From contig JBBQXJ010000011.1 in NCBI GenBank assembly GCA_038209745.1, positions 8,390 to 72,389 of the forward strand: a stretch of 64,000 bases of DNA. The letters run 5' to 3'. This stretch comes from Verrucomicrobiota bacterium. Lineage in GTDB: Bacteria; Verrucomicrobiota; Verrucomicrobiia; Limisphaerales; CANJSG01. Below are positions 1 to 64,000 of the stretch, piece by piece. The number at the start of each line of letters is the position of its first letter. Position 1 is the stretch's first letter. The translations under genes were made by a program, and so were the position numbers. The notes below the pieces were generated by a model. That model was not told the DNA's origin. It made no database searches and saw only the letters and a program-made list of their open reading frames with translations.

Positions 1-77
1 GCGTCAACGCGGCCGAACCGACTGTCGAGGCCTCTTTCCGCTCGTCCTCGGAGGCGGCGCCTTCGCATACTCCGGGC

Positions 78-557
78 ATGGTCCATGTTGGCATCGGTTA
101 TGACGTTCATCCGCTGGTCGCCGGGAGGAAGCTCATCCTCGGCGGCGTCGAGATTCCCCACACGAAGGGGCTGGAAGGGCATTCCGACGCGGACGCCCTG
201 ATGCATGCGCTCACCGACGCGGTGCTCGGCGCCCTGGGCGAGGGCGACATCGGGCACTTTTTCCCGAACACCGATCCACGCTGGAAGGACGCCCCCAGCT
301 CGACGTTCCTCAAGGAAGCGGCCCGCCAGGTGAGTTTCCACAATGGCCGGATCGTCAACGTGGATGTCTCGCTCGCGTGCGAGGCGCCCAAGATCAATCC
401 GCACATCGAAAAGATGAAGTTTGCGATCTCCGAGGCGCTCGGGATCAATCCGAAGCGCGTCGGCATCAAGGCCACGACCAATGAGCGGCTCGGTTTCATC
501 GGACGCGAAGAAGGCATCGCCGCAATGGCCGTTGCCGCGGTGGACCTCCCGGAATAA
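78..557 (+). CDS. ispF: 2-C-methyl-D-erythritol 2,4-cyclodiphosphate synthase
   Basis: GIGYDVH, GHSDADALMHA, GDIGHFFP and KATTNERLGFIGREEG motifs. Confidence 0.97.
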   Translation: MVHVGIGYDVHPLVAGRKLILGGVEIPHTKGLEGHSDADALMHALTDAVLGALGEGDIGHFFPNTDPRWKDAPSSTFLKEAARQVSFHNGRIVNVDVSLACEAPKINPHIEKMKFAISEALGINPKRVGIKATTNERLGFIGREEGIAAMAVAAVDLPE

Positions 558-562
558 CGACC

Positions 563-835
563 ATGCACAAGAACGAGATCGGGTGGACCCTGCGGCTGGA
601 AGACGGCACGAAAATCAGCGCGTATGCCCAGCATCGCGGCGACCAATGGCTCATTTTCCACCAGGGGAAACGCTTCGACAACTGGGAACCCATCAAGGAA
701 CCGCCTTTGGAGGACTGGCTCGCCCTGCTCGACGCCGTCCGCCGCCGCATCGCGCGCAACATGCTCCAACCGGAGGAAGACGGGCGTCTGCTTAAGCGCA
801 TCCGGCAGGAGTTTCCCGCCGCGAAAGTGGACTAG
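563..835 (+). CDS. hypothetical protein (90 aa)
   Basis: ATG 5 nt after the ispF stop, protein-like composition, host codon usage. Confidence 0.75.
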   Translation: MHKNEIGWTLRLEDGTKISAYAQHRGDQWLIFHQGKRFDNWEPIKEPPLEDWLALLDAVRRRIARNMLQPEEDGRLLKRIRQEFPAAKVD

Positions 836-908
836 ACTTTCGAAGGACCAGGGCCGGGGCCCCATATCCAGACGAGCCGTTCGGCCTTTGATTTCAACGC
901 GTTGTGCA

Positions 909-1703
909 ATGAAGAATGCCCCGCTGATCCTCATCACCCCGAGCGTCGAGCCCAAGGGAAGGGAGTTCGCCGATCCTTCCTGCAGCCTGTCGGACTGCTA
1001 CACCCGCTCGATCGTGCGCGCCGGAGGCATCCCATGGATCATGAGCCGGGAGACGGATCCCGCCGTGATCGCCGAATCCGTCCGCCGCGCCGACGGCGTC
1101 ATGCTGACCGGCGGCGAAGACATCAATCCCGCGCTCTATCGCAAGTCCACGACCGCAAAACTGGCCGGCAAGCTCGGCCCGCTCGATCCCGCCCGCGACT
1201 TCGTGGAGGTCGCCGTCATCGACGAGGTTTTCCGCCAAAGAAAGCCGCTGCTCGCCATTTGCCGGGGCCACCAACTCCTGAATGTCGCGCTCGGCGGCAC
1301 GCTGCTGGTGGACATTCCGACGCAGCGTCCGGAGGCGATCAACCACAACCGGTGCGACCTAAAGGATGAACCCGCCCACGAGGTGCGACTGGATCCAGAC
1401 AGCCTGTTGGCGGCCGTTTGGGGAACTTCCACCGCAGGCTCCGGACGACGCAAATCAAGAAGAGGCCCCGTTTTCCAAGTCAACTCAGCCCACCACCAAG
1501 CCGTCGACAAGATCGCGGCGCCGCTGCGCGTTACCGGCGTCTGCCCCGAAGACGGCATCGTCGAGGTGATGGAACTCCGGGAGCCATTGCTTCCTTACTT
1601 GTTGTCGATACAGTGCCATCCGGAACGATTGGTTGACCGATCCCCGGGATTCTTGGAACTTTTTCGGACATTTACTCTGTCGTGCACAAATCGCGGCCAA
1701 TAA
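909..1703 (+). CDS. gamma-glutamyl-gamma-aminobutyrate hydrolase / peptidase C26 family (class I glutamine amidotransferase)
   Basis: LTGGEDINP, ICRGHQ nucleophile, VNSAHHQAV, QCHPE; start placed at ATG 909. Confidence 0.9.
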   Translation: MKNAPLILITPSVEPKGREFADPSCSLSDCYTRSIVRAGGIPWIMSRETDPAVIAESVRRADGVMLTGGEDINPALYRKSTTAKLAGKLGPLDPARDFVEVAVIDEVFRQRKPLLAICRGHQLLNVALGGTLLVDIPTQRPEAINHNRCDLKDEPAHEVRLDPDSLLAAVWGTSTAGSGRRKSRRGPVFQVNSAHHQAVDKIAAPLRVTGVCPEDGIVEVMELREPLLPYLLSIQCHPERLVDRSPGFLELFRTFTLSCTNRGQ

Positions 1704-1707
1704 CTCT

Positions 1708-3048
1708 ATGAAGGCAAAGGTCATGGTCGTAGACGACTCGGACGAAATCCGGGTCTTGGTAAACACTATTCTCCAACTCGGGGGCTACGATCCTTTGCTC
1801 AAGGCCAATGCCGCCGAGTTGAAGGAAAGCCTTTCGTCCGGTCCCCAGCCCGACATCGTCCTGCTGGATCTCGTCCTGCCCGACGGCGACGGACTGGAGC
1901 TGCTGCCCCAGATCAAGCGCCAGTGGCCCGAGACCGAGGTCATCGTCCTCACCGGCTTCGCCACCTTCGATCTGGCGGTCGAAGCGACCAAACGCGGCGC
2001 CTACCACTTCCAGGCAAAGCCCTTCGACCACAAGTCGCTCCTCATCATGATCGAGCGCGCGCTCGAGCATAAGCGGCTCAACGAAGAGGCCAGTTCCCTC
2101 CGCCGCGCGCTCTCCACCATGAGCGGCGGCATGTCGCCCATTTTCCAGAGCCCCTCGATGAAGAACGTCCTCCGGACGCTCGAACGTGTCGCCCCCAGCG
2201 ACGTCTCCGTCCTCATCGTCGGAGAAAGCGGAACTGGCAAAGAGGTCATCGCCGATCTTCTCCACGCCATGAGCCCGCGGAACAAGGGCCCCATGATCCG
2301 GGTCAACTGCGCCGCCTTCCCCCGCGAACTCATCGAGAGCGAGCTCTTCGGCGCTTTGAAGGGCTCCTACACCGGGTCCACCCAGGACCGTGAAGGCCTT
2401 TTCCGCCAAGCCGAAGGCGGCACCCTCTTCCTCGACGAAATCTCCGAGATGCCCGCCGACACCCAGAGCAAGCTGCTCCGCGTCCTCCAGGACAAGGAAG
2501 TCCGACCCGTCGGCGGCAAGTCCCCCTACAAGATCGACTGCCGCGTGATCGCGGCCACCAACCGGCCCGTCGACCAGGCCATCAAAGAGGGCAAGCTGCG
2601 CGAAGATCTCTACTACCGAATCAGCACCGTCAGCATTTCGCTGCCCCCGCTTCGGGAACGCCGCGAGGACATCCTCCCGTTGGCCAACGCCTTTCTGAAG
2701 CGTTTCGCCGGCCAGGCCGGCCGCGACATCACGTGCTTCAGCCCCGCCGCCGCCGAAATGCTCCGGACCTTCGATTGGCCCGGCAACGTCCGGCAGCTCC
2801 AGAACGAGGTCCAGCGCACCGTCCTCATGGCCGAGGGCAACCTCGCCGACGTGCAGGACCTCTCCATCACCACCGTGCTGAATCCGGCCGAAGTGGAAGA
2901 CCTGACCCTGATGGAAGCCATGGAGCGCAACACCATCGTGCAGGTGTTGAAGGAAACCGGCGGCAACAAGCTCGAAGCCGCCAAGCGCCTCGGGATCGGC
3001 CGCCAGACGCTCTACAACAAGATCAAGATGTATTCGATCGAGACCTGA
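1708..3048 (+). CDS. NtrC-family sigma-54 response regulator (REC-AAA+-Fis HTH)
   Basis: VVDD/LLDLVLPD receiver, GESGTGKE Walker A, LFLDEI, WPGNVRQL, C-terminal HTH; GAFTGA reads GSYTGS. Confidence 0.95.
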   Translation: MKAKVMVVDDSDEIRVLVNTILQLGGYDPLLKANAAELKESLSSGPQPDIVLLDLVLPDGDGLELLPQIKRQWPETEVIVLTGFATFDLAVEATKRGAYHFQAKPFDHKSLLIMIERALEHKRLNEEASSLRRALSTMSGGMSPIFQSPSMKNVLRTLERVAPSDVSVLIVGESGTGKEVIADLLHAMSPRNKGPMIRVNCAAFPRELIESELFGALKGSYTGSTQDREGLFRQAEGGTLFLDEISEMPADTQSKLLRVLQDKEVRPVGGKSPYKIDCRVIAATNRPVDQAIKEGKLREDLYYRISTVSISLPPLRERREDILPLANAFLKRFAGQAGRDITCFSPAAAEMLRTFDWPGNVRQLQNEVQRTVLMAEGNLADVQDLSITTVLNPAEVEDLTLMEAMERNTIVQVLKETGGNKLEAAKRLGIGRQTLYNKIKMYSIET

Positions 3049-3072
3049 TCGAACGCTCCTATTTCGTCGCTG

Positions 3073-3108
3073 AAAGGGCGGATCTTCGGATCCGCCCTTT
3101 TTCGTTTT
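3073..3108. terminator. intrinsic terminator, probably bidirectional
   Basis: AAAGGGCGGATC-TTCG-GATCCGCCCTTT hairpin plus T-tract between convergent genes. Confidence 0.85.
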
Positions 3109-3148
3109 CAGATACAGTCGGGCAGAAGCCGACCCCGCCCGAAAAACA

Positions 3149-4075
3149 TCACCCCTCCGCCCCCTTGTCGCTGAACAGCGCCTCGGCGAACTCCCTCGCG
3201 TTGAACGGCTGGAGATCGTCCTTCTGCTCGCCCACGCCGATGAACTTCACGGGGATGCCCAGCTCCTTCTGGATGGCCACGACCATCCCCGCCTTGCTGG
3301 TGCCATCCAGCTTGGTGATCACGAGGCCCGTCAGCGGCACGATCTTGTGGAATTCCCGCGCCTGATTGAGGGCGTTCATGCCGGTGGTGGCGTCGAGCAC
3401 GAGCAGCGTTTCATGCGGTGCGGTCGGGAGCTTCTTGGCCATGACGCGGTGCACCTTTTCCAGCTCTTTCATCAGGTTGCTCTTGGTGTGGAGACGGCCC
3501 GCCGTATCGACGATCAGCCAGCGGGCGTTGCGGGCCTGCGCCGCGATGATGCCGTCATGGGCCACGGCCGCCGCGTCGCCTCCGTGCGCGCTGGCGATGA
3601 CCGGCACGTCCAGCCGTTCGCCCCAGAGCTTGAGCTGCTCGATGGCGGCCGCGCGGAAGGTATCGCAGGCGGCGAGGACCACGCCCTGGCCCTGCTGCTT
3701 GAAGTTGTGGGCGAGCTTGGCGCAGGTCGTCGTCTTGCCGGTGCCGTTGACGCCCACGATCGAGAGCACGGTCAATCCGTCGGGACTCTCCTTCAGTCCG
3801 GGATTGGAGGCCGCCAGGCTCTTCTCCACTTCGGCGACGGCGATGTCCAACACCTGCGGGCCGGAAGAGCCCTTGGTCTCATAGGACTTCTTCACCGCCG
3901 CCAAGATCTGCTGGGTCATGGCCACGCCGAGATCCGCGCCCAGCAGCACCATCTCCAGCTCCTCCATCGACTCGGCCGTCAACCGCGGCGACCGGGTGAC
4001 GATGCGCTTGATCTCGTGGACAAGCTTCTGCTGGGTCTTGAAGAGACCCTCTTTCAGTCGTGTGAAGAAACCCAT
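3149..4075 (-). CDS. ftsY: signal recognition particle receptor FtsY (NG domain only)
   Basis: [31 protein letters not shown]. Confidence 0.97.
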
Positions 4076-4329
4076 GCGCGCAGGCTGCCGCGAAGACCGC
4101 GCCGAAGGAACCGGAAAACACCGAGGGTCGGCCGCAGGTCGCGGCAGAGTTTCAACTCAAGAACCCCCCATGCGATCCGGGTCGACTGGATCGCCACGAT
4201 GGTCCCAACACTCCAAACAGATGCTCTTGCTCGATGTGGCGGCATCTCATCTGCCCGGCCCAAGGTCCGCAGTTTTGGCCTTCCTCGTGACCCACTGACT
4301 CGCCTCTCCCGAGGAGCATGGAGCGTCTT

Positions 4330-6141
4330 TTATCGGGGTTTTTTGGCGGAGTCGGTCTGGCGGCGGCGGCGATGTTCCTCGGCGATGGCGAGCAGGAGGT
4401 CGTTGCGCGAGACGCCGCCGAGCAGTCGCCGGGTTTCGGCTTCGACGACGGGGAGGCGTTCGACGGGATGGGTCGCGAAGCTGGCGGAGGCTTCTCCGAG
4501 GGAGGCGTCGGGGGACACGGTGGGGAAGCTAGATTCCATGATGTCGGCCGCGATGACGACGCTGGCCATCTCGGGCTGGTCGAGGAAGGGCTTGACCGCC
4601 TCCAGCGGGACCACGCCGCGGAACGCCCCGACGGAATCGACGACGTAGAGGTTGTTGATTCGCTGGCCGAGGAACGCTTTCGCCATCTTTTCCAGCGTGT
4701 CGGTGAGCGCGACGCGCGGGGGATCGGGGCGGATGAGCGGAGCGACATTGAAGACGCGGGGTTCCGGTTCGGCCTCGGCTTTGCGGCGCAGCAGCTCCTG
4801 ATAGAGCGAGGGCTTGTCCGAGCCGCCGGCGGTGAACCAGGCCACGGTGCTGGCGAGCAGCAGGGGCAGCATGATGTCGTAGCTGAGGGTGAGCTCGAAC
4901 ATCATGGCCACGGCCATCAAGGGCACCCGGGTGGCGGCGGCGAGGAAGGCGCCGGTGCCGACCAGGGCGAAGGCCCGAGGATCGACCGCGCCCTGGGGCC
5001 AGAAGCGGTGGACGGCTTCGCCGAAGAGATGACCCAGGCTGGCGCCCATGAAGAGGGTGGGGGTGAAGATGCCGCCGACGGCGCCGGAACCGAAGCTGGC
5101 GGAGGTGGCGGCCCATTTGCAGAGGACGAGCGCCACGAGGGCCAGTCCGGCCCGGTGGCCGCTGAAGATGTCGTTGATCACGCTCTGGCCATTGCCGCAG
5201 ACGCCCGGCACCCAGATGGCGATGATGCCGACTCCCAGGCCGCCGAGGGCGAGCTTGATCCAACCGGGGGCCTCAAGCTTGGAGAAGGCTTGTTCCGCCT
5301 TCCTCAGCGTGCCGATGAAGATCGGGGCGGCGATTCCGGCGAGCATTCCGAGGGCGGCGTAGGGCAGCAGTTCCCAGGGGGAGGCGAGGGCGAAGTCGGT
5401 GCCCGGGTAGAGCGGCTGGGCGTCGCCCACGATGCGGACGGAAACCATGGCGGCGACCGCGCTGACGACGAGCGGTCCGAGCGTCTCCATCTGGAGGGTG
5501 CCGAGGATGATCTCCGCGACGAAGAGGGCGCCGGCAATGGGGGCATGGTAGGCGGCGGCAACGCCGGCGGAGGCGCCGCAGGCAGCGAGCAGGCGTAGAC
5601 GTTGTTCCGGCCAGTCCATGGCGCGGCCGACAACGGAGGAAGCCATCGAGGCCAGTTGAACCATGGGACCTTCACGGCCGATGGAGCCGCCGGAGGCGAT
5701 GCTGAAGGTGGCGGCCACGCTTTTGAGCAGGCTGGCGCGGACCGGGATGCGGCCATTGCCGAGGCCGATGGCCTCCATGTAGTCGGTGGTGCTCTTGGGG
5801 CGGGCGAGGCGCCGCCCGAGCAGCAGGACGGCTCCGGCGGCGGCCCCGCCGAGGGCCGGGGTGACGAGGCGGCGCCACGGGGGAAGATGGTCGAAGGATT
5901 CCACCACGTCGCCGTTCCAGCCGGTGAAGAGGGTGTGGACCCAGTTGAGGACTTCCTTGAAGCCACCGGCGACGAACCCGGAGAGCAGCCCGATGACGGC
6001 GGCCCAGAGCAGCAGGGTCTGCCATTCGGTGAGACGGAGACGTTCGTGCCGCCAGATCCTCCAGCGCAGGCGTCGGAGGAGCTTCAGCTTGCCGTCGGGC
6101 GGCGTTTTGGTTGAGGAAGGTGTCGGCGGATCCCCGGTCAC
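4330..6141 (-). CDS. ClC-family (ClcB-like) chloride channel/antiporter with C-terminal CBS pair
   Basis: GGSIGREGP gating-Glu motif, GGIFTP, many TM segments, CBS domains. Confidence 0.92.
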   Translation of the reverse strand: MTGDPPTPSSTKTPPDGKLKLLRRLRWRIWRHERLRLTEWQTLLLWAAVIGLLSGFVAGGFKEVLNWVHTLFTGWNGDVVESFDHLPPWRRLVTPALGGAAAGAVLLLGRRLARPKSTTDYMEAIGLGNGRIPVRASLLKSVAATFSIASGGSIGREGPMVQLASMASSVVGRAMDWPEQRLRLLAACGASAGVAAAYHAPIAGALFVAEIILGTLQMETLGPLVVSAVAAMVSVRIVGDAQPLYPGTDFALASPWELLPYAALGMLAGIAAPIFIGTLRKAEQAFSKLEAPGWIKLALGGLGVGIIAIWVPGVCGNGQSVINDIFSGHRAGLALVALVLCKWAATSASFGSGAVGGIFTPTLFMGASLGHLFGEAVHRFWPQGAVDPRAFALVGTGAFLAAATRVPLMAVAMMFELTLSYDIMLPLLLASTVAWFTAGGSDKPSLYQELLRRKAEAEPEPRVFNVAPLIRPDPPRVALTDTLEKMAKAFLGQRINNLYVVDSVGAFRGVVPLEAVKPFLDQPEMASVVIAADIMESSFPTVSPDASLGEASASFATHPVERLPVVEAETRRLLGGVSRNDLLLAIAEEHRRRRQTDSAKKPR

Positions 6142-6289
6142 GGAGAGGATTCAACCGTCTTTCCCGCCGGACGGCAAAGCCGGGTTTGAGGCGCGACCAC
6201 TGGAGGTTGGACATTCCCGGGGCTTCACGGAGAATCCGCCCGTCCTTGGTTTGCACGACAGTCCCCTCCGCGGCCGGGCGCAGTCTCAC

Positions 6290-7936
6290 ATGAGCGAAAT
6301 CCTAGTCATCGGGCACAAGAATCCGGACACGGACGCGATCTGTTCGGCCATCGGCTACGCGGAATACAAGCAGCGAACGGGCACCACCGACGCGGTCGCG
6401 GCCCGTTGCGGCGACATCAACGACCGGATCGATTTCGTGCTGCGAAAGTTCGGTGTGGCGCCCCCGAGGTTCGTGCCCGACGTGTCGGCCCGCGTGCGGG
6501 ACGTGATGGCGGCGAACGTCGTGTCGGTGCTCCCGGACACGACCGTGGGCGAGGCGATGGGGATCATGGAGAACCACGGTGTCCGGGTGTTGCCGATTCT
6601 GGACGAAGCCCGGCGCTGCCAAGGGCTGCTGTCGCTCTTCAAGGTGGCCAAGTTCTTCTTCCCGGCGCCGAACCGCATCTTTGATTCACGGCGGGTGGCC
6701 GCTTCCGTCCGCAATCTCGCACGGACGCTCGGAGCGAAGATGCTCTTCGCGGTGGAGCCCGACCGACATGAGGAGCTCATCCTGATGATCGCGGCGATGA
6801 AGCAGGAATCCTTCGCCAAACGCATGCCCCAGTATCCCCCGGAGAAGCTGGTGGTGGTGGTGGGCGACCGCATCGGCGTGCAGGAGATCGCGGTGCGGGG
6901 CCGGGTGCGGGTGGTGATCGTGACCGGCGGCCTCGAGATCGACCCGGCGATCTTGGACCTCGCGCGGCGCAACGAGGTCAGCGTGCTGCTCTCGCCCCAC
7001 GATTCGGCGACGACCGCCATGCTTTGCCGTTCGGCCATCAGCGTGAGCTACATGATGAACGAACAGTTCCTCTCCTTCCGCGACGACGAGCGGCTGTGCG
7101 ACGCGGAACGGTTGGCGGTCGCGTCGCAGTTCCAGGCGTTCCCCGTGCTGGGCGACAACGAGGAGGTCGTGGGAATCCTGAGCAAGACCGACTTCCTGAA
7201 GAAAGTGGACCGGCAGTTGATCCTGGTGGACCACAACGAACTCTCGCAGGCCGTCAACGGAGCGGACGAGATGCCGATTCTGGAGGTGATCGACCACCAC
7301 CGGATCAACACCTTTTCCACGACCTACCCGATTCTCTTCCGCAACGAGCCCGTGGGCTCGACCAGCACGATCGTGGCCGATTGTTTCTTCCGTGAAAACG
7401 TGGTGCTGACGCCGTCCATCGCGGGCCTGCTGTTGGCGGGGCTGGTGTCGGACACGTTGAACCTCACTTCGCCGACCACGACGGAAAAGGATTCCCTGGT
7501 CCTCGCGAAGCTCGAAAAGATCTCCGGCGTGGACGCGACCCGTTTCACCGAGGAACTCTTCGCCTCGGGGTCGGTGCTGACCTCACGGACCGTGGAGCAG
7601 GCGATCGCGACGGACTGCAAGGAATACAGCGAGCGGGGCAAGAAGTTCAGCGTGGCCCAGATCGAGGAGATCGGTTTCGACCAGTTCTGGAAGCGACAGG
7701 ATCTTGTGATGGCGGCGCTCGAGGCGTATCGGGCGAAGAACGGCTATTTCTTTTCGTGCCTGCTCGTGACCGACGTGGTGCGGCAGACTTCGGTGCTGCT
7801 GGTCACGGGCGATCCGGCGTTCGAGAAACGGATCGACTATCCGGAGCTCGGCCCCGGCCTGCACGAGCTCGACGGCGTGGTGTCGCGCAAAAAGCAGCTC
7901 ATGCCGTATCTCATCCAGTGCCTGAAAAAAATGTAG
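6290..7936 (+). CDS. ppaC: Mn-dependent family II inorganic pyrophosphatase with CBS-DRTGG-CBS insert
   Basis: GHKNPDTDAICSA, LVDHNE, IDHHR, PVGSTSTIV, SRKKQ; ATG 6290. Confidence 0.93.
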   Translation: MSEILVIGHKNPDTDAICSAIGYAEYKQRTGTTDAVAARCGDINDRIDFVLRKFGVAPPRFVPDVSARVRDVMAANVVSVLPDTTVGEAMGIMENHGVRVLPILDEARRCQGLLSLFKVAKFFFPAPNRIFDSRRVAASVRNLARTLGAKMLFAVEPDRHEELILMIAAMKQESFAKRMPQYPPEKLVVVVGDRIGVQEIAVRGRVRVVIVTGGLEIDPAILDLARRNEVSVLLSPHDSATTAMLCRSAISVSYMMNEQFLSFRDDERLCDAERLAVASQFQAFPVLGDNEEVVGILSKTDFLKKVDRQLILVDHNELSQAVNGADEMPILEVIDHHRINTFSTTYPILFRNEPVGSTSTIVADCFFRENVVLTPSIAGLLLAGLVSDTLNLTSPTTTEKDSLVLAKLEKISGVDATRFTEELFASGSVLTSRTVEQAIATDCKEYSERGKKFSVAQIEEIGFDQFWKRQDLVMAALEAYRAKNGYFFSCLLVTDVVRQTSVLLVTGDPAFEKRIDYPELGPGLHELDGVVSRKKQLMPYLIQCLKKM

Positions 7937-8034
7937 CCCTCGTCGGCCCGCGAACAAATTCTGCCCGACGGAGTGAAACTTTCGGTTGGATTCCCAAGTG
8001 TATTCGGGGGAAGTTGGCCCCGAAGCAAAGCCCT

Positions 8035-8388
8035 ATGAAACTCATTCTCTCGACCCACAACATCAAGCTCACCCAAGGGATCGAAGACCACATCATCCAG
8101 AAAATCGAAAAGCTCGACCACCTCGACCAAAAGGCGATCAACGCCCGGGTCATCGTCGAGCACGATCATACGCGGTCTCCCGAAAAAGCGTTCGGCTGCT
8201 CCATGCGTCTGGCGGTGCCCGGCCCCGACCTGTTCGCAGAAGATTTCGAAAGCGATCTCTATGCGGCCATCGACCTCGTGACCAAGAAGCTCGAGCAACA
8301 GCTTCGAAAGAAGCACAACAAGACCAAGAACCGGAACCACACCGAGGCGGCCAAGTCGAAGCGCTCCCGCCGCGACGCCGGCCTCTGA
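8035..8388 (+). CDS. hpf: ribosome hibernation promoting factor (HPF/RaiA, short form)
   Basis: DLYAAIDLVTKKLEQQLRK signature. Confidence 0.9.
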   Translation: MKLILSTHNIKLTQGIEDHIIQKIEKLDHLDQKAINARVIVEHDHTRSPEKAFGCSMRLAVPGPDLFAEDFESDLYAAIDLVTKKLEQQLRKKHNKTKNRNHTEAAKSKRSRRDAGL

Positions 8389-8405
8389 GTTTCTTTGTAT
8401 TGACC

Positions 8406-8440
8406 CAGGATCGGGAGGCGACTCCCGATCCTGTTTCTTT
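8406..8440 (+). terminator. intrinsic terminator
   Basis: CAGGATCGGGAG-GCGA-CTCCCGATCCTG followed by TTTCTTT. Confidence 0.85.
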
Positions 8441-8446
8441 GCCCCG

Positions 8447-9703
8447 ATGCTGCTGCGCGCCAGAACAGTTCTTCCGGTCGCCACTCCGCCCGTTGAAGAT
8501 GGGGCCGTTTTGGTCCAGGGAGACCGGATCGCCTCAGTCGGCAGGTGGGCCGATCTTCGGCGGGACTGGTCGGGTCCGACGGAGGACCTGGGCGAGGCGA
8601 TCCTCCTGCCCGGTCTCATCAACGCGCATTGCCATCTCGACTACACCGACATGGCCGGGCAGCTGGTGCCAGGCCTCAACTTCACGGACTGGATCAAGAC
8701 CATCACGATGCTGAAGGGCACTTGGACCGAGGAGGACTACCGGCGCTCGTGGCTCAATGGGGCGACCCAGCTGCTGCGCAACGGAACGACCTCCGTGGTG
8801 GACATCGAAGCAATGCCGGCACTGCTGCCGGAGCTACTCTCAGCGACGCCGCTGCGGGTTCATTCCCTGCTGGAAATGACCGGTGTCCGAAGCCGTCTTT
8901 CTCCCGTCGAGATGCTCGCCGAAACAGAAAGGGCGGTCGACCGAATCGGAACCGTGCGCCGGTCGGCTGGGCTGTCACCGCATGCTCCCTATTCGACCGT
9001 GCCCGAACTGCTGCGCCTTTCCGGAGAGCTGGCCCGGAGGCGTGGCTGGCTGGTATGCACCCATGTGGCGGAGTCGCAGGCCGAATTCGACATGTTCATG
9101 TATCGTCGCGGGCCGATGTTCGACTGGCTCAAGAGCCAGCGGGATCCGGGCGATTGTGGTCATGGGTCGCCGGTGCGCGCCGTGGCTTCCCAGGGACTGC
9201 TGGGGCCGAACTTCATCGCGGCGCATGTAAACCACCTTTGGATCGACGATGCCCGTTCGTTGGCCGCGTCGGGCTCCCATGTCGTCCACTGCCCTTCTAG
9301 CCGGGCCTATTTCGGCCACAAGATGTTCCCGTTCGCACAATTGGCGGACGCGGGCGTCAACGTATGTCTTGGCACCGACAGCGCAGCGAGCTTGCCTAAA
9401 ACCCGCGGCGGAGTCCCGTCATTGAACCTCTTCGACGAGATGAGGATCTTCGCCGCGAACCACGTTGGGGTATCACCCGAGACAATTGTCCGCATGGCAA
9501 CAATGAACGGGGCGAAAGCGATGGGACGAAGCGGTGACCTCGGCCAGTTGACGGTTGGGACGGTCGCGGATCTGGCAGTCATTGGAGGCTCTGCAACCAA
9601 GGATCGCTACGAAGCCGTTGTGTGCCGCGGCGGAGGCGATTTGCGGGTCATGATCGGCGGCGAGTGGGTGGCCGTTGCCCCGATCGGTGAAGGCCGTTCC
9701 TAA
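8447..9703 (+). CDS. metal-dependent amidohydrolase (MTA/SAH or aminodeoxyfutalosine deaminase-like)
   Basis: PGLINAHCHL, SPHAPYS, THVAES, HCPSS, LGTDS. Confidence 0.88.
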   Translation: MLLRARTVLPVATPPVEDGAVLVQGDRIASVGRWADLRRDWSGPTEDLGEAILLPGLINAHCHLDYTDMAGQLVPGLNFTDWIKTITMLKGTWTEEDYRRSWLNGATQLLRNGTTSVVDIEAMPALLPELLSATPLRVHSLLEMTGVRSRLSPVEMLAETERAVDRIGTVRRSAGLSPHAPYSTVPELLRLSGELARRRGWLVCTHVAESQAEFDMFMYRRGPMFDWLKSQRDPGDCGHGSPVRAVASQGLLGPNFIAAHVNHLWIDDARSLAASGSHVVHCPSSRAYFGHKMFPFAQLADAGVNVCLGTDSAASLPKTRGGVPSLNLFDEMRIFAANHVGVSPETIVRMATMNGAKAMGRSGDLGQLTVGTVADLAVIGGSATKDRYEAVVCRGGGDLRVMIGGEWVAVAPIGEGRS

Positions 9704-9733
9704 AAACAGAAAAGGCGGGCCGAGGCCCGCCTT
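9704..9733 (-). terminator. intrinsic terminator between convergent genes
   Basis: AAGGCGGGCC-GA-GGCCCGCCTT with an A-tract on the left. Confidence 0.75.
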
Positions 9734-9752
9734 GAATGGAAATCGAGGGCTA

Positions 9753-10154
9753 CTATTCGGCCGCTGGCTTCTTCTTTGTCTTCTTAGCCTTGTCGCTTTC
9801 GGGTTTGGGCCCGATCCGTAGGCTCTTGAGCTTGAGTTTGCCGTCCTCCTCCACCACCGATCCACCGATCACCTCTCCGACGACGATGTCCGAAAACATG
9901 GCCGGTTTCCCGTCTTTGGTGATTTTTGTTTCGGAAGTGACCTGGAGCACCTGCTTCTTCTCCCCGCTGAGAGTGAGGATTTTCATCGCGCTGTCGATGA
10001 CGGCAACCTTGCCGGCAACGGGTCGAGCCTTAGGTTTGGCGGGTGCCTTTTTAGCGGGAACACTCGTGTCGACGGCCATGGCCGAGGGTACGAGGAACGT
10101 CGTTCCGGCGAGGGTGAACAGGGCGATAGCCAAGGTAGCAAAAAATCGTTTCAT
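9753..10154 (-). CDS. secreted Lys-rich small beta-barrel hypothetical protein
   Basis: Signal peptide MKRFFATLAIALF..AMA; GKVAVID..TKITKDGK pattern. Confidence 0.8.
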   Translation of the reverse strand: MKRFFATLAIALFTLAGTTFLVPSAMAVDTSVPAKKAPAKPKARPVAGKVAVIDSAMKILTLSGEKKQVLQVTSETKITKDGKPAMFSDIVVGEVIGGSVVEEDGKLKLKSLRIGPKPESDKAKKTKKKPAAE

Positions 10155-10342
10155 GTGTTTGATGGGTTTCCTCTCCTTAAGGGTTAAACTGAATTGGACC
10201 GGCAGAACCGTTAGCCACTCGCGTCGACGGGTGCAAGGCTCAAATTAACCGGAGTCGCCCGAGAGACGTGTTTGCCTCCGGTCTGCCTGATTCCCGATTG
10301 CAGCGAGGGTCTGCGTCCGTTAGTCTTCTTTTCCTTTAATTT

Positions 10343-11716
10343 ATGACGCTGACTGAAAAAGTCCTGGCCCGCGCCGCCGGGAAAGCATCGGTTCAAGCCG
10401 GTGACAATATCTGGGTGAGCGCGGACGTATTGATGACCCACGACGTCTGTGGCCCGGGGACCATCGGCGTCTTCAAACGGGAGTTCGGCCAAGACGCCAA
10501 GGTCTGGAACAAAGATAGGGTGGTCATCATTCCCGACCACTACATCTTCACTGCCGACTCCAAGTCGAATCGGAACGTGGACATTCTCCGCGATTTTTCC
10601 AGAGAGCAGGGTTTGCCCTACTTTTACGACGTGATCGACGATCCGGAGGGGCAGTGGAAATTCGATCCATCCAAGGGGCTTTTGAAGCGCCAGTATGGGT
10701 CGAACTACGCGGGAGTCTGCCACGCGGCGCTGCCCGCGAAAGGCCACACCCGGCCCGGGGAAATCTTGTTCGGAACCGATTCCCACACCTGCATGGCGGG
10801 CGCGTTCAATCAGTTCGCCACCGGCATCGGAAACACAGACGCCGGCTTTGTCATGGGGACCGGAAAACTGCTCATCAAGGTGCCGGAGACGATGCGTTTC
10901 CGATTGGAAGGCAAGCTCCAACCGGGAGTGATGGCCAAAGACATCATCCTTCATGTGATTGGTGAAATCGGTTTTGATGGAGCGACTTATCGGGCGATGC
11001 AGTTCGACGGTTCAGGGATCGCCAGCTTGTCGATGGACGACCGGATGACCATCGCCAACATGGCCATCGAAGCGGGCGGCAAGAATGGTATTTTCCCCTT
11101 TGACTCCCGCACGGCTGAATATGTCGAAGCGCGGACGCAACTGAACGGCACCAAATCTCGCTACGAGCCGGTTGAGGCCGACTCGGACCAACGCTTCGTC
11201 TTCGAACTGGTTGTCGACCTTGATCGCCTCGAGCCAACCGTGGCTTGCCATCCCGACCCCGGCCAGAGGAAGCGGGCGAAAGACATGTCGGACGTCAAGT
11301 TGGACCGAGCTTATGTCGGTTCCTGCACCGGCGGGAAAACGAGTGATTTCGTGGAATTTGCCCGCATATTGAACGGCCACAAAGTCAGCATCGACACCTT
11401 CGGGGTGCCTGCGACCCCGGATATTGTCCGAGAGCTCCAGTCCACCCGCTGGGGAACCCGGACCATCTGGCAAATCCTTGAAGAGGCCGGCGTCAGAATG
11501 ACCGAGAACGCGGGTTGTGCCGCCTGTCTCGGTGGCCCCGTGGATACGTTTGGTCGCATGAACCAGCCCGGTCTCAAGTGCATCAGTGCCACCAACCGCA
11601 ACTTTCCGGGACGGATGGGACACAAAGAGTCGCAAGTTTTCTTGGCTTCCCCAGCGACCGTCGCAGCGAGCGCAATCACCGGTAGAATCACCGACCCCCG
11701 AGAATACGTGTCATGA
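10343..11716 (+). CDS. leuC: 3-isopropylmalate dehydratase / homoaconitase large subunit
   Basis: GTDSHTC, YVGSCTGG, GCAACLGG, TNRNFPGRMG, LASP. Confidence 0.9.
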   Translation: MTLTEKVLARAAGKASVQAGDNIWVSADVLMTHDVCGPGTIGVFKREFGQDAKVWNKDRVVIIPDHYIFTADSKSNRNVDILRDFSREQGLPYFYDVIDDPEGQWKFDPSKGLLKRQYGSNYAGVCHAALPAKGHTRPGEILFGTDSHTCMAGAFNQFATGIGNTDAGFVMGTGKLLIKVPETMRFRLEGKLQPGVMAKDIILHVIGEIGFDGATYRAMQFDGSGIASLSMDDRMTIANMAIEAGGKNGIFPFDSRTAEYVEARTQLNGTKSRYEPVEADSDQRFVFELVVDLDRLEPTVACHPDPGQRKRAKDMSDVKLDRAYVGSCTGGKTSDFVEFARILNGHKVSIDTFGVPATPDIVRELQSTRWGTRTIWQILEEAGVRMTENAGCAACLGGPVDTFGRMNQPGLKCISATNRNFPGRMGHKESQVFLASPATVAASAITGRITDPREYVS

Positions 11717-11787
11717 ATCAGCGATTTGACTTCAGCAGTCTCAAGCACCTGCCGATACTATGCCGGCCGGCAACAGCAGCTTTTGGT

Positions 11788-11815
11788 TTGACACAATCCA
11801 TCGAATTCCTATTTT
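11788..11815 (+). promoter_or_regulatory. putative sigma-70 promoter of the FecR-domain gene
   Basis: TTGACA-N16-TATTTT. Confidence 0.45.
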
Positions 11816-11853
11816 GCCGGCGGTAACACGGAACATTTCTGGAGCAAATTTCT

Positions 11854-12675
11854 ATGAACAAAACAGCAACTCTCTCGGTTTACGCCGCTGCGGTGGGTCT
11901 CTTTGCAGTCTGCGGGGGCCTCTCTGATGCCATGGCTCAGGTCAAGTCGGGCAAGGCGAAGGTGACTGCGGCAGGCGAGGGTTCGCGCTATTCGACCTCC
12001 GCTGATGTTTGGCTTCCACTCAAAACGGGCAGCTCGCTGCCAGAGGGTGCCATCATCGCGACGGCCGCCGCTCCGTCGGATCTCAGAATCGACAATTCGG
12101 TCGTCCGCGTTCAACCCAACTCCACCCTCAAGCTGGACAAGCTGGCTGGCGGCAGTGCTGCGGGCGTCCGAGTGATCGACACCCAGCTAAACCTAGCGGA
12201 CGGAGCCATTGGAGCCAACATCCGCAAGCTGGCCGCTGGTGCCCGCTACGAGGTCAAGACCCCGGGCGGCGTGGCAGGTATCCGTGGAACCAAGATCGCC
12301 GTCAAAACGATGGTCTTGAACGGCAAACGCATCACGATCTATTCCGCCGTCGAAGGCACCTGTGATGTCGCCGAAACCACTCCCGCTGGCGTTGTAACCG
12401 TGGTCCTTAACATGGGTGAATCGTTCATCACGGGTGACGTAACCGCAGGCGAATCTGTCAATATTCCCGGATTTGGGCAGGTCACCATCACCGGCAAGCC
12501 CATGGCCACTCCTTCGGCATACGCGGCGACATTCGTGATCCCGCAATTCCCCTCGGGCCAAACCGGCACTACCACCACTGTAACGGTGCCAAATCCTGAA
12601 GACCACACTTCATCGACTGTAGGTCGGCCGGGAACTCCTTCTCCCGGAAATGGCGGCTCTGAAGGCGGACAGTAA
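11854..12675 (+). CDS. secreted FecR-domain protein
   Basis: Signal peptide (..AMA-Q), YEVKTPGGVAGIRGT FecR motif, Pro/Thr/Gly tail. Confidence 0.85.
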   Translation: MNKTATLSVYAAAVGLFAVCGGLSDAMAQVKSGKAKVTAAGEGSRYSTSADVWLPLKTGSSLPEGAIIATAAAPSDLRIDNSVVRVQPNSTLKLDKLAGGSAAGVRVIDTQLNLADGAIGANIRKLAAGARYEVKTPGGVAGIRGTKIAVKTMVLNGKRITIYSAVEGTCDVAETTPAGVVTVVLNMGESFITGDVTAGESVNIPGFGQVTITGKPMATPSAYAATFVIPQFPSGQTGTTTTVTVPNPEDHTSSTVGRPGTPSPGNGGSEGGQ

Positions 12676-12691
12676 CGGCTGATAGTTTTCG

Positions 12692-12726
12692 AAACCCGGA
12701 GCAACTACCGTTGTTCCGGGTTTTTC
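12692..12726 (+). terminator. intrinsic terminator between the FecR gene and the cyclase
   Basis: AAACCCGGAGCAAC-TACC-GTTGTTCCGGGTTTTT. Confidence 0.8.
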
Positions 12727-12731
12727 CATTT

Positions 12732-15023
12732 ATGCGACGCGTCCAAGCAACTCTCCCGGTTGCCATCACTGCCGCCGTAATCGCGCTGGTGGCATTGCTT
12801 GAGTGGCTTCCTAGTTGGTCAAAATCGGCGGCTTGGCTGCAACGTCCGGAGTGGGTCACCTACGATCTCCGGATGAAGATGGCCGCTAGACGGACCACGC
12901 CTGAAGAATTCGGTTCGTCGCCTTTCGGCTTCGTTTTGATCAGCGATTTGAGCATTCGCACAATCAACGACGGGGATTTGGGTTATAGATCCGGCCTGTT
13001 TTGGCCAAAGCACCTCTACGGATACCTTGCTGAAGAACTGGCGACGGAAGGTGCCACTGCGGCCGGGTTCGATGTCCTTTTCGGTGAAGAGCGCACGGAT
13101 CAGCCAGCCCGTTGGCCCGACGGTGCGGTTATGACATCCGATGGCTCGGTGGTGACTTCTGATAAACTGTTTGCGGATTTGTTGAGCCGGACGGCGATCG
13201 GGATTCTGGCGTCCACTGATGGCCTGATGCCGGCGAACATTTTCCGAGAGTCGGGAGCGCAGATCGGTGACATCAGCGCCCAAGCAGACGACGACGGGAT
13301 TTTGCGAAGGGCGCACCCTTTTCACGACTATCCTCGGTTGTGGCGTTCCGAAGTTCAAAAATGGGCCGCCTACCAAAATGCCGATTTAGCGAAAGCCGTC
13401 ATTGAACGAAACAGAATCGTGGTTCCTGGCGTCAGAGGAAACACCAATAAATATCACCTGCCTCTAGATCAAAATGGCCATTTCTCCGTCACGAACAACG
13501 GAGGGAAAGTCTTCTCTTACGAGGAAAAGCCGTTTGAGTCTGTTCGCGTTTGGCATATGGGGCTGATCTTGGCCGCAAAACGGCTCGGGCTCGATCTCTC
13601 ACGTGCGAAGCAAAAGGCAGGAGCCCTTTTCATTCCCGGCACAAACGGGTTGAGCAGAACCATTCCTTTGGCGCAGGACGGCACCTTTTTGATCAACTGG
13701 CGCGCTTCCCTGCGAACCACGAATTCTATCCTGAAAGAATCGTTCGAAGGCGTCTTGGCCAAAGGGATTCAGCGTCAGATGGACCCGCCAGCCGAGCCCG
13801 CAGCGAATTCGTGGTCGAATCGACTGGCGATCATCGGTTCGGTGGCATCCGGAAACGGCGTCACTGATCGTGGTCCGACACCTCTTTCGCCCCAGGACTT
13901 TCTGGTCGGGAAGCACTGGAACATAGCCGACATGGTCTTCCGCGAGCGATACATACGCCAGACGGGCACGCTCGCGACGATCGCGTTGATTGCCGCAATG
14001 GCTTTGCTCGCCGCAGGCATCAGTTGGAAGTTCGGGGCTCTCGAGTCGGCACTGTCAGTGTTGGCCCTATGTTCGATCTATGTGGTCGTGGCGGTCTGGC
14101 TTTTCATTCAGGCTGGATGGTGGATTCCGATCGTCCTTCCGGTGGGTGGTGGAATGATCGGGAACTACGTCGCTCTGGTGACCTATCGGTTTCGGACGGA
14201 GCAAGGCGAAAAACGCCGAGTGAAGTCGGTCTTTTCCAAGATCGTTTCTCCGAACATCGTCAACGAGCTGCTCAATACGGAGAATCTGAAGCTCGGCGGT
14301 TCTCGCCGGAAGATCACGGTCTACTTTTCGGATGTTCGTGGATTTACCGCGTTTATGGACGCTCGCGAAAAGGAGACCGACGCCTGTATCCGTGACAACT
14401 CGCTTTCTGCGGAAGCTGCGGACCTTTATCGGGATGAACAGGCGGCAAAGAACCTGCGAACGATCAATTCCTACCTCGCAACCATTGCAGACACGGTTAA
14501 GCGACACGACGGCACGCTCGATAAATACATGGGTGATTGTGTGATGGCGTTTTGGGGAGCACCAACGCCCCAGGAAGACCACGCGTTGCGGTCGGTGAAT
14601 GCGGCGATCGAATCCCAGCGCGCCATCGAGGCTCTGAACGAACTCTCGCGAGTGGAGAACGCGCGCCGCGTCACAGACAATGCGCGCCGCGCCGCCGATG
14701 GACTGCCTCCTTTGCCGGAACTCCCAGAAATCTCGCTGGGCACGGGCATCAACACGGGCTTTGTGACCGTCGGTTTGATGGGCTCCGACGCGCACATACT
14801 CAATTACACGGTCTTCGGCAGCGAGGTGAACCTTGCAAGCCGCTTGGAAGGCTTCTCCGGACGCGGGCGGATCATCATCGGCGAGGCCACGTTCGAGGAG
14901 CTCGTGAGGACCGATCCTGAGCTCGCCGCCAAGTGCGTCTCAGTCGAAGTGCAGGGCCTCAAGGGCTTCACAAGCGGAATCCGAGCCTACGAGGTGCCTT
15001 GGCGTATCCCGCTCTCTGCGTGA
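12732..15023 (+). CDS. CHASE2-domain class III adenylate cyclase
   Basis: TM + CHASE2 (WPKHLY, GFDVLF, DDDGILRR) + 3 TM + FSDVRGFT, DKYMGD, YTVFGSEVNLASRLE. Confidence 0.93.
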   Translation: MRRVQATLPVAITAAVIALVALLEWLPSWSKSAAWLQRPEWVTYDLRMKMAARRTTPEEFGSSPFGFVLISDLSIRTINDGDLGYRSGLFWPKHLYGYLAEELATEGATAAGFDVLFGEERTDQPARWPDGAVMTSDGSVVTSDKLFADLLSRTAIGILASTDGLMPANIFRESGAQIGDISAQADDDGILRRAHPFHDYPRLWRSEVQKWAAYQNADLAKAVIERNRIVVPGVRGNTNKYHLPLDQNGHFSVTNNGGKVFSYEEKPFESVRVWHMGLILAAKRLGLDLSRAKQKAGALFIPGTNGLSRTIPLAQDGTFLINWRASLRTTNSILKESFEGVLAKGIQRQMDPPAEPAANSWSNRLAIIGSVASGNGVTDRGPTPLSPQDFLVGKHWNIADMVFRERYIRQTGTLATIALIAAMALLAAGISWKFGALESALSVLALCSIYVVVAVWLFIQAGWWIPIVLPVGGGMIGNYVALVTYRFRTEQGEKRRVKSVFSKIVSPNIVNELLNTENLKLGGSRRKITVYFSDVRGFTAFMDAREKETDACIRDNSLSAEAADLYRDEQAAKNLRTINSYLATIADTVKRHDGTLDKYMGDCVMAFWGAPTPQEDHALRSVNAAIESQRAIEALNELSRVENARRVTDNARRAADGLPPLPELPEISLGTGINTGFVTVGLMGSDAHILNYTVFGSEVNLASRLEGFSGRGRIIIGEATFEELVRTDPELAAKCVSVEVQGLKGFTSGIRAYEVPWRIPLSA

Positions 15024-15086
15024 GCCGTCGCGGATTACCCCGGAACTTTCCGTGCAAACCGAATCTCCACTTTTAGCGTTTTTCCG

Positions 15087-15572
15087 ATGCGTACGGTCTT
15101 CTATCGCGGCGATTTCGATCCGATGGCCAAAGCCCATCCCAAGGTGGTGCAGCGGGCCGCCCGATTGTTTGATCGGGTGATCGGCGCGGTGGCCAACAAT
15201 GAAAGCAAGGCGCCCATTTTTTCCATCCAAGAACGAGGGTCGCTGGTGCAGGAATGCATCTTGGATCCGCAGGACGCGGCTACCAACGGTTTCGCAGACT
15301 TGCTCGACACCTATGCGGAAAACCTCGGTGCACAGGCCGTGATCCGTGGCCTGCGCGCCGTCTTGGACTATGAGTTTGGATTCCAGTTGGCGCTGCTGAA
15401 CCGAAAATTGAACGGACACATGGCAAAGCTCTTCATGATGCCGAAGGCGACCTACACCTTCGTCAACTCGCGGCTTGTGAAAGAGAGCGCTCGACTCGGT
15501 GGGGATGTAGCGCAGTTTGTTCCATCGACGGTTGTCGCCGCGGTACACAAAAAAATCGGGACGCTCCAATGA
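15087..15572 (+). CDS. coaD: phosphopantetheine adenylyltransferase, motif-degenerate
   Basis: IRGLRAV, FQLALLNRKL, RLGGDV and position before yceD-rpmF-plsX; catalytic N-terminus eroded. Confidence 0.85.
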   Translation: MRTVFYRGDFDPMAKAHPKVVQRAARLFDRVIGAVANNESKAPIFSIQERGSLVQECILDPQDAATNGFADLLDTYAENLGAQAVIRGLRAVLDYEFGFQLALLNRKLNGHMAKLFMMPKATYTFVNSRLVKESARLGGDVAQFVPSTVVAAVHKKIGTLQ

Positions 15573-16063
15573 AACTTCTAAACGTAGGACTTCGACAACT
15601 GGAGACCGGCACCGCCCTCGTAACTGGAGAGGTCTCCGCTGCGGATCTTGATCTCGAAGTAGAGGACGAACTGGTCCATCTCAAACATCCCATCCAAGTC
15701 GACCTGGAGGTTCAACGCCTCGAAGAGTCCCTCCTCGCGCGGGGAAGCGTTCTGGTGGTTCTTTCCTGCGAATGCGCCCGCTGCCTGAAGCCCTTCGAGA
15801 TCCCCTTGGAGCTGGATCCCTACGACCTGTTTGTGCCCATGGATGGAGAGGACGCGGTCACTCCGGACAATGATTCTGTGGACTTGACTCCATTTTTGAG
15901 GGAAGACATCTTGCTCAGGTTTCCGCAGCATCCGCTGTGTGAACCGAATTGCGGTGGATTGGCCCGCATGCGGCCAGATTCAGCCAATAAATCCGAAACG
16001 ACCAGCAAGGCAACGGACAAACCGTCGCTAGCCTGGTCCGAGTTGAACAAGTTAAAATTCTGA
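15569..16063 (+). CDS. yceD: YceD/DUF177 family protein
   Basis: CARCL, LREDILL.FP.HPLCEPNCGGL, W..L..L; precedes rpmF. Confidence 0.9.
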   Translation: MKLLNVGLRQLETGTALVTGEVSAADLDLEVEDELVHLKHPIQVDLEVQRLEESLLARGSVLVVLSCECARCLKPFEIPLELDPYDLFVPMDGEDAVTPDNDSVDLTPFLREDILLRFPQHPLCEPNCGGLARMRPDSANKSETTSKATDKPSLAWSELNKLKF

Positions 16064-16067
16064 ATTT

Positions 16068-16256
16068 ATGGGCGTCCCTAAGCGCAAACCTTCGAAGAGC
16101 CGGCAGCGTATGCGCCGAGCCTACAACAGCGTTCTCACGCTTCCACGCCTGAGCCCCTGCCCCCAGTGCAGCGCTCCTTTCCAGTCCCACCGGGTCTGCC
16201 CCTCCTGCGGCTGCTATAACGGTCGGCAGGTGATCAACATCGAAGCCGTCGCCTAA
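16068..16256 (+). CDS. rpmF: 50S ribosomal protein L32 (Zn-ribbon type)
   Basis: MGVPKRKPSKSR, CPQC..HRVCPSCG.Y. Confidence 0.96.
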   Translation: MGVPKRKPSKSRQRMRRAYNSVLTLPRLSPCPQCSAPFQSHRVCPSCGCYNGRQVINIEAVA

Positions 16257-16309
16257 CGAATCTGCAAAGAGCGCGATCTGGCCCGAGGCTGTCCGCGCTC
16301 TTTCCATTT

Positions 16310-17350
16310 ATGCGCATCGCGGTCGATGTCATGGGCGGCGACCACGGCATCGGAGTGGTCATTGACGGAGCGCAGCTTGCGTTGGCCGCTGTTCCCGGCA
16401 TCGAGCAGCTTGTCCTCGTCGGCGGTTCCGACGAAATCCATGAAGCCCTCAAAAAGAGGGGCTTCAACGACCGTCGCATACTCGTGGAGAACGCCACGGA
16501 GGTCCTGACGATGCAGGACAAGCCCATGGACGTGTTGCGCAGGAAGAAGAACTGCTCGATGGCCCGCGCCATCGGTTTGGTGCGAGACAAAAAGGCGGAC
16601 GCCATCGTTTCTCTGGGCAATACCGGCGGGCTTTTCACTGGTTCGACCGTCCTTCTCCGTCCGATCGAAGGGGTTAAACGAGGTGCCATCGCGACGGTCA
16701 TTCCGACCCAGCACAACGAGTTCGTCTTGCTTGATGCCGGAGCGAACATCGAGTGCCGTCCCTTGCATCTCGCGCAGTTCGCCGTCATGGGCAGCATCTA
16801 CTCCCGCGAAATCCTCGGTTACAAACGCCCGCGTGTCGGGGTGTTGAGCAACGGGACCGAGCCGGGCAAAGGCACGGAACTGACCCAGGAGGCCCTGCTT
16901 CTAATCGCCAAGTTGGATTTGGAATTCATCGGCTACGTGGAGGGACACGATCTGTTCGAGAACAGGGTCGAGGTCGTTGTCACGGATGGTTTCGTCGGCA
17001 ACATCGTGCTCAAGACCATCGAGAGCCTCGCCAAGGGGATGGTCCATTGGTTGAAGGACGAATTCTCGAAGAATCCGAAGCGCATGCTTGGGGCGCTCCT
17101 GGCGAAGAACGCGCTACGTTCCATCAAGCGCCGCATGGATCCGGACGCCTACGGCGGAGCCCCGTTGCTGGGCTTGAACGGCAACGTCCTCAAGGCGCAT
17201 GGTTCCGCGAAAGAACGCTCCATCATGAACGCCATCCGTGTGGCGACGGAGTCGGTCCAACACGGCATAAACGACATTATCCGAGCCGAGATCGCACGTG
17301 CCGATTCCGCCCTACCGGCCGAGGCGACGGCCGAGCGACCCACGCCATGA
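16310..17350 (+). CDS. plsX: phosphate acyltransferase PlsX
   Basis: IAVDVMGGD, LDAGAN, VVTDGFVGN, YGGAPLLG, KAHG. Confidence 0.96.
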   Translation: MRIAVDVMGGDHGIGVVIDGAQLALAAVPGIEQLVLVGGSDEIHEALKKRGFNDRRILVENATEVLTMQDKPMDVLRRKKNCSMARAIGLVRDKKADAIVSLGNTGGLFTGSTVLLRPIEGVKRGAIATVIPTQHNEFVLLDAGANIECRPLHLAQFAVMGSIYSREILGYKRPRVGVLSNGTEPGKGTELTQEALLLIAKLDLEFIGYVEGHDLFENRVEVVVTDGFVGNIVLKTIESLAKGMVHWLKDEFSKNPKRMLGALLAKNALRSIKRRMDPDAYGGAPLLGLNGNVLKAHGSAKERSIMNAIRVATESVQHGINDIIRAEIARADSALPAEATAERPTP

Positions 17351-18354
17351 ATTCAACATCCCTTCCCTCCGTCGGCCGCTCGTGTTCCATCACCGGCTCC
17401 GGCAGCTATGTGCCCGAGAAGATCCTGACCAATGCGGAGCTGGAGCGGATGGTTGAGACCTCCGACGACTGGATCACCAGCCGGACAGGAATCAAGGAAC
17501 GCAGGATCGCAGCGGCAGACGAATTCACCTCGGACATGGCGGCCAAGGCCGCATTGCGCGCGATGGCCTCGGCCGGAGCCACCGCCGAACAGATCGACAT
17601 GATCATCGTGGCGACCATCACCCCGGACATGCTCTTCCCTTCGACGGCCTGCTTGGTGCAGCAGAAGATCGGGGCTCGCAAGGCGATCGCGTTCGACATC
17701 GAGGCGGCCTGTTCGGGCTTCGCCTACGCACTGGAGATTGGCCGTCAATTCGTCCAATCGAGCGCGATGGACACGGTCTTGGTGGTCGGCGCTGAGAAGC
17801 TTTCCAGCATCATCGACTGGACCGACCGGGGAACGTGTGTGCTCTTCGGGGACGGAGCCGGAGCCGCGATCCTCCAACATCGGCCGGGAAGCCGGGGCAT
17901 CCTCAGCAGCTGTCTCTGCGCGGATGGATCCAAGGGCGAACTCCTCTGCATGCCGGCGGGCGGCAGCCGGATGCCGGCGACTCCCGAATCCGTTTCCGCC
18001 CGCCTTCACTTCCTGCGGATGGACGGCAAGGAGACCTTCAAGAACGCGGTCCACTCGATGGTGTCATCCGGGCTCGAGGCGCTCCGACGCGCCGGGCTCA
18101 CGATCAAGGACGTCAAACTCGTCATTCCGCACCAGGCGAATCGCCGGATCATCGACGCGGTCGGTGATCGTCTCGATGTCGCCCCCGAACAGGTCTTCGT
18201 GAATGTGAATCGTTACGGAAACACCTCGGCCGCGTCGGTCGCCATCGCGCTGGACGAAGCCGCTTCCCAAGGGTGCCTGGCGCGGGGCGATCTGGTCTTG
18301 CTGCTCGTGTTCGGCGCCGGACTGACCTGGGGTGCTACGGTCGTCGAATGGTGA
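17347..18354 (+). CDS. fabH: beta-ketoacyl-ACP synthase III
   Basis: AACSGF, LFGDGAGA, PHQAN, YGNTSAAS, FGAGLTWG. Confidence 0.96.
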   Translation: MNSTSLPSVGRSCSITGSGSYVPEKILTNAELERMVETSDDWITSRTGIKERRIAAADEFTSDMAAKAALRAMASAGATAEQIDMIIVATITPDMLFPSTACLVQQKIGARKAIAFDIEAACSGFAYALEIGRQFVQSSAMDTVLVVGAEKLSSIIDWTDRGTCVLFGDGAGAAILQHRPGSRGILSSCLCADGSKGELLCMPAGGSRMPATPESVSARLHFLRMDGKETFKNAVHSMVSSGLEALRRAGLTIKDVKLVIPHQANRRIIDAVGDRLDVAPEQVFVNVNRYGNTSAASVAIALDEAASQGCLARGDLVLLLVFGAGLTWGATVVEW

Positions 18355-18372
18355 CCGGGCGGCGACGGCCGT

Positions 18373-18400
18373 TTGACGGTCGAAGACCGGATGATACGCT
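18373..18400 (+). promoter_or_regulatory. putative sigma-70 promoter
   Basis: TTGACG-N16-TACGCT with an extended TG. Confidence 0.5.
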
Positions 18401-18412
18401 TAAGAGTCATTC

Positions 18413-18727
18413 ATGAGCGCCCGCCGTCATCCACTTCAGCTCGCTGGTTTCTCCTGCGGCGGCAAGGATCTGCTCCTCCGGGTGGCGCCGTGCGACGTCC
18501 AGTTTGGCGACTTTGGACTGGAGTTCCGTTCACCCTTCTCCCTCCCGCTTTGGATCGAGCTTGAAGTGGAACTGAGCACTGGAGCAGGGAGTCGGCCCAG
18601 TGTCCGTCAGGGCGTCGTGGTCCTCTGTGAGCCGGTCGGTCGCGGTTGCAACCGGGTGGCGTTGCTGTTTGTCGACGGGAAGTGCGACCGACGGGTCGAG
18701 CCCTCCGCCAATTCGCGTGACAACTGA
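18413..18727 (+). CDS. hypothetical protein, possibly a PilZ-like beta-barrel
   Basis: Upstream of pilT; GLEFRS..GVVVLC..VALLFVD pattern. Confidence 0.55.
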   Translation: MSARRHPLQLAGFSCGGKDLLLRVAPCDVQFGDFGLEFRSPFSLPLWIELEVELSTGAGSRPSVRQGVVVLCEPVGRGCNRVALLFVDGKCDRRVEPSANSRDN

Positions 18728-18765
18728 CTGGCTTCGGTCAGGACGCGTTTGTAGGTTCCGGTCCC

Positions 18766-19854
18766 ATGGAAACGTTCCACCGCATCCTTGCCGCCGCAGT
18801 TGAAGGCGGCGCCTCGGATATCCACATCAAGGTCGGCACTCCCGTCGCCTTTCGTATCAACCGCCAGCTGATCGACATCGAGGGACCCATTCCCACGGTC
18901 GAATGGATCGGCAGCGTCCTCGAAAAAGTGATCCCGAAGCACGTCCATGCGCGCTTCGAGACCAACCGCGAAACGGACTTCTCCTATTTCCTTCCGGGGG
19001 TCGGGCGTTTCCGGACGAACGTGTTCCAGCAGCGTGGATCCATGGCGATGGCCATGCGCTACGTTCGTTCACAGGTGCCGGATGCCGTACAGCTCGGGCT
19101 GATGCCCATCACAAACAATCTGGCGGATGCTCCGCGCGGCATCGTCCTGGTGGCGGGCACGACGGGCTCCGGCAAGTCCACCACGCTGGCGTCGATGATC
19201 GAGCACATCAACGGCAACAGCCGCCGCCACATCGTCACGCTCGAAGACCCGATCGAATATGTCTTCGAGGACAACCAGTCGATCATCGAACAGCGGGAAG
19301 TCGGTCTGGACACGCCGTCGTTCGCCAGCGCGCTCAAGAACGCCCTTCGCCAGGACCCGGACGTCATCATGATCGGCGAGATGCGTGATTCGATCAGCTT
19401 CGCCGCCGCCATGAACGCGGCGGACACGGGCCATTTGGTTCTTTCGACGGTGCATACCACAAACGCCTCCCAGTCCGTCACCCGCGTGTTGGACTACTTC
19501 AAGGCCGAAGAGCGCGACCAGGTGCGCCGCCAACTTGCCGGCACTTTGAAGGCCGTCATCTGCCAGCGCATGGTACCGAAGATCAGCGGGGGCGTCGTGC
19601 CGGCCCAGGAAATCATGATCAACACCGGCACGGTCCGGAAGCTGATCGAGGACAACCGGCTGGAGAAGCTGGCGGCCGCCATCGAGACCGGGGGCGAGGA
19701 CGGCATGCAGGACTTCAACCAGGCTCTTTTCAAGCTGGTGCAGGATGGTGTCGTGTCGAAGGAAGAGGCGCTGGAGCGGGCGACCAATCCTGCCGCGTTG
19801 GAGATGAATTTCCAGGGCATCTTCCTCAGCCAGGGCAAACGAATCCTGGGCTGA
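18766..19854 (+). CDS. pilT: PilT/PilU type IV pilus retraction ATPase
   Basis: ASDIHI, GTTGSGKSTT, TLEDPIE, LRQDPDVIMIGEMRD, TGHLV. Confidence 0.93.
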   Translation: METFHRILAAAVEGGASDIHIKVGTPVAFRINRQLIDIEGPIPTVEWIGSVLEKVIPKHVHARFETNRETDFSYFLPGVGRFRTNVFQQRGSMAMAMRYVRSQVPDAVQLGLMPITNNLADAPRGIVLVAGTTGSGKSTTLASMIEHINGNSRRHIVTLEDPIEYVFEDNQSIIEQREVGLDTPSFASALKNALRQDPDVIMIGEMRDSISFAAAMNAADTGHLVLSTVHTTNASQSVTRVLDYFKAEERDQVRRQLAGTLKAVICQRMVPKISGGVVPAQEIMINTGTVRKLIEDNRLEKLAAAIETGGEDGMQDFNQALFKLVQDGVVSKEEALERATNPAALEMNFQGIFLSQGKRILG

Positions 19855-19887
19855 ACCGCCGCCTTCGCCGTCGCTCAAACGCAACAA

Positions 19888-19923
19888 GACCGGAAGCGCC
19901 AGTGCTTCCGGTCCTGTTTGTTT
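19888..19923. terminator. intrinsic terminator between convergent genes
   Basis: GACCGGAAGCGC-CA-GTGCTTCCGGTC followed by CTGTTTGTTT. Confidence 0.75.
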
Positions 19924-19947
19924 GTAAGGGCTGCGCGGTGGGTTGGA

Positions 19948-20910
19948 TCAGAAGTAACGGACGAAGTTCTTGGCCTTTAGCCGGTCGATCCATTTCTTCA
20001 GAAGTCTCTCCTGCTCCTGACCGCGAAGCTCGCGTTCGATCTCGTCCTGCACGTCGGCCAGCGGCCGCGTGTAGCTGATGCGGGAATCCTCCGCATACAG
20101 AATGTAGGCGCCGCCCGGGAGGTCGATCACCGGGCTGAGTTCACCGGCTTTGAGATTGAAGGCGACCTCGGTGAGCTCCTTGTTCAGAAAGTTCCGATCC
20201 ACCCAGCCGCGATCACCGCCAGTGGTCCGGGCCGAGCCATCCGAGTAGACCGCGGCCATCTGGGAGAAGGGCGCTCCATCGAGCAGCTTGGCGTGGACCT
20301 CTTCGGCGATCTTCTTGGCCAACCCTTTGGGGGCGCCGGCGGGCTGGTTGATGGAGATCATCCGGAGCTTCACCTGGTCGCCTAGCTGATAGTCCTTCAG
20401 GTGTTCCTTGTAGTGGTTCTCGATGCGGGTCGGGGAAATGACGATCTTATCGGAGTTGAGGTTCCGTTGCCGCAGCAGGCGCTCGATGAGCTGGTCTTTG
20501 CGCTCCTGGCGGAACTGTTCCCGGGTCTGGCCGCGCTCCTTCAACGTTTTGGCAAAACTGATCGTGTCGCCAAATTCCTCGCGGATCTGGTCGTTGATGT
20601 AGTCGTCCACGTAGGCTTCCGGGAGCTGGAATCCTAGGGCGGCGAAGTCGGCGAGGATGAGCTTGCCCTGCACCAGCTCCTCGACCCGGAGCTGTCGGAG
20701 CTGGCGGATCTGTTGGCTGATGACCTCGGGCTGGTTCCGATAGCGCTGGATAATGTCCTGCGCGGCCGGAGCGATCCGGGTCTCGATCTGCTGCTCGGTG
20801 ATGACATCGCTGTTCACGATCACGCTGATGCCGTTCAACAGCTCGGGTGCCGCCGAAGCGGAGAGGCTGATGACAAGACCGGCGAGGAGCGCTGCAACCG
20901 TTTTTCTCAT
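19948..20910 (-). CDS. surA: SurA-like periplasmic chaperone / parvulin PPIase
   Basis: Signal peptide, IVNSDVIT, FSQMAAVYSD..GGDRGW, W..RLK..NFV. Confidence 0.85.
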   Translation of the reverse strand: MRKTVAALLAGLVISLSASAAPELLNGISVIVNSDVITEQQIETRIAPAAQDIIQRYRNQPEVISQQIRQLRQLRVEELVQGKLILADFAALGFQLPEAYVDDYINDQIREEFGDTISFAKTLKERGQTREQFRQERKDQLIERLLRQRNLNSDKIVISPTRIENHYKEHLKDYQLGDQVKLRMISINQPAGAPKGLAKKIAEEVHAKLLDGAPFSQMAAVYSDGSARTTGGDRGWVDRNFLNKELTEVAFNLKAGELSPVIDLPGGAYILYAEDSRISYTRPLADVQDEIERELRGQEQERLLKKWIDRLKAKNFVRYF

Positions 20911-21716
20911 GCGTTGGGCGGCATACTAGGAATGGACCCGGGTCCGCCAAGCGGAATCTCCCCCACCGAGCCGGAAGTCACTGAACCGGGTTCGATGAAC
21001 TTCATGAATTCCAGCCCGGGCGCCGCCTGTAGCCGGAAACCCGCCCCGTTCCATTCGAACTCCAGCGCTGCGGCGTGCAGCAGATGGTTCGCGGTCAGCA
21101 GCGCGGCCTGCCGGGTCGCGTCCAATCGGTTCTCGACGAGAGCGAGGTAGTGCTCCGGATCGCCGCCGTAGAGCTTGTCCCCGACGATCGGATGCCCGCG
21201 ATGGGCAAGGTGGATGCGAATCTGGTGCTTCCGTCCTGTCCTCGGCAAAACCAGGAGCAGAGCGAAGCGGCCCTCGTTCCGGAGAAAACGTTTCAGAACC
21301 GTGTAGCCCGTCGCGGCCTGCCGACCATCGGGCCGCACGCAGTCCTTGATGGCGACCACACTGGCCTCGTCCTTGCCCAACGGAGCGTCGATCTGCCCGG
21401 CGTCATCCGAGGGATGACCATGGACGACCGCCAAGTAGGTCTTCTGGACTCGGCCCAGTTCCCACATTCGCCCCAGTTGCCCGGCCGCGTCGGTGCTCTT
21501 GGCGAGCAGGACGATGCCACTGGTTTCCCGATCGAGACGGTTGACCAGTCGAGGCGCCGAACCCGCTCCACAATGCATCCGGGCCCGACTGATGAGCGAA
21601 GACCAGACGTCGCCCTTGGTCGGGTGACAAACCAGATCGGCCGGCTTGTTCACGGCCAGCAGGGTCGGGGTTTCGAGAATGACGTCGAGCGAGGGGCCCA
21701 TCGATGGCCCGAGCAT
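20907..21716 (-). CDS. RluA-family RNA pseudouridine synthase
   Basis: VNKPA, NRLDRETSG, TGRKHQIRIH, PIVGDKLY; start uncertain. Confidence 0.92.
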   Translation of the reverse strand: MLGPSMGPSLDVILETPTLLAVNKPADLVCHPTKGDVWSSLISRARMHCGAGSAPRLVNRLDRETSGIVLLAKSTDAAGQLGRMWELGRVQKTYLAVVHGHPSDDAGQIDAPLGKDEASVVAIKDCVRPDGRQAATGYTVLKRFLRNEGRFALLLVLPRTGRKHQIRIHLAHRGHPIVGDKLYGGDPEHYLALVENRLDATRQAALLTANHLLHAAALEFEWNGAGFRLQAAPGLEFMKFIEPGSVTSGSVGEIPLGGPGSIPSMPPNA

Positions 21717-21803
21717 CGTAGGCAGGAACCTCCCGGCCAACCCCGGAGTTTGCGGGCCGCCGGAGGCTTGTGCGGCCGCCTTCAGCCGCTATGATCCGCC
21801 AAG

Positions 21804-22448
21804 GTGAAACGCCGCATCATCATCCTATCCGTCCTGATGCTCCTGCTCGCGGTGACGCGCATTCCGGGGCTGGCGCCGTGGAATTTCAGCCCAGTGTACG
21901 CAATGGCCTTTTGCGCCGGAGCCTTCTTCAGGGGGAGATGGCAATGGGCCCTGCCGCTGGGCGTGATGTTGGCGACGGATATCGGGCTGAACCTCTATCA
22001 CCAGAAGCAGGTGGCCGGGAGCGACTACTTCACCGGCACGGCGCTCTTCTATCTGCTGGGCAACTACGGCGCCTACGCAGTGCTTTTTGCCTTGGGCCGC
22101 TGGCTGGGCAAGTCGGACCGAAGGAATCCGCTGGGCCTGATCGGCGGCGGCATCCTCGGGGCGCTGGCGTTCTACTTCATCACCAACACGCTTTCCTGGT
22201 TGCTGAATCCGTTCCACCAGCCCGAATACACCCGCGATCTGGCCGGTTGGATCATCGCTCTGACCAAAGGTGCGGGCGGCTATCCGGAGACCTGGACCTT
22301 CTTCCGCAACACCCTGATGAGCGGCGGACTGTTCACCGCTCTGTTCGTCGCCGCCGCCGAGGCCACCGAGCCGGAACGCGAACCCGAGACCGACGCGGGC
22401 GCGGAGCCCGAATCTCCGGTCGGCGCCGAGCCGGAACAGGGCGTCTAA
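21804..22448 (+). CDS. membrane protein, DUF6580 / S-component-like putative transporter
   Basis: NFSPVYAMAFCAG, FYFITN..W, FFRNTL motifs; 5-6 TM. Confidence 0.7.
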   Translation: MKRRIIILSVLMLLLAVTRIPGLAPWNFSPVYAMAFCAGAFFRGRWQWALPLGVMLATDIGLNLYHQKQVAGSDYFTGTALFYLLGNYGAYAVLFALGRWLGKSDRRNPLGLIGGGILGALAFYFITNTLSWLLNPFHQPEYTRDLAGWIIALTKGAGGYPETWTFFRNTLMSGGLFTALFVAAAEATEPEREPETDAGAEPESPVGAEPEQGV

Positions 22449-22451
22449 CGC

Positions 22452-22919
22452 ATGGGGAAGTTCGGCATCATCTCGGACACCCACGGATATCTTGATCCGC
22501 AGGTGCTCGAAATCTTCGCCGGAGTCGACCGCATCTTCCACGCGGGAGACATAGGTTATCCCGCCGTCATCCTCGAACTGGAGGGCGTCGCCCCGGTGAC
22601 CGCCGTGCTGGGGAACAACGATGCAGGGCTGGACTTTCGCGAGACCGAGGTGGCCGAGGTCGGTGGATTGAAAATCCTCGTCCATCACATCGTGACTCCT
22701 GGATTCCCCGGCGAGATCCTGGCCCATCGACTCGAGCGCGAGCGTCCCGACATCGTGCTCTTCGGGCATACGCACCGCCCCTGTGCCGAACGCCACGGCG
22801 GCGTCTTCTTCCTGAATCCCGGCTACTCCGGCCGGCCCCGGATGAACACCCCGCGCAGCGTCGCGTTGATCGAACTCGGAGCCGACGGGTTCAGCCACCG
22901 GTTCATCTCCCTTGCCTGA
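22452..22919 (+). CDS. YfcE-family metallophosphoesterase
   Basis: ISDTHG, HAGD, GNND, GHTH, NPG. Confidence 0.92.
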   Translation: MGKFGIISDTHGYLDPQVLEIFAGVDRIFHAGDIGYPAVILELEGVAPVTAVLGNNDAGLDFRETEVAEVGGLKILVHHIVTPGFPGEILAHRLERERPDIVLFGHTHRPCAERHGGVFFLNPGYSGRPRMNTPRSVALIELGADGFSHRFISLA

Positions 22920-23067
22920 CGCGGTCCCGGCCGGCGTTTGTCAGTTTTGAGAAGACCGCCTCCGATCTTTCCCCGCCAATCTTCCGGAATCCGCTCAAGG
23001 TTCATCCCTGCCCGCCGTTAATTCCCGTGGACTGCGAACTGCTTGGTTTGTGGCTCCAGACAACGCT

Positions 23068-24129
23068 ATGGGTTGGGCATTTTTGAATCGAAGCAATAAA
23101 CGGCGGGACCAGATCGTTTCCATCGATCTGGGGGGACGCAGCACGAAGGCCGTCCTTCTCCAACGGCGCGCCGGTGGCTTCAGCCTTGCCCGCTACTGTG
23201 TCGCCGAAGCGGTGACCGGGGAGGATCTCCTGGACCCGGCCAAGCTCGGAGAACACCTGAAGACCGTGACCGCCGCGCTTGGAAGCAAGACCAAGAAGGT
23301 CGTGATTTCTATCGGTGTCGCCGAATCGGTGCTGCGCTCGACCGAGATGCCACAGGTGCCGGTTTCGGACATGCGCCACATGTTGAAGCTGAACACCAAG
23401 AGCCACCTTCAGCAGGAACTTCCGGACCATGCGTTCGACTGCTGCATCATGCCTCCTCGGCCCGACGCGCCCAAACCGGAGCCCGGCAAAGGAAACAGGT
23501 TCAAGGTCTGGGTCGGCGCCGCACCCAATGCGGTGATCGCCAAACTCCAATCCGCCGTAAAACACGCGGGGTTGGAGCCGGATCAGGTCTCAATAGGCTC
23601 GCTGGGCCCGGTCAATTCCTTCGAGTCCGCTTTCCCCGACATCTTCCACGGCGACGTGATCGCCTTGGTGGACCTCGGCTACAAGAGCAGCAGCATCAAC
23701 ATCCTGTCGAAGGGTGAACTCGTCCTCAGCCGCGTGGTCGGGCTGGGAGGCGACAGGCTCACCGCGACGCTCGCCGAGCTGATGAACATCACCTACGCCG
23801 AGGCGGAAGGGATCAAGATCGGCATGCCCCAGGAGGTCGAGAGCACGCTTGCGCCCAGCCTGGCCGCTCTGGCCCGTGAACTTCGCGCATCGATCGACTT
23901 TTTCGAGACCCAGAGCGATCAGCCGGTCGGGACGATCTACTTCTCGGGCGGCGCGGCCCGGTCCGACTATTTCATCCAGACGCTGCAGGCGGAGTTGGTT
24001 CTTCCCTGCCGGACATGGAATCCGGCTGCGGGCCTCCAGTTGGAGCTCGTGCCCGAGCAGGTCGCCGAGCTGGAACACGTCGCCTCCCAGTTGGCGGTCG
24101 CCATCGGCGCGGCAACACCCCTTTTCTAA
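23068..24129 (+). CDS. pilM: type IV pilus assembly protein PilM
   Basis: SIDLGGRSTKAV, LVDLGY, GGDRLT, SGGAAR, AVAIGAA actin-like fold. Confidence 0.9.
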   Translation: MGWAFLNRSNKRRDQIVSIDLGGRSTKAVLLQRRAGGFSLARYCVAEAVTGEDLLDPAKLGEHLKTVTAALGSKTKKVVISIGVAESVLRSTEMPQVPVSDMRHMLKLNTKSHLQQELPDHAFDCCIMPPRPDAPKPEPGKGNRFKVWVGAAPNAVIAKLQSAVKHAGLEPDQVSIGSLGPVNSFESAFPDIFHGDVIALVDLGYKSSSINILSKGELVLSRVVGLGGDRLTATLAELMNITYAEAEGIKIGMPQEVESTLAPSLAALARELRASIDFFETQSDQPVGTIYFSGGAARSDYFIQTLQAELVLPCRTWNPAAGLQLELVPEQVAELEHVASQLAVAIGAATPLF

Positions 24130-24135
24130 AACTTC

Positions 24136-24819
24136 ATGCCTATTCGCATCAACCTGCTTGCCGAAGTCCAGATGGCCGAGGAGATGCGGCGCAAGGACCC
24201 GGTCAAACGGTCCATCTGGGGAGCGGCCCTCCTCGTTCTCGCGGTCGGTCTCTGGTGCGGCCAAAAACAGACCCAGCTCATGCTGGCGAAGTCCGAACTG
24301 GCCCGCATGTCGGCGACGTGGGCGGCGGAGGAGAAGAACTTCCAGAAGGTGAACGAAATGCTGCGCGCCACAGGGGATCTCGAGAAACGCTTGGTGGCGC
24401 TCGTGCGGTCCTCGACCAACCGGTTCCTCTTGGGATCCACGCTTCATCAGCTCCAGCTCACGCTTCCGGACGACCTCCAATTCACCCGCCTCCGCACGGA
24501 GCAGGGATTCCTCGTCACTGCGGCGGAACCGCCCAAGAAGAACGGAAGCAAGATGGTGCCGGGTCGGCGCGCCTCGTCGACGGAGAATCTCCGGATCGTG
24601 GTCGACGGGAAGGACTACGCCGCGATCGAGACCCAGAACTACAACGTTTTCAAACTGGCCCTGTCCACCAACGCCCTGTTCGCCGTCCCGCTGAAGGGAG
24701 TCGGGGGGTTCAAACTGTCCAACTTGTCCCAGCCCGTCGCCGATCCGGCGAAGAACGGCAAGACATTCGTCGCCTTCTCGTTGGAGGCGCGTTTCCCGGA
24801 GGTCGTACGCGATGAGTAA
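24136..24819 (+). CDS. pilN: PilN-like protein
   Basis: N-terminal RINLL, single TM, coiled coil; follows pilM. Confidence 0.75.
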   Translation: MPIRINLLAEVQMAEEMRRKDPVKRSIWGAALLVLAVGLWCGQKQTQLMLAKSELARMSATWAAEEKNFQKVNEMLRATGDLEKRLVALVRSSTNRFLLGSTLHQLQLTLPDDLQFTRLRTEQGFLVTAAEPPKKNGSKMVPGRRASSTENLRIVVDGKDYAAIETQNYNVFKLALSTNALFAVPLKGVGGFKLSNLSQPVADPAKNGKTFVAFSLEARFPEVVRDE

Positions 24820-25426
24820 GATGTCCCGCGAAAAGAAGAGCCAGATCATCCTGATCGTGATGATGGCCGTCACCGTCTGTTTCGGCCTCTATTTCGGCAT
24901 CATCCAGATCCAGGGCGACCGGATCAACGCGATGAACCGTCGCCGCGACGAGATGGTGGAGAAGCTCACCAAGGCCGAACGTGCCCTGAAGAACAAGAAA
25001 GCCTTGGAGACCGAGCTCGCCGCCCGCCGCGCCGAGCTCGACACCATCGAGCGCACCATGGCTTCGGGCGACCTCTACTCCTGGATCATCGGCACGATGA
25101 ACCGGCGGGCCACCCGGTTCGACCTGAACATTCCCACCTACGGACGCGAAACCATCGGCGAGATCGGGATCGTCCCCGAGTTCCCCTACAAGGCGGCGAC
25201 GTTCCTGCTTCGCGGCACGGGGACCTTTGAGAATCTCGGTCGATTCGTGGCCGACCTCGAGAACGACCGCCCCTTCTTCCGCGTGCAGAATCTCGACGTT
25301 TCCCCCGCCCCCGCAGGCTCGGGCGGGGAGTATCTGGTCCAGTTCAGCTTTGAACTGGTCGCCCCTATCCGCCCTGCCCAAACGGTCATTGCGAACAATG
25401 AAAACGTCACCGCAAAAGCTCCTTAG
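24812..25426 (+). CDS. pilO: PilO-like protein
   Basis: TM + coiled coil + GTFENLGRFVADLEN..FFRVQNL. Confidence 0.75.
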   Translation: MSKMSREKKSQIILIVMMAVTVCFGLYFGIIQIQGDRINAMNRRRDEMVEKLTKAERALKNKKALETELAARRAELDTIERTMASGDLYSWIIGTMNRRATRFDLNIPTYGRETIGEIGIVPEFPYKAATFLLRGTGTFENLGRFVADLENDRPFFRVQNLDVSPAPAGSGGEYLVQFSFELVAPIRPAQTVIANNENVTAKAP

Positions 25427-25868
25427 CCTCTCGGCCCTGCTCCTCGTCTGGTCGGCGTCCACCGCGACGGTCCGGGCTGCCGGAGCGAATCTTCCGGAGA
25501 TCACCGCGCGCACCAACTCCATCGCCACGGTCGTGACCCTCCGGAAGTCCATCTTCAATCCCGATGTCCCCGGTGCCCGCAATCCCTTCTACCCGGACGC
25601 GGTGCGCGTCGTCAGGAAAGCGGGCGGCGACGAAACGGAGATCTCCGTCACGACGTTCTCCCAGCTCACCCTGCGCGGCATCGTCTCGGGACGGAGCGCC
25701 ATCATCAACAACCGCAATTTTGTGACCGGGGACGAAGCCGAAGTCCGGCTGCCCGGAGGTCGCCAAGCCAAGATCAAGGTGATCAAGGTCAACGAGGACA
25801 GCGTCGTCATCACCATCGGCGGCCAGAAGGAATCCAAGACGCTCTACGCCAAGGGCGCGGCTCACTGA
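25398..25868 (+). CDS. secreted PilP/GspC-HR-like protein
   Basis: Signal peptide, RNPFYP, LTLRGIV..AIINNRNF..G..KVIKVNEDSVVI; lies between pilO and the secretin. Confidence 0.7.
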   Translation: MKTSPQKLLSLSALLLVWSASTATVRAAGANLPEITARTNSIATVVTLRKSIFNPDVPGARNPFYPDAVRVVRKAGGDETEISVTTFSQLTLRGIVSGRSAIINNRNFVTGDEAEVRLPGGRQAKIKVIKVNEDSVVITIGGQKESKTLYAKGAAH

Positions 25869-25935
25869 AGCGGGAGACCCGGCACACCCAATTTTCTCAC
25901 GGAAAAGTGGAATCAAACTAGCTAAGGGAACAAAT

Positions 25936-27492
25936 ATGAAGGATCCGATTTTGAAAGCATGTCACGCCGTGGCGCTCGCCACCGCCTTGTGGTGGCCGCT
26001 GGGAGCCGAAGCGGCCGCCGAGCCCGCGACGGCACAAGCCTCCGCCGACATCGGCGGTCAACAGATCAACACAACCTCGGGCGAGATTCTGCAATCGGTG
26101 CAGATGGACGGCGCCCTCCTGACCGACGCGCTCAGCTCGCTCGCGCGACAGGCCGGGATCAACTTCCAGTTCGACCCGCGACTGAGCGCCGGCGGCGTCG
26201 GCACGGACGGCCAGACGAACCAGATACCGAACGTCTCGTTCCGCTTCGAGAACGTGACCGCCGCCCAGGCGTTCGTCGCGATCCTCGACAACTACGGCCT
26301 CCAGTTCACCGCCGATCCGCGCACCAAAATCGGCCGCGTCAGCATCAAGGACGCGAAGGAGCCGCTGGTCACCCGCACCTTCCAGCTGAAATACAGCAGC
26401 CCGACCAACATGATCGCGCTGCTCCAGCCCTCCCTCCAGGACACCCGCGGCCGCATCCTTCCCGATGGCCGCACCTCCAAGCTCGTCGTCCTGGCCACCG
26501 AGCGTGAACTCATCAACATCGCGACGCTCATCGACAAGCTCGACACCGCCACCCGTCAGATCTTGATCGAAGCCCGCTTCTTGGAGACCAGCTACAGCCC
26601 CGATTCCATCAAGGGACTCGACTGGTCGGGCACCTTCGCCGCCCAGAACCTCAAGTTCGGCAATACGATCCCCAGTGTGGCCCCTGCTTCTACCGTTCCC
26701 GCCGGCTCAGGGCCTGGAGTGATGCTTTCCAAGGCTCCGCAGGCCTATCTGTCCACGATGGGCAGCCCGGCTCCCGGTCTCTTGAACGCCGACGGACTCA
26801 GTGCCGTTCTCTCCTTCCTCAACACGGACCAACAGTCCGAATCGATCGCCGCGCCGCGCGCCGTCACCATGGAAAACGTGTCCGCCGATCTATCGGTCGT
26901 CCGCAACGTGCCGATCTTCGAACAGGAGCAAGGCGCGTCTTCCGCTGGCGGCACCGCTCCCATTTCAACCAAGCCGAACTACGAGAAGAAAGTCGCCGAC
27001 CGAATCGTCAACGAAGTCGGCATCAAGCTGGTCGTCACGCCCTCCATCGCGGCCGGGACCAATGTGCTCCTCAATCTCAAGCCTGAGATTTCCGACTTCG
27101 ACGGACAGGCTTCTTCCACCTTCAACGGCGAGCTCAACACGTCCCCGATCTTCAAACGGAGCCGGCTGGACACCGTCGCCATGGTGCCGAGCAGCTACAC
27201 CCTGGTGCTCGGCGGTCTGATGAGCGACTCGAACACCAAGACCCTCACCAAGGTGCCCATCCTCGGCGACATTCCCGGACTCGGCCGCGCCTTCCGCAGC
27301 GACAAGAAGAGCAGGAACAAGCGCAACCTCTTGATCTTCGTCACGCCGACGATCCTTGGATTGGAAGACTTCCAGAACAACGGCCGTCCGACCGAGTTCC
27401 TCCAGTCCAGCCCGAACCTCTCGATGAAGAACACTTTCGAAGATCCCTACGACAGCGCGGAAGCCAAAGACTGGACCAAACCCGTCAACTGA
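25936..27492 (+). CDS. pilQ: secretin (PilQ/GspD family)
   Basis: QILIEARFLE, GIKLVVTP, LVLGGL, KVPILGDIPGLGRAF, LLIFVTPTI. Confidence 0.9.
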   Translation: MKDPILKACHAVALATALWWPLGAEAAAEPATAQASADIGGQQINTTSGEILQSVQMDGALLTDALSSLARQAGINFQFDPRLSAGGVGTDGQTNQIPNVSFRFENVTAAQAFVAILDNYGLQFTADPRTKIGRVSIKDAKEPLVTRTFQLKYSSPTNMIALLQPSLQDTRGRILPDGRTSKLVVLATERELINIATLIDKLDTATRQILIEARFLETSYSPDSIKGLDWSGTFAAQNLKFGNTIPSVAPASTVPAGSGPGVMLSKAPQAYLSTMGSPAPGLLNADGLSAVLSFLNTDQQSESIAAPRAVTMENVSADLSVVRNVPIFEQEQGASSAGGTAPISTKPNYEKKVADRIVNEVGIKLVVTPSIAAGTNVLLNLKPEISDFDGQASSTFNGELNTSPIFKRSRLDTVAMVPSSYTLVLGGLMSDSNTKTLTKVPILGDIPGLGRAFRSDKKSRNKRNLLIFVTPTILGLEDFQNNGRPTEFLQSSPNLSMKNTFEDPYDSAEAKDWTKPVN

Positions 27493-27512
27493 TCGCGCAA
27501 CGACCTCTCTGC

Positions 27513-27548
27513 AAAAACGCCCCGGAGCAATCCGGGGCGTTTTCTTTT
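27513..27548. terminator. bidirectional intrinsic terminator
   Basis: AAAAACGCCCCGGA-GCAA-TCCGGGGCGTTTTCTTTT. Confidence 0.88.
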
Positions 27549-27554
27549 CCCGAC

Positions 27555-28850
27555 TCAGCCCAACGCCTTGGCCGCGATGTCGCGGCGGAGATGCTGACCC
27601 CCTTCGAAGTGGATCAGATCGGCGGCTCGGTAGGCGGCGTCACGGGCTTCCTGGAGCGAATCCGCCCAAGCGGTCACCCCCAGCACCCGGCCGCCGTTGG
27701 TAACGGTCTTGCCATCCTTCAGCGCGGTGCCGGCGTGGAACACCTTGGTGTTGGGCAAGGCGCCGGCTTCCGCCAGGCCGAAGATTTCTTTCCCCTTGGG
27801 ATACGTCCCGGGATAGCCGGGCGCGGCGATGACGACGCAGACGGAAGCCTGTTTCGACCAGTGGAGCTCCATCGCATCCAACCGGCCTTCCACGCTGGCG
27901 AGCAGCAGTTCGACGAGGTCGCTGTCCAACCGCGTGAGGTAGGTCTGGGTCTCCGGATCGCCGAAGCGCGCATTGAACTCCAGCACCTTGGGCCCGTCCT
28001 TGGTCAGCATCACTCCGGGATAGAGGATGCCGCGAAAGTCGATGCCTTCGGCCGCACAGCCCTTGAGCCAGGGCAACAGGATTTGGCGACCGACGGCGGC
28101 GAGTTCCGTTTCGTCGAGAAACGGCGCCGGCGAATAGGTGCCCATCCCGCCGGTGTTCAATCCCTCGTCGTGGTCGAAGGCGCGCTTGTGGTCCTGGGCG
28201 GTGGGAAACAACTTCGCCGTCCGTCCATCGCACAGGGCGTGGAGCGAGATTTCCATCCCTTCGAGCATCTCCTGGAGGACGACCCGTGAGCCTGCACTGC
28301 CGAAGGCGCGTTCTACCAGGATCTCGTCGATGGCCCGGTCCGCCTCTTCCACCGTCTGGCAGAGGATGACGCCTTTGCCCAAAGCCAGACCGTCGGCCTT
28401 GACCGCAACTTTTCCATGCAGACCCGCCGCGAACGCCTTGGCCTGTGCGGGATCGGAAAACGTCCCGGAGATCGCGGTGGGGATGCCGTGCTTCTCCATG
28501 AAGTCCTGCGAGAAGGCCTTGGAAGCTTCGAACTGGGCGGCCTTTTTGTTCGGTCCCCAGATCTTCAATCCAGCTGCTTGGAACGCGTCCACCACTCCGG
28601 CCCCAAGGGCGCCATCAGGACCTACCACCGACAGGTCCGGTCGGTGTTCCGTCGCCCATTGGATCAGGGCGGGGATGTCTTCGGCGCCGATCGGGACGTT
28701 CTCCACGGCCGCGTCGTTGGCGGCGAGCCGTTCGAGGGCGGTGCCGGCGTTGCCCGGGGCACACCACAGGTGGGTGACGCGCGGAGAGCGCGCCAGCTTC
28801 CAGACCAGGGCGTGTTCGCGTCCACCGGAACCGATGACGAGGATCTTCAT
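27555..28850 (-). CDS. purD: phosphoribosylamine-glycine ligase
   Basis: IGSGGREHAL, APGNAG, KADGLALGKGV, QDHKR, NTGGMG, EFNARFGDPE. Confidence 0.97.
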   Translation of the reverse strand: MKILVIGSGGREHALVWKLARSPRVTHLWCAPGNAGTALERLAANDAAVENVPIGAEDIPALIQWATEHRPDLSVVGPDGALGAGVVDAFQAAGLKIWGPNKKAAQFEASKAFSQDFMEKHGIPTAISGTFSDPAQAKAFAAGLHGKVAVKADGLALGKGVILCQTVEEADRAIDEILVERAFGSAGSRVVLQEMLEGMEISLHALCDGRTAKLFPTAQDHKRAFDHDEGLNTGGMGTYSPAPFLDETELAAVGRQILLPWLKGCAAEGIDFRGILYPGVMLTKDGPKVLEFNARFGDPETQTYLTRLDSDLVELLLASVEGRLDAMELHWSKQASVCVVIAAPGYPGTYPKGKEIFGLAEAGALPNTKVFHAGTALKDGKTVTNGGRVLGVTAWADSLQEARDAAYRAADLIHFEGGQHLRRDIAAKALG

Positions 28851-29027
28851 GTGCCGGCGGATGAAACCGGAAAGAGCATGGGAGGGCAAAGGCGTTTCTC
28901 CGGTGACCGGGGCCGGCCCGTCCGCGATTCTTCCCCGGGGAGTCGGGTCTCAATTCGGACTCGGCCGAGATCCTGCTAAAGGCGGGTTATGGGACGGTTT
29001 TGACAATCGCCCCTCCTAGACGACGCC

Positions 29028-30005
29028 ATGAAAAAGGTTCTCCTGATCCTCACGTTGACCGTCGCGGCCGGATGGTTCTGGTTCAACCGGGCTGCTGCCA
29101 GCGACGAGACGCTGCTCCATCCCGAAGATGCCGAATACTTCGGCCACGTCGGTCGCCCGGCCGACGTGGCGTTCACCGCCCTCGATGGACGAAAAGTCAA
29201 CGTGGCGGAGATGAAAGGCCACGTGGTGCTGCTTGATTTCTGGGCGACGTGGTGCGGGCCCTGCATGAGGGAAATGCCCCGAGTGAAGGCGACCTTCGAG
29301 AAGTATCACGCCCGCGGCTTCGAGATCGTGGGCATCAGCTTCGACCGTGATCGGCAGGCATTGCAGGGCGTGGTCCAGGAAGCCGGCATCCCCTGGCCGC
29401 ATTACTTCGAAGAAGGCCAGGGCAAAAACCTGTTCGGTCTCAAGTTCGGCATCCGGCACTACCCTTCCATGTGGCTGGTGGACAAGAAGGGCATCGTCCG
29501 GTTCATCAGCGCGGGGCGCGACATGGAGGAGAAGATCGCAGCCCTTCTCGCCGAAGATCCCGACCAGAAGCCTCTCTCTTTGACGAATCCCGTCGGGTTC
29601 TTGGATCGGGCCAAAGAAGTCGTCGCCTCCGTGAAGTCCCACCACGAAACCGATTCGCCCACGGACTCTGGGTCTTCGGGCGGGGCGACATCGCTGGTGG
29701 CGGCCATCTCGCGTTTCGCTTCGAACACGCCCCGATCGTCGGACGACCGACCGGCCGGTCTGCATGCGGTTCGGCTCAAGGGAGTCCTGGCTTCGGTCTC
29801 AAGGCCTATGGCGATGCTGGAGGCCGACGGCCATGCCTTCTCGCTCGTTCCCGGCGAAGAGATGAAAGTGAAGATCGGCGAACTGATCGTGCCGGTCCGA
29901 TGCGACGCGATCAATGGCGCCCGCGTCACCCTTTCGACGAGCAACGGGGTGGTGAAGAGCGAACTGCTGTTGGCGCAGAGGGTCGGAATCGATCCTCAGC
30001 CCTGA
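29028..30005 (+). CDS. membrane-anchored TlpA-family thioredoxin with an extra C-terminal PilP/GspC-like domain
   Basis: N-terminal anchor, DFWATWCGPC, YPSMWLVD; C-terminal RLKGVLAS..AML..GEEMKV..VRCDAI. Confidence 0.85.
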   Translation: MKKVLLILTLTVAAGWFWFNRAAASDETLLHPEDAEYFGHVGRPADVAFTALDGRKVNVAEMKGHVVLLDFWATWCGPCMREMPRVKATFEKYHARGFEIVGISFDRDRQALQGVVQEAGIPWPHYFEEGQGKNLFGLKFGIRHYPSMWLVDKKGIVRFISAGRDMEEKIAALLAEDPDQKPLSLTNPVGFLDRAKEVVASVKSHHETDSPTDSGSSGGATSLVAAISRFASNTPRSSDDRPAGLHAVRLKGVLASVSRPMAMLEADGHAFSLVPGEEMKVKIGELIVPVRCDAINGARVTLSTSNGVVKSELLLAQRVGIDPQP

Positions 30006-30120
30006 TCCCCGGGCAGACCTTCCAGGAGGCGACTGTCGCTGTCTTGATGGCGGCCCAGCGACAAGACTCGTTCGCGGGATCGACATTGATCGGAGGCTCG
30101 GCACCACCGAAGCTCCGGCG

Positions 30121-30780
30121 ATGCCCAAATGGGCCAAAACCATCGTCGCTCTTCTCTTGTTGCCGCTCTGCCTTGGAGCGGTGCGGACGCTTTGGTCGGT
30201 GGTGTCGGCCTCCGGGAGCGCCCAGACCGCGTGGGTGGCGCTACTCGGCGGCGTGGCCTGTTGGATCGTCGTGTTCCTCGTCCTGCCCCGGCCAATGTGG
30301 CTCTACGTCGTGGGCCATGAACTGACGCATGCGATCTGGGTCTGGCTCTTCGGCGGCAAGGTCAAGAAATTCAGGGCGTCGTCGAAAGGCGGGCATGTCG
30401 TCGTCAGCAAGAACAACTTCCTCATCGCGCTCGCGCCCTACTTTTTTCCCATCTACGCCGTGCTGCTGGTGTTCGTCTTTCTGGCCGGACACCTGGTCTG
30501 GAACTGGTCCGCACTGACGCCCTGGTTCCATTTGCTGCTGGGCGCCGCCTACGCCTTCCATGTGACGCTCACGGCCCATGTGCTGAGAACGCGGCAAAGC
30601 GACATCTCCAGCCAAGGCTACGTCTTCTCGGCGGTGGTGATCTTCCTCGGAAACGTCCTCGTGCTGATGGTCGCCGTGCCGCTCCTGACGGGGCGGACTG
30701 GGTTGCTGGGCGTGCTCGGCTGGTGGATGCGCGACACCGGCTCGATCCTCCGGCGTCTTGGCGGCATGATCGCGGGCTAA
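30121..30780 (+). CDS. M50-like membrane metallopeptidase
   Basis: HELTH in a hydrophobic context, IALAPYFFP, SD. Confidence 0.75.
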   Translation: MPKWAKTIVALLLLPLCLGAVRTLWSVVSASGSAQTAWVALLGGVACWIVVFLVLPRPMWLYVVGHELTHAIWVWLFGGKVKKFRASSKGGHVVVSKNNFLIALAPYFFPIYAVLLVFVFLAGHLVWNWSALTPWFHLLLGAAYAFHVTLTAHVLRTRQSDISSQGYVFSAVVIFLGNVLVLMVAVPLLTGRTGLLGVLGWWMRDTGSILRRLGGMIAG

Positions 30781-30806
30781 TGGCGCATCGATTCCTTGTC
30801 GCCCGT

Positions 30807-31080
30807 CTATTTGGCGACTTGATCGAACCGGTTTCGAACCAGGCCGACTTGGTCAACTGTGAGGGGCTTCGGGGGCAAACAATCCACGTCGTCGCCGCCC
30901 TTGAGCACGGCTTCCAGACGGTCCGGACGCAGTTCGCCCTTTTGCCGCCTCCTCCCCATGGCGTCCAAAGCGAAACGCCTCCAGGATCGGACGAATGTCC
31001 CTGAAGCAGGCGACACCGACGGTCGGGGCGGCGGGCGGCAGGTTGCTGACGTCAACCTTGCCGATGTCCCATTTTTCATC
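30807..31080 (-). pseudogene. remnant of a planctomycete-type cytochrome c domain gene
   Basis: Two frames join as KVDVSNLPPAA..RDIRPILEAFRFGRHGEE / KGELRPDRLEAVLKGGDD..KPLTVDQVGLVRNRFDQVAK; CxxCH lost, frameshifted. Confidence 0.65.
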
Positions 31081-31088
31081 TGGGACGG

Positions 31089-31637
31089 CTACGCGGCCGA
31101 CGCCGGGGCCGACTGCGATTCCACCCAACGAGCCATGAGCCAGAGGGTGTCCGACAGGCGGTTCAGGTAGACGAGAATCTCCGCGTTGCTGAGCCCCCCG
31201 GCATCATGGAGCGCGCAGACGCGGCGCTCGGCCCGGCGACAGGTGGTGCGGGCGACGTCGAGAGCCGCCGAATTCACCGAGTCTCCCGGAGTGGCCCAAC
31301 CCTTGAACGACACGTTCTGCGCCTCGATCCCCCGCACGAGGCCGTCGAGCTTTTCGGTGAGCGCAGAGCCGACGAGGGTGAACCCGTCGGCGGCATAGCG
31401 GGGAAGGTCTTCGATGCCCGTCGCGAGCTCCCCCATGACGGTCACGAGATCCTTTTGGACGACGAGAAGATTGTCGCGGATGAAGGCGTGGGCCGCCGTC
31501 GCGCGGGCCGTGCCGAGCGCGGAATTGACCTCGTCGACGCTGCCGTAGGCTTCGACGCGCGGGTGGCACTTGGAGACACGCCGATTATACATCAGACCGG
31601 TCAGGCCGGCGTCTCCCGTTTTGGTGGCGATGCTCAT
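31089..31637 (-). CDS. PduO-type cob(I)alamin adenosyltransferase
   Basis: TKTGDAG.T, RVEAYGSVDE, ARTTCRRAER, YLNRLSD. Confidence 0.93.
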   Translation of the reverse strand: MSIATKTGDAGLTGLMYNRRVSKCHPRVEAYGSVDEVNSALGTARATAAHAFIRDNLLVVQKDLVTVMGELATGIEDLPRYAADGFTLVGSALTEKLDGLVRGIEAQNVSFKGWATPGDSVNSAALDVARTTCRRAERRVCALHDAGGLSNAEILVYLNRLSDTLWLMARWVESQSAPASAA

Positions 31638-31883
31638 GAAGTTGGGAAGATACGCCTCGGAATCCGAGCTGCAACCGACGAAGGAGCGGATTCACCGAAG
31701 TGGGAACGTGAGAATCCCGGAGACCGCGGTCCGCAGGTTTGCGAGCCGTTTTCGGGACGGTGGCCAGGCACGTGCCTGATCTTGCGGCAGTGTCCCGGAG
31801 CGGTGGATCAATGCGGAACATTCTCCCGGTCGGGACATCTCCACCGCAGGGATTTGATCGTCATTCCGAAGACCCGGAACGCG

Positions 31884-31900
31884 CTGGCATCCGTGCTGCT
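31884..31900 (+). promoter_or_regulatory. putative sigma-54 (-24/-12) promoter
   Basis: CTGGCATCCGTGCTGCT = GG-N10-GC, about 57 nt before ATG 31957. Confidence 0.5.
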
Positions 31901-31956
31901 GAATCGGAGGCAACGATCGGGACCCAACGATCTCCACCTCCGACAACGAAGCAGAC

Positions 31957-32832
31957 ATGAACGAACTCATCTCACCGGGCACGGAACTTTTGGACGGCCC
32001 GTCCGCCTCCATCACTTCGGCGCCGCCCTATCTGACCAGGCCCATCAAGATCCCGAAAGGCCCCTTTCGCTGCAGGATCCACCTGCCCATCGGCGCGGGA
32101 TACGAGGTGCAGGCTTCGACCGATCTGGGCCAGTGGACCGTGGTCACGCGGAACACTTCGGCGGATGAATCGGTCGAATTCCTCGACGCCCAGGCGAGCG
32201 GTCTGCCCGCGCGGTTCTATCGTGTGGTGGTGGGCGGAGCGTGCTCGCGCAACATCGTCGGCTATGCCGGAACGGTCGCGCCGCAGGGCTTCGCGATGAT
32301 CACGAACCCTTTCACAAACGACGACAACACCATCGCCTGGCTCCTGCCCCGCGTCCCCGAGAACACCACTCTCTGCAAGTTCGACCCCCGCTTGAGCCGG
32401 CTTACGAACAACTCGTTCAAGGGCGGCAAATGGAGCTTCGGCGGCGAACGGCTCGATCCGGGTGAGGGCGCCCTTTTCTTCAATCCGACCTTTGATCCGA
32501 TCCATATCGATTTCGCCGGCGAGGTCCAGCAGGGCGTGCTGATCAACCAGCTGGACGCCGGATTCTCGATGCGGGGCTCCATGCTCCCCCGCTCGGGCAG
32601 GATCTGCGCCGATCTCGGTCTGCCGATCCAGGAGGGCGATGTGATCCACGTCTTCGACCGGAAGGAGCAGCGCTACCAGGTGCTGAAGTTCCCGATGAAG
32701 AACTGGCACTCGGCCCAGCCTGCGCTTGGTCTGTGCGAGGGCTTCTGGCTGGGCAAGGCGACCGGCAGCAAGTGGGTCCAGAAGGTGGAGCCCCCCGTCG
32801 CGATCTCCACCGGGGTCCGTCGGCCGGCGTGA
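31957..32832 (+). CDS. hypothetical protein (Verrucomicrobia-type ..RFYRV domain + NIVGY domain)
   Basis: Coherent 291-aa ORF with YEVQASTDL..W..RFYRVV and SRNIVGY..GFAMITNP. Confidence 0.8.
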   Translation: MNELISPGTELLDGPSASITSAPPYLTRPIKIPKGPFRCRIHLPIGAGYEVQASTDLGQWTVVTRNTSADESVEFLDAQASGLPARFYRVVVGGACSRNIVGYAGTVAPQGFAMITNPFTNDDNTIAWLLPRVPENTTLCKFDPRLSRLTNNSFKGGKWSFGGERLDPGEGALFFNPTFDPIHIDFAGEVQQGVLINQLDAGFSMRGSMLPRSGRICADLGLPIQEGDVIHVFDRKEQRYQVLKFPMKNWHSAQPALGLCEGFWLGKATGSKWVQKVEPPVAISTGVRRPA

Positions 32833-32968
32833 CGGTTTGTCCCGGCACGCGGGCCTTCGACCCGCGCTTGAACCGGGCCGCAAGTCGGGGCTTCGTCCTG
32901 TCTCGCGGAAAAACAAGAGCGGGCGCGGCCAGCGATGGCCGCGCCCGCCAGGTCGTTTGGAGCCCGGG

Positions 32969-34291
32969 TCAGGGCTGGGGGTCGACTCCCGGCGGGAGCG
33001 CGGGCTGGCCGGGGAGGAAGTCCGAATCCTGCTTGAGATAGAGGGTCTGCGTGGGGAACGCGAACCCGATGCCGGCCGCGTCGAAGCGCGTTTTGATCTC
33101 GATGTTGAAGGCCTGCATCGCGTCGAGATACTCCTTGTAATCGGTCGATCTGAACCAGTGGATGACGACGATGTTCAAGGACGAGGCGGCGAAGGAGTTG
33201 AAGGAGATCCAGACGTTCTCGGTCTTCTCGTTCTTGTAGACCGCCGCCAAGATCGCCAGGGCTTCCCGCACTTTTTCCGTCGGCGTGTCGTAGGTGACGC
33301 CGATGTTCATCACCGTCTTGATGTTCGGGCGACGGGAGACGTTGGTGATGGTGGCGTTGCCCATCGTCTTGTTCGGAACGGTGATCAGATGTCCGTCGAG
33401 GTTGCGGACACGGGTGGAGCGGATGCCGATCTGCTCGACCGTGCCGTCCACCGAGTCGAGCTGGACGCGGTCACCGACCTTGAACGGCTTGTCGAGGAAG
33501 ACCGTCGCGGCGCCGAACAGATTGGCCACCGTGTCTTGCGCGGCCAAACCGAGGGCCAGTCCGACGACGGACAGCGAGGCCAGCACACTAGTGATGTTCA
33601 TGCCGAGATTGTCCGAAGTGAGCAGCACCGCGATGACCACGATGAAGGTCTTCATGGCGCCGCGCAGGATCGGCAGCAGCTGGTCGTGCAACGAATCCGG
33701 ATCCCGCGCCGCCATGTTCTTCGCCCATTTGCCCAGAAGCAGATCGACCAGCTTCAGCAGCAGGTAGGTGACGGAAAACGCGACGATCAGCAGGAAGCCC
33801 TTGTTGATGAACCCCTCGGCCCAAGCGGGCCAGGCGAACAGCTTCAGCCCGATGTTCAGCAGGATTATGAAGACGATGATCTTCGCTGGGCCGCGCAGGA
33901 GCTCGATGAAGATGTCGTCCAGGTCCGTTTTCGTCTTCTTGGTCCAGGCCTTCAGCCAGACACCCAGAAGGAGGTCGAAGACTTTCGAGAGCAGATAGGC
34001 GAGGACGACGTAGACGAAGAAGGCGACGTATTGCCAACGCGGATTGCCCATGAACCGGGGTTTCAACGCCGGAATCTCGTCGAGACCAAACCGCAGGAAG
34101 ACGTAGTTGGAACTGTTTGGATCCGGGGCCTGAAGGAGTTCGATGAGCGTCCTCGCATTGGTCGACGAGAGCGAGTTGGTGTCGGAGGACGAGGTTTGAT
34201 TGGTTTGGGCGGAAGCGCTGGAGAGGCAGATCGCGACCATCACGATCAGGACCAGCGCTGATTTGAGCAGGGTTTGAATTGGCAGGCGCAT
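32969..34291 (-). CDS. MscS-family mechanosensitive channel
   Basis: GLALGLAAQDTVANLFG, DKPFKVGD, GIRSTRVR, FAFPTQT. Confidence 0.93.
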   Translation of the reverse strand: MRLPIQTLLKSALVLIVMVAICLSSASAQTNQTSSSDTNSLSSTNARTLIELLQAPDPNSSNYVFLRFGLDEIPALKPRFMGNPRWQYVAFFVYVVLAYLLSKVFDLLLGVWLKAWTKKTKTDLDDIFIELLRGPAKIIVFIILLNIGLKLFAWPAWAEGFINKGFLLIVAFSVTYLLLKLVDLLLGKWAKNMAARDPDSLHDQLLPILRGAMKTFIVVIAVLLTSDNLGMNITSVLASLSVVGLALGLAAQDTVANLFGAATVFLDKPFKVGDRVQLDSVDGTVEQIGIRSTRVRNLDGHLITVPNKTMGNATITNVSRRPNIKTVMNIGVTYDTPTEKVREALAILAAVYKNEKTENVWISFNSFAASSLNIVVIHWFRSTDYKEYLDAMQAFNIEIKTRFDAAGIGFAFPTQTLYLKQDSDFLPGQPALPPGVDPQP

Positions 34292-34376
34292 ACGGAGGCA
34301 ATTTTAGGACCTCAATTCTCCGAGGCAAGAGATGGAGTCCCGGGGGAGGGTTGAACCGCCGAACAGGGGAAGCTCT

Positions 34377-34582
34377 TCACCCTCCCGCGACGATCCGCAC
34401 GATCTCCAAGCGGTCGCCATCGTTGAGCGTGCGACCGGGAAATTCGGAGGGCGCCACCGCCTCGCCATTGTGCTCCACCACGACGCTGCGGGGCGGAAGG
34501 TTCCTGGCGATCAGGAACGCTTCCAACGTGCAGGGCGTGGGGGCTTCGACGGGTTCGCCGTTGGCGATGACGGAGCCCGGAT

Positions 34583-34586
<4 letters not shown>
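34377..34586 (-). CDS. thiS: sulfur carrier protein ThiS
   Basis: 69 aa, [22 protein letters not shown]-terminal diglycine. Confidence 0.9.
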
Positions 34587-35635
<1,049 letters not shown>

Positions 35636-35731
35636 GGGGAAAGGCTAACGAGACACTGTCCCAGCCGGAAGTCCCGTAATTCCAAACGAGAGCGGCTGGC
35701 AATGTGTCGAAGTATGTCTTAAACCGACGGG

Positions 35732-36352
35732 GTGCCGAACGAACCCGAACGCCTCCTCGTCTCCCGCTGTCTGGCGGGCGAGGCCGATGCTTGGGACGAG
35801 ATGTTTTCGGCGCACTATTCCGCGACGGCCCGGTTCATCTTCCAGATCTCGGGCGACTTTTCCCGGGAAGACGCCGAAGAGATCGCGCAGGAGACGTTCC
35901 TCTCCGTAGTCCAGCATCTGCATGGATTCCAGGGCGGGAGCCAGCTGCAGACGTGGATCTTCCGCATCGCCGGGAACAAGGCGCGGGATTTTCTGGAGAA
36001 ACGGAACGCGGCCAAGCGCGGCGGAGGCCAGCTCGCGTTGTCGCTCGACGCGGAGGATCCGGAATCCGGCCTTTCGCTCGATCCGGCGGCGCCGTTGCCG
36101 TCTCCCGACGTCCTTCTACAGCAGGCCGAAACGGCCAAGATCGTGACCGACGCCCTGGCGGCAATGGAGGTCCCGTGTCGCGAGGTGATCGAGCTGCGCT
36201 ACTTCGGTGATCGCAGCTACGAGGAGATCTCCGGAGAACTGGGGCTCAGCGTGAAGACGGTCAGCTCACGCCTGAGCAAGTGTCTGGACCGGCTGGAGGG
36301 AATTGCGCGCCGATTGTTTTCCCGGAAGAACTCGCCGCCGAATCCCGTCTGA
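35732..36352 (+). CDS. ECF RNA polymerase sigma factor
   Basis: DAEEIAQETF, TWIFRIA.N, SYEEIS..LGLSVKTVSSRL. Confidence 0.92.
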   Translation: MPNEPERLLVSRCLAGEADAWDEMFSAHYSATARFIFQISGDFSREDAEEIAQETFLSVVQHLHGFQGGSQLQTWIFRIAGNKARDFLEKRNAAKRGGGQLALSLDAEDPESGLSLDPAAPLPSPDVLLQQAETAKIVTDALAAMEVPCREVIELRYFGDRSYEEISGELGLSVKTVSSRLSKCLDRLEGIARRLFSRKNSPPNPV

Positions 36353-36367
36353 CCCGGGGCGAACCCC

Positions 36368-37369
36368 ATGCCTGAAGAACCGAAACAACCGATCGAAGAA
36401 CTGCTGGAGGCCCACGCCTTGAGGCGGCGGGCCGAAGGAGGCCAGTTCGAATTGCACGAGGCCACCCGCCATTTGTTGCGTGGTGAGGCGCTCCGCCACC
36501 ACAGACCCGAGGCCACCGTAGAGCGGTCCGCTCCCGCGCGTTCGGCGTGGTTTTTCCTGTGGACCCGCTTGGCGGGGGCGTTCGGGTTTGTCGCGCTGGC
36601 GGGTCTCGCGGTGTTGGTCATCCAGCAGTTGGCTCCGCCGCATAGAAGCGATTTGGCCCGGTTGGAACCTACGGCCACCAGCAGCCGGTCCATCCTGGCC
36701 GCGCCCGGCAGCACCATCGCGCCGGCTGCCCTCTCGAAAGCCATTCTTCCGGCGGGATCCTCTCTGTCGGTCACGGAAACGGCTCCAGCGGCGCCCGCCT
36801 CGATCATGGCGGCGGACCGCAGCCGGGACCTTTCTTCCGCCGACCTCCGTCAATCCCCATCCCCGGCGCCGGTCCGAGTGGCCAGCCTCGCTGCGGAAAC
36901 CCGCGACTCGAAGATGGAAGCGAAGGCCAAATCCATGACCGTTCCGGCGGCGAATGCACCACCCACGTCCGCAGCCCTAGCGGCGGGACCGCTTTTGGGG
37001 ACGGTGTTCCGCCGGGTGGAGACGGCCGACGGGCTGAGGCGCAACCTCCAGTCTCCAAGATTGCCCTCCGTATTGAAGTCGTTCAACGCATCGTTGCTCG
37101 GCAATCGGCTGCGGTTGGAGGAGGCTGACGGGTCGGTCTACCTCGGTGATGTTGACCCGAGCGACGGGGCCTTTTCCTTGGTGGGCACGAACCGCGCGAC
37201 AGGCTTGGTCGTTCGGTTCAGCGGACACGCGACGATGGCGCCGGCGCTGGTCGGTTTGGCGGGCGTTTCCCGGACCGGTTCGGCTGTGTCCGTGCCGAAG
37301 ATTTTGGAGGGGACGGTCGCTCTGGGTGATCGGCAGCAGTGGAGGCTCCGGGCCGAAGCCCGGCCTTGA
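36368..37369 (+). CDS. single-TM protein, probable anti-sigma factor
   Basis: Follows the ECF sigma gene; N-terminal helix, TM, low-complexity periplasmic part. Confidence 0.6.
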   Translation: MPEEPKQPIEELLEAHALRRRAEGGQFELHEATRHLLRGEALRHHRPEATVERSAPARSAWFFLWTRLAGAFGFVALAGLAVLVIQQLAPPHRSDLARLEPTATSSRSILAAPGSTIAPAALSKAILPAGSSLSVTETAPAAPASIMAADRSRDLSSADLRQSPSPAPVRVASLAAETRDSKMEAKAKSMTVPAANAPPTSAALAAGPLLGTVFRRVETADGLRRNLQSPRLPSVLKSFNASLLGNRLRLEEADGSVYLGDVDPSDGAFSLVGTNRATGLVVRFSGHATMAPALVGLAGVSRTGSAVSVPKILEGTVALGDRQQWRLRAEARP

Positions 37370-37372
37370 ACC

Positions 37373-38029
37373 ATGGCCAAATCTCCGATCCCAGACCGAT
37401 TCCTGCATGAACGGGAGCTGCTCTCCTCCGGAACTTGGCCCGTTGCGGGCGTGGATGAAGCAGGGCGCGGCCCTTTGGCGGGACCCGTGGTCGCGGCGGC
37501 ACTGATGTTTCCTGAGAAGTGGGTCCGTGACGGTTTGCCCGCGCCGCTGCGGAAGGTGAACGACTCAAAGCAGTTGAGTGAAACAGTCCGCGAAGAATTG
37601 TTCGCCGAGCTCACTGGCCGCTCGGAGATCCGGTTCGCCATCGCGCAGGTCGAGGCACCCCGCATCGACGAAATCAACATCCTCCAAGCCACCCACTGGG
37701 CGATGAACGAGGCGTTGACCGCCTTGATCGAAGTTCCGACGCACGCGCTGGTGGATGGTCTGCGGGTGAAGTCGCTTCGATTCCCACAGACACCTCTGGT
37801 CAAAGGGGATTCAAAGTCGTTCTCCATCGCGGCGGCCAGCATTCTAGCCAAGGTCACCCGCGACCGCCGCATGGTCCGCTACGACCGGGAATTCCCCGGC
37901 TACGGATTTGCCATCCACAAGGGCTATCCAACGCCCGATCATCTCGACGCGTTGAAGCGCCTTGGCCCAACGCCGATCCATCGCCGCAGTTTTGCCCCGC
38001 TCAGGGCGGTGCAGTTGACCCTGTGCTGA
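37373..38029 (+). CDS. rnhB: ribonuclease HII
   Basis: GVDEAGRGPLAGPV, DSK, IAAASILAKV.RD, HKGY, HRRSF. Confidence 0.97.
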   Translation: MAKSPIPDRFLHERELLSSGTWPVAGVDEAGRGPLAGPVVAAALMFPEKWVRDGLPAPLRKVNDSKQLSETVREELFAELTGRSEIRFAIAQVEAPRIDEINILQATHWAMNEALTALIEVPTHALVDGLRVKSLRFPQTPLVKGDSKSFSIAAASILAKVTRDRRMVRYDREFPGYGFAIHKGYPTPDHLDALKRLGPTPIHRRSFAPLRAVQLTLC

Positions 38030-38059
38030 GGCGGTTACGACGGGCGGGAGGCTCCCAAG

Positions 38060-38108
38060 TTGACACGGCGAACCGGGTGGTTAATCTATTTCCAGACAAA
38101 GTTGGTCT
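38060..38108 (+). promoter_or_regulatory. sigma-70 promoter plus IscR type-1-like operator
   Basis: TTGACA-N16-TAATCT followed by AGAC-N7-GTCT (38094-38108). Confidence 0.6.
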
Positions 38109-38123
38109 TCTTTCTCCGATAAC

Positions 38124-38642
38124 ATGCAAATCACACGCGCAGGCGAATACGGAATGCTGGGCCTCATGGCTCTGGCCCGCCGTCCTTTGGGTGATATCGT
38201 GATGCTGGATATCATCGCCAGCGAAGAGGAGATTCCCGTGAGCTTTCTCGGGAAGATCTTCCAGAATCTGACCAAGGCGGGATTCGTCCGCTCGGCCCGT
38301 GGATCCAAAGGCGGCTTCAGTCTGCTTCGATCCCCGGAGGAAATCACCGTGCTGGAGGTCATCGAATCCATCGAAGGCAAGATCGCGTTCCAGCGATGCC
38401 AAGAAGACAAGCCTGACTGCACCCACATGGGCGGCTGCGCCCTGTGCGGGCTTTTCAGCGAAGCTCAGGACAAGGTGAAGGAAGTCTTCGCCCGCACCAC
38501 CGTGGCCTCGTTGACCCGGCAGCACACTCCCTTTTCGGACCATCAGGAGCAACACGGTCTGACCGGCCCCAAACACCAACCCGGCAAACCGGTTCCCGAG
38601 CATCTGATCCAGCTTTCCAAATCACCCCAAACCGTTAACTGA
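38124..38642 (+). CDS. Rrf2-family Fe-S regulator (IscR-like)
   Basis: SARGSKGGF.L, C-X6-C-X5-C-X2-C. Confidence 0.9.
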   Translation: MQITRAGEYGMLGLMALARRPLGDIVMLDIIASEEEIPVSFLGKIFQNLTKAGFVRSARGSKGGFSLLRSPEEITVLEVIESIEGKIAFQRCQEDKPDCTHMGGCALCGLFSEAQDKVKEVFARTTVASLTRQHTPFSDHQEQHGLTGPKHQPGKPVPEHLIQLSKSPQTVN

Positions 38643-38650
38643 ACAATTTT

Positions 38651-39079
38651 ATGAGCGACACCTATACCCTCTACAACGACACGGTCATGGAGCATTTCAT
38701 GAACCCCCGGAACATGGGCGACATCAAGGATGCCGACGGCGTCGGCGAAGTCGGCGCGGCGGCCTGTGGCGACATCATGAAGATCTCCCTCAGGATCAAG
38801 GACGGGAAGATCGAGGACGCCCGCTTCAAGACCTTCGGCTGCGGCTCGGCCATCGCCAGCTCCAGCATGGCCACCGAACTCATCAAGGGCCGGACCATTG
38901 ACGAGGCCATGAACTTCTCCAACCAAGAAGTCGTGGACGCCCTCGGCGGTCTGCCCCCGGTGAAGATCCATTGCTCGGTGCTGGCCGAGGAAGCCCTCAA
39001 GGCCGCGCTGGAAGACTACGTGAAGAAGCACCCTGAACTGGCGGCGAAGGCTCAGAAGACCGAAGCTGCAGTCGCTTAA
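38651..39079 (+). CDS. iscU: Fe-S scaffold IscU/NifU-N
   Basis: ACGD, FGCGSAIASSS, LPPVKIHCS. Confidence 0.95.
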   Translation: MSDTYTLYNDTVMEHFMNPRNMGDIKDADGVGEVGAAACGDIMKISLRIKDGKIEDARFKTFGCGSAIASSSMATELIKGRTIDEAMNFSNQEVVDALGGLPPVKIHCSVLAEEALKAALEDYVKKHPELAAKAQKTEAAVA

Positions 39080-39093
39080 GACTTCGGAAGCCT

Positions 39094-39155
39094 AGTGCGT
39101 GAAGCGAGTCGGATTGACGGGAGATCCCGATCATCCGGCGCGTAGATCACGCACT
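39094..39155 (+). other. long intergenic stem-loop between iscU and iscS
   Basis: AGTGCGTGA..CGGAT..CGGGA/TCCCG..TCCG..TCACGCACT nested inverted repeat. Confidence 0.65.
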
Positions 39156-39163
39156 CACTTTTT

Positions 39164-40429
39164 ATGCGCCAAGTATTTCTAGACCATCAGTCCGCCACCC
39201 CGGTTCTGCCGGAGGTGTTCGACGCGATGAAGCCCTATTTCACCGAGTACTTCGGAAACCCTTCGTCGCTCCATCAACATGGGCTCCGCGTCCGCGACGC
39301 GCTCAAGAAGGCCCGCCAGCAAATGGCCGCGTTGATCAATGCCGACAGCGAAGAGGAGATCTTCTTCACCTCGGACGGCACCGAGTCCGCCAACCTTGCG
39401 ATCAAAGGCGTGGCCTATGCCAATGAGCGCAAGGGCAAGCACCTCGTCGTCTGCGCCACCGAGCATCCGAGCATCATGTTGTCGGTCGAGTTCCTGGAGA
39501 AGCAGGGCTGGACCTGCACCCAGGTGCCCGTTGATGCGGAAGGCGTCATCAATCTCGAAGCGCTGAAGGCCGCCATCACGAAGGAGACGACGCTCGTCGC
39601 CGTCCACTATGTGAACCACGATATCGGCACCATCCAGCCCATCGTCGAGGTGGGCCAGATCTGCGCCGAAAAGAGCGTCCCGCTCTACGTCGATTGCGAA
39701 GCCAGCGCCGGATGGATGCCGATCGATGTGAAACAGTTCGGCGCCGCGTTGGTCAGCTTTTCGCCACATCGTTTCTACGGACCCAAAGGCGTGGGTGTCC
39801 TCTATCGCAACAAGAAGGCCCGGATCGTCTCCATCATCCACGGTGGCGTGCAGGAAGGCGGCCGGCGTGCCGGCACTGAAAACATTCCGGCCATCGTCGG
39901 TGGCGGCGTGGCGGCGGAGATCGCCCTGCGCGAGATGCCCCAAAGAATCTCCCACGTCGCCAAGCTCCAGACGCGCCTTTGGGAAGGGCTGAAGTCCAAG
40001 GACAAGTTCATCAAGTTGAACGGTCCCGAACCCGGCCCAAAACGGATCGCGACAAACCTGAACATCTCGACCGAGTTCATCGAGGGCGAAGGCCAGCTCC
40101 TGCTCTGCGACATGAACGGCATCGCCGTCGCCAGCGGATCGAGCTGCGTCAGCAAGAGCCTGAAGATCTCCCATGTGCTCGCCGCGATCGGTCTCGACCA
40201 CGCGTTGGCCCAGGGGAACATCATCATGACCCTCGGCAAGGACAACACCGAGGAGGAGATCGACTATGTGGTGGAGACGTTCGGCAAGATCATCACCCGG
40301 CTCCGCGGCATGTCCCCGATGTGGGATGAGTTCGAGCGCGGCGTGATCGATTCCGTCATCGCGCCGACCGGGCGGGGCAAGTCCTTCAGCCAGCACGCCG
40401 CCGAGATTTCGGGCAAGGCGGCCCATTGA
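39164..40429 (+). CDS. iscS: IscS/NifS-like protein with the PLP Schiff-base Lys replaced by Arg
   Basis: FGNPSS, GPKGVG, QEGGRRAGTEN, SGSSC; SxHK reads SPHR. Confidence 0.9.
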   Translation: MRQVFLDHQSATPVLPEVFDAMKPYFTEYFGNPSSLHQHGLRVRDALKKARQQMAALINADSEEEIFFTSDGTESANLAIKGVAYANERKGKHLVVCATEHPSIMLSVEFLEKQGWTCTQVPVDAEGVINLEALKAAITKETTLVAVHYVNHDIGTIQPIVEVGQICAEKSVPLYVDCEASAGWMPIDVKQFGAALVSFSPHRFYGPKGVGVLYRNKKARIVSIIHGGVQEGGRRAGTENIPAIVGGGVAAEIALREMPQRISHVAKLQTRLWEGLKSKDKFIKLNGPEPGPKRIATNLNISTEFIEGEGQLLLCDMNGIAVASGSSCVSKSLKISHVLAAIGLDHALAQGNIIMTLGKDNTEEEIDYVVETFGKIITRLRGMSPMWDEFERGVIDSVIAPTGRGKSFSQHAAEISGKAAH

Positions 40430-40503
40430 TTCCATTGCAGGCGGCTCACCACAAATGGGTTGCCGCTCCTTTTCCTTCCAACCTTTGAACCCTGTCCGCT
40501 GAG

Positions 40504-41535
40504 ATGCTCTCCCAAGATTCCATCCTGAACGCCCTGAAGACGGTCAAATACCCCGGCTTTTCACGCGACATCGTTTCCTTCGGCATCGTGAAACAGGCGC
40601 AGGTCGATGCCGGCGCCGTGACGATCCTCATCCAGTTGACCAGCGGCAGCCCGCAGGTCGCGCAGCAGCTCAAGGCCGATTGCACGAAAGCTCTCACCGC
40701 TGTGACCGGCGTGGAGAAGATCGCCGTCGAAGTGCTGATGCCGACGGCCGGCGCTCCGGCGCCGACGGCGACGAACAAGATGGCGGGCATTGGCCGGGTG
40801 GTCGCGGTGGCTTCCGGCAAAGGCGGCGTCGGCAAATCCACCGTTTCGGTCAATCTCGCCTGCGCGTTGGCCCATTTGGGACTGCGCGTCGGCCTGCTCG
40901 ACTGCGACATCTACGGCCCCAGCATTCCCCTGATGATGGGCGTCAATGCGAAGCCCAACGTCAACGAGGAGGAGAAGCTCGTGCCGCTGGAGAGCCACGG
41001 AGTCCGCCTCATGAGCATGGGCTTCCTGGTGGATCCCGATCAGGCGGTGATCTGGCGCGGACCGATGATCCAAAAGACGATCCAACAGTTCATCACCCAG
41101 GTGGCCTGGGGTGAACTGGACATCTTGCTGGTTGACCTGCCGCCCGGCACGGGCGATGCGCAATTGTCGCTCTGCCAGACTGTTCCGCTCGATGGCGGCG
41201 TGGTCGTGACCACCCCCCAGGAGGCTTCGCTGGGTGTCGTGCGCAAGGGCATCCAGATGTTCAACAAGGTGAACGTGCCGCTGTTAGGAATCGTGGAAAA
41301 CATGAGCTACTTCACCGCGCCCGATGGAACGCGGGTCGAGATCTTCGGCCATGGCGGAGGCAAGGCGGAGGCGGAGCGACAGAAGACTTTGTTCTTGGGA
41401 GAAGTTCCCATTTTCACGGCAATCCGGGAAGGCGGCGACAACGGGCTTCCCGTCGTGGTCGTGGGTCCGGAAACGCCGGCGGCGCGACCGTTTTTCGGCG
41501 TGGCGGAGGCACTGCGCGCGCGACTGTCCATTTGA
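40504..41535 (+). CDS. mrp: Mrp/ApbC P-loop Fe-S carrier ATPase with N-terminal DUF59
   Basis: SGKGGVGKST, DIYGPS, WRGPM, DLPPGTGD, VTTPQ, ENMS. Confidence 0.93.
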   Translation: MLSQDSILNALKTVKYPGFSRDIVSFGIVKQAQVDAGAVTILIQLTSGSPQVAQQLKADCTKALTAVTGVEKIAVEVLMPTAGAPAPTATNKMAGIGRVVAVASGKGGVGKSTVSVNLACALAHLGLRVGLLDCDIYGPSIPLMMGVNAKPNVNEEEKLVPLESHGVRLMSMGFLVDPDQAVIWRGPMIQKTIQQFITQVAWGELDILLVDLPPGTGDAQLSLCQTVPLDGGVVVTTPQEASLGVVRKGIQMFNKVNVPLLGIVENMSYFTAPDGTRVEIFGHGGGKAEAERQKTLFLGEVPIFTAIREGGDNGLPVVVVGPETPAARPFFGVAEALRARLSI

Positions 41536-41669
41536 GTAATTCTGGACAGTGCAAGATGCCACACACAGGTCGGGAGACCTGAATCGGGGGGCGACCAGAG
41601 CAAATTCCGCATTGCACTGAGGGTGGGCGCCACTACCTTTTGCGGATCTAAGAAAGTTCCACGCCTCCC

Positions 41670-41906
41670 ATGTCGAATACCAATCAAGACAGGGTATCAG
41701 GGAATGATTTGGTCAAACGCTCCTCGCTCTACCGTGAATATCAGGCCGAGCGGGAGGAGATCCTGAAACACAAATGGATCGAGTCCGAAAAAACCGGCCA
41801 AGACATTGGCTTTGAGCGGGCGCTGACCGACTGGATCATCCATCACCGCGCCCAATGGCGCCGCACCCGCCTGCAGCAGCTGCAACAGGAGGGAGGCCGG
41901 GCTTGA
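41670..41906 (+). CDS. small DUF4032-like protein
   Basis: EILKHKWIESEK.G.DIGFERAL.DW. Confidence 0.75.
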   Translation: MSNTNQDRVSGNDLVKRSSLYREYQAEREEILKHKWIESEKTGQDIGFERALTDWIIHHRAQWRRTRLQQLQQEGGRA

Positions 41907-41964
41907 TTGCCCGAGACCTTCGCGGGCCGGCCGTCCCTTCGGCGCCTCCCTCGATTCGCTCTCC

Positions 41965-42384
41965 GTGAAGCTGTCCGTCAAAAGCGACTACGCTTGCCGT
42001 GCCGTCCTGTGGCTTTCCCGCCATTACAGCGGCGGCGGTGCCCGACGGGTTGAGGAAATGGCGACCGAGCACGGCATCTCCCCGAACTATTTGGTCCAGA
42101 TCCTCATCGAGATGAAGTCCGGGCAGATCGTGAAGAGCGTCCGCGGCAAGGATGGGGGCTACCTTCTGGCCCGCCCACCCGCCAAGATTTCCATGGGCGA
42201 CGTCCTCCGCTGCATGCACGGGGAGATCTTCGAGTCCCCCGCCATCAAAGACGCCCAGTGCCCGTCCGAACTCCGGGAAGCCTGGAAGAAGCTCCAAGCG
42301 GCAGTGACCGACGCCGCCAACGGAATCACCTTCCAGCAGTTGCTGGAGGACGGCGCGGAAAAGAACCGGATGTTCTACATCTGA
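41965..42384 (+). CDS. second Rrf2-family regulator (CymR-like)
   Basis: YLVQIL, SVRGKDGGYLLARPP, C-terminal MFYI. Confidence 0.9.
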   Translation: MKLSVKSDYACRAVLWLSRHYSGGGARRVEEMATEHGISPNYLVQILIEMKSGQIVKSVRGKDGGYLLARPPAKISMGDVLRCMHGEIFESPAIKDAQCPSELREAWKKLQAAVTDAANGITFQQLLEDGAEKNRMFYI

Positions 42385-42439
42385 CGTCCACGTCGGACCT
42401 CATCCGGTGAATCGCTCCAGCAGCCCGTCGCCACTCGAA

Positions 42440-42931
42440 ATGCCTCCACCACGAGGGAGCCGGGCCGCTAGCGAACGCGGTTGGCGGTCATGGATCAGCC
42501 ATTGGGGACCGGTCGCGGTGATGATGGTGGTGATCTTCTCCGCTTCGACCGATCTCGGCCGCATGGAGAACTCCTCACGCCTCATCGGCCCCGTTGTCCG
42601 CTTCTTCGTCCCCGATATCGGCGACGCGTCGTTTGCTGCCGTGGTGTTCGCTGTCCGGAAATGTGGGCACCTAACCGAGTATGCCATTCTGGCCGGCCTT
42701 CTCTGGCGGGCCATTCGTAAGGCGATCCGACACGATTCGCGGCCATGGCAATGGCGAACCGCCGCGCTGGCGGTATCGGTGGCCGCGATCTACGCCGTGA
42801 CCGACGAGGTGCACCAGAGCTTCAATCCCCACCGCATGGGCCAATGGCAGGACGTCGTCCTCGACACTTGCGGGGCCAGCGCCGGCGTGGCCGCCATCTG
42901 GTTCGTGAGGAAGCGCCGGAAGCCTCGCTGA
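42440..42931 (+). CDS. VanZ-family membrane protein
   Basis: RKCGHLTEYAIL, DEVHQSF.P.R..DV.LD. Confidence 0.88.
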   Translation: MPPPRGSRAASERGWRSWISHWGPVAVMMVVIFSASTDLGRMENSSRLIGPVVRFFVPDIGDASFAAVVFAVRKCGHLTEYAILAGLLWRAIRKAIRHDSRPWQWRTAALAVSVAAIYAVTDEVHQSFNPHRMGQWQDVVLDTCGASAGVAAIWFVRKRRKPR

Positions 42932-42988
42932 ACAAAGTCTTTTCCCGGCACGCTGTTTGGTGTTCTTTTCCGGCGGAATTTCCCCCGA

Positions 42989-45424
42989 ATGATTCGCCCG
43001 CTGACGCTCGTGGCCGCATGCTACGCCGTCGGCATCTTCGCCGGCCGGATTCTGGAGCTGCCGCCCGCGCTGTTTCTCGCGGCCGCCACCGGATTCTTCG
43101 CGTTGGCTGTGATGTCCGACCGGTGGCGATCGCCGTGGGTCTTCATGGTCTTCGCCATGCTCGGCGCCGCGCACGAGGGTATCGCGGCCCAACCACTGGC
43201 TTCGTCGGATCTCCGCCATGTGCTCCGCTCCGAGCCCCAGATCGCCACTGTCCGGGGGCGTCTGCTCGGTCCACCCGTGCTCAAACTCCTGGCCGTCGAA
43301 GGCGACCTGAAGGAACGATCCACCGGCCGCATCGCCGTTACGGCCATTCGGACCAAAGCCGATTGGCGGCCGGCCTCCGGAGTATTGGTCGCAACCGTGG
43401 CGGGCAATCTGGAAGGAATTTTCCACGGCGGCCAACGGGTGGAGATAACTGGCGTCGTGGAACCGCCTCCGGGACCCAAGGCCCCTGGCCTCTTCGACTA
43501 CCGCACTTTTCTCGGGAACCAAGGGATCCACTTTCTCCTGCGCTTCGACGATGTCCGCGAGTGGACGCTGGCGCCGGACAACACGGTGGTCGGGCCAGGC
43601 TTTTCCGAGCGGTTCATCGCGTGGGCAAGAACGACACTGGCCAGGGGCCTTCCCGCCGACAAGGCCACCTCGCTGCTGTGGGCCATGACGCTGGGCTGGA
43701 AAGCCGCGCTGACCGACGAGGTGGCGGAGCCCTTCATGCGGTCGGGCACACTCCATATCTTCGCCATCAGCGGCCTCCACATCGCGCTCATCGCCGGCAT
43801 CCTGGTGAAGCTCGCGGTCCTCATGCGGGTGCCGCGTCGTTGGTGTTTCGTTCCGGTGATGGCCCTGATGTGGTTCTACATCGGGGCGACGGGCTGGCAG
43901 TCGTCCGCCGTGCGTTCCGGAGTGATGATGAGCGTGATCCTGCTGGGCTGGGCGTTGAATCGTCCGCCGGACCTGTTGAATTCGCTGTTTGTCGCCGCGT
44001 TCTGCATCCTCGCTTGGGAACCGCTGCAGCTGTTCCAGGCCTCGTTCCAGTTGTCGTTCTCGGTGGTGCTGGCCATCGCGCTGATCGGTTCGACCCTCGA
44101 AGCGCGTTTTCGCCACTGGTTCGAGCCGGACGCGTTCCTCGCCCGGGATCTCCGGTCTCGCTGGAAGCGCACCGGTGACGCGGCCCTCCGCTGGTTCGCA
44201 AAGGGCTTGGCGGTTTCGTTCGCCGCGTGGATCGGGTCGCTGCCGTTGACGGCCTACTATTTCCATCTCCTGACGCCGGGGAGCCTATTGGCGAATCTCG
44301 TGATCGTCCCCGTATCCGGCGTCGCCCTCGCGGGCGGAGTCGCCAGCCTGGTCTGCGGTTCCTGGATCCCGGCCGTGTCGGAAGTGTTCAACCACGCCGC
44401 GTGGGCCTGCATGCAGATGATGATCCTGAGCAGTAGCAGGGTCGCGGATCTTCCGGGCGCGGCCTGGTTCGTGCCGTCTCCCACCCTCTTGGAAATGGTG
44501 TTGTTCGCCAGCGCCGTTGTCGCCCTTGGATTTGGACGGTTCAAGGCAGGCTGGCTGCGACAGCTCGGAGTCGCGTCGGTGACGCTGTTGATGCTCAGTC
44601 TTTCGGTCAGAATCTGGAACGACAGCCGCCAGATTCATCTCACGATTCTTCCACTCAACGGCGGCCACTCCGTTCACGCGGATGCGAACGGGCGTGCCTG
44701 GGACCTTCTCGTGGACACCGGTGACGCCACCACTGCGGACATTATTCTGCGACCGTTCCTCCGCGCCCGAGGCGTCAACCACTTGTCCCGGCTCGTATTG
44801 ACCCACGGGGATGTGCGCCACGTCGGCGGCGCGCCTCGTATTGTCGCAGCGTTCAGCATCGGCGAAGTGGACCTTGGCCTGCCGAGTTTCCGCTCGCCGG
44901 TTTATCGCCGGGTGGTTTCAGAGATCGAGGCGCCTTCGTGCCGGGTCGCCCGGATGGGTCCGGGTGACAACATCGCGGGTTGGGCCGTCCTCCATCCGTC
45001 TTCCAACGACCAAATCAAGCTGGCGGACGATGGCGCGATGGTCCTGCAGGGAACGCTTCATGGAGTCCGCTGGTTGCTGTTGTCGGACCTCGGCCGCGAG
45101 GGGCAGGAAGAATTGGTGCGCGGCCACGGCGCGAACTTGCGCTCGGACATCGTCGTTACCGGGTTGCCGACGCGAGGCGAGCCGCTGAGCGACGCCCTCA
45201 TCGATCTCATCGAGCCGCAACTGATCGTCGTTGCCGATTCGGAACATCCGGCGGCCGAGCGGGCGCGGCCAGAATTGGTCGATCGCTTGGCCCGGCGAAC
45301 CTGTCCGGTGCTCTTCACCAGAACCGAAGGCGCTATCTCCGCCGACATGGAGGCGGATGGATCCTGTGAACTGCGAACGATGACCGGAACATTGTTTCAT
45401 CTAAACGCCCGTCCCCCGCCTTGA
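42989..45424 (+). CDS. comEC: ComEC/Rec2 DNA uptake channel
   Basis: OB-like region, GTLHIFAISGLH, SAVRS, SFQLSF, C-terminal MBL-like domain (degenerate). Confidence 0.92.
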   Translation: MIRPLTLVAACYAVGIFAGRILELPPALFLAAATGFFALAVMSDRWRSPWVFMVFAMLGAAHEGIAAQPLASSDLRHVLRSEPQIATVRGRLLGPPVLKLLAVEGDLKERSTGRIAVTAIRTKADWRPASGVLVATVAGNLEGIFHGGQRVEITGVVEPPPGPKAPGLFDYRTFLGNQGIHFLLRFDDVREWTLAPDNTVVGPGFSERFIAWARTTLARGLPADKATSLLWAMTLGWKAALTDEVAEPFMRSGTLHIFAISGLHIALIAGILVKLAVLMRVPRRWCFVPVMALMWFYIGATGWQSSAVRSGVMMSVILLGWALNRPPDLLNSLFVAAFCILAWEPLQLFQASFQLSFSVVLAIALIGSTLEARFRHWFEPDAFLARDLRSRWKRTGDAALRWFAKGLAVSFAAWIGSLPLTAYYFHLLTPGSLLANLVIVPVSGVALAGGVASLVCGSWIPAVSEVFNHAAWACMQMMILSSSRVADLPGAAWFVPSPTLLEMVLFASAVVALGFGRFKAGWLRQLGVASVTLLMLSLSVRIWNDSRQIHLTILPLNGGHSVHADANGRAWDLLVDTGDATTADIILRPFLRARGVNHLSRLVLTHGDVRHVGGAPRIVAAFSIGEVDLGLPSFRSPVYRRVVSEIEAPSCRVARMGPGDNIAGWAVLHPSSNDQIKLADDGAMVLQGTLHGVRWLLLSDLGREGQEELVRGHGANLRSDIVVTGLPTRGEPLSDALIDLIEPQLIVVADSEHPAAERARPELVDRLARRTCPVLFTRTEGAISADMEADGSCELRTMTGTLFHLNARPPP

Positions 45425-45491
45425 GGACGCATCCAAAATGGCCCGGCCATTCCACTTGCCCCTCGGCGTTGCCCTCCGCAAATTGGACCCA

Positions 45492-45959
45492 ATGGAACTG
45501 GTAATCACATTGCTGCTGGCTGGTTTCATTCTGCTTGTCCTTGAAACTTTCCTGCCCGGCATCGTCGCCGGCGCCGCCGGCGTCGTCTGCATCCTGATCG
45601 CGAACGCCATGGCCTACTCCAAGGTCGGCGTCGAAGCGGGTAACTGGACCCTCGCCTTGTCGGCGGCTATGCTCGTGGGAGTCTCGGTGGCCTACGTGAA
45701 GTTTCTTCCGCAGAGCCCGTTCGCGCGCCTGTTCATCTCCAATCGCGTTTCCGCTGATCCGAAACCCGCCGAGACCGGTCTTCTCGGCCGAGTCGGAGTG
45801 GCTGAGACAGTTCTCCGGCCCTCCGGCGTCGTGATCATCGACGGTCGCCGCATCGATGTTTCCAGCGACGGCCCGTTGATCGAGAAGGGTGAAACCGTCA
45901 AGGTCATCCTCGTCGAGGACATGCGGGTCGTCGTTTCCCGCGAATCCAGCAACTCTTGA
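45492..45959 (+). CDS. NfeD-family membrane protein
   Basis: LETFLPG, LRPSG..IDG.RIDV; precedes floA. Confidence 0.88.
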
Positions 45960-45972
45960 GCTCAATTTTATC

Positions 45973-47013
45973 ATGAACCAGATCCCGCCTCTTTTCGCCG
46001 TCGTCGACATCGCCACAATCATCTACATCATCGTCGGCGTCTTCGCCTTCGGCATCGTGGTCTGGGGATTGAGCTTCTTCGCCATCTGGCTCCGGGCCGT
46101 CGCCTCCGGCGCGCCCGTGGGCCCGTTCGAGTTGGTCGCTTTGCGCCTCCGCAGCGTGCCGGTCGGAATCGTCGTCGACACCCGCATCACGGCCGTCAAG
46201 GCCGGCATCCCGCTCACGATCGACGACCTCTCCACCCACTACCTCTCCGGCGGCAACATCGAGATGGTCGTCCTTGCCCTCATCGCCGCCCGTAAGGCGG
46301 GCATCCACCTCGATTTCGACCGGGCCTGCGCCATCGATCTCGCCACCAAGGGCACCGGAAAGACCGTTCTGGAAGCGGTGAAGACCTCGGTAAACCCCAA
46401 GGTTATCGATTGCCCCGCGCCCTCCTCCGGCAAGACCACCATCGATGGCGTGGCCAAGGACGGCATCATCGTCAAGGCCCGCGCCCGCGTCACCGTCCGG
46501 ACGAATCTCGACCGGTTCGTCGGCGGCGCCACCGAAGAGACGATCATCGCCCGGGTCGGCGAGGGCATCGTCACCACCATCGGTTCGGCGGAGAGCTATA
46601 AGATCGTCCTTGAGAACCCCGACCGCATCTCCAAGAACGTTCTGGGCAAGGCGCTCGATTCCAACACCGCGTTCGAGATCCTCTCCATCGACATCGCCGA
46701 TGTGGACGTCGGTGAGAACGTTGGCGCCAAGCTCCAGGCAGAACAAGCCGAGGCCAACAAACTCATCGCCCAGGCCCATGCAGAAGTCCGACGCGCTGCG
46801 GCCGTGGCCACCGAACAGGAGAACATCGCCCGCGTGGCCGAGATGCGCGCCCGGGTGATCGAGGCCGAGGCACAGGTGCCCCTCGCCATGGCCGAAGCCT
46901 TCCGCAGCGGCAACCTTGGTATCATGGACTACTACAAGATGCAGAACATCCAGGCCGACACCAGCATGCGACAAAACATCGCTGGCGGTAAACAAGGCAC
47001 CGAGAATTCCTGA
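45973..47013 (+). CDS. floA: flotillin-like protein FloA (YqfA)
   Basis: [43 protein letters not shown]. Confidence 0.95.
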
Positions 47014-47028
47014 TCTGGGCCCGGCTCC

Positions 47029-47733
47029 ATGAATCCGATGACCGCCGAAATTCAAAACATCACGAACCAAGGTTTTGGCCTCTTGGCCGCAGGCTACGGG
47101 TTTGTGGTTTTTGTGCTGATCTTCGTGGCCATCTCCGTCCTGTCGGACTGGGTCAAGAAGAAGCAGCGGAAGGAGTCCGAGAACAGTTTCGATCCCAACG
47201 GCTTCAACGCCGGCAAACCGCAAAACACCCCATCCAACAGGGAGGCCCGGCCTCTGAGTGTTTGGGAAGAGGAGATCCGGAAGATGCTTCGTGGCGAGCA
47301 ATCGCCGCCGCCGGTTCCGCCGCCGAGGTTGCCCGTCGCCTCCCAACGCGATCCGTTCACCTATGGCAACGAAGGCGACACGGAGGATACCGTGCCCACG
47401 TACCTCACATCGATGGAACGGCCGGACACGGCTTTCGATCGAGGTTCCCATATCGAGGAGCGCGTGCGTTCAAGGATGGTTGACGCCGGGAACCACTCCG
47501 ATTCCAACGCCGCGTTCGCGAGGGCCGACCGGATCGACACCTCGGTGGCCGCCCGCATGGCCGCCGCCGGGATGATCCACAGGTCGACCTCGATGAGTCC
47601 CACCGCCGGGCCGAAACCGTCGTCCAGAAATGATCTCCAGGCTTTGGTGGAGGCGCTCAGGGCCCCCGTCCATGCCAAGGGAGCGATAGTCGCCTCGATC
47701 ATCCTTGGGCCGCCGAAAGCGCTCGAGCGCTGA
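47029..47733 (+). CDS. single-TM hypothetical protein (YqfB position)
   Basis: N-terminal TM, C-terminal AIVASIILGPPKAL. Confidence 0.75.
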   Translation: MNPMTAEIQNITNQGFGLLAAGYGFVVFVLIFVAISVLSDWVKKKQRKESENSFDPNGFNAGKPQNTPSNREARPLSVWEEEIRKMLRGEQSPPPVPPPRLPVASQRDPFTYGNEGDTEDTVPTYLTSMERPDTAFDRGSHIEERVRSRMVDAGNHSDSNAAFARADRIDTSVAARMAAAGMIHRSTSMSPTAGPKPSSRNDLQALVEALRAPVHAKGAIVASIILGPPKALER

Positions 47734-47825
47734 GGCTGGTTCCACCTTCCTGGTTGCACGAAGGCATTCTGCTTTCCGTTAGATGCCGCTTCCCCTTTCA
47801 ACTTCAGACCGCATAGATTGATCGG

Positions 47826-48215
47826 ACCTTGAGAGGGCGGAGGATCGCTCCGGCGCAAGCCGGGGAGGAAAGTCCGAACACCATAGGGCGCGATGCCGCG
47901 TAACCGACCGCTTCGGCGGCAGGATACACGCGGGAGAGCCGCTGGGAACGGCGGTTCGACGGACAGTGCCACAGAGAACATACCGCCTGGGGCGCAAGCC
48001 TCCGGTAAGGGTGAAAAGGTGGGGTAAGAGCCCACCGCGCCGAGCGCAAGCGGAGCGGCACGGAAAACCCCATCGGGTGCAAGGCCAAATAGGGGACCTC
48101 GGAGCGGCCCGCTCCATGGCGAAAGCCGGGTCCCGGGTATCGGCCGCTTAGACAAATGATCCTCTCCGCCGGGCAACTGGCGAAGACAGAAATCGGCTTA
48201 CAGCCCTCTCAAGGT
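47826..48215 (+). ncRNA. rnpB: RNase P RNA (type A)
   Basis: GAGGAAAGTCC, AGTGCCACAGAGAA, GGGTGAAAAGGTGGGGTAAGAGCCCACC, ACAGAAATCGGCTTA; terminal ACCTTGAGAGGG/CCCTCTCAAGGT pairing. Confidence 0.97.
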
Positions 48216-48312
48216 TTCGCCGAACCCGGACCCTTCCCGCCGTTCCGCCTCCCAATTAAAGAAAAGGCTCGCCTCGCCTCCAATCATTTGAACATTTGCC
48301 CGAAACCCTATT

Positions 48313-48900
48313 ATGCAATCTTGGATCGCCCGCTACATCGACGCGCAGAAAGCCGCATTGGATTCCGTGGACCAAGCCGCCGTCGCGCGTCTGATCGACA
48401 AGCTCCGTGAAACCATCCTCGCCGACCGCCAGATCTTCGTCCTCGGCAACGGCGGTTCCGCGTCCAACAGCTCCCATTTCGCCACCGATCTCGGCAAGAG
48501 CGCATCGAACGGCGTTTTCCCCGTCACCGGCAAACGGTTCCGCGTTCTCTCTCTCTGCGACAACGTCAGCTGGATCACGGCCCTCGGAAACGACTTCTCC
48601 TACGAGGACGTGTTCCTCGGCCAGCTCATGAACTACGCCCGCGCCGGCGACATGGTCCTCGCCCTCAGCGTCAGCGGCAGCTCGCCCAATCTCGTGAAAG
48701 CCTGCGAATGGGCCAAGAAGACCGGCCTATTCACCGCTGCTCTCGTCGGTGGAAAACGCGGCAAGTTGGCCGAAATCTGCGACGAAGCCCTCGTGGTCAA
48801 GGACACCCATTACGGCCGCGCCGAAGACGCCCAGATGACCATCGCCCACATGCTCTGCTACGCCTTCATCGAGCATCCCGAGTGGGTCCGCCACGAGTAA
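48313..48900 (+). CDS. SIS-domain sugar-phosphate isomerase (GmhA-like)
   Basis: GNGGSA..SHFA.D, TALGND, SVSGSSPN, ED.Q..IAH. Confidence 0.88.
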   Translation: MQSWIARYIDAQKAALDSVDQAAVARLIDKLRETILADRQIFVLGNGGSASNSSHFATDLGKSASNGVFPVTGKRFRVLSLCDNVSWITALGNDFSYEDVFLGQLMNYARAGDMVLALSVSGSSPNLVKACEWAKKTGLFTAALVGGKRGKLAEICDEALVVKDTHYGRAEDAQMTIAHMLCYAFIEHPEWVRHE

Positions 48901-49222
48901 TCGGCCAAATCGGCGGGGACGTGTTGCCGCGCAGCCCAAGCATACGGCGGAACCGAGCGCAGCAACGTTTCCGGCCCGTGCTGCTTTCTGGAGTGGTGCC
49001 GTTTCTTTCGACCTTTGGCCTTCGCGCTTCGGGATTGCTTTCGGGTACCCATTTCTACACGCGATTAGAACGTTTTTCCTCTTCCCGCACTTCGGAACCA
49101 CGCCCAACATTTCGGCCCTAACGATGTCGTCGAGGCACAGGACAGGTCCCGGAAGAACCGGCGCATTTGCGCGTCGGCGTTCCCCGATTGTCGCAGCCAC
49201 CCGCTGACAACCCGCTTTCCCC

Positions 49223-50200
49223 ATGAGAATCCTCCTCACCACCACTTCCTTCCAGGACACCCCCGGCGCCCACCACGACCTGCTCGCGCAGACCGGCTGG
49301 GAGATCGTCCGCGCCCGCGGCCCGTTGAACGAGGCCGACACGTTGGCGCTCGTCGGCGACGTGGACGGCTACATCTGCGGCGACGACATGATCACCCGCG
49401 CCGTTTTCGAGAAAGCCCGTCCGCGCCTCAAGGTCCTCAGCAAATACGGCATCGGAGTGGACAAGATCGACGTGAAGACCTGCACCGAGTTCGGCATCCC
49501 GCTGCTCTTCACCCCCGGCGTCAACCACACCACCGTCGCCGAGCACACCTTCCTGCTGCTCCTCGCCCTGGAGAAGCACCTCCTCTTCCACACCGACTCC
49601 ACCCGGGCCAACACCTGGAAGCGCAAGACCGGCCATGAACTGCTGGAGAAGACCATCGGCATCGTCGGCCTCGGCCGCATCGGCAAGGAAGTGGCCATCC
49701 GCGCCCGCGCCTTCGGCATGAACGTCATCGCCTTCGACGTTTATTGGGACGAGAAGTTCGCCGCCGCCCACGACGTGAAACGCGCCGCCTCCATCGACGA
49801 CGTCTTCGCCGTGGCCGACTACCTCTCGCTCCACACCAATCTCACGCCCGAGACGCGCGACATGATCAGCGCGAAGAGCTTTCCGAAGATGAAGAAAGGC
49901 GTGCTCATCCTGAACTGCGCTCGCGGCGAGATCGTCCACACGGCCGACATGGTCGAGGCGTTGAAGTCCGGCCAGGTCGGCGGCTACGGCACCGACGTGT
50001 TGGACGAGGAACCGCCCACGCCCGACCACCCGTTGCTCAAGCTGCCCAACGTCGTCTGCACCCCGCACGTCGGCTCACGCACCTACGAGAGCGTCGTCCG
50101 CCAGGCCACGGCGGCGGTGAAGAACCTGATCCTCGCGATGAACGGCGAGAAGCCGCTGGCGCAGATCAATCCCGAGGTGCCGGTGACGAAAGCCCTCTGA
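49223..50200 (+). CDS. D-isomer-specific 2-hydroxyacid dehydrogenase (SerA-like)
   Basis: GLGRIG, NCARG, DVLDEEP, TPHVG. Confidence 0.9.
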   Translation: MRILLTTTSFQDTPGAHHDLLAQTGWEIVRARGPLNEADTLALVGDVDGYICGDDMITRAVFEKARPRLKVLSKYGIGVDKIDVKTCTEFGIPLLFTPGVNHTTVAEHTFLLLLALEKHLLFHTDSTRANTWKRKTGHELLEKTIGIVGLGRIGKEVAIRARAFGMNVIAFDVYWDEKFAAAHDVKRAASIDDVFAVADYLSLHTNLTPETRDMISAKSFPKMKKGVLILNCARGEIVHTADMVEALKSGQVGGYGTDVLDEEPPTPDHPLLKLPNVVCTPHVGSRTYESVVRQATAAVKNLILAMNGEKPLAQINPEVPVTKAL

Positions 50201-50222
50201 GAAATCACCACCGGAACCCGCG

Positions 50223-50250
50223 TTGACGCGCCAACGCCGAAACATATCCT
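50223..50250 (+). promoter_or_regulatory. putative sigma-70 promoter of hicBA
   Basis: TTGACG-N16-TATCCT, 10 nt before the ATG. Confidence 0.5.
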
Positions 50251-50260
50251 TCCCAACCAA

Positions 50261-50476
50261 ATGAAAACCTACACCGCCGTCGTCGAACGTTGCCAGGAAA
50301 CGAACCTCTTCGTCGGTTACGTTCCCGGCTTTCCGGGCGCCCACTCGCAGGGAGCGACGCTGGACGAATTGGGCGACAACCTGCGCGAGGTCGTTGCCAT
50401 GCTGTTGGAGGATGGCGAGCCCAAGCTGGAGTCGGAGTTCATCGGCACCCAGGCCATCGAGGTTGCGGGGACATGA
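50261..50476 (+). CDS. hicB: HicB-family antitoxin (short)
   Basis: VPGFPGAHSQGATLDE..NLREV. Confidence 0.9.
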   Translation: MKTYTAVVERCQETNLFVGYVPGFPGAHSQGATLDELGDNLREVVAMLLEDGEPKLESEFIGTQAIEVAGT

Positions 50477-50697
50477 GCAACATCCCCGTCCTGAAGCCGC
50501 GCGAAGTCGCCCGTATTCTGGAGGCGCTCGGCTTCGTCGAAGTGCGACAGCGCGGTTCCCACAAGCAATATCGCCGCGCGGACGGACGAGGCACCACGGT
50601 CCCGTTTCATCCCGGACGCGACCTTTCACCGGCGCTGCTCCGCCAGATTGCGAAGGACATCGGGACGACGCCTCAGGAATTCATCAGCCATCGGTGA
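50473..50697 (+). CDS. hicA: HicA-family mRNA interferase toxin
   Basis: LGF..RQRGSHKQY..TVP.H..L..IAK; ATGA overlap with hicB. Confidence 0.92.
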   Translation: MSNIPVLKPREVARILEALGFVEVRQRGSHKQYRRADGRGTTVPFHPGRDLSPALLRQIAKDIGTTPQEFISHR

Positions 50698-50719
50698 CGG
50701 TCCCTGAGTGAACGAGATG

Positions 50720-50815
50720 AACATCGAACAACCAACGTCGAACTCCGAACGTCCGAGGCGCGGCCTTCGAGGCGTTCCTTCGACGTTGGGCGCTGAGTGT
50801 TCAGCGTTCGATGTT
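50720..50815. repeat. inverted array of degenerate 7-mers
   Basis: AACATCG-AACAACC-AACGTCG-AACTCCG-AACGTCC ... CGACGTT-GGGCGCT-GAGTGTT-CAGCGTT-CGATGTT. Confidence 0.75.
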
Positions 50816-50827
50816 TCCCGGTTTGAG

Positions 50828-51052
50828 CAACCCAAAGGGTTGCCGGCCATTAGCTGGGGGTTGAACGAAGCAACACCCCCGGTTCAGCGGGATTGGAAGG
50901 CTGCACCCCGGCGGGGTGCCAGCAAAGCTTCTGGATTCCTGGGCCATTTGGCACCCCTTCAGGATGCCGTTGTCTGGGGCGGGTCAACCGGGGGTGTCGT
51001 CTCGCTCCGCGCTCCTCAACCCTCGGCTACCATCTGCCAAGCCTCCGGGTTG
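50828..51052. repeat. composite REP-like inverted repeat
   Basis: CAACCC..GGGTTG ends; TAGCTGGGGGTTGA/TCAACCCTCGGCTA, ACACCCCCGGTT/AACCGGGGGTGT, GGGGTGCCA/TGGCACCCC. Confidence 0.75.
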
Positions 51053-51084
51053 GAGCTTCAACAAACTTCTGCCGTTCAAGCCAC

Positions 51085-51885
51085 ATGAGCACGTTCCTGT
51101 TGAAGTGGAAACCCAGTGTCTACCCTTGGCTGGAATTGCCGGAGTGCGTCGACCAAGTTCGACATGAGGGGAGCTGTCTCCTGAGATGGTCATGCGGAAA
51201 CACAAAGAAGATCAAAGCTGGTGACCGGGTCTTCCTTTTGCGCCGTCCCAACCCACCAGCCGGCATCATGGGTGCAGGAACTGTTACCAAGGGTTCCTAC
51301 GAAGATGAGCATTATGCTCGTCCAAGTGAGACGGCTGTCTACGTAGAGGCTCGTTTCGACTCGCTTATCAATGTGACGACGGAAAGCGCAGTCCTCTCTG
51401 TGTCTCGACTGAGCCAGCCAGATCTTTCTGGAGGCCCTTGGACCATTCGCGGTTCAGGCAAAACAATACCTTCGCCAGTTGCAGAAAAGTTGGAACATGT
51501 TTGGCAGCAGCTCTTGGATGTCCGAGCCAAGTATTCTGCTCCCTTACCGGAGGAGATTGCGGTCCCCCAGAAATTTACCGAAGGCGCCATGCGGCAAATC
51601 ACGGTGAACGCCTACGAAAGAGATCCGGAAGCCAGACGCCTCTGCATCGAACATCACGGATGGCGCTGTGCGGTTTGCAAATTCGACTTTGAAGAACGCT
51701 ACGGCGAGTTAGGACGAGGATTTATCCATGTCCACCATCTTAAGCCGCTGTCTGAGACTCAGCGACCCCACGAAATTTCTCCAATCGACGATCTTCGACC
51801 AGTTTGTCCCAATTGCCACGCCATGCTGCATCGTCCGCCGGAGGTCATGGCCATTGAAACGCTGGAGACATTGCTTCGTCGCTAA
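51085..51885 (+). CDS. EVE/PUA-like + McrA-type HNH endonuclease (putative type IV restriction enzyme)
   Basis: WSCGNTKKIKAGDRVFL; YERDPEAR..C..C..YG..FIHVHH..DLRPVCPNCHAMLH. Confidence 0.85.
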   Translation: MSTFLLKWKPSVYPWLELPECVDQVRHEGSCLLRWSCGNTKKIKAGDRVFLLRRPNPPAGIMGAGTVTKGSYEDEHYARPSETAVYVEARFDSLINVTTESAVLSVSRLSQPDLSGGPWTIRGSGKTIPSPVAEKLEHVWQQLLDVRAKYSAPLPEEIAVPQKFTEGAMRQITVNAYERDPEARRLCIEHHGWRCAVCKFDFEERYGELGRGFIHVHHLKPLSETQRPHEISPIDDLRPVCPNCHAMLHRPPEVMAIETLETLLRR

Positions 51886-51906
51886 AACTGTTTTCCCCAT
51901 TTTCCC

Positions 51907-53004
51907 ATGCCTGACACCTACTACATCGTCCCCCCCGCCCTGCACGAAGCCCTTGTGAAGAAGGCCTACCTGGCCCGTGGCTACACCGAGGACGAAGCCG
52001 ACGACGCCGCGCGCTTCTGCCACAACGCCTCCACCTACGGCATCCGCACCCACAACGCCATCAAGGCGCTCCACCTCGACGATCTCTTCGGCAGCAAGGT
52101 CGGCCGTTGGACGCCCGGCGCGCAGATCGAGAAGCTGCCGTCCCGCTTCGCCGCGTCCGAATTCTGGAACGGCCACAACAAGCTCGGCCAAGCCGTCGCC
52201 TTCCGCGCCATGGCCCGCTGCATGGAGCTGGCCGACCAATACGGCGTGGGCATGGTCAGCGTGGACAACGCCACCCATTATCTCTGGGGAGGCGGCTACG
52301 TGATGGACGCCGCGCTCAAGGGCTACATCGCCTACACCAACTGCACCTCCTCCACCTCCGAGGTCGTGCCGTTCGGCGGCAAACGGGCGACGATGGGCAC
52401 CAACCCGCATTCTTGGGGCTTCCCCACGCAGGCCGCGGTCGGCTTCCCCATCGTCATCGACTGGGCCACGTCCACCGTCGCGATGGGCCGGGTGCAGGTG
52501 CTCAAGCGCGAGGGCAAGAAGCTTCCGCCCAACTGCGCCGTGGACGCCGACGGCAATATGACCGACGACCCGAACAAGGTCGTGGCGCTGCTCCCCTTCG
52601 GCGCGCACAAGGGCTACGGCCTCGGTCTGATCGACGAGCTGTATGCGGCCTACATCGGCGGTTCGTTGCCGTCGATCCGGGGCACGTCGCTCGGCGACAA
52701 GGGCGAGAAGCGCGGGTCCACTTTCTTCTTCCAGTGCATCCATCCCGACGCGATGAAGGGCAACGACTACGTCGGCGGCCGTTCGCAGGCCGAGAACGTG
52801 AAGACCTGTATCCAGGACGTGCTCGGACCCGGCAACGAGAAGTGCCTGTTGCCCGGCGAACCCGAAGCCCGCGCCGGCGAACTGACCAAGAAACACGGCG
52901 GCCTCCTCTTCACCAAGGCGGAGATCGAGGAGTTCAAGCACGTCGCCGAAACCTGCGGCGAAACCCCGTGGAAGCCCGAAGACTTCAAGACCGTCGAGAT
53001 CTGA
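51907..53004 (+). CDS. Ldh_2-family (malate/lactate/ureidoglycolate-type) oxidoreductase
   Basis: GIRTH, MGTNP, DWATS, PFGAHKGYGL, LPGE. Confidence 0.9.
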   Translation: MPDTYYIVPPALHEALVKKAYLARGYTEDEADDAARFCHNASTYGIRTHNAIKALHLDDLFGSKVGRWTPGAQIEKLPSRFAASEFWNGHNKLGQAVAFRAMARCMELADQYGVGMVSVDNATHYLWGGGYVMDAALKGYIAYTNCTSSTSEVVPFGGKRATMGTNPHSWGFPTQAAVGFPIVIDWATSTVAMGRVQVLKREGKKLPPNCAVDADGNMTDDPNKVVALLPFGAHKGYGLGLIDELYAAYIGGSLPSIRGTSLGDKGEKRGSTFFFQCIHPDAMKGNDYVGGRSQAENVKTCIQDVLGPGNEKCLLPGEPEARAGELTKKHGGLLFTKAEIEEFKHVAETCGETPWKPEDFKTVEI

Positions 53005-53011
53005 TTCCTTA

Positions 53012-53040
53012 ACCACAGATGGACACAGATGGACACAGAT
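53012..53040 (+). repeat. short tandem repeat (CACAGATGGA)n
   Basis: ACCACAGATGGACACAGATGGACACAGAT; a degenerate relative lies at about 56305-56332. Confidence 0.7.
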
Positions 53041-53140
53041 CCGAAGTAGGACAGGCATCTTGCCTGTCCCGAGGTCTGAGCGTGCCCGCAGCCAGTGGAC
53101 GCCCCCTCACCCGGGCCCTCTCCGTGTTCGCCAGCAAGAC

Positions 53141-53686
53141 ATGACGCCGCGCTTGCTCAACAAAGTCTGCGCACATCCTGTGGCACTTTCATGGGTCCTT
53201 GGTGCTTGTGCTCTGGATGCCGCCGTCATCGTCCTGCTCTCGAAAGAGGTGTCCCTCACCGCCATTGTTTCCGACCGGCAAGCTGGGCTGTTCTTGGCGT
53301 TTGGACTCATCCCAGCAACGCTGCTAGGATATTTCGTGGGGATGTTTACTTGTTGGCCGTTTGTTCGCCCCGTTTGCAGTAGATTCAACGGAGCACCATT
53401 CAAAGCAGGCGATCACGTTGTGATTCTATCTGGGCCTCTGAGAGGAGGCATGGCAGACGTGGAGGAGATCACGGCCAGTCAGGGCGGTTGGGATGTTGTC
53501 TGGCTTGATCTCGGTCCAGACCGCAGGAAGAAGTTCAGCAACATCTTTGAGGAGTATTCATTGCTGAAAACCAATGGCGGACAAGACACTCCACCCAAGA
53601 GCCGCCCGCCCTCTCAGTTGCCTGCGTCACCGGAGGTTCAGTCGCCCGATTCGCTGCGAACGCCTTCTTCCGGCGACTGTAGGTGA
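53141..53686 (+). CDS. hypothetical membrane protein with a KOW/SH3-like domain, carried as a gene cassette
   Basis: 2 TM + FKAGDHVVILSGP; lower GC; the C-terminus runs through the attC site. Confidence 0.7.
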   Translation: MTPRLLNKVCAHPVALSWVLGACALDAAVIVLLSKEVSLTAIVSDRQAGLFLAFGLIPATLLGYFVGMFTCWPFVRPVCSRFNGAPFKAGDHVVILSGPLRGGMADVEEITASQGGWDVVWLDLGPDRRKKFSNIFEEYSLLKTNGGQDTPPKSRPPSQLPASPEVQSPDSLRTPSSGDCR

Positions 53687-53700
53687 GCTTTGCGTTCAGC
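53576..53700 (+). mobile_element. integron attC-like recombination site
   Basis: R'' GGCGGAC, L'' ACTCCACC vs L' GGTGAGCT (one extra base), R' GTTCAGC; upstream GTTCGCC (53126) complements R''. Confidence 0.7.
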
Positions 53701-53797
53701 CGAACAACTTCCGCGCTTCGCATGAATTGTCCGAACAAGCAGCCGAGCCGGTTCCCCCATCTGTGGTTCTCCCTTTTAACTGCATCCCACAAAGACC

Positions 53798-54895
53798 ATG
53801 CCCATCCCTCTTCGCGACAAATCCCAGTGCGCCTTCGACCAGATCTCGCTCGGCGAGGTCATGCTCCGCCTCGATCCCGGTGAAACCCGCGTGCGCGTCG
53901 CCCGCCAGTTCACCGCCTGGGAAGGCGGCGGCGAATACAACACCTCGCGCGGTCTCCGGAAATGTTTCGGCTACAAGACCGCCGTCTGTTCCGCCTTCGT
54001 CGACAACGAGGTCGGCCACCTGATCGAGGACTTCATCATGCAGGGCGGCGTCGCCACCGACTTCCTCAAGTGGCGCGAAGACGACGGCATCGGCCGCACC
54101 GTCCGCAACGGCCTGAACTTCACCGAGCGCGGCTTCGGCCTGCGCGGCGCGGTCGGCGTGCCCGATCGCGGCAACACCGCCGCCAGCCAGCTCAAGCCCG
54201 GCGACTTCGACTGGGACCACATCTTCGGCAAGCTCGGCGCGCGTTGGTTCCACACCGGCGGCATCTTCGCCGCCCTTTCGGAATCGACCGCCGCGTTGAC
54301 CGTCGAAGCCGTGAAGGCCGCCAAGAAGCACGGCGTCGTGGTCAGCTACGACCTGAACTATCGCCCCTCGCTCTGGAAGACGATCGGCGGATTGAAGAAG
54401 GCCCAGGAGGTCAACCGCGAGATCGCGCAGCAGGTCGACGTTATGATCGGCAACGAAGAGGACTTCACCGCGTCGCTCGGCTTCGAGGTGAAGGGCGCCG
54501 ACGAACACATCAGCCACATCGAGACCGACGCCTTCAAGGCGATGATCGAGACGGCGGTGAAGGAGTTCCCGAACTTCAAGGTCGCCGCCACCACGCTGCG
54601 CCGCGTCATCACCGCCACGGTGAACGACTGGAGCGCGATCCTCTGGCACGACGGCCAGTTCCACGAGAGCCGCAAATATCCCGAGCTGGAGATCCTCGAC
54701 CGCGTCGGCGGCGGCGACAGCTTCGCCAGCGGTTTGCAGTTCGGCTTCCTGGAGTTCAACGACGCCCAGAAGGCGGTGGACTACGGCGCGGCCCACGGCG
54801 CCTTCGCCAGCACGACCCCCGGCGACACCTCGATGGCCACCCGCAAGGAAGTCGAGAAGCTGATCAAGGGCGGCAGCGCGCGGGTGGTGCGGTAA
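53798..54895 (+). CDS. kdgK: PfkB sugar kinase, 2-keto-3-deoxygluconate kinase-like
   Basis: LGEVMLRL, GGGEYN, DLNYRPSLW, DRVGGGDSFASG. Confidence 0.85.
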   Translation: MPIPLRDKSQCAFDQISLGEVMLRLDPGETRVRVARQFTAWEGGGEYNTSRGLRKCFGYKTAVCSAFVDNEVGHLIEDFIMQGGVATDFLKWREDDGIGRTVRNGLNFTERGFGLRGAVGVPDRGNTAASQLKPGDFDWDHIFGKLGARWFHTGGIFAALSESTAALTVEAVKAAKKHGVVVSYDLNYRPSLWKTIGGLKKAQEVNREIAQQVDVMIGNEEDFTASLGFEVKGADEHISHIETDAFKAMIETAVKEFPNFKVAATTLRRVITATVNDWSAILWHDGQFHESRKYPELEILDRVGGGDSFASGLQFGFLEFNDAQKAVDYGAAHGAFASTTPGDTSMATRKEVEKLIKGGSARVVR

Positions 54896-54904
54896 GCACC
54901 GCTC

Positions 54905-54930
54905 CGTAGCGGCGAACGGGAGTTCGCCGC
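54905..54930. repeat. GTAG-headed REP-like palindrome
   Basis: GTA-GCGGCGAAC-GGGA-GTTCGCCGC. Confidence 0.55.
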
Positions 54931-54979
54931 CAATATCTCGAATCCGGCAAAAAGACGGATGTCGAATCGGTCGCCCTTC

Positions 54980-56242
54980 CTATTTTCGAGCAAGAAACCG
55001 TTCCCGCCAGATCGCCCGTGATGTTTTCCCGCGAGCGTCGGCCTGCAGCGTCTCCGTGATCCACCATTCGCGCGGCACCTGCCAGCCGGCGAGACAGCCG
55101 AGCAAATGCTGCCGAAGCGTTTCCGCGTCCACGATTGAGGAGGGATGCACGATGGCGACGACCTTTTCGGAACGGTCCCGGTCAGGAACGCCCAACACGA
55201 GGCAGCGCTTCACCACCGGATGCTGTTCCAAGGCGCGTTCCACGGTCTCGGGATGGAGCTTGCGGCCGGCGACGTTGATCACGTCTCCCGCTCGGCCTCG
55301 GAGAAAGACCCCACCATCGATGATCTCCGCGAGATCCGACGTGCGGAAGACACCTTCCGACAATGTTTCCACATCGGCCGGCAGATAGCCTTGGCCGACG
55401 GCCGGGCCCCGGACTTCCAAGCAGCCGGCATCGCTGAGGCCGAGCTCGGCGCGATGCATCGCGCGACCGACGAAGGCGTCTTCGCAGCGGGGTTCATCCG
55501 CTGCGTCGTAGGCGATGCCGCCGCATTCCGAGGAGCCGTAGAAGTTGTGGACCTTCAATCCGTGCTTCACGTGGATCGAATGCTCCAATGCGACCGGCAT
55601 GGGCGCCCCGGCTGAAATCCCCAGCCGAACGGCGGGCGTCAACGCATCGGCTTCGGACCATGCGTTCCAGAGCGCGGGAACCCCCGGGAGCGTGACGGAG
55701 GCGAACGGCTCCTGCGCGAGACGGACGGCTTCCGGCAGGGGCGAAGGCGCAAGGATCAGGGGAATGCCATGCAGCAGGAGCGGCAGCACGAGGTTCGAGA
55801 AACCGTAGGAATGCGCCAAGGAGATGGCCGCGAGATTCGGCCAATCCGGTCTCAGGCCCATCGTGGCGACGATGTTGTCGGCGTCGGCGGCGAGCTGCCC
55901 GGCGGTGAAGGCCACGAGCCGGGACGGACCGGTCGAGGCCGAGGTGGTCTTGAGATGGACGATTCCCGGCGGTAGCTCCGGCAGTGCGGCCGGGGTCTGG
56001 CCGACCTCCAGCGGCTGAAGGATGCGGCTGGTTTGCCAGGCTTGGAGCGTGGCGAGGATGAACCCGGGGCCATGGCCGGAAGGGCGTATCGGAAGAGCAT
56101 CTGGGCAGCGGAGGAACCCAGCGGCGGCGGAATCGAGCTCGGCGAAGGTCCAAAGCCGTCCCGACGCCGTGTCGAAGACAGCGGTCTCGTTCGGCGTCCG
56201 CGCGAGCACCTCTCGCCAGCGTTCCAGCAGCAACATTGTCAT
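54980..56242 (-). CDS. AMP-binding acyl-CoA/acyl-AMP ligase
   Basis: TTSASTG, HSYGF, FYGSSECGG, TSDL, GR.GDVINVAGRK..P..VE, GK. Confidence 0.88.
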   Translation of the reverse strand: MTMLLLERWREVLARTPNETAVFDTASGRLWTFAELDSAAAGFLRCPDALPIRPSGHGPGFILATLQAWQTSRILQPLEVGQTPAALPELPPGIVHLKTTSASTGPSRLVAFTAGQLAADADNIVATMGLRPDWPNLAAISLAHSYGFSNLVLPLLLHGIPLILAPSPLPEAVRLAQEPFASVTLPGVPALWNAWSEADALTPAVRLGISAGAPMPVALEHSIHVKHGLKVHNFYGSSECGGIAYDAADEPRCEDAFVGRAMHRAELGLSDAGCLEVRGPAVGQGYLPADVETLSEGVFRTSDLAEIIDGGVFLRGRAGDVINVAGRKLHPETVERALEQHPVVKRCLVLGVPDRDRSEKVVAIVHPSSIVDAETLRQHLLGCLAGWQVPREWWITETLQADARGKTSRAIWRERFLARK

Positions 56243-56310
56243 GCTCGTAGTCGAGCCGTAGCGTCCGCCGCAAGAATGAAGCGGACGGACAAGCGCCTGA
56301 CCAGCCACAG

Positions 56311-57180
56311 ATGAAGACCGATGAACCCAGATCCGAGCCGCGGGGGGAACGCCCGGGACCCGAGGCGTCCGTCCCACGCTTTACCGCCCTTGACCGTATT
56401 TTCACCCTCCCGTTCTTGCTGACGATGCTGGTTCTCGTCGGCTGCGCCTCGCCGTTGCCGGTGAAAGAGGGGCGCCGATTCGACTTTTCGAAGGACACGT
56501 TCGCCTACGCCAATCAGCTCGTCTGGGAATACGAGGTCCATCCGGAAACGGGGGAGCAGTCTTGGCACAAGCGCGCCGTGCCGCCCGAGTATTCCCATCA
56601 CTGCTTCGTCGTCGTCCGGAGCGCGCGGCAGTTCTGGTGGCACGCGGCGTTCGATCCTTCGCTGCCCCGCACGAACGATATCGCCTACCGGAAGCTCGTT
56701 CGGCGCGTAGTCCACGCGACCGACGATTCCGTCAGCCCACCGGAGCAGCGGGTCGTCTTCCCGGGCTATGGCAGCCTGCGCGACTTCAGTGCGGACCATG
56801 CCAGACTGCTCCATTCCGAGTGCGGCGGCGCCTGGCAAAGCTATGTGCAGCGGGGGCATTGGCGGATGGTCTTCCCGTTTTGGCGGTCCGACCAGGAGGC
56901 CCGCGCGGAGGAGTTGCAAGAGCGGATCGAGGCGGGCATTCCCTGCGTGGTCCACGTGGTGGCCTTCCCCAGTCTGAAGATCAACCACGCGCTGCTGCTC
57001 TTCGACGTGAAGGCGGTCGACGGAACGCTGGTCTTCGCAGCCTACGATCCGAACACGCCGGAGCATCCGGAGGAACTGGTCTACTCCTTGGCGGACCGGC
57101 AGTTCATCTTCCCGACGAATCTCTACTTCGTCGGCGGCAAGGTGAACGTCTACGAGGTCTACCGGAACTGGATCTATTGA
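56311..57180 (+). CDS. hypothetical lipoprotein
   Basis: LVLVGC lipobox; possible Cys-His-Asp set (HCFV, INHALL, AYDPN); start uncertain. Confidence 0.75.
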   Translation: MKTDEPRSEPRGERPGPEASVPRFTALDRIFTLPFLLTMLVLVGCASPLPVKEGRRFDFSKDTFAYANQLVWEYEVHPETGEQSWHKRAVPPEYSHHCFVVVRSARQFWWHAAFDPSLPRTNDIAYRKLVRRVVHATDDSVSPPEQRVVFPGYGSLRDFSADHARLLHSECGGAWQSYVQRGHWRMVFPFWRSDQEARAEELQERIEAGIPCVVHVVAFPSLKINHALLLFDVKAVDGTLVFAAYDPNTPEHPEELVYSLADRQFIFPTNLYFVGGKVNVYEVYRNWIY

Positions 57181-57223
57181 AGCGGAGGCCGGTGCGTTTT
57201 GGGCGGGAACTGGACCCGCCGCT

Positions 57224-57589
57224 TCAGCGAGCTTTCGCCAGCCTTTTCCGCAGCCGGTTCACCCGCCAATACATCACCCCGAAGAAGAGCGCGCCGCAGG
57301 CGTTCACCCCCACGGTGTAGCCGAGCTTGTAGGTGCGGCCGGTGTTGGACTCGGCGTAGATCGTGGTGTCGTGACCCAACAACAAGCGGGGCAGCGCCAG
57401 GGGCATCTTCGCGCCGTGCTTCATGCCGTCGAAGAAGCCGGCGGGCGGGGCGGAAGGATCGTCCAACAGCGGGGACGGGCGGGTGATGGACCACATCACG
57501 ATGGAGACGACCGCGAACCCGAGAATGCGACCCAGCCAACGGCGCGAAGCGGATGCGGGAGGGATTTCTTGGGTCGGTGCGGAGGACAT
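57224..57589 (-). CDS. small membrane protein
   Basis: 2-3 hydrophobic segments, IYA..NTGRTYKLGYT.G. Confidence 0.65.
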   Translation of the reverse strand: MSSAPTQEIPPASASRRWLGRILGFAVVSIVMWSITRPSPLLDDPSAPPAGFFDGMKHGAKMPLALPRLLLGHDTTIYAESNTGRTYKLGYTVGVNACGALFFGVMYWRVNRLRKRLAKAR

Positions 57590-57608
57590 GCTTCAGTGCC
57601 CGCGCAGC

Positions 57609-58301
57609 ATGTTTTTCCGCCATCGCGCCGCGCAAGCCGAATGTCTCGACGCCCCCGACCGTCCGAAGGCCGAGCTGCGCGACGGCTACCACTGGCTGGC
57701 CAAGGTCAATCGCCTCACCCGCTTCTCCCGCCCCTTCGAGGTTTGGCTCCCGCGTGAACTGGGCAAAGAAGCCTGCCGGAAACTCACGCTGCTCGATGTC
57801 GGCGCGGGCGACGGCTTGCTCGGGCGTTGTCTGGAAGAATGGGCCGCCAAGCGCGGCTGGAACTGGCAGGTGACCAATCTCGACATGAACGCCCGGGCTC
57901 TGGCGCTCAATCCCGCCGGCCGCAATGTCACTGGCTCGGCCACGGCGTTGCCGTTTCCCGACGACGCGTTCGACGTGGTGATCGCTTCGCAGATGACGCA
58001 CCACTTGGAGACGGAGGAGGACGTCGTCGCGCACTTTCGCGAAGCGCATCGGGTAGCGCGGAAGACGGCCTTGATCTGCGACATGCACCGCAACGTGCTC
58101 TTCTACGTGGCCTTGGCCATCGGGCTCACGGTGATGCGGTTGCCGCCGTGGTTGCGGAGCGACGGAATGGTCTCGGTCCAGCGCGGATGGCGCGTGGGGG
58201 AATGGCGGGACTTCGCGCGGCGGGCGTCACTGCCGGACAGCCGGGTCTGGTTCGAGCACGGCACCCGGGTGCTGCTCTGCTCGCGCAAGGGCCGGAGTTG
58301 A
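57609..58301 (+). CDS. class I SAM-dependent methyltransferase
   Basis: LLDVGAGDG, LPFPDDAFDVV, HH, DG..SV.RG. Confidence 0.88.
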   Translation: MFFRHRAAQAECLDAPDRPKAELRDGYHWLAKVNRLTRFSRPFEVWLPRELGKEACRKLTLLDVGAGDGLLGRCLEEWAAKRGWNWQVTNLDMNARALALNPAGRNVTGSATALPFPDDAFDVVIASQMTHHLETEEDVVAHFREAHRVARKTALICDMHRNVLFYVALAIGLTVMRLPPWLRSDGMVSVQRGWRVGEWRDFARRASLPDSRVWFEHGTRVLLCSRKGRS

Positions 58302-58982
58302 GGCGCTGTTCCCGATGTTCCGCGCCGCCCGCCACCACCTGAACCACCGCAGCGTGTCGGTCACCGGACGGATGGAGCTGCGTTCCCCGGCATAGATCAC
58401 GTCGACCGGGACGAAAGCGACGCCGTGCCCTTGGCGGAGGAACTGGAAGAGCATTTCGGACTCGATCTCAAAATGATCGGCGGTCAACGGGACCCGCGCC
58501 AGGGTGGGGAGATGCAGGAGGCGGAAGCCGCATTGGGAATCGGGCAGCGCGTGGCCGGTCAGCGCGGAGATTCGCCGGCTCATCCAGACATTCACTTGCC
58601 GGCGAAGCCACGGCATCCCCTGGGGCATGGCCATGCGGTTGCCCACAACCAAGGGCGTCGATTCTTCGGCGCGGGCCAGGAAGCGGGCGATGTTCGCCGG
58701 TGCGTGTTGCCCGTCGCCGTCGAGGGTAATGGCCCAGGGGAAGCCGGCCCCGGCCGCGGCTTGCCAGCCGTCGAGGAGCGAGCGGCCTTTGCCCATGGGG
58801 TTTCCATGACGGAGGACCGTGGCGCCGGCGGCCTGCGCTTCGGCGGCGGTGGCGTCGGTGGATCCGTCGTCGACCACGATGACGGCGGCGACGTGGAGCA
58901 GCACTTCCCGGACGAGCGAGCGGATGGCGCCGGCCTCGTCGAGACAGGGAATCACCGCGATGCAGTTCCGCGCTTGGATCAC
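58227..58982 (-). CDS. glycosyltransferase family 2
   Basis: VIPCLDEA, VVDDGSTD, GKG, DGDGQH, DSQCGFR. Confidence 0.92.
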   Translation of the reverse strand: MIQARNCIAVIPCLDEAGAIRSLVREVLLHVAAVIVVDDGSTDATAAEAQAAGATVLRHGNPMGKGRSLLDGWQAAAGAGFPWAITLDGDGQHAPANIARFLARAEESTPLVVGNRMAMPQGMPWLRRQVNVWMSRRISALTGHALPDSQCGFRLLHLPTLARVPLTADHFEIESEMLFQFLRQGHGVAFVPVDVIYAGERSSIRPVTDTLRWFRWWRAARNIGNSASTPALARAEQHPGAVLEPDPAVRQ

Positions 58983-59072
58983 GAGCAGAGGCTAGGCAGG
59001 GGCTAGAATGGGAGCAAGACGGCAAGCGTCTCGTCATCGGCGACGACGAAGCACGGAGGGATGCGTTTTCAC

Positions 59073-59100
59073 GGTAGGGATGTTTCGCCGAAACGTACCC
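59073..59100. repeat. GTAG-headed REP-like palindrome
   Basis: GGTAGGGATGTTTCGCCGAAACGTACCC. Confidence 0.5.
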
Positions 59101-59248
59101 ATCGACTGCCGGAGGCGGTGCGAGCAGAGCAAGCGTCGCGGGCAGTGGCCGGCGGCCTGATAAGCTCCCTGCGGTTGCCTCGCTCCGCTCCTTTGATCGC
59201 TGAACCCAAGGTTTGCCCTGCCGGGTTCAAAACTCCAGATTGCGCCCG

Positions 59249-60262
59249 ATGAGCGACAGTTTCGTTCCAACTTTGGTCGATGTGGCCGCCACGGGCGACC
59301 TCCAGCGCGAGCTGCATGCCCGAGCCGCAGCGGACCGGGACCGGGTCTTCGGCCGCAAGGCGTTCGTGCGCGCCGTCGTCGAAGTGTCGAACTTCTGCCG
59401 GGAAAACTGCGCCTACTGCGGAATGCGCCGCGACAACCGCACGCTCGATCGCTACCGGGCGAAGGCCGACCAGATCACCGAGCTGATCCTGAACCATCGC
59501 CCCGCCAGCATCACGGACCTCAACATCCAGACCGGCGAAGATCCCCGGGCGGTGGAGGAAGTCGTGCTGCCGTTGCTGAAGACGTTGCGCCGGGAGACAT
59601 CGCTCGGGCTCAGTGTCTGCCTCGGCACCTTGAACGCCGATCTCTACCGCGCCTTGGCCGAAGCCGGCGCGTCGATCTACATCATCAAGTTCGAGATCGC
59701 CTCGCCCGGAGCCTATCGCCGGCATTCCGCGCCCGGCACGCAGGCGGAGCGATTGGAGCACATCCGGCTGCTGGCGGGCACGGGTTGGAACGTCAGCTCG
59801 GGTTTCATCGCCGGACTCCCCGGACAAGGGCCGGGAGACATGTTGGAGAATCTCCGTCTGGCGCGGTCGCTGCCACTGGGCGGTTGCAGCGTCAGCCCGT
59901 TCATTCCCGGTGAAGCCACGCCGCTTTCCGGAGAGCCAGCACCGGGAGTCGATCTGGCGTTGAACTCCATGGCGGCGATGCGGCTGATGCGGCCCGACTG
60001 GGTGATCCCCGCCGTCAGCGCGCTGAACATCGCCGAACCGGGCGCCGGCTACCGTCGCGGTCTGGCCACCGGCGCGAACCTTTGCACGATCAACCTCACG
60101 CCCGACGGCGAGCGCGAGAACTACCTGCTCTACAAACGCGACCGTTTCATCATGAACGAGGAGCGGATCCTGTCGGCCATCTCGGCGACGGGATTGAGCG
60201 TCTCGACCACGAGTTTGGCGGAGCATTTTGCGGGTAGGCGGGCGGAACTGACGGGAGTCTGA
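59249..60262 (+). CDS. radical SAM enzyme, HydE/PylB/BioB-like
   Basis: RAVVEVSNFCRENCAYC, GLPGQ, PFIP..TPL, GAN..NLTP..Y.LY. Confidence 0.88.
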   Translation: MSDSFVPTLVDVAATGDLQRELHARAAADRDRVFGRKAFVRAVVEVSNFCRENCAYCGMRRDNRTLDRYRAKADQITELILNHRPASITDLNIQTGEDPRAVEEVVLPLLKTLRRETSLGLSVCLGTLNADLYRALAEAGASIYIIKFEIASPGAYRRHSAPGTQAERLEHIRLLAGTGWNVSSGFIAGLPGQGPGDMLENLRLARSLPLGGCSVSPFIPGEATPLSGEPAPGVDLALNSMAAMRLMRPDWVIPAVSALNIAEPGAGYRRGLATGANLCTINLTPDGERENYLLYKRDRFIMNEERILSAISATGLSVSTTSLAEHFAGRRAELTGV

Positions 60263-60293
60263 CGCACGTCCCGGAGTTCACCGCATCGTCAAC

Positions 60294-60701
60294 TCACTCC
60301 TCGAAAAACTGACGAATCCGCCCCCGTCGGAGGCGTCGAATTAGCGCAGTCTGAGTCGTGTCGCGATACTTGCAGTCGAGAAACCAGGGAATGACGAACA
60401 TGTTTCCGACAAGGATCGCCACCATCCACAACGCCCGGATTCGGATGGATAGCTCACGGGAAACAGCGGCCCAGGCCAAATAGAAAGGCCACTGGATTAG
60501 GGTGCCATAGTAGCCCGTGAGCCCGATCGTGCGAATGATCCCCGATGGCTCTGTGGATGAGGGCGGGTCATTTCTCATCGCGGCGGGGAGCAATCCTACG
60601 AAGGCCCAAACGATCATCGCCAAATAGGAGAGCGGCAGAAACACTGCGGGCACCGCTGCGACTGCGTAGGCGGCTTTTGCTGAGTGAGAGTGGCGAACCA
60701 T
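60294..60701 (-). CDS. hypothetical membrane protein, atypical codon usage
   Basis: 3 TM segments, lower GC. Confidence 0.65.
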   Translation of the reverse strand: MVRHSHSAKAAYAVAAVPAVFLPLSYLAMIVWAFVGLLPAAMRNDPPSSTEPSGIIRTIGLTGYYGTLIQWPFYLAWAAVSRELSIRIRALWMVAILVGNMFVIPWFLDCKYRDTTQTALIRRLRRGRIRQFFEE

Positions 60702-60909
60702 TTTCTGGGCCTAGAATAGCGTTGGTCTTGACGTCGAAGGTAAAGGATTCCTCCGGAGCCGGCCGGTTATTTTCCCGAATGCAGTGCGCAGTGGTCTGTG
60801 TTGCGGAGCCCGGCCCGACGGTTTCGACTTTTCCGCTTCAAAGCGGTTGCAGTTTCCCCTCCCAGCAGGCACAACCGCGCCCCCTGAATTCTTTCCGTTT
60901 ACCGAACCG

Positions 60910-61632
60910 ATGAAACCCAAAGGCATGACCGAAGCGCAGTTTCTGGATCTCCTCCAGAAGGTGCTCCCCAAAGCGACCACCGACACCCGTCTGGCTTCCG
61001 CCATCTATGAGCGGGTGGCGGAGGAGGTCCGGCTGGTCAACAGCCTCCAGTCCTTCGAGAAGTTCTGCGCCCAAGGGTCGTTGCCCGACTTGGAGCCGGC
61101 CACGGTCGCCCAATATGAGACCCAGCTGACCGAACGGTTCGGCGAGGGCAACGTGACGGTCACTCCGACGGAATCGGGCGACGCCATCGCCGTGGAGATC
61201 GCGCTCCCCGACGACCGGAAGGTCACCAATCGCATCAAGATCGTGCCGCCGGGCGAGGCGGAGGAGGAAGAGGTGAAGCAGCCTTTCGTGCCGTTCCCCG
61301 TCGCGTTGCCGGAAGATCCCGACCTGTTGTGGATCCTGGCGCGGCGCGAAGACTTCGGGCCGGACGAAGCCATGCGGGCCTTGGCCAAGATCGAGGAGGA
61401 GTTTTGGGCGACGAAGGCCGGGCAGAAAGCCCAGCGAGACCGCGTGGAGAAATCCTTCGCGGAGTTCATCTCGCGCGTGCCGGCCGCCGCACTGGCGGAC
61501 AGCGGGATGAAGCGGCACTACAAAGAACCCGAACCGAGAAAGACGCTGCAGCGCCTGACAGGAGGTCAGACGGCGAAGACGGCTTCGACGACCGCGGACA
61601 TCGCCGCGCCGTGGGACGACGGGAAGAAGTAA
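60910..61632 (+). CDS. hypothetical protein
   Basis: Coherent ORF with host-like codon usage, ATG 60910. Confidence 0.8.
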   Translation: MKPKGMTEAQFLDLLQKVLPKATTDTRLASAIYERVAEEVRLVNSLQSFEKFCAQGSLPDLEPATVAQYETQLTERFGEGNVTVTPTESGDAIAVEIALPDDRKVTNRIKIVPPGEAEEEEVKQPFVPFPVALPEDPDLLWILARREDFGPDEAMRALAKIEEEFWATKAGQKAQRDRVEKSFAEFISRVPAAALADSGMKRHYKEPEPRKTLQRLTGGQTAKTASTTADIAAPWDDGKK

Positions 61633-61716
61633 GAGGGCTCTTCATCCCGTCCTCGAAGTCCAAGAGCGTGTCTGAGAAATTCCCGGAATGGTCTGGATCG
61701 TCGCGCTTCCGAATTG

Positions 61717-61822
61717 GGCGGAGCTTTTGGATTGCGGTGCTGCTGCGCCGCTTTGGAGAGGATGAATCTGGAGCCGGATCGGCCATCGCAAAGCACCGGC
61801 GCAGTCCAAGACTGCTGGCGCG
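61717..61822. repeat. degenerate REP-like inverted repeat
   Basis: TTGGATTGCGGTGCTGCTGCGCCGCTTT ... AAAGCACCGGCGCAGTCCAA. Confidence 0.6.
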
Positions 61823-61909
61823 ACGAAGTCTGCGCCCAGCGGTTCCGTTCAAGTCCGGTTCGCCGGCTTTTTCAGACTGGCGCCACGCGGAGCTGCCCAG
61901 CGGTCCATC

Positions 61910-63370
61910 TCACAACAGCTTGATCTGGCCGCGATCGGTCAGGACGGCTTCGCCGAGGCTTTCGTGTTTGGAGCGGCGGCGTTCGATGATGTTCTTGTCG
62001 AGCGACGGGTCGTAGGCGACGGGGTATTTGCCGTCGTAGCAGGCCATGCAGAAGCCGCTGCGCGGCTGGCCGGTGGCGGCGACCATGCCGTCCTGCGAGA
62101 GGTAGCCGAGGGAGTCGGCGTTCAGATACTGGCAGATCTCGTCCAGGGTGTGCGTGGCCGCCATCAGCTTGGAGCGGTCGGGGAAGTCGATGCCGTAGAC
62201 GCACGGGTTCATGTGCGGGGGGCAGCTGACGAGGACGTGGACTTCCTTGGCGCCGGCCTCCTTCAGGCTGTTGACGCGGGTGCGGCAGGTGGTGCCGCGG
62301 ACGATGGAGTCGTCCACGATGACCACGCGCTTCCCCTTCACCAGCTCGGCGATGAGGTTGAGCTTCACGCGGACGTTGAAGTCGCGGATGAGCTGCGAGG
62401 GTTGGAGGAAGCTCCGGCCGACGTAGTGGTTCCGGACGAAGGCCATCTCGAACGGGATGCCGCTCTCCATGGAGTAGCCGAGGGCGGCGCAATTCCCGCT
62501 GTCGGGCACGGGCACGACGACGTCGGCCTCGATGGGGAATTCGCGGGCGAGCTGGCGGCCCATTTCCACGCGGACCTTGTAGACGTTCTTGCCGGCGATG
62601 TTGCTGTCGGGCCGGGCGAAGTAGACGTATTCGAAGATGCAGAAGGCGCGTTCCTTCTGCTCGGGGAAGGCCTGGATGCTGCGGACGCCGTCCTTGTTGA
62701 TGATGACGATCTCGCCGGGCTCTATGTCGCGGACGAACTTGGCGTGGATCAGGTCGAAGGCGCAGGTCTCGCTGGAAAGGACCCAGGCGTCGCCCACTTT
62801 GCCGAGGGACAACGGCCTGAAGCCGTGGGGATCGCGGACGCCGATGATCTCGTTCTCGGTCATGATGACCAACGAGTAGGCGCCTTCGATGCGGCGGATG
62901 CTGTGGACGAGGTTGTTCTCCGTGCCGTTGAAGGAGGGCTGGGCCAGCAGGTGGAGGATGATCTCGGAATCGACCGTGGTCTGGAAAATGGAGCCGCGCG
63001 CCTCGAGTTCCTCCCGGAGCTGGGAGGCGTTGGTCAGGTTGCCGTTGTGGGCGATGGCGATCTGGCCGCGACCGCAATCAACCGTGAGCGGCTGGGCGTT
63101 GCGGATGTTGGACGAGCCGGTGGTGGAATACCGGGTATGGCCCACGGCCATGTGGCCGACGAGGTCGTGCAGGGCCACGCCGTCAAAGATCTGAGGAACA
63201 AGCCCCATGCCTTTGTGGATGCGGAACTGCTTGCCATCGCAGGCCACGATGCCGGCGCTCTCCTGGCCCCGGTGCTGGAGCGCGAAGAGGCCGTAGTAGG
63301 TGAGTTCCGCCGCGTTCGGATTGCCGTAAATGCCGAAAACGCCGCAGTAGTGCTTGGGGTGGGTCTGCAT
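61910..63370 (-). CDS. purF: amidophosphoribosyltransferase
   Basis: Propeptide-CGVFG, LQHRGQESAG, GHTRYST, AHNGNL, CIFEYVYFARPD, VDDSIVRGTT, YGID. Confidence 0.97.
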   Translation of the reverse strand: MQTHPKHYCGVFGIYGNPNAAELTYYGLFALQHRGQESAGIVACDGKQFRIHKGMGLVPQIFDGVALHDLVGHMAVGHTRYSTTGSSNIRNAQPLTVDCGRGQIAIAHNGNLTNASQLREELEARGSIFQTTVDSEIILHLLAQPSFNGTENNLVHSIRRIEGAYSLVIMTENEIIGVRDPHGFRPLSLGKVGDAWVLSSETCAFDLIHAKFVRDIEPGEIVIINKDGVRSIQAFPEQKERAFCIFEYVYFARPDSNIAGKNVYKVRVEMGRQLAREFPIEADVVVPVPDSGNCAALGYSMESGIPFEMAFVRNHYVGRSFLQPSQLIRDFNVRVKLNLIAELVKGKRVVIVDDSIVRGTTCRTRVNSLKEAGAKEVHVLVSCPPHMNPCVYGIDFPDRSKLMAATHTLDEICQYLNADSLGYLSQDGMVAATGQPRSGFCMACYDGKYPVAYDPSLDKNIIERRRSKHESLGEAVLTDRGQIKLL

Positions 63371-63535
63371 CGTCAAAAAAGCGCGAGCTGATAGCAACAA
63401 CCGGGCATCGCTGAAGCAAGCCTCAAAGGTCGCCGGATTCGGCGCCGCGTCAATCCGCCCGAGTGAAACCCCGGAACCGAGCGCGGGATTCGTCCTTTGA
63501 TCGACTCTCCTGCCACGAACTTTACGATCTCCGGC

Positions 63536-63829
63536 ATGGGCCTTTTCGCCGTTCTTCAGACGACGCTGGATATTCCGCCGTTCGGGGCCATGCAGCGGGC
63601 TTTCTCCCATGTTCCCTTCCTCGTCGCCCAGGACGCCCATACGTTGGGGCGGGATGCTTTCGGAATCCTGATCAACCGCCTGAGCCAGAGCGACGCCCTG
63701 CTGGTGGTGAACTGTTTGGCGACGGAGGGCATCCGGACGGAGGCGGTGGCGCAGGCGAACGTGCCGGAGGTGCCGGCGACCCGTTACGGAACCGCTGATT
63801 TAATCGCGCTCCCACGGAAAGCGAGCTGA
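63536..63829 (+). pseudogene. hypothetical gene truncated by the IS5 insertion
   Basis: The ORF runs into the IS end at 63788 and stops inside it. Confidence 0.55.
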
Positions 63830-64000
63830 CGCGGGAGGAGCGTTGGGGGAGGATGGTGGGCATGGAAGCACAGAGGAGTTTCGCGGAGGCGGAGTTCATG
63901 GCGAAGAAGAAGACCACGCGGCGGGAGAAGTTCCTCGCGGGCATGGAGGAGGCCGTGCCGTGGGCGGCGCTGCTGGCCGTGGTCGAGCCGTTCTACCCGG
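63788..64000 (+). mobile_element. IS5-family insertion sequence, left end (partial)
   Basis: Putative terminal IR GGAACCGCTGATTTAAT upstream of a transposase ORF. Confidence 0.8.
63862..64000 (+). CDS. IS5-family transposase, N-terminus (runs off the window)
   Basis: QRSFAEAEFMAKKKTTRREKFLAGMEEAVPWAALLAVVEPFYP. Confidence 0.88.
   Translation, partial: MEAQRSFAEAEFMAKKKTTRREKFLAGMEEAVPWAALLAVVEPFYP

Follow-up and report, generated by a model that had tools for sequence, protein, structure and literature searches.

What does an IscS-like protein do in a bacterium when the lysine that forms the Schiff base with PLP and the arginine that binds the substrate carboxylate are both replaced, the mobile-loop cysteine is kept, and the gene stands beside that of the scaffold IscU? 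We study this question for one gene in a 64,000-nucleotide stretch of a Verrucomicrobiota genome (the whole of which we call the window). A sequence-only reading of the window had proposed a desulfurase-dead IscS that serves IscU as co-scaffold or sulfur relay, with Archaeoglobus fulgidus IscS as its precedent. We use alignments, trees, gene neighbourhoods and the genomes of related bacteria to ask how much of this proposal stands.

An IscS-type protein with a remodelled active site

The gene is an open reading frame of 421 amino acids, intact as the sequence-only reading had stated, and we refer to its product as R-type IscS. On its profile and structure matches it is a member of the class-V aminotransferase fold and of the group-I (IscS/NifS/'MisS') desulfurase superfamily: PF00266 (class-V aminotransferase) spans residues 4-369 (profile 1-371, E 1e-64), and HMMER matches it to the solved structures 9WEP_A (E 5e-108), 4EB5_A (1e-96) and 1P3W_B (5e-90). 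Its AlphaFold2 model has a mean pLDDT of 93.0 and a pTM of 0.91, and pLDDT drops below 50 solely at the Cys loop (327-332). The protein reaches none of the NCBIfam equivalog cut-offs for cysteine desulfurases, scoring 421 bits against TIGR03402 NifS (cut-off 530.75), 375.7 against TIGR02006 IscS (643.2) and 372.7 against NF010611 (548). With the canonical IscS/NifS/MisS enzymes (E. coli IscS, PDB 1P3W; closest solved, the 9WEP series, for which a literature search on the PDB code found no paper) it shares fold, length, 40-50% identity, an IscU-type scaffold partner and the long mobile Cys loop of type I, in which C328 aligns with E. coli C328 (MAFFT). What sets it apart from them is the absence of Lys206, Gln183, Asn155 and Arg354.

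These positions are given in E. coli numbering, obtained through a HMMER alignment to solved desulfurases and a MAFFT alignment with E. coli IscS. In that numbering the substitutions are K206R, Q183A, N155H, E156D and R354I, so that the altered motifs first picked out from the letters alone (SPHRFYGPKG, DCEA, NHD and NIIMT, with Ile354), the CGT codon at 39770 and the retained loop cysteine are all borne out:

39164..40429, + strand: R-type IscS, a remodelled IscS/NifS-type protein; open reading frame
39617..39622, + strand: codons of H152 and D153 (canonical Asn-Glu; E. coli N155 and E156), VNHDIG against NNE
39701..39703, + strand: codon of A180 (canonical Gln; E. coli Q183), VDCEAS against D-A-x-Q
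39770..39772, + strand: codon CGT of R203 (canonical PLP Schiff-base Lys; E. coli K206), SPHRFYGPKG against S-A/G-H-K-x-YGPKG
40145..40147, + strand: codon of C328, the mobile-loop Cys, kept in SGSSC
40223..40225, + strand: codon of I354 (canonical substrate-carboxylate Arg; E. coli R354), GNIIMT against xxR-F/L-S

We count residues in 59 orthologues from the same verrucomicrobial order and contrast them with 101 canonical rows. Residue 203 is Arg in 52 orthologues, Lys in 6 and Thr in 1, against Lys in 101/101 canonical rows; over 60 sequences its codon is CGN in 52, AGG in 1, AAR in 6 and ACG in 1. Position 354 is Ile in 42, Leu in 15, Val in 1, Met in 1 and Arg in 0, against Arg in 101/101. 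Ala (45/59) or Phe (7/59) stands at 180, where 100/101 canonical rows have Gln; His at 152 (53/59) and Asp at 153 (55/59) replace an Asn and a Glu that are each found in 99/101. The remodelling extends further, to M151H, H178F/Y, K187W, G204P, R274Q, S323A and P335I/V (E. coli numbering) and to a P-G-P insertion at residues 290-292, all of them traits of the R-type clade, and altogether 11 positions with at least 75% conservation in the canonical rows are replaced. Cys328, by contrast with these positions, is kept in 59/59 orthologues and in 154/155 rows of the representative alignment. The six Lys203 orthologues, which use AAR codons, retain all the other changes. Because Lys survives in these six, its loss is not the defining event of the clade; the invariant loss is that of Arg354, along with Gln183 and Asn155.

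The residues that hold the cofactor are another matter. The orthologues keep H101 in 59/59, D177 in 58/59, T73 in 57/59, H202 in 54/59 and S200 in 47/59, so that the stacking His, the Asp to N1 and the phosphate-binding Thr, Ser and His are broadly conserved. R-type IscS therefore likely holds a bound PLP/PMP-type cofactor, a prediction from conserved residues under which an altered enzyme is also conceivable. We also asked whether the 'GPK' lysine, K208, could be a Schiff-base residue that has moved, and reject this: most canonical rows carry the same Lys (127/155), and it is thus no compensating novelty of R-type IscS.

How severe would these changes be for catalysis? In E. coli IscS, K206A and Q183E are each reported to abolish desulfurase activity, K206A retains some PLP binding and can form adducts with cysteine, and R354K is fully active (PMC9978102, as given in the portion of that paper available). 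The individual changes are thus not all lethal alone. Two sites at which one substitution suffices to inactivate the E. coli enzyme, Lys206 and Gln183, are both replaced here, and Ile stands in place of the substrate Arg. From the set of replacements as a whole we infer that R-type IscS has itself lost the conversion of cysteine to persulfide.

The gene has been maintained in this form. Survey of its close homologues, which the sequence-only reading had proposed along with a dN/dS estimate, finds Arg at 203 in 120/120 among the matches listed (80-92% identical), with the motif SPHRFYGPKG in 119 and SPHRLYGPKG in 1, and SGSSC kept in all 120. Against ten orthologues dN/dS is 0.08-0.18 (Nei-Gojobori). 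Selection is purifying, and the relaxed selection envisaged as a possible outcome is not seen.

The operon and the rest of the genome

R-type IscS lies within a run of genes on one strand, of which the first four (the first regulator, IscU, R-type IscS itself and the ATPase) make up what we call the module:

38124..38642, + strand: Rrf2-family (IscR-like) regulator, first module gene (PF02082, E 3e-33; C-x6-C-x5-C-x2-C cluster)
38651..39079, + strand: IscU-type scaffold (PF01592, E 4e-49; TIGR03419, 197.7 bits, above the cut-off of 187.9)
40504..41535, + strand: Mrp/ApbC-family P-loop ATPase with an N-terminal FeS_assembly_P/DUF59 domain (PF10609, E 1e-95; PF01883)
41670..41906, + strand: small protein of 78 aa, with phmmer matches after Mrp in 14/60 order loci
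41965..42384, + strand: second Rrf2-family regulator, most CymR-like, of uncertain membership in the module (PF02082, E 6e-28)

The scaffold has all the canonical IscU motifs (AACGD, GCGSAIAS and LPPVKIHC), and its gene is the one NifU_N match in the genome. The first regulator scores 73.7 bits against TIGR02010 IscR, under the cut-off of 207.55, and an Rrf2 gene precedes IscU in 15/60 order loci fetched. Towards the other end, the 78-aa protein has a weak DUF4032 hit, under cut-off, as its sole family match, and the second regulator reaches 80.8 bits against NF047409 CymR, where the cut-off is 195.

The ATPase is itself unusual. It scores 298.3 bits against NF008669 ApbC, under the cut-off of 348, and has no CxxC cluster motif, the region reading ENMSYFTAPDGTR where solved homologues have C-x-x-C. 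CxxC is missing in 28/28 Mrp copies that neighbour R-type IscS, and in these C120, C134 and C224 are invariant. We refer to it below as the CxxC-less Mrp. It resembles the HCF101-type (class I) Mrp/NBP35 NTPases, which the available text of PMC2805927 describes as having an N-terminal DUF59 domain, a P-loop NTPase domain and no C-terminal cluster motif of the ApbC/Nbp35/Ind1 kind. A complex prediction for R-type IscS with this ATPase, using alignments of both, gave a score of 0.00 (mark 0.32), which is evidence in neither direction.

Beyond the window, a search of the draft genome (92% complete) found no SufBD, TusA, DsrE_2 or HscB. The module appears to be the sole scaffold-based Fe-S assembly system of this genome. 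Two A-type carriers are located elsewhere. The second, canonical desulfurase that the sequence-only reading had suggested looking for turns out to be three: group-I copies with Lys, Gln and Arg in place, elsewhere in the genome and outside any Fe-S context, whose gene contexts give no clue to their roles. One of them, of 444 aa, has orthologues in 92/121 genomes of the order, including 19/20 of those without SUF. Its phyletic profile over the 121 genomes has no specific co-occurrence with R-type IscS, and so a sulfur donor is not singled out. The layout can be set beside the minimal iron-sulfur (MIS) system of Garcia et al., an IscS-like and IscU-like pair which the portion of PMC13066941 available describes as lacking the ISC chaperones and accessory genes. 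Such a pair is present here, with no HscB found in the genome; however, an Mrp-type ATPase is encoded in the operon as well, and the genome has the two A-type carriers.

Distribution in the order and other lysine-less relatives

We built trees with FastTree and with IQ-TREE in quick mode (SH-aLRT support). The R-type clade is strongly supported, is nested in a wider bacterial radiation of Lys-less proteins (44-row set, support 90) and has a long stem branch (0.54 changes per site). It is largely limited to one verrucomicrobial order; the named relatives of its representative P0132 are nearly all Verrucomicrobiota, and the clade also has more distant representatives, among them P0125, P0128, P0130, P0138 and P0144.

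Within a sample of 121 genomes of the order, and counting as true IscU a NifU_N match of at least 140 bits, R-type IscS is found in 68. True IscU occurs in 28, every one of which has R-type IscS (28/28), and in 0/53 of the genomes that do not. The converse association is looser, for 40 of the 68 R-type genomes have solely SufU-like NifU_N matches and no true IscU. SufBD is absent from 20/121, a call that rests on draft genomes, and 19 of these 20 carry both IscU and R-type IscS. At the level of gene order, the neighbour is Mrp in 27/59 order loci and a same-strand IscU in 21/59; in 23/59 neither is adjacent, and no recurrent neighbour was seen in these 23.

Published cases of Lys-less IscS come from two archaea: A. 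fulgidus, whose protein has been characterised, and Methanosarcina acetivorans, whose IscS1 is noted to be likewise without the Lys (PMC7585200, in the part available). A literature search found no account of a bacterial IscS clade with Arg in place of this Lys, which is weak evidence as few subscription journals were covered. The A. fulgidus protein (IscS2, AF0564; PDB 4EB5, 4EB7, 4HVK and 4R5F) has Asp for Lys, is PMP-bound and inactive, and has been suggested to contribute a Cys ligand to a [2Fe-2S] cluster on IscU, as the accessible text of a review has it (PMC8918507). The resemblance to R-type IscS is close: the Schiff-base Lys is absent and the loop Cys kept, Gln183 has become Ala, the substrate Arg has become hydrophobic (Leu in A. 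fulgidus), and the gene is encoded with IscU. The sequence-only reading's parallel does not, however, extend to kinship. A. fulgidus-like rows (among them P0139, with an E-value of 2e-128 to 4EB5) fall among Lys-bearing rows, in a clade separate from the R-type (SH-aLRT 98-99, FastTree agreeing), and the likeness is thus convergent. The two differ in detail as well, with Asn-Asp at the His-Lys site and an intact Asn-Asn-Glu in A. fulgidus against His-Arg and Asn-His-Asp here, and R-type IscS is bacterial, is linked to a CxxC-less Mrp ATPase and shares its genome with three canonical desulfurases.

Closer in descent are the Q-type Lys-less IscS-like proteins of Nitrospirota, Chloroflexota, Actinomycetota and others, which belong to the same wider radiation. 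We collected such loci with a 10-row alignment, a search that also drew 24 canonical Lys-bearing loci, set apart by their residue signature. Q-type proteins have likewise lost Gln183 and Arg354, keep the Cys and lie in an operon with an Rrf2 regulator and IscU. They differ in having Gln or another non-Arg residue at 203, in mostly keeping Asn155 and Glu156, and in gene order (the IscS gene before IscU, rather than after it as in the R-type). They also differ in company: in a Pfam scan of the first 150 of 204 neighbour ORFs from 56 Lys-less loci, TusA or DsrE_2 is among the nearest neighbours in 16/28 Q-type loci and in 0/12 R-type loci.

Possible roles of the lysine-less protein

With this in hand we return to the question of function. 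We judge it somewhat better than an even bet that R-type IscS works with IscU as a non-desulfurase partner, either lending a Cys ligand or accepting a persulfide, and that its sulfur is supplied in trans. The protein would keep its dimer-type fold, its cofactor-holding residues and the long mobile loop that carries Cys328, having given up the set that binds and processes free L-cysteine (Lys206, Gln183, Asn155 and Arg354). It would act as an obligate partner of IscU within the Rrf2-controlled module. At the site of assembly on IscU, Cys328 would either receive a persulfide or supply the cluster with its fourth ligand, and the CxxC-less Mrp may be the carrier or release factor that works downstream. 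One of the orphan canonical desulfurases would most likely provide the sulfur in trans, passing a persulfide on to Cys328 or IscU; otherwise it would be drawn from free sulfide. The analysis itself shows the sequence changes and their conservation, the purifying selection, the placement in the trees, the gene neighbourhood and the patterns of co-occurrence and absence, whereas all five elements of this picture, namely the loss of activity, the binding to IscU, the roles of Cys328 and of the Mrp, and the sulfur source, are ones that we infer.

The proposal first made for this gene, a desulfurase-dead co-scaffold or relay for IscU, thus fares well where IscU is concerned: the gene adjoins the genome's sole IscU, and the co-occurrence is complete in the 28 genomes that have one. 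It does less well as a full account. Since 40/68 genomes are without true IscU and 23/59 loci have neither neighbour, R-type IscS must also work without IscU, and as the CxxC-less Mrp is the commoner neighbour, its role is not that of an IscU co-scaffold alone.

The kept cofactor-holders and the return of Lys203 in six orthologues also fit a working PLP enzyme with a different substrate, which we rate as unlikely. R-type IscS would then carry out new chemistry, its cofactor bound non-covalently with Arg203 or covalently in the Lys203 variants, and sulfur would still go to Cys328. With no Arg for a carboxylate, the substrate might be a thiol without a free alpha-carboxylate, such as peptide- or protein-bound cysteine, cysteamine, or a persulfide or thiocarboxylate carrier. 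Position 203 is nearly always basic, with Lys returning in several families, the pocket is surrounded by new conserved residues (H148, H152, W184 and P201), the long stem branch suggests functional change over plain loss, and the K206A enzyme of E. coli shows that PLP binding and cysteine adducts can outlast the Lys. Yet each of the two E. coli substitutions that kill activity falls at a position altered here, no gene for a likely substrate or carrier is found repeatedly next to R-type IscS, and A. fulgidus IscS, inactive though PMP-bound, illustrates that a kept pocket need not mean catalysis.

The neighbourhood counts invite a second alternative, to which we assign a still smaller chance: that the main partner is the CxxC-less Mrp/HCF101-like ATPase, or SUF components, in a delivery or repair module of its own to which IscU was a later addition in one sub-lineage. 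Mrp is beside R-type IscS more often than IscU is, 40 of the 68 R-type genomes have SufU-like matches alone, and loss of CxxC together with three invariant cysteines is common to all the neighbouring Mrp copies; HCF101 itself, with its DUF59 domain and no C-terminal cluster site, is described in the text available as binding [4Fe-4S] through other cysteines (PMC2805927). This has to be set against the many loci with neither neighbour, the presence of IscU in this window and with R-type IscS in 19/20 SUF-less genomes, and a contact between the IscS and the ATPase that is itself putative.

It is improbable that the pocket has instead become a site for a metal (iron) or a cluster intermediate, formed by His101, His148, His152, His202, Asp153 and Asp177 with Cys328, in which case the protein would donate iron or provide a second place for assembly. 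New conserved histidines do stand where canonical enzymes have Met and Asn (at residue 148, 48 of 59 orthologues have His and the other 11 Gln), accompanied by the Glu-to-Asp change, but the phosphate-binding T73, S200, H202 and T238 are kept, which a phosphate-bearing cofactor fits better, and we found no precedent in the literature covered. A sequencing error, raised by the sequence-only reading as a way it could fail, or a decaying pseudogene of a normal IscS has next to no chance of being the explanation, given an open frame, Arg in every homologue listed from independent assemblies, a pattern common to 59 orthologues and a low dN/dS.

Returning to R-type IscS as a non-desulfurase partner of IscU, we can ask what it would mean for the organism. 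As a tentative proposition, which we hold to be possible and on balance doubtful, one verrucomicrobial lineage runs all its housekeeping Fe-S assembly on a three-part module in which two 'enzymes', the R-type IscS and the CxxC-less Mrp, are without their textbook active sites, and sulfur is mobilised apart from the scaffold, reaching Cys328 in trans from an orphan desulfurase or as sulfide. More immediately, annotations of 'cysteine desulfurase' in such genomes claim more than the sequence supports. What is new here is that a Lys-less IscS is common and strongly selected in a bacterial order (68/121 genomes), always alongside IscU where IscU occurs, and that the module is apparently the lone scaffold system in about one sixth of the genomes sampled. 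The host genome has canonical desulfurases and is without the TusA/DsrE carriers found with other Lys-less IscS proteins, which makes it a clean genetic and biochemical setting in which to weigh sulfur supply in trans against supply as sulfide. How clusters can be assembled on IscS-IscU without desulfurase activity is left open in the part of the review available (PMC8918507), and has been since the Archaeoglobus work; if the tentative proposition above is true, these bacteria would offer a tractable model in which to study how cluster synthesis can be supported by a 'dead' IscS.

Active-site residues of the remodelled IscS

The remodelled IscS matches the class-V aminotransferase family (PF00266) over its whole length (E 1e-64), among solved structures it is closest to cysteine desulfurases (9WEP_A, E 5e-108; A. 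fulgidus 4EB5_A, 1e-96; E. coli 1P3W_B, 5e-90), and it falls under all curated NifS/IscS NCBIfam cut-offs (for TIGR03402, 421 bits vs 530.75). We established residue correspondence by alignment to the solved desulfurases and by alignment with E. coli IscS from the K-12 record; the two agree on every substitution named by the sequence-only reading. Of the 121 sampled genomes of the window's order, 68 contain one match each with an E value of 1e-100 or lower, and 60 loci fetched from the order (the seven weakest matches left out) gave 59 orthologues.

Active-site positions of the remodelled IscS, with E. coli counterparts and residues among the 59 orthologues
39164-40429, + strand: remodelled IscS, open frame of 421 codons
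R203 (codon CGT, 39770-39772, + strand): E. coli K206; Arg 52, Lys 6, Thr 1
A180: E. coli Q183; Ala 45
H152: E. coli N155; His 53
D153: E. coli E156
I354: E. coli R354; Ile 42, Leu 15, Val 1, Met 1, Arg 0
C328: E. coli C328, kept; Cys 59

By alignment, the protein retains the canonical cofactor-holding residues (the stacking His101, Asp177, Thr73, Ser200, His202 and Thr238). The six Lys203 orthologues (L109, L111, L114, L116, L135 and L153), from at least four families, use AAR codons (AAA/AAG) and retain I/L354, A180 and H152. The 9WEP relative is a 406-aa 'cysteine desulfurase' with seven slightly differing deposits (9WEP, 9WER, 9WEW, 9WFE, 9WFY, 9WFB, 9WF8), the alignment showing differences close to the active-site motifs; a literature search returned no paper naming the 9WEP code.

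A survey of position 203 and dN/dS, both proposed as checks in the sequence-only reading, came out in favour of a maintained gene. In a large protein collection, the best 120 homologues share 80-92% identity with the remodelled IscS, and most of them have 421 residues. Those with names are labelled Verrucomicrobiota, Pedosphaera and similar, and all 120 carry both Arg203 and SGSSC. Pairing the window gene with each of ten orthologues gives Nei-Gojobori dN/dS values of 0.08-0.18; one pair of close orthologues gives 0.05. Sequencing error or gene decay behind R203 is ruled out by the 120 Arg-bearing homologues and the dN/dS of 0.08-0.18. AlphaFold2, run on a 73-row alignment, gave a model of mean pLDDT 93.0 and pTM 0.91, with pLDDT below 50 only at the Cys loop (327-332), as expected of a mobile loop.

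Phylogeny and distribution

We aligned 155 representative rows (the best 150 of the 50%-identity clusters, the remodelled IscS, E. coli IscS and three paralogues from the window's genome). At position 203, 102 rows have Lys, 32 Arg and 21 another residue; 154 rows keep the loop Cys. FastTree (151 rows) places the remodelled IscS in a 35-row clade with support 100 in which no row has Lys. A quick IQ-TREE run (70 rows) concurs on this placement: its clade, here called R-type, comprises 19 rows, has SH-aLRT 100 and a long stem (0.54 changes per site), and is nested in a 44-row set (support 90) whose remainder is Lys-less 'Q-type', with Gln or another residue at 203. The nearest row to A. fulgidus IscS (P0139, matching 4EB5 at 2e-128) sits in a separate small clade joined to Lys-bearing rows (support 99 and 98). 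The likeness to the Archaeoglobus protein drawn from sequence alone is thus a parallel case and does not hold as kinship.

When 35 + 59 R-type rows are set against 101 canonical, Lys-bearing rows, eleven positions stand out at which a residue shared by at least 75% of canonical rows is replaced; these include (E. coli numbering) M151H, N155H, H178F/Y, Q183A, K206R, R274Q, S323A, P335I/V and R354I/L. Newly conserved in R-type rows are W184, P201, R261, W273 and E156D, together with a P-G-P insertion.

A scan with R-type motifs, one genome per species, gave 80 loci, 56 Lys-less and 24 canonical. The Arg form with His-Asp at 152-153 occurs in 11 loci labelled Verrucomicrobiota and one MAG labelled Betaproteobacteria; an Arg form of another pattern occurs in two unclassified MAGs, one placed with the Q-type in the tree; Gln and other forms come from Nitrospirota (including Nitrospira and Thermodesulfovibrio), Chloroflexota, Actinomycetota, Acidobacteriota and others. 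On the contig labelled Betaproteobacteria bacterium (L015), the R-type gene is 69% identical to the window's, in the IscU / IscS / Mrp order seen in Verrucomicrobiota, and probably reflects a mis-binned contig or transfer. Elsewhere in the phylum, the top match in 150 genomes from other orders is 44% identical, and the twelve best are nine canonical His-Lys forms, one Gln form and two unmatched by the motif pattern.

Gene neighbourhood and Fe-S genes

In the window the gene order is an Rrf2 regulator, IscU, the remodelled IscS, an Mrp/ApbC-type ATPase with N-terminal DUF59, a 78-aa protein and a second Rrf2.

40504-41535, + strand: Mrp/ApbC-type ATPase, the sole full Mrp-type gene in the genome
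41670-41906, + strand: 78-aa protein whose sole family match, DUF4032, is weak and below threshold, directly following Mrp in 14 of 60 loci of the order
41965-42384, + strand: second Rrf2, ending the cluster, closest to CymR, a regulator of cysteine metabolism (80.8 bits vs a cut-off of 195)

Through the CymR-like regulator, the module may be tied to the supply of cysteine. On the same strand as the orthologue, 12 of the 59 loci have both IscU and Mrp beside it, 9 have IscU alone, 15 have Mrp alone and 23 have neither; no neighbour recurs among these last 23. IscU lies upstream of IscS in R-type loci, whereas Q-type loci have the order IscS-IscU. A domain scan covering 150 of 204 neighbour ORFs of the Lys-less loci placed TusA or DsrE_2 among the closest genes in 16 of 28 Q-type but 0 of 12 R-type loci. 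Gln-type loci of Chloroflexota, Acidobacteriota and Actinomycetota have a double zinc-ribbon protein after IscU or fused to its C-terminus (L029:7181-7765 and L057:7166-7735; neighbours in L027, L031, L032, L036, L050, L052 and L053).

The Mrp protein reads ENMSYFTAPDGTR after ENMS, where solved homologues carry C-x-x-C, so that both motif cysteines are missing; the motif is likewise absent from all 28 Mrp copies adjoining the orthologues (the window's and 27 others), and C120, C134 and C224 are shared without exception by 26 copies. Plastid HCF101, a DUF59-bearing NTPase that lacks the C-terminal cluster site and is described as binding [4Fe-4S] through its own cysteines (PMC2805927), is a precedent for cluster binding by such a protein.

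The IscU beside the remodelled IscS is the one NifU_N gene of the genome (4.58 Mb in 140 contigs, 92% complete), which also encodes two A-type carriers; we found no SufBD core, TusA, DsrE_2 or HscB in it. The other canonical desulfurase that the sequence-only reading advised looking for is present three times over, as group-I enzymes that retain all four residues (Lys, Gln, Asn and Arg) and each lie among unrelated genes. On contig C65 (L175:393-1772, - strand) one open frame joins a sulfur-acceptor domain of the SufE family (residues 19-135) to a TatD-like hydrolase domain (183-460); the product may be a persulfide shuttle, or the frame may span two separate genes.

SufBD is present in 101 of the 121 sampled genomes; 19 of the 20 without it carry the remodelled IscS and a true IscU (a NifU_N match of 140 bits or more), and one carries none of the three. 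True IscU occurs in 28 genomes, always with the remodelled IscS, which is found without it in 40; other NifU_N matches are weaker, SufU-like and mostly inside suf operons. A 444-aa canonical paralogue is present in 19 of the 20 SUF-less genomes and in 92 of the 121, but since it is also common where the remodelled IscS is absent, no sulfur donor is singled out. One genome of the order (G241; 2.6 Mb, 91% complete) has no SufBD, NifU_N or remodelled IscS match while its congener G158 has SUF, reflecting either an assembly gap or a genome without a known scaffold system.

Function and distinctiveness

In E. coli IscS, H104Q, D180G, Q183E, K206A and C328S are reported to abolish desulfurase activity, while R354K is active and K206A retains some PLP binding (PMC9978102). 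A. fulgidus IscS, with Asp at the Lys position, is described as PMP-holding and inactive, and as a proposed donor of one Cys ligand to the IscU [2Fe-2S] cluster (review PMC8918507); M. acetivorans IscS1, described as uncharacterised (PMC7585200), shares with it and with the remodelled IscS the lack of the Schiff-base Lys.

We somewhat favour a non-desulfurase partner of IscU that serves as Cys ligand or persulfide acceptor with sulfur supplied in trans. The protein would be unable to process free cysteine and would still hold a cofactor, probably as a structural element; Cys328 would act at the IscU site as persulfide acceptor or cluster ligand, with sulfide or an orphan canonical desulfurase as the sulfur source. 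For the desulfurase-dead co-scaffold or relay first proposed, the active-site losses, C328 and the adjoining IscU speak in favour, and the 40 genomes that carry the protein but no true IscU weigh against it. An enzyme acting on a new substrate is unlikely, keeping some probability because the cofactor residues are retained, position 203 toggles between Lys and Arg, and His148, His152 and Trp184 are newly conserved. That the main partner is the CxxC-less Mrp or SUF components rather than IscU is quite improbable, and stays in play because IscU is frequently absent where the remodelled IscS occurs.

Lys-less IscS is already known in archaea. The R-type, of which a literature search found no published description, is distinctive in its Arg/Lys at 203, His-Asp change, long stem branch, upstream IscU and CxxC-less Mrp and, at the genome level, in the lack of TusA/DsrE in the window's genome and its apparent sole-system status in a sub-lineage. 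Judged by the residues seen at 203, the requirement there would evidently be for a basic residue, not a Schiff base, and the Lys203 orthologues are natural 'revertants', useful for asking whether the Schiff base matters.
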